A stretch of DNA of 32,000 nt from Blattabacterium cuenoti (GTDB lineage Bacteria; Bacteroidota; Bacteroidia; Flavobacteriales; Blattabacteriaceae), in the NCBI GenBank assembly GCA_014251975.1, contig CP059204.1, positions 300,001 through 332,000 of the forward strand. Direction: 5' to 3'. Below the pieces are notes generated by a model, which was given only the letters and a program-made list of their open reading frames with translations, was not told the DNA's origin and did not search any database. The position numbers and the translations under genes are program-made. Position 1 is the stretch's first letter, and the number at the start of each line of letters is the position of its first letter. Positions 1-32,000 of this stretch are shown here, in pieces.

Positions 1-2
1 TT

Positions 3-1061
3 TGGATGGGAAAAACTATAATAAAATCTGATAGAAAATTTACATATGATGAGGTACAAAAAATAATACATAAAAAAAAGGGATATTTTTATAAAGAAAT
101 AAATATATTATTTTTTTTATCTAAGATTTTAAAAAAAAATAGATTACAAAGTGGATCTATTTTTTTAGATAAAATGGAGGTTAAATTTAAACTAGATAAT
201 AAAAATAATCCTATATCTATTTATTTAGAAAAGAATAATCATGCACATACTCTAATAGAAGAGTTTATGTTATTAACTAATAGAAAGGTATCAGAATATA
301 TTAGTTTAAAATTTATAAAAAAAAATAGTTTTTTTTCTAAACCATATATATATAGAGTTCATGATAAGCCTGATACTAAAAAAGTTTTTTTTTTAAAAAA
401 TGTAATTAAACCCTTAGGATATAGTTTAGACTTAAAAAATCTGAAAAATTCTATTAATAATTTACTTTATAAAATAAAAGGTAGACCTGAACAAAATATG
501 ATTGAAAATTTAATACTAAGATCTATGAGTAAAGCTAAATATTCTACAAAAAATATAGGCCACTATGGTTTATCTTTCATACATTATACTCATTTTACAT
601 CTCCAATAAGAAGATATTCAGATATTATAGCCCATAGATTATTAAATTATTATTTAAATAAAAAAAAGAAAAATATTAAAATAAAATCAACAATGTTTTA
701 TGAATTACAATCTAAACATTGTAGTTACAAAGAACGTTTAGCTATAGATATTGAAAGAGAATTTATAAAATTTATGAAAATTAAATTTTTAAAAAAATTT
801 TTAGGAATGGAATTATATGGTGTTATATCTGGCTTTACAAATTGGAATATATATATTGATTTATTATCATTTCAAGCAGAAGGTGTTATAAAAATACGTA
901 ATATAAATGAAGATAATTACAAATTTGAATCAAAAAGTTGCAGAATTATAGGAAATAAAAAAAAAAAAGTTTATTATTTAGGAGAAAAAATAAAAGTAAA
1001 ATTAATAAAAATAAATTTGGGAAAAAGAAAAATTTTTTTAGAATTGATAGGTAAAATTTAA
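3..1061 (+). CDS. rnr: Ribonuclease R (RNase II/R family), 3' portion; 5' end lies outside the window
   Basis: The frame is open to the window edge. It has the RNB catalytic-domain motif HYGLSFIHYTHFTSPIRRYSDIIAHRLL and a C-terminal S1-like segment (GVISGFTNWNIYIDL...GEKIKVKLIKINLGKRKIFLEL). Confidence 0.85.
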   Translation, partial: WMGKTIIKSDRKFTYDEVQKIIHKKKGYFYKEINILFFLSKILKKNRLQSGSIFLDKMEVKFKLDNKNNPISIYLEKNNHAHTLIEEFMLLTNRKVSEYISLKFIKKNSFFSKPYIYRVHDKPDTKKVFFLKNVIKPLGYSLDLKNLKNSINNLLYKIKGRPEQNMIENLILRSMSKAKYSTKNIGHYGLSFIHYTHFTSPIRRYSDIIAHRLLNYYLNKKKKNIKIKSTMFYELQSKHCSYKERLAIDIEREFIKFMKIKFLKKFLGMELYGVISGFTNWNIYIDLLSFQAEGVIKIRNINEDNYKFESKSCRIIGNKKKKVYYLGEKIKVKLIKINLGKRKIFLELIGKI

Positions 1062-1069
1062 AAAATATA

Positions 1070-1534
1070 CTATATTCTAACAGAATTTGGAACAAATTTT
1101 GTATAATCTCCACCGTTTTTAATAATACTTCTAACTAAAAAAGAGTTTATATAAGACATTTTATGAGAAGAAATTAAAAAAATAGTTTCAATTTTTTTAT
1201 ATAATTCATTATTAATAAATAATATATTTTTTTCAAATTCGAAATCTAATTGATTTCTAATCCCTCTTAATATAAAATTAACTTTTTTTTTTTTACAAAA
1301 AGATATAGTCAACCCTATATAAGAATATATTTCTATTTTTTTGTTGTATTTTTTTGAAAAACTTTTAGATATCCATATCTTTCTTTTTTTTATGGAGAAC
1401 ATATTTTTTTTACCTAAATTATTACCTATAGCTATTATAATTTTATCAAATAAATTTAAACCTCTTTTAACAATATCACAATGTCCTATAGTTATAGGAT
1501 CAAAAGTGCCTGGGAATATTGCAATTTTTTTCAT
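1070..1534 (-). CDS. coaD: Phosphopantetheine adenylyltransferase
   Basis: 154 aa with the N-terminal nucleotidyltransferase motif FPGTFDPITIGHCDIVKRG. Length is typical of CoaD. Confidence 0.9.
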   Translation of the reverse strand: MKKIAIFPGTFDPITIGHCDIVKRGLNLFDKIIIAIGNNLGKKNMFSIKKRKIWISKSFSKKYNKKIEIYSYIGLTISFCKKKKVNFILRGIRNQLDFEFEKNILFINNELYKKIETIFLISSHKMSYINSFLVRSIIKNGGDYTKFVPNSVRI

Positions 1535-1675
1535 TAAAAATATTAATTATTTAACTAAATTAAAAAATAAAACTAAATAAAACTATTTAATTACAAGTTT
1601 ACATTTAATAAATGAAAAAAATTATTTTATGTTTAATAAAAAAAAACATTATTTTAATTAAAAAAAACTGTTTAA

Positions 1676-4099
1676 GTGAATAAAAATCCTAATTTAATCT
1701 ATTATTTTAATATATTTATTTTTTATTTCTGGGTAATATTTTTTTTAGGGATATCTATTTTTTTTTTAATTTTTTATGCTGCATCAAAAGAATACTTAGG
1801 CCCTCTACCGAATTCATATGAAATATATAATAATCCTAACAATTTAGCTACAAAGGTATATGATATTAATGGGAAATTTCTTGGAGAATTTTCTAATAGT
1901 AACTCTAACGTATTAAATTACAAAGATTTACCTATCCATTTTATTTCTGCATTATTGTCTAAAGAAGATATTCGTTTTCAAAAACATTCTGGTATAGACA
2001 GAAAATCTTTTTTAAGAGCATTTCTTACTTTAGGTAAAAGAGGAGGTGGTAGTACTATATCACAACAATTAGCTAAGTTAATTTTTACTGGGAAACCAGC
2101 AATTAATAGATTACAAAGAGTTAATCAGAAGATATTAGAATGGATAATGGCAGTAGAATTAGAAAAAATGTATACAAAAAAAGAAATTTTAACTATGTAC
2201 TGTAATAATTTTGATTTTTTATATAATTCAAAAGGTGTAGAAGGTGCAGCAATTACTTACTTTAATAAACATTCATCTCAACTTAAATTAGGAGAATCCG
2301 CTGTTATAGTAGGTATGTTAGAAAATCCATTATTATACAATCCAAAAAATCATCCTGATAGAGCTAAAAGACAAAGAAATTTAATATTAAAGCAAATGAG
2401 AAAATATCATTTTATTAAAGTTTCTGATACTAAATTTCAAAATGAATTAAATAAACCTATAAAAATTAATTTTAAATCAACAAGAAATAATTCTAATATA
2501 CTATCTACTTATTACAGTGAATTTTTAAAGAAAGAAATTAATACTTTTTTAGATGAATATGAAAAACAAACTGGAGTTAAAATAAATTTATATACAAGTG
2601 GATTAAGAATATATACGTCTATTGATAAAAAAATGCAAATAAATGCTGAAAAATCTGTTAAAAAACATCTTAAAAAATTACAAGATATTTTTAATAAAAG
2701 TAAAGTAAAAAATAAAAATAAAAATTTTCCTTTTATAAATTTATCAACAAAAAAATCAAATAGAATTATTATAGCAGCTATTTACAGAAGTCCTTTTTAT
2801 AAAGAATTACGTAAAAAAGGTTTTTCTAATAAACAAATTATAGAAAATTTTAGAAAACCTCGTAAAATTACAATTTTTACTTGGGATGGAGACCAAAAAG
2901 TGTTAATGTCTATATTTGATTTAATTCGTTATCAGAAAAGTATAATTCAATCAGGACTAATTTCTGTAGAATCATCTACTGGATATATTAAAGCTTGGGT
3001 AGGAGGCATTAATTATAATCATTTTCAATATGATCATGTAGAAAAAACAAAAAGACAAGTTGGGTCAATTTTTAAACCTATATTGTATGCAACAGCAATA
3101 AATAAATTTAATTATGATCCTTGTACAAAAATATCAAATGATAGATTCAAATTAGGTAATTGGGCTCCTAGAAATTACAATAATAAATATGGAGGTACCT
3201 TAACATTAAAAGATAGTTTAGCTTTATCTACAAATATTATTTCAGCACGATTAATATCTAAAATTACTGCAAAACCAGTAATAAATATGGCTAAAAAAAT
3301 GGGTATTAAATCTTTTATCCCTAATAACCCTTCTATTGCTATTGGATCTGCAGATTTAACTTTATATGAAATGACAGGGGCATTTAATGTATTTACAAAT
3401 TATGGTATATATGTAAAACCAAAAATATTACTAAGGATAGAAGATAAATATGGCAATGTTATTAAAAATAATACTTCTGTTAAAAAAACTAAAGTATTTA
3501 ATAAAAAAACTTCAAATATGATGTTAAATTTAATGAGAGGTGTAGTAAAATATGGTACTGCTAATAGTTTAATTACTAAATATAAAATGAAAGGGGATAT
3601 TGTAGGTAAAACTGGTACTACAAATGATAATTCAGATGGTTGGTTTATTGGGATGACTCCTAATTTAACTACTGGTATATGGGTAGGATGGGAAGATAGA
3701 TATACTCATTTTGAAGATAACAATATTGGACAAGGATCACAAATGGCATTACCAATATGGAGTTACTACATGAAATCATTATATAGTAATCCTAGTAAAA
3801 AATATAATAATTTATCATTCAATATTGATAATAATTGGAATTGTATAGATAATATTAATAATAGAAAACTTTTTAAAAAAAATGATATAACAAATAAAGA
3901 AACAATAAATAATATTTCAAAAAATAATGATGAAATAATAAAAATTAATAATGATAAAAAATTATCAGAATTAGAAAAAAATAATGAAACTAATGAAGTA
4001 TTTAATGATGATAAAGAATATGATAAAGAATATATTATTAGTAATGAAAAAGAAATAAAAAGTAAAGAAAAAAATAATAATAAAATTGAAAATAAATAA
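1676..4099 (+). CDS. mrcA: Class A penicillin-binding protein (bifunctional glycosyltransferase/transpeptidase, PBP1A-like) with an N/K/E-rich C-terminal tail
   Basis: GTG start directly after an in-frame TAA. N-terminal membrane anchor is present. GT51 motifs: EDIRFQKHSGID and GGSTISQQLAK. Transpeptidase motifs: SIFKP (SxxK), STN (SxN) and KTGTT. Confidence 0.9.
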   Translation: MNKNPNLIYYFNIFIFYFWVIFFLGISIFFLIFYAASKEYLGPLPNSYEIYNNPNNLATKVYDINGKFLGEFSNSNSNVLNYKDLPIHFISALLSKEDIRFQKHSGIDRKSFLRAFLTLGKRGGGSTISQQLAKLIFTGKPAINRLQRVNQKILEWIMAVELEKMYTKKEILTMYCNNFDFLYNSKGVEGAAITYFNKHSSQLKLGESAVIVGMLENPLLYNPKNHPDRAKRQRNLILKQMRKYHFIKVSDTKFQNELNKPIKINFKSTRNNSNILSTYYSEFLKKEINTFLDEYEKQTGVKINLYTSGLRIYTSIDKKMQINAEKSVKKHLKKLQDIFNKSKVKNKNKNFPFINLSTKKSNRIIIAAIYRSPFYKELRKKGFSNKQIIENFRKPRKITIFTWDGDQKVLMSIFDLIRYQKSIIQSGLISVESSTGYIKAWVGGINYNHFQYDHVEKTKRQVGSIFKPILYATAINKFNYDPCTKISNDRFKLGNWAPRNYNNKYGGTLTLKDSLALSTNIISARLISKITAKPVINMAKKMGIKSFIPNNPSIAIGSADLTLYEMTGAFNVFTNYGIYVKPKILLRIEDKYGNVIKNNTSVKKTKVFNKKTSNMMLNLMRGVVKYGTANSLITKYKMKGDIVGKTGTTNDNSDGWFIGMTPNLTTGIWVGWEDRYTHFEDNNIGQGSQMALPIWSYYMKSLYSNPSKKYNNLSFNIDNNWNCIDNINNRKLFKKNDITNKETINNISKNNDEIIKINNDKKLSELEKNNETNEVFNDDKEYDKEYIISNEKEIKSKEKNNNKIENK

Positions 4100-4141
4100 T
4101 AAAGGTAAATAGTCCTATTATAATTAATAATTAACAAATAT

Positions 4142-4184
4142 ATTATGAAGATAATATATATTAAATATATATTATCTTCATAAT
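4142..4184. terminator. Perfect palindrome (21-nt arms around a single central base) in the 94-bp gap between the convergent PBP and cysJ genes; candidate bidirectional terminator hairpin
   Basis: attatgaagataatatatatt (4142-4162) is the exact reverse complement of aatatatattatcttcataat (4164-4184). I paired it base by base. T/A-rich flanks lie on both sides. Confidence 0.55.
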
Positions 4185-4193
4185 CATTAAATT

Positions 4194-5855
4194 TTAATAT
4201 ACATCTTTTAAATATCTACTATTTTTTTTCATATTATCTATAAATAACAATGGATATTTTTCTTTTCCTACATTTTCTATTATTTTTAATATTATATTAT
4301 CTATATCAATACTCATTGTATCTTTTTTACCACATATATATACGTAAGCACCATTTTTTATCCAATAAAAAAACTCTATACGATTTTCCCATATTATATC
4401 TTGAATATATATTTTTTTATTTTGATCTCTAGAAAAAGCTAAACTAACTTTATTAATAATTCCTTTTATTTCCCAATTTTTTATTTCTTCATTATACAAA
4501 AAGTCAATATATTCATACTGATTACCAAAAAATAACCAGTTTTTACCTGATGATTTGTAATATTCTCTTTCATATAAAAAAGACCTAAAAGGAGCTATTC
4601 CCGTACCAGTACCAATAAGTATTATATTTTTACTTTTATTCTTTGGCAATCTAAATGAATTATTTTTATATATAAAAAATGATAACTTATCACCTATTTT
4701 TAAATTTGATAAAAAATTTGAACAATATCCATATTTAATTTTTCCATTTATATTAAAATAGTTTAAAGCTACAGTTATGTGTATTACATTAAAATGTACT
4801 TTATATGAAGAAGATATAGAATATAACCTAGGTTTTATTTCATCTAGTTTAGAAAATAATTTTTTTAAAGAATATTTATCTAATTTAATAGGTATTTTAT
4901 TTACAATATCAATAAGACTCCATTTTTTTTTCAAGTCTATAAATATATCTTTATTTTTTTCTAATTTTTTGTATAAAAAAATATATTCTTCTAAAAAATT
5001 TTTAGATAAGTTAAAAATATTCTTTTCTTTTTTTAATATATAAAATATTTCATCATTTTTATTTATTTTTAAAATATTTAAAATATCATTTACTTCTTCT
5101 GAAGAATTAGTTGGATATACACCAATGGAATCTCCTGGAAAATATTTAATAGAATTTTGTATAGAAATTTCTATATGATGAATTTTTCTATTTTTATCTT
5201 TTGATTTTTTATTAAGAATTATGTTTTTTAAAATTTTTCCACATAATTTGTTATCTGAATTAATATTAATTTTTTTAAAAAAATCTAAAATTTTAACAAA
5301 CCATTTATTAGAATCTTTTTTATAATATACATCACATCTATGAAAATTTACAATTCTACTACCTCCTATTTCTTTCAATCTTTTATCTATATCATATCCT
5401 GCTTTACAAAATTGTGAATAAGATTTATCTCCTAATGCTAATACACTATATTTTAGATTTTTTAAGTTATTTAGTCTTTTTTCATGAATAAAATTAAAAA
5501 AATTTGTTGCTGTTTTGGGTGGATCCCCGTCACCATGAGTACTAATTATAATAAGTAAATATTTTTCATTGTATAATTGATGATTTTTATATTTTTCTAA
5601 ATTTATCAATTTTATATTTTTATATAAAATTATTAATTTTTTATATATGCATAAAGCTAATTCTTTTGCATTTCCAGTAACCGTTCCATATACTATTGTA
5701 ATAGGTAAATCTTTATAGTTTTTATTTTTTTTATAAATTAATTTATTTGAATTATATAACATACCATATATGTATCCATACATCCATATTATTTCTTCTA
5801 TAGAAGATTTTTCAATTAAATCAATAAATATTTTTTGTGATTTTTCTAATAACAT
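4194..5855 (-). CDS. cysJ: Sulfite reductase [NADPH] flavoprotein alpha-component
   Basis: Flavodoxin-like N-terminal domain, FAD motif RLYSISSS, NADPH motif GTGTGIAPFRSF, and a C-terminal ...YLKDVY as in CysJ/CPR-family reductases. Confidence 0.88.
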   Translation of the reverse strand: MLLEKSQKIFIDLIEKSSIEEIIWMYGYIYGMLYNSNKLIYKKNKNYKDLPITIVYGTVTGNAKELALCIYKKLIILYKNIKLINLEKYKNHQLYNEKYLLIIISTHGDGDPPKTATNFFNFIHEKRLNNLKNLKYSVLALGDKSYSQFCKAGYDIDKRLKEIGGSRIVNFHRCDVYYKKDSNKWFVKILDFFKKININSDNKLCGKILKNIILNKKSKDKNRKIHHIEISIQNSIKYFPGDSIGVYPTNSSEEVNDILNILKINKNDEIFYILKKEKNIFNLSKNFLEEYIFLYKKLEKNKDIFIDLKKKWSLIDIVNKIPIKLDKYSLKKLFSKLDEIKPRLYSISSSYKVHFNVIHITVALNYFNINGKIKYGYCSNFLSNLKIGDKLSFFIYKNNSFRLPKNKSKNIILIGTGTGIAPFRSFLYEREYYKSSGKNWLFFGNQYEYIDFLYNEEIKNWEIKGIINKVSLAFSRDQNKKIYIQDIIWENRIEFFYWIKNGAYVYICGKKDTMSIDIDNIILKIIENVGKEKYPLLFIDNMKKNSRYLKDVY

Positions 5856-5869
5856 AAATTTTAATAATA

Positions 5870-6781
5870 TTAATTAAATAAATCGTTAACTGATAAATAT
5901 CTTTCTCCAGTATCATAATTTATAGTTAAAATATTGGAATTTTTACAGAATTGTGATAAATTTTTATTTATCGCAGATAAAGATGCGCCTGTAGATATAC
6001 CTACTAATATACCTTCTTTTTTTGCAATTTTTTTAACAAAATTAAAAGCTTCTTCTTTTGATACTAAAAAAGTTCCATTTAATAAATTTACATTTAAAAT
6101 TGGAGGTATAAAACCTGCACCTAAACCTTGTAAAAAATGTGGTTTAGGTTCCCCACCAAAAATTACAGGAGATTCTTTAGGTTCTACAGAAAAAATTTTT
6201 ACTTTTGGAAATTTATCTCTTAAAATTTCTCCTATACCGGTTATATGTCCACCTGTTCCTACTCCTGTTATAAAATAGTCAATTCCATTAGGGAAATCAT
6301 CAATTATTTCTTTTGCAGTTTTGTACTTATGAGCATTAATATTAGAAGGATTATTAAATTGTCTAGGCATCCAAGAGTTAGGTATTATATTTACTAATTC
6401 TTCTGCTTTATTTATTGCTCCTTTCATACCATATTTTTTAGGAGTTAATACAAATTTTGCTCCAAATATTGAAAATAATTTTCTTCTTTCTATACTCATT
6501 GATTCTGGCATTACTAAAATTAACCTATACCCTTTTACGGAAGATATTATAGATAAACCTATACCAGTATTACCAGATGTTGGTTCAATAATAATATCTC
6601 CTTTTTTAATAATTTTTTTTTTTTCTGCATCTTCTATCATAGATAATGCAATTCTATCTTTAATACTACCTCCAGGATTGTTTCTTTCTAACTTCATCCA
6701 AACATTATGATTAGGAAATAATATTTTTAGACGCACATGTGGAGTATTACCAATAGTATTCAAAATGTTATTAACTTTCAT
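5870..6781 (-). CDS. cysK: Cysteine synthase A (O-acetylserine sulfhydrylase)
   Basis: PLP-lysine motif NPGGSIKDR, plus SGNTGIGL and GVGTGGHITG loops. 303 aa. Confidence 0.93.
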   Translation of the reverse strand: MKVNNILNTIGNTPHVRLKILFPNHNVWMKLERNNPGGSIKDRIALSMIEDAEKKKIIKKGDIIIEPTSGNTGIGLSIISSVKGYRLILVMPESMSIERRKLFSIFGAKFVLTPKKYGMKGAINKAEELVNIIPNSWMPRQFNNPSNINAHKYKTAKEIIDDFPNGIDYFITGVGTGGHITGIGEILRDKFPKVKIFSVEPKESPVIFGGEPKPHFLQGLGAGFIPPILNVNLLNGTFLVSKEEAFNFVKKIAKKEGILVGISTGASLSAINKNLSQFCKNSNILTINYDTGERYLSVNDLFN

Positions 6782-6801
6782 AAATTAAATTTATTACTTT
6801 T

Positions 6802-7659
6802 TTATATCATAAAATTAATAGGATTATTAATATTATTTTTATTCCTCATTTTTATTTCACTTTTTTGATACACAATAGAAAATGGTGGTATACTTTTAGT
6901 AATCCAAACATTTCCACCAAGTACACTATCATGTCCTATTACTGTTTTACCACCAAGTATTGTAGCACCAGAATAAATAATTACTCTATCTTCTATAGTA
7001 GGATGTCTTTTTTTATTATAAAATTTTTTATCAACATTAATAGCACCTAATGTTACTCCTTGGTATATTCTTACTTGGTTGCCAATTTTAGTACTTGAAC
7101 CAATAACTATCCCAGTACCATGATCAATTGCAAAAGCGCTACCTATTATAGCAGAAAAATGTATATCTATTCCGGTTTTACTATGAGCATACTCTGTAAT
7201 AATTCTAGGAATTATTGATACTCCTTGGTCCCATAATTGATTAGCTATTCTATATAATGCTATAGAAAAAAAACCAGGATATGTTAAAAAAATTTCATCA
7301 ATTGAATTAGCTGCTGGATCAGATTCTAATATAGACTTAGCATCTATTATTAGTAAATTATAAATATTTGGTATTTTTTTAAAAAAATTTTTAGATATGA
7401 TATTTGAGTTTTTTTGTGAAAAATTTAATTCAATTAAAATTTTATACAAAATTATACGAAGTTTTTTATAATAATTAATAAAAGATTTTCTATTTTTATA
7501 ATTAGGTATAAATAATATATTAAATAATTTTTTTACAAAAAACTCTGATCTTTCTTTAATAGAAAAATTTTTTATTTTTTTATTATATTCGAATATAGTT
7601 TTTAGAAAATCTAAATCAACCATTGATTTATTTTTTTTATAATTTGTAAAAAATTGCAT
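6802..7659 (-). CDS. cysE: Serine O-acetyltransferase. Start is uncertain: ATG at 7659 or 7623. The 7770 start in the ORF track would overlap icd by 87 nt and is unlikely.
   Basis: Hexapeptide/left-handed beta-helix region (HGTGIVIGSSTKIGNQVRIYQGVTLG...IIYSGATILGGKTVIGHDSVLGGNVWI), preceded by a SAT N-terminal helical domain. Confidence 0.85.
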   Translation of the reverse strand: MQFFTNYKKNKSMVDLDFLKTIFEYNKKIKNFSIKERSEFFVKKLFNILFIPNYKNRKSFINYYKKLRIILYKILIELNFSQKNSNIISKNFFKKIPNIYNLLIIDAKSILESDPAANSIDEIFLTYPGFFSIALYRIANQLWDQGVSIIPRIITEYAHSKTGIDIHFSAIIGSAFAIDHGTGIVIGSSTKIGNQVRIYQGVTLGAINVDKKFYNKKRHPTIEDRVIIYSGATILGGKTVIGHDSVLGGNVWITKSIPPFSIVYQKSEIKMRNKNNINNPINFMI

Positions 7660-7683
7660 TTTATATACATATAATTTTTTAAA

Positions 7684-8922
7684 ATGAAAAAAATAAAAGT
7701 TAAAAATCCAATTGTTGAAATGGATGGTGATGAAATGGCAAGAGTTATATGGAAATATATTAAAGAACATTTCATATTACCTTATTTAGATATAAAAATA
7801 ATTTATTTTGATTTAGGAATAAAAAGTAGAGATAAAACGAATAATAAAATTACTATAGATGCTGCTAATTGTTTAAAAAAAATTAATGTAGGTATAAAAT
7901 GTGCTACTATTACACCTGATAAAAAAAGAGTTAAAGAATTTAATTTAAAAAAAATGTGGCCATCTCCTAATGGAGTTATTAGAAATATTATTGATGGAAC
8001 TATATTTAGAGAACCTATAATTATAAAAAATATTCCTCGTTTTATTAAAAATTGGAAAGAATCTATATGTATTGCTAGGCATGCACACGCTGATCAATAT
8101 GATGCTATAGATTTTTTGGTTGATGGAGAAGGTGAATTATCTATATCTTTTACACCAAAAGATAATAATAAAGAAAATAAAAAATTTACTATACATAAAT
8201 TTAAAGGTCCAGGTATTGCTATGGGGATGTATAATACAGATAAATCTATATTTAGTTTTGCACGTTCTTGTTTTAATTATTCTATTTACAAAAAATGGAA
8301 TCTTTTTCTATCAACAAAAAATACAATTTTAAAGTCATATGATGGTAGGTATAAAGATATTTTTAAACATGTATTTTTTACTGAGTTTATAGAAAAATTT
8401 AAAAAATTAGGAATATACTATGAACATCGTTTAATAGACGATATGATAGCAACAGCTATTAAATCAGATGGTAAATTTATATGGGCTTGTAAAAATTATG
8501 ATGGAGATATACAATCAGATTGTATAGCACAAGGATTTGGTTCATTAGGATTAATGACATCTGTTTTAATTTCTCCTGATGGTAAAACTTTAGAATCTGA
8601 AGCTGCACATGGTACTATTACTAGACATTATAAATTATATAAAAAAGGACTTCCAACTTCTACAAATCCAATAGCTTTAATATTTTCTTGGAGTAGAGGG
8701 TTGAGACATAGAGCATTATTAGATAATAATAAAAATTTAAAAAATTTTTCATATAAAATGGAAAAAATATGTATAAAATTTATAGAATCTGGGAATCTAA
8801 CTAAAGATTTATTTTTTTTAATTAAAAAAATTAACCCTTCACACGATATAAATAATTATTTAGATACTAATACTTTTCTTAAAAGATTAAAAATTGTTTT
8901 TAATAAAACAATTTTTAAGTAA
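7684..8922 (+). CDS. icd: NADP-dependent isocitrate dehydrogenase (subfamily II, eukaryote-like homodimeric type)
   Basis: 412 aa. N-terminus [20 protein letters not shown], with ...[11 protein letters not shown]... and ...[23 protein letters not shown]..., all typical of this IDH family. Confidence 0.92.
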
Positions 8923-9906
8923 TTTTTTTACAGTTTTTTCTTTATCTATTTTTCCTATTAATTTTTCTTTAAATTTTTTAACAAAAAAAATTTTTTTAGG
9001 TTTAAAGTATTTTGAACTTTTTAAACTTGATATTTTCAATGTATATGGGTCCCCTTCAACAATTAATATAATTTGTTCTCCCAGAATTTTGTTAGGAATT
9101 TTATATATAAAATATCTTCTATCTATTATAGAACTAAAATATTTTTCTACTAATTCAGGAATAATTTTTATTCCACCACTATTAATAATAGTGTCATATC
9201 TACCTATCCATTCAAATGTATTTTTATTTTTTATATTTACAATATCATTAGTTTGAATAAAAAAATTAGAAAATTTAATGTTTAAACAATTTCTATTATC
9301 TACATCAATTTTAACATCATTAAATGATTTATAATATTTATCATAATTATTTATTTTTTTTATAGCAATGTTACCACAAGTTTCAGTCATACCAAATGTA
9401 TCATAAAAATCTGTACTATTAATAAATAATAATTTTCTTTTTATATATTTAGATATATTCCCACCGCCAATTAAAACAATTTTAATATTTTTTATATTTT
9501 TTATTGAATAAAAAACTTGTATAGGTACCATTGAAGCAATATCAAAACAAAATTTTGGTATTTTTTCTAACGGATTAGATGTAGGTTCAATACAAAAAAT
9601 TTTCCATTTAAAAATTATTGCTCTTATAAGTAACATTTTAGATGCTATTACATTTGGAGATAAACATAATAAACCTTTTACTACTTTTTTTTTATCTAAT
9701 TTTAGATATTTAACTGTTTTTACAGCTCTTTGGTACATATGTTTTTTATATAAAATAATATTTTTTGATTTTCCAGTTGATCCAGAAGTTTTTATTTTAA
9801 TTATATTACTATTATCATACCAATTATTTAAAAAAGAATTAATATCTTTTTCTAAATTCATGTATTTTAGAATATTATTTCTTTTTTGTGAAAAATCTAT
9901 CCACAT
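8887..9906 (-). CDS. menE: O-succinylbenzoate-CoA ligase (short Bacteroidetes type)
   Basis: Adenylate-forming motifs TSGSTGKSK and FGMTETCG. 339 aa. Sits directly downstream of menC in the men cluster. Confidence 0.8.
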
Positions 9907-9914
9907 TATAAACT

Positions 9915-10997
9915 TTATTTTTTTATCAAAGTATTAATAAAAGTATTTATTTTTTCGTTATTAATATTTTTATACCATATATATCCATTCTTTATATATA
10001 AAAAAGAATATAAATTATTTTCATATATATTAATAGTATCTAGTCCATGATGCATATTCCTTGAATATCTTTTATTCATTAAAAAAGTCCATTGAGAAAT
10101 AGCATTCATTCCAATATTACTATCTAAAGCTGAACTAATGCACCATTTTATGTTTCTTTTTTCTGCTTCTATAATTAATTCTTCAGATTCAATAAAACTT
10201 TTATAAATACTAGGTTTAATAATTATAAATTGTGGTTTAATAAAATTTAATAATTTTATTTTTTCTTTTATATTATTTATACTATGTAATTCTTCATCTA
10301 ATGCAACTGGTATACATGAATTCTTACATATTTCACTAATTATACTCCAATTACCTGCAATAATTGGTTGTTCTATATAATTAATAATTTTTTTTATATA
10401 AAATAACTTATTTAAAAACCAATAAACTTCTTTTTTATTTTTACAGCATCCATTAAAATCTATTCTAATTTTTATAAATGGATAAATATTTATAATTTTT
10501 TTTATTATAAATATTTGATATTTAATTAAATATTTATTAGTTTTTATTTTAAAGAAAATAAATCCATTAGATATTTTATTTTTTATTTTATTTATTATTG
10601 TATTTACATCATTGTACCAAAAATTTAACCATATTAAACAACTTAATGGCAATCCTTCAATACCATCAGTAAAATTAGATTTATATAAAATTGGAAATTT
10701 ATATACATTTTTAAAGTATAAAAATGCTTGATTTATCCCGAATAAAATAGATGTATGTATGCGATATTCATTATTAAATGATAAATTTTTAATATTTATT
10801 AATTTAAATTTCAAAATATTTGATACATCAATTATTATTCTTTTTAAATCATTTGATTTTAATATTGAATTACATTCTCCTATACCTATTTTATTATTTC
10901 TATAAATAATAAAAATCCATATTGTATTTTTAAAAAATGTATTATTATAATTTCTTAATTTTTTTTTAAAAAAAATTGTTTTTTTTAATACAATTAT
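9915..10997 (-). CDS. menC: o-Succinylbenzoate synthase (enolase superfamily). The 5' end is extended beyond the ORF-track TTG at 10814; the true start is non-canonical or uncertain.
   Basis: Metal-ligand and catalytic segments FFKIKT, IRIDFNG, YIEQPI and ALDEEL. The frame stays open upstream to 11063 and encodes the expected capping-domain motif ...KNTIWIFIIYRNNKIGIGEC... Confidence 0.8.
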   Translation of the reverse strand: MIVLKKTIFFKKKLRNYNNTFFKNTIWIFIIYRNNKIGIGECNSILKSNDLKRIIIDVSNILKFKLINIKNLSFNNEYRIHTSILFGINQAFLYFKNVYKFPILYKSNFTDGIEGLPLSCLIWLNFWYNDVNTIINKIKNKISNGFIFFKIKTNKYLIKYQIFIIKKIINIYPFIKIRIDFNGCCKNKKEVYWFLNKLFYIKKIINYIEQPIIAGNWSIISEICKNSCIPVALDEELHSINNIKEKIKLLNFIKPQFIIIKPSIYKSFIESEELIIEAEKRNIKWCISSALDSNIGMNAISQWTFLMNKRYSRNMHHGLDTINIYENNLYSFLYIKNGYIWYKNINNEKINTFINTLIKK

Positions 10998-11020
10998 TCT
11001 ATTATTAGAAGTAATAATTA

Positions 11021-11713
11021 TTATATATTGATTGAAGTATTTGAATTCATTAAAATAAGATTTTTATAATGTTTATAAAATATATTTTTTGATTTTTCTT
11101 TATTAATTAAAATACTATCAAAAGTATTATAATGCACTCCTATAACCTTATTACATTTCAAATATTCTGTAGCTATTAAAGCATCTTTAACATCCATAGT
11201 AAATCTACCACCTATTGGAAGTATGGATATATTTAATTTACCAAAATTCGGGATTGTACACATTTCTTTTGTCAAAGAAGTATCTCCAGATATATATATA
11301 TTACCTTCATCAGAATGTAATAAAAATCCACCAGGATTACCACCAAAAATACCATTTTTAAATGAACTAGAATGAGATGCCCATACATATTTTAATTTTC
11401 CAAATGGAAAATTAACAAAAGATCCAAAATTCATACCATATGTTTTTATTTTTTTACTATAAAAAAAATTAGATATTTCATAATTTGATATTATTAAAGA
11501 ATTCTTGTTATATCTATAAAATAATTCTACATCACAAACATGATCATAATGTGCATGAGTAATTAGTATATAATCAATATTTATTTTATTCAAGTATGTT
11601 TTTAATATATTTTTATCAAATAATGGGTTATCAGATAAAAAGGGATCTATTAATAATTTTTTATTATGTAATTCTAATAATAATGTACTATGAGAAAGAA
11701 AAGTAATTTTCAT
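11021..11713 (-). CDS. Metallo-beta-lactamase-fold hydrolase (UPF0173-like)
   Basis: 230 aa. N-terminus MKITFLSHSTLLLE..KKLLIDPFLSDNP and the HxHxDH metal motif ITHAHYDHVCD. Confidence 0.8.
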   Translation of the reverse strand: MKITFLSHSTLLLELHNKKLLIDPFLSDNPLFDKNILKTYLNKINIDYILITHAHYDHVCDVELFYRYNKNSLIISNYEISNFFYSKKIKTYGMNFGSFVNFPFGKLKYVWASHSSSFKNGIFGGNPGGFLLHSDEGNIYISGDTSLTKEMCTIPNFGKLNISILPIGGRFTMDVKDALIATEYLKCNKVIGVHYNTFDSILINKEKSKNIFYKHYKNLILMNSNTSINI

Positions 11714-11723
11714 AATAATATTT

Positions 11724-12665
11724 TTATAATAAATAATAACTAAAACTTAAACTAATTGAATATATAAAAATTATATAAATTAATTTTATTAATTCTTTTG
11801 TATATAATTTTTTTTTTTTTAAAGTTAAAATTGTTCTAATGTGAAATATTAAATATACAGAAATTACTAAAAATAAAATCCATTGAAATATATTGTTATT
11901 ATTATCTCTAATTAATATAAAAATACCACTAAAAAATATAGAAAATAATATTATTAATGCATGATATACTTTAGCATTTTTCTCACCAATAAAATTTGCT
12001 ATTGTTATTTTATTACATTTACAATCACTTTCTATATCTCTTATATTATTTAAATTTAATACTGCAACATTTAATAATCCTATAGATAAAGAAAATAAAA
12101 ATATATCAGTTGATGGAACTTGAAAAGTATATAAAAAATAACTTCCTGATATAGAAATTATACCAAAAAAAATTAATACAAATAAATCTCCAAGTGCTTT
12201 GTCCCCATATGACAAAGGCCCACCTATAGAGTAGGTTATAGAACAATATATAGATAAAAATAAACCAAATAAATATATATAAAATATATTATTTCTTTTT
12301 ATAAAAAAAAAATTAAATGATTTATATATTAAATAATATCCGAAAAAAAAGGACAAAACAGAAATTATATAAATCATTATTTTCATTTCTTTTTTTGATA
12401 TTATACTTTTTTTAACCAATCTAATTGATCCAATTCTTTTATTAAACTTATCTTTTACAGTATGCCCATAATCGTTAGAAAAATTAGATAAAATCTGTAA
12501 TAGTACCGATGTAACAACACATAAAATATAAATATTTATTTTATCTATATTTATTTTTTTAAATTTTGATATAGATAAAATAAAACTTGAAGTAACTCCA
12601 GAAAAAGATAAAAGTAAAGTATGATATCTAGTAGCTATTATCCATTTTTTTAATTTTTTTATCAT
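11724..12665 (-). CDS. menA: 1,4-dihydroxy-2-naphthoate polyprenyltransferase (UbiA family)
   Basis: Polytopic membrane protein. First Asp-rich motif is [18 protein letters not shown]; second motif is [15 protein letters not shown]. It overlaps the menB stop by 4 nt. Confidence 0.88.
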
Positions 12666-13486
12666 ATAAACTTTTTAAATTTTTTGAAATTTGGCGGTCT
12701 TTTTTCTAAAAAAGCATTTTTTCCTTCTTTAGATTCTTCCATTAAATAAAACATATGAGTAGCATCACCAGCTAATTGCATTAATCCATGTTGCCCATCT
12801 AATTCTGCATTTAAACAACGTTTTATCATTCTAATAGACATAGGACTTCTTTTTTGTATAACTTTACACCATTCTATAGTAATTTTTTCTAAATCATTTT
12901 TTTTTACTATTTTATTAATCAATCCCATATCTAATGCTTCTTTAGATGAATATTTTTTACATAAAAACCACATTTCTCTTGTTTTTTTTTGTCCAATATT
13001 ACGAGCTAAATAAGAGCTACCAAATCCACCATCAAAAGATCCTACTTTTGGTCCAACTTGGCTAAAAATAGCATTACTTGATGCTATAGTCAAATCACAA
13101 ACTACATGTAGTACGTTACCTCCACCTATAGCGTAACCATTAACCATTGCAATAACTGGTTTAGGTAATTCTCTTATTTTTTTATAAAATTCTAAAATAT
13201 TTAATTTAGGATTTCCATCATCTCCAATATAACCACCTTTTCCTCTTGTAGTCTGATCTCCACCTGAACAAAATGATTTATCTCCATATCCTGTTATTAT
13301 TACTACATCAATATCATTACGACATTTACATATTTCTATAGCATCTATCATTTCTTCTACTGTTTTTACACGAAACGCATTATAACACCATGGTCTATTT
13401 ATTACTATTTTAGAAATTCCATTATAATATAAAAATAAAATATCTTTATATTTTTTAATTTGTACCCAATCAATTAAAAGATTCAT
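12662..13486 (-). CDS. menB: 1,4-dihydroxy-2-naphthoyl-CoA synthase (crotonase fold)
   Basis: 274 aa with [27 protein letters not shown] and a C-terminal ...[14 protein letters not shown], typical of MenB. Confidence 0.93.
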
Positions 13487-13512
13487 TATAAAATTATTGT
13501 ATTAACAAAAAA

Positions 13513-14796
13513 TTAATTTACCAATATTAAATAAATAAATCCAGTAATGTATCCTATTAATGATAACCAACTAATTTTTTTCAAATACCATAAAAAATCC
13601 ATTTTTTCCATACCCATAGCAGTTATTCCAGATGCAGAACCAATTAATAGTAAACTACCGCCAACACCTGATGAATATGCTATAAAATGCCAAAAATTAT
13701 GATTCAAAGAATAAGAAAACATAGATATAGTGGCAGCTACTAATGGAACATTATCAATTATAGAAGAAATGAATCCAAATAAAAAAGATATTATTTCCCA
13801 TCTAGTTAAAATTTTTTTCATCCAAAATGAAAAATAATATAATACACCTATTGATTCTATAGATGCTACAGAAAGTAAAATACCAAAAAAAAATAATACA
13901 CTAGAAACATCTATACTTTTTATTGTTTCATCTATAAACAATATTGTATCATTTTTATATTTTATTGTTACTATACATAATAATATACCAAGAGAAAACA
14001 TAATGCCCATATAAGGGGGTATCCCAACTATAGTTTTAAAAATAGGTACCATTAACATAAGTATTAAACCTATTTGTAACATTAAAAACTCTTCAAAATA
14101 ATTTTTTTTGTATAAACTATAATCTTTATTTATATTTAATTTTCCATTAAAAATAGGCATTAAAGAAGCAAAATACGTAGAAGTAAACATACATAATACA
14201 GAAGGTATAAACAATTTTTTTAAAAGATGAAAAGAATTTACCTTTTTAGATATCCATAACATAGTAGTAGTAATATCACCTATTGGAGACCATACTCCAC
14301 CAGCATTAGAAGATATAATTACAATACCTAAAAAATATAAACGTTCTTTATTTCCTCTTATTAATTTTCTTAATAAGGATATTAAAACTATAGTTGTAGT
14401 TAAATTATCTATTATAGCAGATAATAAAAAAGATATTATGCTTAATTTCCATAAAAATATTTGTTTAGTATTTGTATAAAAAAATTTTTTTAAAATTTCA
14501 AATGAATTAAACTTTTCAAGTATAGAAATAAGACACATAGTCCCAATTATAAAAAATACTATTTCAGAAGTCTTACCTAAATGTAATAATAATAAATTTT
14601 TATAATCTTTTTCTACTAAAATATTTTTATTAAATTCATAAACTGGTAATCTAAAAAATATAATTAATGACCAACATATAGAAGATATTAAAATAGATGG
14701 TATAACTTTATTTAAAGAAATAATATTTCCAAATGCAATTAATAAATATCCAACAATAAATATTATTATAATAACAATCATTGAAGATTGATACAT
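13513..14796 (-). CDS. Ion transporter of the NhaD/ArsB (IT superfamily) type, putative Na+/H+ antiporter
   Basis: 427 aa and highly hydrophobic, with about 11-12 predicted TM segments. Internal segments (SAIIDNLTTT, SSIIDNVPLVA) resemble the duplicated hairpin motifs of NhaD/ArsB-like permeases. Substrate is not determinable from sequence. Confidence 0.6.
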   Translation of the reverse strand: MYQSSMIVIIIIFIVGYLLIAFGNIISLNKVIPSILISSICWSLIIFFRLPVYEFNKNILVEKDYKNLLLLHLGKTSEIVFFIIGTMCLISILEKFNSFEILKKFFYTNTKQIFLWKLSIISFLLSAIIDNLTTTIVLISLLRKLIRGNKERLYFLGIVIISSNAGGVWSPIGDITTTMLWISKKVNSFHLLKKLFIPSVLCMFTSTYFASLMPIFNGKLNINKDYSLYKKNYFEEFLMLQIGLILMLMVPIFKTIVGIPPYMGIMFSLGILLCIVTIKYKNDTILFIDETIKSIDVSSVLFFFGILLSVASIESIGVLYYFSFWMKKILTRWEIISFLFGFISSIIDNVPLVAATISMFSYSLNHNFWHFIAYSSGVGGSLLLIGSASGITAMGMEKMDFLWYLKKISWLSLIGYITGFIYLILVN

Positions 14797-14812
14797 TTAT
14801 TATTTTTTTAAT

Positions 14813-16108
14813 TTAAAAGGTCCAATTCAAATAAATAGCATTCTTCCCCAGTTTTTCTTCTATTCTTAATAATTCATTATATTTTATAGTTCGTTCTGAA
14901 CGACATATAGAACCTGCTTTAATTTGTTCAATATTATATGCTACTGATAAATTAGAAATAAACGGATCTTCAGTCTCTCCAGAACGATGTGAAATAATAT
15001 TTTTATATCCATTTTTATGTGCCATATCAATAGTTTCTACAGTTTCTGTTAATGTTCCTACTTGATTTATTTTTATTAATATAGAATTAGCTATTTTTTT
15101 GTCAATTCCATTTTTTAATTTACGAACTTGTGTGACAAAAATATCATCACCTACTAATTGAATTTTATTCCCTATTGTACTGGTTAATAATTTCCAACCA
15201 TCCCAATCATTTTGATCCATACCATCTTCAATAGAAACAATTGGATATTTATTTATTAGAGATGATAAATATTCAACTTGTTCTTCTCTTGATTTTGTAA
15301 TACTATTTTGTTTAGATATATCTTTTTTAAATTTAGAATAATTATATATCCCATCTTCATAAAATTCTGATGAAGCACAATCTATAGCTATTCCTATATC
15401 AGAATAAGGTTCATAATTAGATAAGTGTATAGATTCTAAAATAATATCTAATATTTCTTCTATCCCACCTATATTATCTGGATAAAATCCACCTTCATCG
15501 CCTACATTAGTTGATATACCTTTATCACTTAAAATTTTTTTTAATGAATAAAATACTTTATGTACCATATTCATAGCGTCCATAAAAGTATTTGCTTTCA
15601 TAGGTACTATCATGAATTCTTGAAATACTATAGAAGAATTTGAATGTTTACCACCATTTATAATGTTTATTAAAGGTACAGGTAAAAAATTAGTATATAT
15701 ACCTCCAATATATTTATATAAAGGAATACATAATACTTTAGAAGCTGCTTTAGATACAGCTATTGAAACAGATAAAATAGAATTAGCACCTAATCTTTTT
15801 TTATTTTTAGTGCCATCTAAATCTATCATTAATTTATCAATATAAACTTGATCTAGTACAGATTTATCAATTAATTCTGGAGAAATAATATCTTTAATAT
15901 TTGATATAGCTTTTAAAACACTTTTCCCGGAAAAAAAATCATCTTTATTATCTCTAATTTCATAAGATTCATTATCTCCCTTAGATTTCCCTGAAGGTAC
16001 AGACGCTCTACCAACAATATTGTTATAAGTAATTACATCAACTTCTAAAGTTGGATTACCTCTAGAATCTAATATTTGTCTAGCTAAAATATTTTTAATT
16101 TTACTCAT
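14813..16108 (-). CDS. eno: Enolase
   Basis: [17 protein letters not shown] at the N-terminus, SHRSGETED, and [12 protein letters not shown]. 431 aa. Confidence 0.97.
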
Positions 16109-16526
16109 TTATACTAATTTTTTTTTTTTTACTACGTCTTGTATGTTTTATATTATTTTTATAGAATTTTTTATTATTAAAATCAACTAATTCTACAAAA
16201 GCTAAAGGTGCTTGATCACCGTAACGAAATCCAACTTTTAATATCCTAATATATCCTCCAGTACGTTTTCTAATATTTTCAAACTTATCTTTAAATAACT
16301 CTGATACTGCTGTTTTATTTCTAAGATAAGAAAAAACATTCCTTCTAGAATTAAATGTATCTATTTTAGATTTTGTTATGATTGGTTCAATATATTTTCT
16401 CAATACTTTAGCCTTAGACAAAGTGGTAAATATTCTTTTTTCTTTAATCAAAGATGTTGCCATATTAGATAGCATAGACGCTCTATGACCCTTTTTTCTA
16501 TTTAAAGATTTTTTTTTATTATTCAT
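16101..16526 (-). CDS. rplQ: 50S ribosomal protein L17
   Basis: [29 protein letters not shown]... typical of L17. Follows rpoA. Confidence 0.95.
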
Positions 16527-16529
16527 AAT

Positions 16530-17531
16530 TTATTTTTCTACATTTATTTTATATTCTGATATTTTCATACCAAAATATAAACCTTTTTCTTTCATTTTTT
16601 TTTCTAATTCTTCTAAAGATTTTTTACCAAAATTCCTTATTTTTAATATAGTACTTTTTTTGTAGCTAACTAAGTCAAATATTGTTTTAATAGAAGCATA
16701 TTTTAAACAATTTTTTGTACGTACTGATAAATCCATTTCATTTAATTTTGATCTAAATAGATTTTTCATTTTCAAATATTCTTCATTATATTTTTTACTA
16801 CTTTCTAGTTTTTCTTTTTTTGCTTTACCAATTTTATCTTTAGAAAAGATTGAAAAATATTGAACTAATACTTTAGAAGCTTCTATTAAAGCTGATTTTG
16901 GAGTTATAGATCCATCTGTTTTTATTTCTAATGATAAACTTTCAAAATCAGTACGTTTACCAATACGACAATTTTCTACATAAAACCTAACATTCTTAAT
17001 AGGAGTAAAAATAGAATCTATTGGGATTATACCAACTAAATTGTAATCATCTTTTTTGTTTTTTTCTGCTGGGACATAACCTCTACCTTCTTCAATAGAA
17101 AATTTTATATCAAATGGGACGTTATCTACCTTATTACAAATAACTAAATCTTTATTTAAAATTTTAAATCCAGAAATAAATTTATTAATAATTTCACCTG
17201 TTACTATAGTACCTTTAATCACATTAGCATTAACTATTTCTTGATTAACTCCTGGCAAAATTTTTTTAAAACGAACTTTTTTAAAATTTAAAATTATTTC
17301 AGTCACATCTTCTACTATACCTTTTACAGTAGAAAATTCATATTTAACATCTTTAATCTGTATTGATGTTACAGCGTATCCTTTTAATGATCCTAATAAA
17401 ACTCTTCTTAATGAATTACCTAATGTTATACCATATCCAGGTTCTAAAGGTTTTAAACAAAAAATTCCTTTATTATCTGAAATTTCAGAAATTATAATTT
17501 TATCAGGTTTAACAAAATCTAATAAAGTCAT
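16530..17531 (-). CDS. rpoA: DNA-directed RNA polymerase alpha subunit
   Basis: 333 aa. N-terminal domain LEPGYGITLGNSLRRVLL. C-terminal-domain helix-hairpin-helix region LSVRTKNCLKYASIKTIFDL. Confidence 0.96.
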   Translation of the reverse strand: MTLLDFVKPDKIIISEISDNKGIFCLKPLEPGYGITLGNSLRRVLLGSLKGYAVTSIQIKDVKYEFSTVKGIVEDVTEIILNFKKVRFKKILPGVNQEIVNANVIKGTIVTGEIINKFISGFKILNKDLVICNKVDNVPFDIKFSIEEGRGYVPAEKNKKDDYNLVGIIPIDSIFTPIKNVRFYVENCRIGKRTDFESLSLEIKTDGSITPKSALIEASKVLVQYFSIFSKDKIGKAKKEKLESSKKYNEEYLKMKNLFRSKLNEMDLSVRTKNCLKYASIKTIFDLVSYKKSTILKIRNFGKKSLEELEKKMKEKGLYFGMKISEYKINVEK

Positions 17532-17540
17532 TTCTATATT

Positions 17541-18158
17541 TTATTTTGAATATAACTCAACAATTAATTGCTCATTAATTTTTTCAGGAATTTGTTGTCT
17601 TTTAGGAATATGTAAAAAAAACCCAGACATAGAAGTTTCATCTAACTTTAACCATTCCATAGAAACATTATCTTTTCTTTTATATAAAGAATTTAATATA
17701 ACTGGGTGTTTTTTAGAATTTTCTTTTACTTTTACTACATCACCTGGGTGTAATCTAAAAGATGGTATATTAACAATATTATTGTTAACAATAATATGTC
17801 TGTGATTTACAATCTGTCTAGCAGAAGCTCTAGTTAAAGAAAACTTTAATCTAAAAACTACATTGTCTAAACGAGACTCACATAGTTGTAGTAATAATTC
17901 CCCAGTAATACCTTTTTTTTTAGAAGACTCAAAAAACATTTTTTTAAACTGTTTTTCTAAAATACCATATATATATCTAGCCTTTTGTTTTTCTACTAAC
18001 TGTACTAAATATTCTGATTTTTTTGATCTACGACGATAATTTACATATCTATGGTTATAATAATATTTTTTTCTTTCAAAATATTTATCTTCTTTAAAAA
18101 TACATTCTCTAAACCTTCTAGAAATTTTTGTTTTAGGCCCTATATATTTTGCTGACAT
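17541..18158 (-). CDS. rpsD: 30S ribosomal protein S4
   Basis: MSAKYIGPKTKISRRF... N-terminus and an S4 RNA-binding domain (RLDNVVFRLKFSLTRASARQIVNHRHI). Confidence 0.96.
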   Translation of the reverse strand: MSAKYIGPKTKISRRFRECIFKEDKYFERKKYYYNHRYVNYRRRSKKSEYLVQLVEKQKARYIYGILEKQFKKMFFESSKKKGITGELLLQLCESRLDNVVFRLKFSLTRASARQIVNHRHIIVNNNIVNIPSFRLHPGDVVKVKENSKKHPVILNSLYKRKDNVSMEWLKLDETSMSGFFLHIPKRQQIPEKINEQLIVELYSK

Positions 18159-18159
18159 A

Positions 18160-18549
18160 TTATATCCTTCTTCTTTTTGGAGGTCTACACCCGTTATGAG
18201 GTAATGGTGTGATATCTTTAATTAAAGTTACTACTATCCCAGAATTACTTAACGCTCTTATTGCTGCATCTCTTCCAGCACCAGGTCCTTTAACTTTTAC
18301 TACTACTCTTCTAATACCTGCTTCAATACCTTCTTTTGCTACATTTTCTGCTGTTATTTGTGCAGCATACGGTGTGTTTTTTTTAGATCCCTTAAAATTC
18401 ATTTTACCAGCAGATGCCCATGTTATAACTTCACCTTTTTTATTTGTTAAAGTTATAATTATATTATTAAAACTAGATTGAATATGTGCTATACCTATAG
18501 GATCAACAACAACTGATTTTCTTTTTTTTACAAATGTAGATCTTTCCAT
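18160..18549 (-). CDS. rpsK: 30S ribosomal protein S11
   Basis: [28 protein letters not shown] and a C-terminal [13 protein letters not shown]. Confidence 0.97.
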
Positions 18550-18556
18550 TATTTAA

Positions 18557-18937
18557 TTATTTTGTACTTTTCTTTTTATTTGCTACAGTTTTTTTCTTAC
18601 CCTTTCTAGTTCTACAATTATTTTTTGTTTTTTGTCCTCTTAAAGGTAGGCGTTTTCTATGTCTAATACCAACATAACATCCTATATCTATTAATCTCTT
18701 AATATTTAATTGAACATCAGATCTTAATTCTCCTTCAATTTTAATATATTTTAATATGTGTTGTCTTATTTTACTAATGTCTTCATCCGACCAGTACTTT
18801 ACTTTTTTATTTTCATCTATATTTATAGATCTTAAAATTTTTTTAGAAGTACTTTTACCAATTCCAAATAGGTATGTAAGACCAATAATTCCTCTTTTAT
18901 TAAGTGGTATATCTATCCCAGAAATTCTTACAGACAT
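18557..18937 (-). CDS. rpsM: 30S ribosomal protein S13
   Basis: [32 protein letters not shown], typical of S13. Confidence 0.97.
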
Positions 18938-18942
18938 ATATT

Positions 18943-19059
18943 TTATCCTTGTTTTTGTTTAAATTTAGGATTTTTTTTATTAATAATTCTAAGACGACCT
19001 TTCCTATTTACAATAATACAATTTTCAGTTCTTTTTTTTAGTGATGCTTTTACTTTCAT
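18943..19059 (-). CDS. rpmJ: 50S ribosomal protein L36 (38 aa; below the ORF-track size cutoff)
   Basis: Hand translation of the minus strand gives [38 protein letters not shown], a close match to the L36 consensus. It sits in the canonical position between infA and rpsM. Confidence 0.92.
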
Positions 19060-19073
19060 AATAAAATAATTAT

Positions 19074-19289
19074 TTAATATCTATAAGTAATTCGTCCTCT
19101 TTCTAAATCATAAGAAGACATTTCTAATCTAACTTTATCTCCTGGTAAAATTTTTATATAATGCATTCTCATTTTACCAGATATATGTGCCTTTACAATA
19201 CAACCATTTTCTAATTTTACACGAAACATTGCATTTGGTGATGAATCTATAATTATACCATCAATTTCAATATGTTTTTGTTTTGTCAT
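19074..19289 (-). CDS. infA: Translation initiation factor IF-1
   Basis: 71 aa S1-like OB fold: [47 protein letters not shown]. Confidence 0.96.
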
Positions 19290-19364
19290 ATCTTTTTTTA
19301 TTTCTATTCACTTTAAATCACATACACTACATAACACATATAATAATAATATACGAAATTTTTT

Positions 19365-20744
19365 TTATCTATTCTTTGTCGTCATCATTAATACATCGTA
19401 ATAATTATTCAATAAATGAATATCAACTTGTTGAATTATATCTAAAATAACTCCAACTACAATTAATAAAGATGTTCCACCATAAAATAAAGAAAAATTA
19501 CGAGTTACACCTAATCTAAAAATAATTGATGGTAATATGGCTATAATACCAAGTAAAATAGATCCAGGAATTGTAATATAAAATAAAATTTTATTTATAT
19601 ATTTTGCAGTATCTATCCCAGGTTTTATTTTTGGAATATAACCTCCATTTCTTTTTAAATCATCTGATATATTATTCACTGGGATAGTAATTTTAGTATA
19701 AAAAAAAGTTAAAATTATAACTAATAAAAATATAGTTATATTATAATATAAACCGTAAATATCATGAAAAATATAAAAAAAATTCTTTATTTTATCATTA
19801 TTTATATAATTATAAAAAGTTAATGGGAATAACATAATAGCTTGAGAAAAAATTAAAGGCATTACTCCAGCTGATATCATTTTAAGTGGTATATAATTAT
19901 GATTTTTTTTATAAATTATACTAGTTGTAAGTTTTAAGTTTTTATAATTAGAAACATATTGTAACGGTATTTTTCTAACAGATTGTACTATCATTATAGA
20001 AAAAAAAATTACTAATAACCATAAAATAAATTCAAAAAATAAAATTATTATACCTTTATTACCAATATAAATTTTATCAATTATTTCTTTTGTAATAGCA
20101 TCTGGAAAACGTGCTATTATACCAGACATAATAATTATTGATACACCATTACCAATTCCATTATCAGTAATTTTATCTCCTAACCACATAATAAATAAAG
20201 TTCCAGATGTTAATACAAATACACCTAAAATACAAAAAAATAATTTACCATTAAACGTATTTATATCAAGTAAGTATATTGATTTGTATAAATTAGAAGA
20301 ATAAAATGGCATAAACTTACCAGTTAAAGAAATAAGATATATAGGTGCTTGTATTAAGCAAATACAAATAGTTAATAATCTAGTTATATAATGTATTTGT
20401 TTTTTCCCTGTTTCTCCCTCTTTTTGAAGTTTATTTAAACTAGGAATTATTATACACATTAATTGAACAATAATAGAAGAAGAAATATATGGCATTATTC
20501 CTAATGCAAATATAGATGCTCTATTAAATGCACCCCCAGTAAAAGAAGACAAAATTTGAACTAAACCTTTAGAACCAATATTAAGATTATCTATAAAATT
20601 TTTAATACCTGATGGATTAATACCTGGTATTGGTATATATGCACCAAACCTATAAATTAACAATAACCATAAAGTTGTAAATATTTTTTTTCTTAAATCT
20701 TTAATATTCCATATATTATGAATCTTCTTTAAAAGAAAAATCAT
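19365..20744 (-). CDS. secY: Preprotein translocase subunit SecY
   Basis: 459 aa with a 10-TM-like profile. Conserved segments: GGAFNRASIFALGIMPYISSSIIVQL and LKRNGGYIPKIKPG. Confidence 0.95.
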   Translation of the reverse strand: MIFLLKKIHNIWNIKDLRKKIFTTLWLLLIYRFGAYIPIPGINPSGIKNFIDNLNIGSKGLVQILSSFTGGAFNRASIFALGIMPYISSSIIVQLMCIIIPSLNKLQKEGETGKKQIHYITRLLTICICLIQAPIYLISLTGKFMPFYSSNLYKSIYLLDINTFNGKLFFCILGVFVLTSGTLFIMWLGDKITDNGIGNGVSIIIMSGIIARFPDAITKEIIDKIYIGNKGIIILFFEFILWLLVIFFSIMIVQSVRKIPLQYVSNYKNLKLTTSIIYKKNHNYIPLKMISAGVMPLIFSQAIMLFPLTFYNYINNDKIKNFFYIFHDIYGLYYNITIFLLVIILTFFYTKITIPVNNISDDLKRNGGYIPKIKPGIDTAKYINKILFYITIPGSILLGIIAILPSIIFRLGVTRNFSLFYGGTSLLIVVGVILDIIQQVDIHLLNNYYDVLMMTTKNR

Positions 20745-20751
20745 AATAAAA

Positions 20752-21246
20752 TTATTCTAAAAAAAATTTCCCACCAATTTTTTTTATATGCTTCAATGCG
20801 CTTTTACTAAATTTATTTGCATATATAGTTATAGGCGTTTTTAATTTACCTCTACCTAAAATTTTTAGTAAAATATTTTTTTTAAAATTTTTCCTAAATA
20901 AATTTTTTTTGTTAATAATTTTTTTCCCGTCAATTCTTTTTTTGTCTATATAATTTTGAATAGTATCTAAATTAATAAATATTTTTTTTATTTTTGATAT
21001 TCTATTGAAACCAAATTTAGGTATTCTTCTATGTAGAGGCATTTGCCCTCCTTCAAATCCTATTTTTTTAGAATATCCAGATCTAGATTTAGCACCTTTA
21101 TGTCCTCTACCACAGGTACCACCTTTTCCTGATCCTTGCCCTCTTCCCAAACGAATTTTGTTTTTTTTATTGTATGATTTTAAAGGTATTAAATTTTTTT
21201 TAAAAAAATAAGATATTTTTGATTTATTACTTTTATTATTATCCAT
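20752..21246 (-). CDS. rplO: 50S ribosomal protein L15. The ATG at 21246 overlaps the rpsE stop by 8 nt; the 21297 start in the ORF track is unlikely.
   Basis: Gly-rich L15 signature [26 protein letters not shown]...[17 protein letters not shown]. Confidence 0.93.
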
Positions 21247-21748
21247 TATATACTTGTCTAATAGAAATTCCTCTTTGTTTTGAAATAATATTTGCATCCC
21301 TTATTTTACTAAGTGCTTTTATAGTCGCTTTAATAACATTATGATGATTAGATGATCCTTTTGATTTAGATAGCACATTTCTTAATCCTGAAACCTCTAA
21401 AACAGCTTTTAAAGCACCACCTGCTATAATACCAGTGCCATCAGATGCAGGTTTTATTAATACTCTAGCCCCTCTATATTTAGCTTCTTGTTTATGAGGT
21501 ATAGTACCATTATATACACATACTTTGTATAAATTTCTTCTAGCTATATCTCCTGCTTTTTTTATAGCTTCAGCTGCTTCTTTAGATTTACCAAATCCAT
21601 ATCCAACATATCCACTACTATTACCTTTTATTACAATAGCACTAAAACTAAAATATCTTCTACCCTTTGTAACTTTACATACCCTATTTACTCCTATTAA
21701 TTTTTCTTTTAACTCTAATTCTGAATATTTTATGTTTCGTTCTTTCAT
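21239..21748 (-). CDS. rpsE: 30S ribosomal protein S5
   Basis: [39 protein letters not shown] and [18 protein letters not shown]. Confidence 0.97.
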
Positions 21749-21758
21749 ATTTATATTT

Positions 21759-22091
21759 CTATAATTTTATACCAGATTTTCTTATTCCTTCAATTAAAAA
21801 TTTTATTCTTCCATGATATAAATAATTTTTTTTATCAAAAACTAATTTTTTTATATTTATTTTTTTAGCTTTAATACCTAATAATTTTCCAACTTCATAA
21901 GATAATTCCATTTTCTTTTTTTTTTTATTTTTTAATTCTAAAATAATTTTATCACTAACTGATGAAGAAGATACTAATGTTTTATTTAATGTATCATCTA
22001 TTATTTGAGCATATATTTCTTTATTACTTTTAAAAATAGATACTCTAGGACGACTTGACTTTCCAAAAATTTTTCTATTGTATTGTTTCAT
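21759..22091 (-). CDS. rplR: 50S ribosomal protein L18 (intact copy; start taken at the ATG at 22091)
   Basis: MKQYNRKIFGKSSRPRVSIFKSNKEIYAQIIDD...YHGRIKFLIEGIRKSGI is typical of L18. The 22136 start would overlap rplF. Confidence 0.93.
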   Translation of the reverse strand: MKQYNRKIFGKSSRPRVSIFKSNKEIYAQIIDDTLNKTLVSSSSVSDKIILELKNKKKKKMELSYEVGKLLGIKAKKINIKKLVFDKKNYLYHGRIKFLIEGIRKSGIKL

Positions 22092-22095
22092 ATTA

Positions 22096-22641
22096 TTAAA
22101 CAGATTTACCAGTTTTTCTTCTAACTTCTTCACCAAAATATCTAACTCCCTTACCTTTATAAGGCTCGGGTTTCCTGAATGATCTTATCTTAGCTGAAAA
22201 AATACCTAATAGTTGTTTATTGTAAGAAGATAAAATTATTATAGTATTGTTACCTTTTGTAGATTGTATTTTTATTATAATTTCTTTTGGTACTTGAATA
22301 AATATATCATGAGAAAACCCTAAACTTAAACTTAATATATATTTATCTATAAAAACAGCTTTATATCCTATTCCAATTAATTCTAATTTTTTTTCAAAAC
22401 CTATACTAACTCCAATTATCATATTATTAATTAATACTCTATAAAGTCCATGTAAAGATTTAGAAATTTTACTATTTTCTTTTCTTCTTATAAATAAATG
22501 ATCATCAGTAATTTTTAAATTTATATTTTTAAATTTTTGATTTAAAATTCCTAAAGTTCCTTTTACTATAATTTCATCATTAATAATTTTTATATATACA
22601 TTTTTAGGAATAAAAATAGGTTTTTTACCAATTCTTGACAT
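22096..22641 (-). CDS. rplF: 50S ribosomal protein L6 (duplication copy 1)
   Basis: MSRIGKKPIFIPKNV...KGTLG...; C-terminal PEPYKGKGVRYFGEEVRRKTGKS. Confidence 0.96.
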   Translation of the reverse strand: MSRIGKKPIFIPKNVYIKIINDEIIVKGTLGILNQKFKNINLKITDDHLFIRRKENSKISKSLHGLYRVLINNMIIGVSIGFEKKLELIGIGYKAVFIDKYILSLSLGFSHDIFIQVPKEIIIKIQSTKGNNTIIILSSYNKQLLGIFSAKIRSFRKPEPYKGKGVRYFGEEVRRKTGKSV

Positions 22642-22652
22642 AAACTATATTT

Positions 22653-23042
22653 TTAAAAAATATAACATAAAATCTCTCCACCTATTTTTTTTTTCTTAGC
22701 CTGTTTATCGGTAATCAAACCATTAGAGGTAGATATAATTGCTATACCTAAACCATTTAATACTTTAGGAATATCTTTATATTTACAATATTTTCTTAAT
22801 CCAGGTTTACTAATTCTTATAATTTTATGAATTACTGGAATATTTTTTTTATAATATTTTAATGCTATTTTCAAAATATTTTTAGATTTTTCTATTTTAT
22901 AGTCTAAAATATATCCATTTTTTAATAAAACTTCAGATATTTTTTGTTTAATATTAGAATATTTAACTTTTATAATATTATGATTTGATAATCCAGCATT
23001 TCTAATTATAGTTAAAAAATCAGCAATTGTATCCATCACCAA
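22653..23042 (-). CDS. rpsH: 30S ribosomal protein S8 (duplication copy 1)
   Basis: [18 protein letters not shown]...; C-terminal [33 protein letters not shown]. Confidence 0.96.
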
Positions 23043-23305
23043 CTAGCTTTTTTTACTCCAGGGATCAATCCTTGAGATACTAAATTTCTAAAAACAATCC
23101 TTGATACCCCAAATTTTCTCATATACCCTCTAGCTCTACCAGTAATAGAGCATCTATTTTTTAAACGCACAGGACACGCATCTTTAGGAAGTTTTTGCAA
23201 TAAATCATAATTTTTATTTTTTTTTAAAAGCTCCCTTTTTTTAGCATATTTCATAACTATTTTTTCTCTTTTTCGTTGTCTTGCTATTACAGATTTTTTG
23301 GCCAT
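23036..23305 (-). CDS. rpsN: 30S ribosomal protein S14, long 89-aa form (duplication copy 1)
   Basis: [17 protein letters not shown]...[27 protein letters not shown]...KASW. Confidence 0.96.
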
Positions 23306-23309
23306 ATTT

Positions 23310-23864
23310 TTATTTTTTTATAAAAGGAATACCTAAAAAAGATAAAAGACTTTTAGCTACTATATCTTTTTTAGTAGAAGTTACAAATGTAACGTTCATT
23401 CCAATACTTTTTCTTATTTGATCAATATTTATTTCTGGATAAATTATTTGCTCAACAATACCTAAATTATAATTTCCATATCCGTCAAAACTTTTATCAG
23501 ATAAACCATTAAAATCTCTTATTCTTGGGATAGAAATAAAAATAAGTCTTTCTAAAAATTCATACATTATTTTCCTACGTAAAGTTACTTTTACACCTAT
23601 TGGCATGCCCTTTCTTAATTTAAATCCAGAGACATCATGTTTGGAATAACAAAAAACTGCTTTTTGCCCAGTTATATTGCTAATTTCCTTTATAGAAAAG
23701 TCTAATATTTTTTTATCAGAAATAGCAATACCAACACCTTGATGAACTACTATTTTTTTTAATCTAGGGACTTGCATTATTGATGTGTAATTATATTTTT
23801 TCAATAAATCATGTACTATTTTGTTATTATATAATTTTTCTAGTTTTGGTTGATAATAAATCAT
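23310..23864 (-). CDS. rplE: 50S ribosomal protein L5 (duplication copy 1)
   Basis: [20 protein letters not shown]...[29 protein letters not shown]. Confidence 0.96.
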
Positions 23865-23871
23865 TATTTAA

Positions 23872-24059
23872 TTATATTTTATCTTTTCTTTTATCTTTAG
23901 ATAAAGATTCTATTTTATCTTCTATTTTATCTTTAGATAAAGATTCTATTTTATCTTCTATTTTATCTTTAGATAAAGATCCTATTTTATCTTTTCTTTT
24001 ATCTTTAGATAAAGATCCTATTTTATCTTTTCTTTTATCTTTAGATAAAGATCCTATTT
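23872..24059 (-). pseudogene. rplX: 3' fragment of rplX (last 62 codons plus stop). It consists only of the repeat tail and has no start codon.
   Basis: Matches 25873-26060 of the full rplX except for one base. The frame is open only from 24075, with no ATG/GTG/TTG. It encodes ...[62 protein letters not shown]. Confidence 0.85.
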
Positions 24060-24092
24060 CTTTCCAAAAATTTTTCTATTGTATTGTTTCAT
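24054..24092 (-). pseudogene. rplR: 5' stub of rplR: 11 native codons, then K and a stop
   Basis: Hand translation gives MKQYNRKIFGKK*. The first 33 nt are identical to 22059-22091 of the intact rplR. A TAG at 24054-24056 lies just across the duplication junction. Confidence 0.85.
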
Positions 24093-24096
24093 ATTA

Positions 24097-24642
24097 TTAA
24101 ACAGATTTACCAGTTTTTCTTCTAACTTCTTCACCAAAATATCTAACTCCCTTACCTTTATAAGGCTCGGGTTTCCTGAATGATCTTATCTTAGCTGAAA
24201 AAATACCTAATAGTTGTTTATTGTAAGAAGATAAAATTATTATAGTATTGTTACCTTTTGTAGATTGTATTTTTATTATAATTTCTTTTGGTACTTGAAT
24301 AAATATATCATGAGAAAACCCTAAACTTAAACTTAATATATATTTATCTATAAAAACAGCTTTATATCCTATTCCAATTAATTCTAATTTTTTTTCAAAA
24401 CCTATACTAACTCCAATTATCATATTATTAATTAATACTCTATAAAGTCCATGTAAAGATTTAGAAATTTTACTATTTTCTTTTCTTCTTATAAATAAAT
24501 GATCATCAGTAATTTTTAAATTTATATTTTTAAATTTTTGATTTAAAATTCCTAAAGTTCCTTTTACTATAATTTCATCATTAATAATTTTTATATATAC
24601 ATTTTTAGGAATAAAAATAGGTTTTTTACCAATTCTTGACAT
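24097..24642 (-). CDS. rplF: 50S ribosomal protein L6 (duplication copy 2, identical to copy 1)
   Basis: The 181-aa translation is letter-for-letter identical to 22096..22641. Confidence 0.96.
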   Translation of the reverse strand: MSRIGKKPIFIPKNVYIKIINDEIIVKGTLGILNQKFKNINLKITDDHLFIRRKENSKISKSLHGLYRVLINNMIIGVSIGFEKKLELIGIGYKAVFIDKYILSLSLGFSHDIFIQVPKEIIIKIQSTKGNNTIIILSSYNKQLLGIFSAKIRSFRKPEPYKGKGVRYFGEEVRRKTGKSV

Positions 24643-24653
24643 AAACTATATTT

Positions 24654-25043
24654 TTAAAAAATATAACATAAAATCTCTCCACCTATTTTTTTTTTCTTAG
24701 CCTGTTTATCGGTAATCAAACCATTAGAGGTAGATATAATTGCTATACCTAAACCATTTAATACTTTAGGAATATCTTTATATTTACAATATTTTCTTAA
24801 TCCAGGTTTACTAATTCTTATAATTTTATGAATTACTGGAATATTTTTTTTATAATATTTTAATGCTATTTTCAAAATATTTTTAGATTTTTCTATTTTA
24901 TAGTCTAAAATATATCCATTTTTTAATAAAACTTCAGATATTTTTTGTTTAATATTAGAATATTTAACTTTTATAATATTATGATTTGATAATCCAGCAT
25001 TTCTAATTATAGTTAAAAAATCAGCAATTGTATCCATCACCAA
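24654..25043 (-). CDS. rpsH: 30S ribosomal protein S8 (duplication copy 2)
   Basis: The 129-aa translation is identical to 22653..23042. Confidence 0.96.
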
Positions 25044-25306
25044 CTAGCTTTTTTTACTCCAGGGATCAATCCTTGAGATACTAAATTTCTAAAAACAATC
25101 CTTGATACCCCAAATTTTCTCATATACCCTCTAGCTCTACCAGTAATAGAGCATCTATTTTTTAAACGCACAGGACACGCATCTTTAGGAAGTTTTTGCA
25201 ATAAATCATAATTTTTATTTTTTTTTAAAAGCTCCCTTTTTTTAGCATATTTCATAACTATTTTTTCTCTTTTTCGTTGTCTTGCTATTACAGATTTTTT
25301 GGCCAT
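25037..25306 (-). CDS. rpsN: 30S ribosomal protein S14 (duplication copy 2)
   Basis: The 89-aa translation is identical to 23036..23305. Confidence 0.96.
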
Positions 25307-25310
25307 ATTT

Positions 25311-25865
25311 TTATTTTTTTATAAAAGGAATACCTAAAAAAGATAAAAGACTTTTAGCTACTATATCTTTTTTAGTAGAAGTTACAAATGTAACGTTCAT
25401 TCCAATACTTTTTCTTATTTGATCAATATTTATTTCTGGATAAATTATTTGCTCAACAATACCTAAATTATAATTTCCATATCCGTCAAAACTTTTATCA
25501 GATAAACCATTAAAATCTCTTATTCTTGGGATAGAAATAAAAATAAGTCTTTCTAAAAATTCATACATTATTTTCCTACGTAAAGTTACTTTTACACCTA
25601 TTGGCATGCCCTTTCTTAATTTAAATCCAGAGACATCATGTTTGGAATAACAAAAAACTGCTTTTTGCCCAGTTATATTGCTAATTTCCTTTATAGAAAA
25701 GTCTAATATTTTTTTATCAGAAATAGCAATACCAACACCTTGATGAACTACTATTTTTTTTAATCTAGGGACTTGCATTATTGATGTGTAATTATATTTT
25801 TTCAATAAATCATGTACTATTTTGTTATTATATAATTTTTCTAGTTTTGGTTGATAATAAATCAT
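25311..25865 (-). CDS. rplE: 50S ribosomal protein L5 (duplication copy 2)
   Basis: The 184-aa translation is identical to 23310..23864. Confidence 0.96.
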
Positions 25866-25872
25866 TATTTAA

Positions 25873-26343
25873 TTATATTTTATCTTTTCTTTTATCTTTA
25901 GATAAAGATTCTATTTTATCTTCTATTTTATCTTTAGATAAAGATTCTATTTTATCTTCTATTTTATCTTTAGATAAAGATCCTATTTTATCTTTTCTTT
26001 TATCTTTAGATAAAGATCCTATTTTATCTTTTCTTTTATCTTTAGATAAAGATTCTATTTTATCTTCTATTTTATCTTTAGATAAAGATCCTATTTTATA
26101 TTCTATTTTTTTAGATAAAGATTCTGATATTTTTTTTAAATTAGAAATATGTATTGGTGATTCTATTTCTACAATTTTACCTTTAGTATTTTGTTTATTC
26201 GGTTTAATATGTTTTATACAAACATTTATTCCACTAACTATTACTTTATTTTTTTTTCTTATAATTTTTTTTATAACACCCTTAATCCCCTTGTAATTTC
26301 CAGATAAAACTATAACTTTATCATTAACTTTTAATTTATTCAT
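25873..26343 (-). CDS. rplX: 50S ribosomal protein L24 with a repeat-built C-terminal extension of about 85 aa (156 aa total)
   Basis: N-terminal KOW region [24 protein letters not shown] and core ...[16 protein letters not shown]. About seven 12-aa units SLSKDK[IE/RK]DKI[E/G] follow. The ATGA overlap with the rplN stop is present. Confidence 0.93.
25876..26119 (-). repeat. In-frame 36-bp tandem repeat array in the 3' part of rplX: five full units in two sequence types, one degenerate 33-nt unit, and one partial terminal unit
   Basis: Units start at 25907, 25943, 25979, 26015, 26051 and 26087. Type A is gattctattttatcttctattttatctttagataaa (U1, U2, U5). Type B is gatcctattttatcttttcttttatctttagataaa (U3, U4). 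The types differ at 3 of 36 positions, and units of the same type are identical. Confidence 0.9.
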
Positions 26344-26717
26344 AATACTTCTTGTGCTAAAGAAATAATTTTCATATATTTTTTTTCTCTAAGTTCTCTA
26401 GCTACTGGGCCAAATACTCTTGTACCTATTATTTCTCCAGAAGGATTAATTAATACACATGCATTATCATCAAAACTAATATAAGATCCATCTTTTCTTT
26501 TCATTTTACTTTTAGTTCTAATAATTACTGCTTTATAAATTTTTCCCTTTTTAATATCACTAATACTGGATACAGGAATGGCAGATTTTATGGTAATTAT
26601 CACAGAATCTCCTAATAATGCATATCTTTTACCTGTACCACCCAAAACACGTATAATTAGCGCAATTTTTGCACCAGTATTATCCGATACTTTACAAATA
26701 GATTCTTGTTGTAACAT
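26340..26717 (-). CDS. rplN: 50S ribosomal protein L14
   Basis: [17 protein letters not shown]...[36 protein letters not shown]. Confidence 0.97.
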
Positions 26718-26727
26718 AAATTAAAAA

Positions 26728-26994
26728 TTACTTATTAATTATACCAATTAATCTCCAACATTTATTTTTACTAATAGGTCTAGTTTCCATAATGTTTACT
26801 TTATCACCTTTTTTAGAAATATTTTTTTCATCATGAACAAAATATTTTTTTTTTTTTAAAATTCTTTTTCCATAATATTTATGTTTAACAATTCTTGTTT
26901 CATAAACAATAACAGTTTTATTCATTTTATTGCTAATTACAATACCCATTTTTTTTTTCCTATTCCTAATATTTTGTTTATTTAAAGATTTCAT
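26728..26994 (-). CDS. rpsQ: 30S ribosomal protein S17
   Basis: GIVISNKMNKTVIV...KKYFVHDEKN.SKKGDKVNIMETRPISKNKCWRLI. Confidence 0.95.
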   Translation of the reverse strand: MKSLNKQNIRNRKKKMGIVISNKMNKTVIVYETRIVKHKYYGKRILKKKKYFVHDEKNISKKGDKVNIMETRPISKNKCWRLIGIINK

Positions 26995-26995
26995 T

Positions 26996-27211
26996 TCATT
27001 TATTGTTTTTAATTAAAATCAATTTATCATTTAAAATAGTTTTTAATCTAGCAATATTTCTTCTAATAATTCTAATTTTCATAGTATTCTTTTGCATCTT
27101 TACATAATTATTAAATTTTATCTTTTTATAAATTTTTTTATTAATATCAATTTCATTATATAATTTATCTAAAGAATCTAAAGAATTACTATAATATTTA
27201 TCTTTTTTCAT
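26996..27211 (-). CDS. rpmC: 50S ribosomal protein L29
   Basis: 71 aa and helical, with ...IRIIRRNIARLKTIL.... Canonical position between rplP and rpsQ. Confidence 0.85.
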   Translation of the reverse strand: MKKDKYYSNSLDSLDKLYNEIDINKKIYKKIKFNNYVKMQKNTMKIRIIRRNIARLKTILNDKLILIKNNK

Positions 27212-27216
27212 AAATT

Positions 27217-27621
27217 TTAAGAAAAAATAAATTTCATTTTTATAGGTAATTTTTGAGCTGCTAATCTTAACGCTTCTTTAGCTATTTTAAAATCTACACC
27301 ATCAATTTCAAATAAAATTCTACCAGGTTTAACAACTGATACCCAAAATTCTACGGGGCCTTTACCTTTCCCCATACGAACTTCTTGTGGCTTTTTTGTA
27401 GCTGGTTTATCTGGAAAAATATTAATCCATAATCTACCCTCTCTTTTCATATACCTAGTAGCAGCTACTCTAGCTGACTCTATTTGTCTTGAAGATATCC
27501 ATGAAGCTTGTAAAGCTTTTATACCATATTTACCTCTAGACAGTAATAAACCTTTTTTAGAAAATCCTTTAATTCTTCCTTTTTGTTTTTTTTTATACTT
27601 AGTTCTTTTTGGTTGTAACAT
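27217..27621 (-). CDS. rplP: 50S ribosomal protein L16
   Basis: [19 protein letters not shown]...[41 protein letters not shown]. Confidence 0.97.
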
Positions 27622-27627
27622 AATATA

Positions 27628-28326
27628 TTAATTTTGCCTTTTTTTAAAAGAAATTTTTCTTTTTCTTTTATAAGTAGATTTTCCTAATAAAGGGTATAAA
27701 TTTTTTTTACCATATATTTCTCCTTTCATAATCCATACTTTAACACCTATACTTCCATAAGCGGTATTAGCTACTTCCATATGATAATCAACATCAGCAC
27801 GAAAAGTACCTAAAGATATTCTACCTTCTTTATATGTTTCTCTTCTTGCCATTTCTGATCCATTCAATCTACCAGATATTTGTATTTTTATTCCTTGTGC
27901 ATTCATTCTCATAGCAGACATTAAAGATATTTTAATAAGTTTTTTATAAGATGATCTATTTTCAATTTGTCTAACTAATCCTTTAGAAACTAATGCTGCA
28001 TCTAATTCTGAACGTTTTACTTCAGAAATATTAATTTGTATTTCTTTTTTAGTAATTTTCTTTAATTCTTTTCTAATAGTTTCTACTTCATCTCCACCCT
28101 TCCCTATTGCTAAAGCTGGTCTAGATGTTCTAATAGTTATAGTAATAAACTTTAGAGTTCTTTCTATAAAAATACGAGAGACTATTCCTTTAGGTAATCT
28201 AGCATTAATATATCTTCTTACTTTAAAATCCTCTTTTATTCTATCTTTATAATTATTACACCAACTTGATAGCCATCCAGTAATTATTCCTAACCTATTA
28301 ATTATAGGATTTGTTTTTTGTCCCAT
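27628..28326 (-). CDS. rpsC: 30S ribosomal protein S3
   Basis: [14 protein letters not shown]...; KH domain ...[18 protein letters not shown]...; [30 protein letters not shown]. Confidence 0.97.
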
Positions 28327-28711
28327 AAATTTTTTTTTTTCTTTCTAAAAAAACAACAACACTGCTTGATTTTTTTCTTATTCTATGACCTCTACCTTGA
28401 GGGACTGCACGAATTCTTTTTATAGTTTTTTTTTGATTAACCCAAATATATTTAATAAAAAGTATATAATTATTTAAATTAACTTTATTGTATTTTTTTT
28501 TCCAATTTGATAACAAAGAAAGTAATAATTTTTTTAAAATCAAAGATTTTTTGATATTAGAATTATTTGATAAAATAGATAAAGCATTTTCTATTTCCTC
28601 ATTTCTTATCAAATCTACAATTAACTTCATCTTTCTTGTAGAACATCTAATATTGTTCAAAGATGCAGATGCAATATATTTTTCATTATTTTCATCATCA
28701 ATATTTATCAT
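28298..28711 (-). CDS. rplV: 50S ribosomal protein L22 (3' end overlaps the rpsC start by 29 nt)
   Basis: [32 protein letters not shown]...[23 protein letters not shown]. Confidence 0.93.
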
Positions 28712-28713
28712 AA

Positions 28714-28995
28714 TTATTTAACTTTTATTTTATTTTTAGACCCAGAATGATTTCTAAAAATTCTAGTAGGTGAAAATTCACCCAATTTTCTTCCAATCAT
28801 ATTTTCTGTTATATATACGTTAATAAATTGTTTACCATTATGTACAGCAAAAGTTTGTCCTACAAAATCTGGTAAAATAGTAGATGGTCTTGACCAAGTT
28901 TTAATAATTACTTTTTTATTAGATTTTATATTTTTTAAAACTTTTTTATATAGTTTATGAGAGACATATGGTCCTTTTTTTAAAGATCTTGGCAT
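28714..28995 (-). CDS. rpsS: 30S ribosomal protein S19. Start is the ATG at 28995; the longer 29142 ORF in the track overlaps rplB and is rejected.
   Basis: [19 protein letters not shown]...[46 protein letters not shown]. Confidence 0.96.
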
Positions 28996-28999
28996 AAAG

Positions 29000-29827
29000 T
29001 TATTTTTTTCTTCTTTTAATAATATATTTATTAGAATATTTATTTTTAGATCTTGTTCTAAAACCTTTAGATGGATATCCTTTTCTATTTCTAGGTATAC
29101 CACCAGAAGCCTTACCTTCACCACCTCCCATAGGATGATCAACTGGATTCATAGCTACTCCTCTTGTTCTAGGTTTTTTACCAATATGTCTTTTTTTCCC
29201 TGCTTTTCCATAAGTCTCTGATTGATGGTCTATATTAGAAACTATACCTATTGTAGCCATACAACTAGTGATTATTAATCTTATTTCTCCAGAAGGAAAT
29301 TTAATTGTAGCATATTTAGAATCTTTTGCAAATAATTGTGCAAAAGATCCAGCACTCCTAGCAATTTTAGCACCTTGACCTGGATTTATTTCTATGCAAG
29401 AAATATTAGTTCCCAATGGAATTTTACTTAAAAAAGTAGCATTTCCTATATTGAAAGGGACATCTGAACCGGAAATTATTCTCTGTCCAATTTTAAATCC
29501 ATTAATTGTTATAATATATTTTTTTTCTCCATCTGTATAATGTAATAAAGAAATAAAAGAAGATCTATTAGGATCATATTCTATAGATTTAATAATAGCA
29601 GGAACGTTAAATTTATTTCTTTTAAAATCAATTATTCTATATTTTTTTTTATGTCCTCCTCCAAAATTTCTTATTGTTCTTTTTCCATAAGAATTTCTTC
29701 CTCCAGTTTTACATATTCCCTTTGTTAACACTTTTTCAAATTTATTATTAGTTAACTCATTAAATATATTAACAGTTCTAAACCTTTGTCCCGGTGTTGT
29801 AGGTTTTAATTTTTTTATTATTGACAT
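29000..29827 (-). CDS. rplB: 50S ribosomal protein L2
   Basis: [13 protein letters not shown]...; ...[20 protein letters not shown]... Confidence 0.97.
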
Positions 29828-30215
29828 TTAAATTTTGTTTATTATCATTTTTATTAAAATGTTTATTATTATTGTTATTTACAATTAAATTTTGTTTATT
29901 ATTATTGTTATTTACAATTAAATTTTGTTTATTTTTTATAATATTAATTTTTTTATTATCTTTAAATTGTATTATAGCTTTTTTTATTCGTTTACTTCTA
30001 CCTCTATTTATTGATAAAATTTTTTTAGAAGATTTATACTTATTTTTTTTTGGATAAATTATAGTTTTAACTGATTTTACTTCAACTCCAAAAATATTAT
30101 AAATTTCTTGTTTAATTTGATGTTTATTATATTTATTAGATAAAAGAAAAGTATAAAAATTATTTTTTTCTATATCTAATGATTTTTTAGTAAAAAAAGG
30201 TCTAATTATAATCAT
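29778..30215 (-). CDS. rplW: 50S ribosomal protein L23 with an Asn-rich, repeat-containing C-terminal extension of about 50 aa that overlaps the rplB start by 50 nt
   Basis: L23 core ...FTKKSLDIEKNNFYTFLLSNKYNKHQIKQEIYNIFGVEVKSVKT...KKAIIQFKDN. It is followed by [39 protein letters not shown].... Confidence 0.88.
   Translation of the reverse strand: MIIIRPFFTKKSLDIEKNNFYTFLLSNKYNKHQIKQEIYNIFGVEVKSVKTIIYPKKNKYKSSKKILSINRGRSKRIKKAIIQFKDNKKINIIKNKQNLIVNNNNNKQNLIVNNNNNKHFNKNDNKQNLNVNNKKIKTYNTGTKV
29864..29929 (-). repeat. Two perfect in-frame 33-bp tandem units in the 3' extension of rplW, with a partial related copy at 29828-29844
   Basis: tattattattgttatttacaattaaattttgtt occurs at 29864-29896 and again at 29897-29929. 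I checked this base by base. Confidence 0.9.
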
Positions 30216-30234
30216 TATTACTTTAACTTTAATT

Positions 30235-30894
30235 TTATTTTATTAAATTATTTATATTTAATTTTTCTAATTTTATTAAATTACTTATTTTATTTATAGA
30301 ACTCTCAAATAAAACAATATATGAATAATTTAACAACAGAAAACAATTTAACTCATCTACATTAAGAAGTTTATATGTATTTAAATTTTTAAATGATAAA
30401 TATAAATTATTATCATTTTTCCCTGTAATTAATAATAATTTTTTATTATTTAATTTTATTGATTTAACTAATTCAATAGCTGATTTTGTTTTAGGTACTT
30501 TTAATTTTAAATCTTCAACAATTATTATATTATTATTAATTAATTTATATTCAATTAAAAATTTTTTTACTTTATTTTTTATAGATTTATTAACTTTTAT
30601 ATGATATTTTCTGGGCTTTGGCCCGAATACTCTACCACCTCCTTTAAATATGGGACTACTTGCACTACCCTTCCTAGCATTTCCAGTACCTTTTTGTTTA
30701 TGTAATTTTTTAGTACTACAAATTATTTCTCCACGTACTTTAGTTTTATGAGTACCTTGTCTTTGAGCTAATAAATATCTTTTAATTTCTAAATGTAATA
30801 AATGATTACAAGATTTTTTAGTAAAAAAATTATAATCAAATTTTATTATTTTTTTTGTTAATATTCCATTAACATTTAATATTCTTAATTCCAT
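30235..30894 (-). CDS. rplD: 50S ribosomal protein L4
   Basis: ...[52 protein letters not shown]. Confidence 0.95.
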
Positions 30895-31520
30895 ATTTTT
30901 TTATTAATTATTAAATATGAATTTTTATTTCCTGGGACAGATCCTTTTAAAATTAATAATTTTTGTTCTATATCAATAGATAATATTTTTAAGTTTTTAA
31001 TTGTAACATTTTTTCCTCCCATTCTACCTGCCATTTTTTTACCTTTAAATACTCTAGAGGGACTAGATCCAGCACCAATAGAACCTGGTGCTCTTAAACG
31101 GTTATGTTGTCCATGTGATCGTTCTCCTACTCCTGAAAAATTATGTCTTTTTACAACACCTTGAAATCCCTTACCTTTAGATATACCTTTTACATGTACT
31201 AATTCACCAACTTTAAAAAAATTTACATTTATTGATTTTCCTATTTTAAAAAAATTATTTTTAGCATTATACTTAAATTCTATAAGTTTTTTTTTAGGTT
31301 TAACACCATATTTTTTAAAATGTCCAATAATAGATCTATTAATTTTTTTACTTTTATTATCATCAACACCTAATTGAATAGAATCATATCCATCCTTTTT
31401 TTTAGTTTTTATTTGAATTACATAACAAGTATTTATCTTAACAATAGTACAAGCAGTGTATTCACCATTGTTTATATAAATATTTGTCATACCTATATTT
31501 TTACCTATTAAACCTTTCAT
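30885..31520 (-). CDS. rplC: 50S ribosomal protein L3
   Basis: [12 protein letters not shown]...[19 protein letters not shown]....[33 protein letters not shown]. Confidence 0.97.
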
Positions 31521-31521
31521 A

Positions 31522-31827
31522 TTATACTTTTATTTCAGCTTCTACCCCACTAGGTAATTCTAATTTCATCAACGCATCAACAGTTTTAGATGAAGCGTTA
31601 TGTATTTGTAACAATCTTTTATGAGTAGGAAGATAAAATTGTTCTCTTGATTTTTTATTAACATGAGGGGAACGTAATACTGTAAATATTTTTTTTTCAG
31701 TAGGCAATGGGACAGGTCCATTTAAAATAACACCTGTTGGTATTACTGAATTAACAATTTTTTTAGCAGATTTATCTAATAAATTATAATCATAAGATTT
31801 TAACTTAATTTTAATATCATGACCCAT
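31522..31827 (-). CDS. rpsJ: 30S ribosomal protein S10
   Basis: [21 protein letters not shown]......[28 protein letters not shown]....HKRLLQI. Confidence 0.97.
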
Positions 31828-31831
31828 ATTA

Positions 31832-32000
31832 TTATTTTTTAATAATTTTATTTTCTACAGATTGAGGTACAACTTCATAATGAGAAAATTCCATTACAGA
31901 CGTACCTCTACCAGATGATAATGTACGCAAAACTGTTACGTAGCCAAACATTTCAGATAATGGGACTATTGCTTGAATAATTTTAATATTTTTTTTATCA
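31832..32000 (-). CDS. fusA: Elongation factor G, 3' end only; the rest lies outside the window
   Basis: Hand translation of the minus strand ends ...[31 protein letters not shown] with TAA at 31832-31834. This is the conserved EF-G C-terminus, and the Bacteroidetes fusA-rpsJ adjacency is present. Confidence 0.88.

Follow-up and report, generated by a model that had tools for sequence, protein, structure and literature searches.

A near-perfect 2,001-bp head-to-tail repeat of rplE-rpsN-rpsH-rplF in the chromosome record of a Blattabacterium cuenoti strain, a probable finishing artefact

Results

We analysed a 32,000-nt window of the Blattabacterium cuenoti record CP059204.1, and all coordinates given here are those of the window. 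Using NCBIfam, we confirmed the identities of genes for uL14, uL24, uL5, uS14, uS8, uL6, uL18, and uS5, all of which lie on the minus strand. Read in gene orientation, the region of interest begins with an intact rplX (uL24, 156 aa; 25873..26343). This is followed by rplE (uL5, 184 aa; 25311..25865), rpsN (uS14, 89 aa; 25037..25306), rpsH (uS8; 24654..25037), and rplF (uL6, 181 aa; 24097..24642), each identified with NCBIfam. Next come a 12-codon rplR stub, a 188-nt rplX 3′ fragment, and the same four genes again, assigned by their identity with the first set: rplE (23310..23864), rpsN (23036..23305), rpsH (22653..23036), and rplF (22096..22641). An intact rplR (uL18 by NCBIfam, 110 aa from its ATG; 21759..22091) closes the series. 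We scanned the coding strand for promoters and terminators and found none above the shuffled expectation.

The first-pass annotation had given the sizes of L5, S14, and L6 as they stand above. It had given S8 as 129 aa; we favour an ATG start, two codons in, over the TTG at 25043, which makes 127 aa more likely. It had also started L18 at the TTG at 22136, which we replaced with the ATG at 22091. Because L18 starts at this ATG, the rplR stub (24054..24092) is 12 codons long: translated in frame 0 from the ATG at 24092 it reads MKQYNRKIFGKK, and its stop codon (TAG, 24056-24054) arises just past the junction between the two copies. The orphan rplX fragment (23872..24059) has no start codon. It holds five of seven 36-bp repeat units and the rplX stop codon and lies directly upstream of the second rplE.

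To compare the two copies, we aligned the window with itself at an offset of 2,001 nt. We found that 22059-24059 and 24060-26060, 2,001 nt each, differ at a single position, C24053 versus T26054. A near-perfect tandem duplication at 22059-26060 with this lone mismatch had been proposed at first pass, and the full comparison bears it out across both units, spacers included. The match is far above chance, and beyond the limits of the block the identity drops to a background of ~0.3. The match cannot be extended by even 1 base at the block edges (22058 A versus 24059 T; 24060 C versus 26061 T). Copy 1 (22059..24059, minus strand), which is promoter-distal in gene orientation, carries codons 1 to 11 of the intact rplR, then rplF, rpsH, rpsN, rplE, and the 3′ 188 nt of rplX. 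Copy 2 (24060..26060, minus strand), which is promoter-proximal, carries the rplR stub, rplF, rpsH, rpsN, rplE, and the 3′ part of the intact rplX. The two copies stand side by side, head to tail, with one novel junction, as expected of a tandem duplication, and, as the annotation had noted, no gene is lost, since one rplX and one rplR remain intact.

The left breakpoint (22058/22059) falls after codon 11 of rplR. The right-hand breakpoint (26060/26061) falls in an in-frame 36-bp × 7.1 tandem array at the rplX 3′ end (25872..26125, minus strand), which spans 254 nt and contains internal exact repeats of 63 to 70 nt. Outside the array, the remaining 1,816 nt of the unit show 0 differences between the copies. 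The novel junction (24053..24060) is blunt and reads ...GATCCTATTT|CTTTCC...; the 33-mer across it is GATAAAGATCCTATTTCTTTCCAAAAATTTTTC, and the native left and right boundaries of the unit are ACTCTAGGACGACTTGACTTTCCAAAAATTTTTC and GATAAAGATTCTATTTTATCTTCTATTTTATC. Compared with the original flanks, the junction has 0 shared nt on either side. The mismatch sits 7 nt from this join, a distance that a random substitution would fall within with a chance of 14/2001, or 0.7%. It makes array unit 5 an exact copy of unit 4, and GATCC|TATTT junctions are also present at three other array unit boundaries. We searched a metagenome collection that lacks this organism and found no match to the junction 33-mer or to a single-copy control 34-mer.

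The uL24 family profile spans only residues 1 to 84 of the 156-aa protein, and the remainder is a tail of 12-aa repeats. Different, unrelated C-terminal repeat tails occur at the same place in three of seven Blattabacterium strains, and the genomes of these three are no larger than 586 kb. Within the Blattabacterium clade, unstable repeats have a hotspot at the 3′ end of rplX.

The exact proteins of the block are found in one NCBI record only, a chromosome of 511,065 bp. The best identity in a uL5 homologue search was 72 to 74%, with no closer relative in the databases, and a scan of genome contigs gave a best match of 69%, to other B. cuenoti. A high-scoring 308-aa uL5 match (P0008) was rejected as a relative; it comes from a metagenome contig that is unrelated and whose L5 is doubled internally. 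The Blattabacterium genome from Euphyllodromia is 511 kb (PMC8382890), and the source strain is almost certainly the short-read assembly of B. cuenoti from Euphyllodromia sp. The first reading of the sequence as that of a reduced Bacteroidetes endosymbiont was correct. This symbiont lineage has the highest mutation rate and has lost its sliding clamp gene (PMC8382890).

We then looked for the duplication in related strains. It is absent from all 11 genomes compared, in which the spc-operon block is single copy: six other B. cuenoti strains, three of them with small genomes, and five Shikimatogenerans. The comparative papers on the clade make no mention of it; the 67-genome comparison describes near-perfect synteny with four inversions only, and "duplicat" is absent from its text (PMC8382890). 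We also found that Blattabacterium records are all rotated to one start, which places the spc operon at ~62 to 64% of each chromosome.

It had been suggested that the duplicated unit would form a self-contained S8 regulatory module. We found no support for this. The unit resembles the autoregulated spc operon of E. coli in that it would hold both rpsH and the rplE start, the place of the E. coli site. Unlike in E. coli, no RNA family matched, and the region of the rplE start showed no significant fold. An Rfam scan of 21000-27000 (E ≤ 1) returned no match, which bears on the S8 site only if Rfam includes a model of it. The RNA fold from −100 to +50 around the rplE start, at the rplX-rplE junction, was no better than shuffled sequence (z = −0.67), and the fold at the novel junction gave z = −0.17. 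Thus, the scan and the folds revealed no E. coli-type S8-binding hairpin with an internal loop overlapping the rplE start. The reference alignment of the E. coli site is confined to Gammaproteobacteria, and even insect symbionts within that class have a degenerate site (PMC3616713).

Discussion

The near-identity of the copies, the blunt junction, the 2,001-nt period, the single mismatch at the junction, and the single-copy state of the relatives are all observed directly; the assembly history of the record we infer throughout. We think that the second copy is probably redundant sequence left from the finishing of a circular chromosome and is not in the organism. In such a history, short-read assembly would have produced a linear contig, the two ends of which came together within the spc operon. 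One end would have stopped within the 36-bp array at the rplX 3′ end, the spot in the window where a short-read contig is likeliest to stop. The same ~2 kb would have stood at both ends, because an overlap had been left untrimmed or because a pad of fixed length had been added for a closure test or for polishing. The record would then have been rotated to the common Blattabacterium start without trimming, and the rotation would have turned the terminal redundancy into an internal head-to-tail "duplication."

We lean toward a finishing artefact because the join is blunt, the period is 2,000 + 1 nt, a breakpoint lies in the 36-bp array, and the copies differ only 7 nt from the join, at 1 position in 2,001 nt. 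A blunt junction is expected from random abutment and therefore counts for an artefact. A junction made by slippage or template switching usually shows a short stretch of shared bases, and end-joining enzymes are not known from genomes this reduced. The period, 2,000 + 1 or a position ±1,000, points the same way because scripted padding or extraction routinely gives near-round lengths; a biological event would be expected to fall within 1 nt of a multiple of 1,000 in ~0.3% of cases, an argument against a biological origin that is post hoc. No other part of the window is as hard to assemble as the array, and so the breakpoint within it counts for an artefact, as does the conversion of unit 5 into a copy of unit 4, since a wrong turn by the assembler in the array shortly before a contig end would give exactly such a change. 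The single copy in 11 of 11 relatives and a synteny paper that does not use the term also count for it. So do the way in which genomes from this research group were built, from Illumina reads with TCSF-IMRA, gap filling, and reference-guided steps (PMC6022663; PMC11632294; PMC4567559), and the rotation of all the records to one start.

An untrimmed terminal overlap of a circular contig is a standard finishing error, and circularisation tools such as Circlator remove such overlaps. The repeat resembles one in its near-identical head-to-tail copies, its blunt, homology-free join, a difference only at the contig end, and one end in a hard repeat. It differs in that the redundancy is internal to the record, so that a later rotation must be assumed, and in that such overlaps come typically from long-read assemblers, and the pipeline here used short reads.

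Other points count against a finishing artefact. Unless a pad of fixed length is invoked, it requires a contig end at an unremarkable position in rplR. The usual fate of a repeat in a De Bruijn short-read assembly is to be collapsed, not expanded, and the two-copy layout therefore suggests that a path through the junction existed in the reads. REAPR or Pilon checks are part of the group's stated practice (PMC11632294; PMC6022663), and these should flag an unspanned join, which also argues against an artefact.

The main alternative, which we regard as possible but clearly the less likely, is that the symbiont chromosome does carry a tandem duplication, of very recent origin and either fixed among the symbiont's many genome copies or frequent among them. 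Replication would have gone wrong within the unstable 36-bp array, with the join made 2 kb downstream, in codon 11 of rplR. The template dosage of rplE-rpsN-rpsH-rplF would be doubled within one transcript, and the second rplE would lose its translational coupling to rplX and initiate independently on an A-rich leader. One event accounts for both boundaries, and all genes are undamaged. Since the rplX 3′ end is a true hotspot of repeat instability, with unrelated repeat tails in three small-genome Blattabacterium strains, a real breakpoint there is also plausible. A single slippage or conversion event in the array could account for the mismatch, given the GATCC|TATTT junctions at three other unit boundaries. 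The high mutation rate and the lost sliding clamp of the lineage fit as well, as do graph assemblers that yield a second copy only where a junction path exists and the presence of quality control tools in the group's pipeline.

Against a real duplication stand the lack of microhomology at the junction, the near-round length, and the absence of the repeat from the 11 relatives and the comparative papers. The 0 differences in 1,816 nt also weigh against it; at typical endosymbiont rates they would put the age of the event at roughly ≤10^5 years, a figure that is our own estimate and not derived from the data. To our knowledge, near-identical kilobase tandem duplications have almost never been reported in obligate endosymbiont chromosomes.

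Short-junction tandem duplications in Salmonella and Acinetobacter arise by illegitimate recombination with 0 to 12 nt of junction homology. The present repeat is like them in its head-to-tail layout, its span of a few kilobases, a junction with scant homology or none, and copies that are identical when young. Unlike this 511-kb genome with no evident selection, those cases were found under selection in free-living bacteria with full recombination and repair. Tandem amplification is also found in an obligate insect endosymbiont, Buchnera, at trpEG and the leu genes. The likeness to trpEG lies in a tandemly repeated gene block and raised gene dosage. The Buchnera amplification, however, is plasmid-borne, exists in several to many copies, encodes rate-limiting biosynthetic enzymes useful to the host, and is conserved across lineages, whereas the present block encodes ribosomal proteins, exists as two copies in a single strain, and offers no obvious benefit. 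We therefore do not find an adaptive amplification of this type: the genes are ribosomal, the copies only two, and the relatives single copy.

Foreign reads are an improbable source of a false junction. In that case, the join from the rplX array to rplR would have come from chimeric molecules in the library or from a chimeric insert of Blattabacterium DNA in the nuclear genome of the cockroach, and the assembler would have threaded it into the symbiont chromosome. Thousands of Blattabacterium inserts are possible in cockroach nuclear genomes, many of them chimeric across genome positions (PMC13291636), and the DNA for this group's genomes came from whole fat body (PMC6022663). However, the depth of nuclear copies is far below that of the symbiont, and assemblers normally prune paths of low depth; such inserts are also usually short and diverged, and nothing in the window points specifically to them.

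The first-pass annotation had set a recent event, gene conversion, and an assembly artefact side by side; junction anatomy favours the last, the first is possible, and gene conversion is disfavoured. An old duplication whose copies were kept the same by concerted evolution, a process seen in some endosymbionts at duplicated rRNA regions, is very unlikely. Only the near-identity of the copies fits it. The 11 relatives, the six other B. cuenoti (three of them small-genome) and five Shikimatogenerans, are single copy, and recombination in the clade is reported to be very low (PMC8382890). Genomes of this kind also have a strong deletion bias, and yet even the useless rplR stub and rplX fragment are complete and show no divergence. 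A duplication planted in silico is likewise disfavoured; because a random planted substitution would lie ≤7 nt from the join in only 0.7% of cases, a process-related cause is more likely.

If the repeat is an artefact of finishing, the public 511-kb record is ~2 kb overlong, and it carries four spurious ribosomal-protein genes that raise both its gene count and its estimate of "contamination." Such a record could mislead comparisons of genome reduction, and flagging it is useful housekeeping. If it is instead a real, young 2-kb duplication seeded at a hypervariable coding array, in our view the less likely case, the chromosome that carries it is, among known Blattabacterium chromosomes, the smallest and the one evolving fastest. 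The duplication would then be among very few fresh segmental duplications seen in an ancient obligate endosymbiont and would contradict the "frozen synteny" picture of the Blattabacterium clade. In a lineage whose replication machinery has decayed, it would connect the instability of a repeat array with larger rearrangements. It would let structural instability and ribosomal-protein dosage imbalance be seen directly, as is rarely possible, after the loss of replication-fidelity genes. It would also raise the testable question of how a minimally regulated cell tolerates doubled L5/S14/S8/L6 templates.

Results

Structure of the doubled unit

The first-pass annotation described a near-perfect tandem repeat of rplE-rpsN-rpsH-rplF. 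We compared positions 22059-24059 and 24060-26060 directly and found that the two copies, 2,001 nt each, differ only at C24053/T26054, which bears the description out over the full length. Just beyond the repeat limits, identity at the 2,001-nt offset was at background (~0.3). A repeat finder recovered the same pair and also called, in each copy, a tandem array of 36-bp units at the right-hand end. A doubling of 2,001 nt cannot be chance.

We assigned gene identities with NCBIfam profiles. All the genes are on the minus strand and are given here in transcription order. rplB, rpsS, rplV, rpsC, rplP, rpmC, and rpsQ lie upstream of rplN (26340-26717), followed by intact rplX (25873-26343) and the first rplE (25311-25865), rpsN (25037-25306), rpsH (24654-25037), and rplF (24097-24642). 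Then come a 12-codon rplR stub (MKQYNRKIFGKK-stop, 24092-24054), the junction (24060/24059), and an rplX 3' fragment that has no start codon (24059-23872). The second rplE (23310-23864), rpsN, rpsH, and rplF (22096-22641) precede intact rplR (22091-21759), rpsE, rplO, secY, and infA. This is the stub-then-fragment order originally noticed, and with one intact rplX and one intact rplR present in the ORF order, the tandem layout indeed destroys no gene. The stub stops one codon beyond the join and is out of frame with the rplX fragment.

We also found that rpmD (L30) is absent between rpsE and rplO in the window (20752-21748) and in the B. cuenoti contigs L001 (12199-13165) and L003 (12163-13147). 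The longest rplO ORF runs over the rpsE end. Two antisense plus-strand ORFs run through the 36-bp arrays, at 23780-24100 (106 aa, spanning the junction) and 25781-26296 (171 aa). Both arise from the repeat itself, and annotating them as genes would be unwarranted.

Junction and array

Across the junction, the plus strand reads ...GATCCTATTT up to the join and CTTTCCAAAA... after it. Of the original flanks, the left one ends ...CGACTTGA and the right one starts TATCTTCT. Zero bases are shared with either flank, which makes the join blunt. The breakpoint on the right is inside the 36-bp array at the rplX 3' end. This array has ~7 units in intact rplX (25872-26125) and 5 units plus 5 nt in the orphan fragment (23875-24059), with internal exact repeats of 63 to 70 nt. 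The single mismatch is in array unit 5 and 7 nt away from the join; a mismatch placed at random would fall this close to it in 0.7% of cases. At this site the fragment has GATCC, so that its unit 5 exactly repeats unit 4, versus GATTC in intact rplX.

Relatives and source genome

We found a single copy of the unit in B. cuenoti L001 to L003, recovered in a genome scan, in the small-genome B. cuenoti strains CP059216 (586 kb), CP059214 (561 kb), and CP059217 (567 kb), and in 5/5 Shikimatogenerans genomes, so the duplication is not ancestral. The closest uL5 relatives in a homologue search were from B. cuenoti (72 to 74%). The exact uL24, uL5, uL6, and uS14 sequences each occur once in the protein collection, on an NCBI contig of 511,065 bp. 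No Logan (sequencing-run-derived) copies of these proteins were found in that collection, and the metagenome collection does not contain the organism. Among known Blattabacterium genomes, the smallest (511 kb) comes from Euphyllodromia sp., the fastest-evolving lineage (PMC8382890). A 67-genome comparison reported near-perfect synteny with only four inversions and mentioned no duplication (PMC8382890).

Discussion

The sequence feature is present as first described; a biological duplication is unproven, and a finishing error is more likely. Our judgment rests on junction anatomy, which leads us to lean toward the second copy being a finishing artefact. Redundancy at the ends of a linear contig may have been retained in the record, and rotation to a common start would then move it inside the chromosome. 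The spc operon is at ~62 to 64% of each Blattabacterium chromosome and all records share one start, so such redundancy would land internally, matching the pattern here. The genome set of this lineage was built from Illumina short reads. The same group used the TCSF-IMRA pipeline plus gap filling in other papers (PMC6022663; PMC4567559) and SPAdes, reference-guided scaffolding, and Pilon in later work (PMC11632294; bioRxiv 2026).

Four features fit an artefact better than a biological event: the blunt join, the period of exactly 2000+1 nt, the mismatch 7 nt from the join, which resembles an assembler repeating the prior array unit before a contig end, and the boundary in the array, which is harder to assemble than any other sequence in the window. 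They count against a genuine, recent tandem duplication, which we consider possible but doubtful, although one real event would account for both boundaries and the rplX 3' end is a genuine hotspot of instability in the Blattabacterium clade. Further points count against an artefact: graph assemblers for short reads usually collapse repeats rather than expand them, a join without spanning reads should be caught by the group's stated quality control (REAPR, Pilon), and the round-number argument is post hoc. Less probable still is a false junction through chimeric inserts of Blattabacterium DNA in the nuclear genome, of which cockroaches carry many (PMC13291636), or concerted evolution. Old copies kept identical by gene conversion, another early suggestion, are unlikely given the single-copy relatives and the undiverged, useless remnants.

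An unrelated 1.2-kb metagenome contig (L049, ENA ERZ27318024 k141_322698) encodes at 141-1067 a 308-aa "L5" with its domain pair doubled, evidently a misassembled chimera of two related L5 genes. This case shows that assemblers can create internal duplications.

If the duplication is real, both copies would lie within one transcription unit, and templates for L5, S14, S8, and L6 would be doubled. Promoter and terminator signals on the coding strand did not exceed shuffled expectation. The second rplE would sit behind an untranslated rplX fragment and need its own initiation. We found 0 differences in 1,816 nt outside the array, so the event, if real, would be very young, at a rough estimate ≤10^5 years, a figure taken from typical endosymbiont substitution rates and not computed from data.

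The first-pass annotation also proposed a self-contained S8 regulatory module, for which we found no supporting evidence. [quoted passage not shown] An Rfam scan over 21000-27000 at E≤1 gave no match, and neither a 150-nt segment spanning the rplE start (z = -0.67) nor the new junction (z = -0.17) folded better than shuffles.

Repeat tails on ribosomal proteins

The uL24 encoded in the window is 156 aa, and the family profile covers residues 1 to 84. Its C-terminal tail, ~72 aa in six to seven 12-aa repeats, comes from the in-frame 36-bp array at 25872-26125 within rplX (25873-26343, minus strand). At the same position, the tail in CP059216 is 3.6 13-aa GIKDKGKEEGIKI units from a perfect 39-bp array, and in CP059214 it is EEF x4 and then GTE x12; both are unrelated to the tail in the window. 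The tail regions of these two small-genome strains are at 3827-3967 (Blattabacterium locus L050) and about 3840-4010 (L051). In the other 4 strains compared, including the 567-kb CP059217, uL24 is 73 to 82 aa with no tail. These sequences suggest that the 3' end of a single gene has expanded repeatedly and independently.

Similarly, uL23 (rplW, 29778-30215, minus strand) is 145 aa, with the family profile covering residues 2 to 95 and a tail with two KQNLIVNNNNN units, encoded by a perfect 33-bp x2.2 repeat at 29860-29933. The rplW ORF runs 50 nt into rplB, which starts at 29827. The charged repeat tails on uL24, recurrent and independently derived in eroding Blattabacterium genomes, probably merit more follow-up than the duplication.
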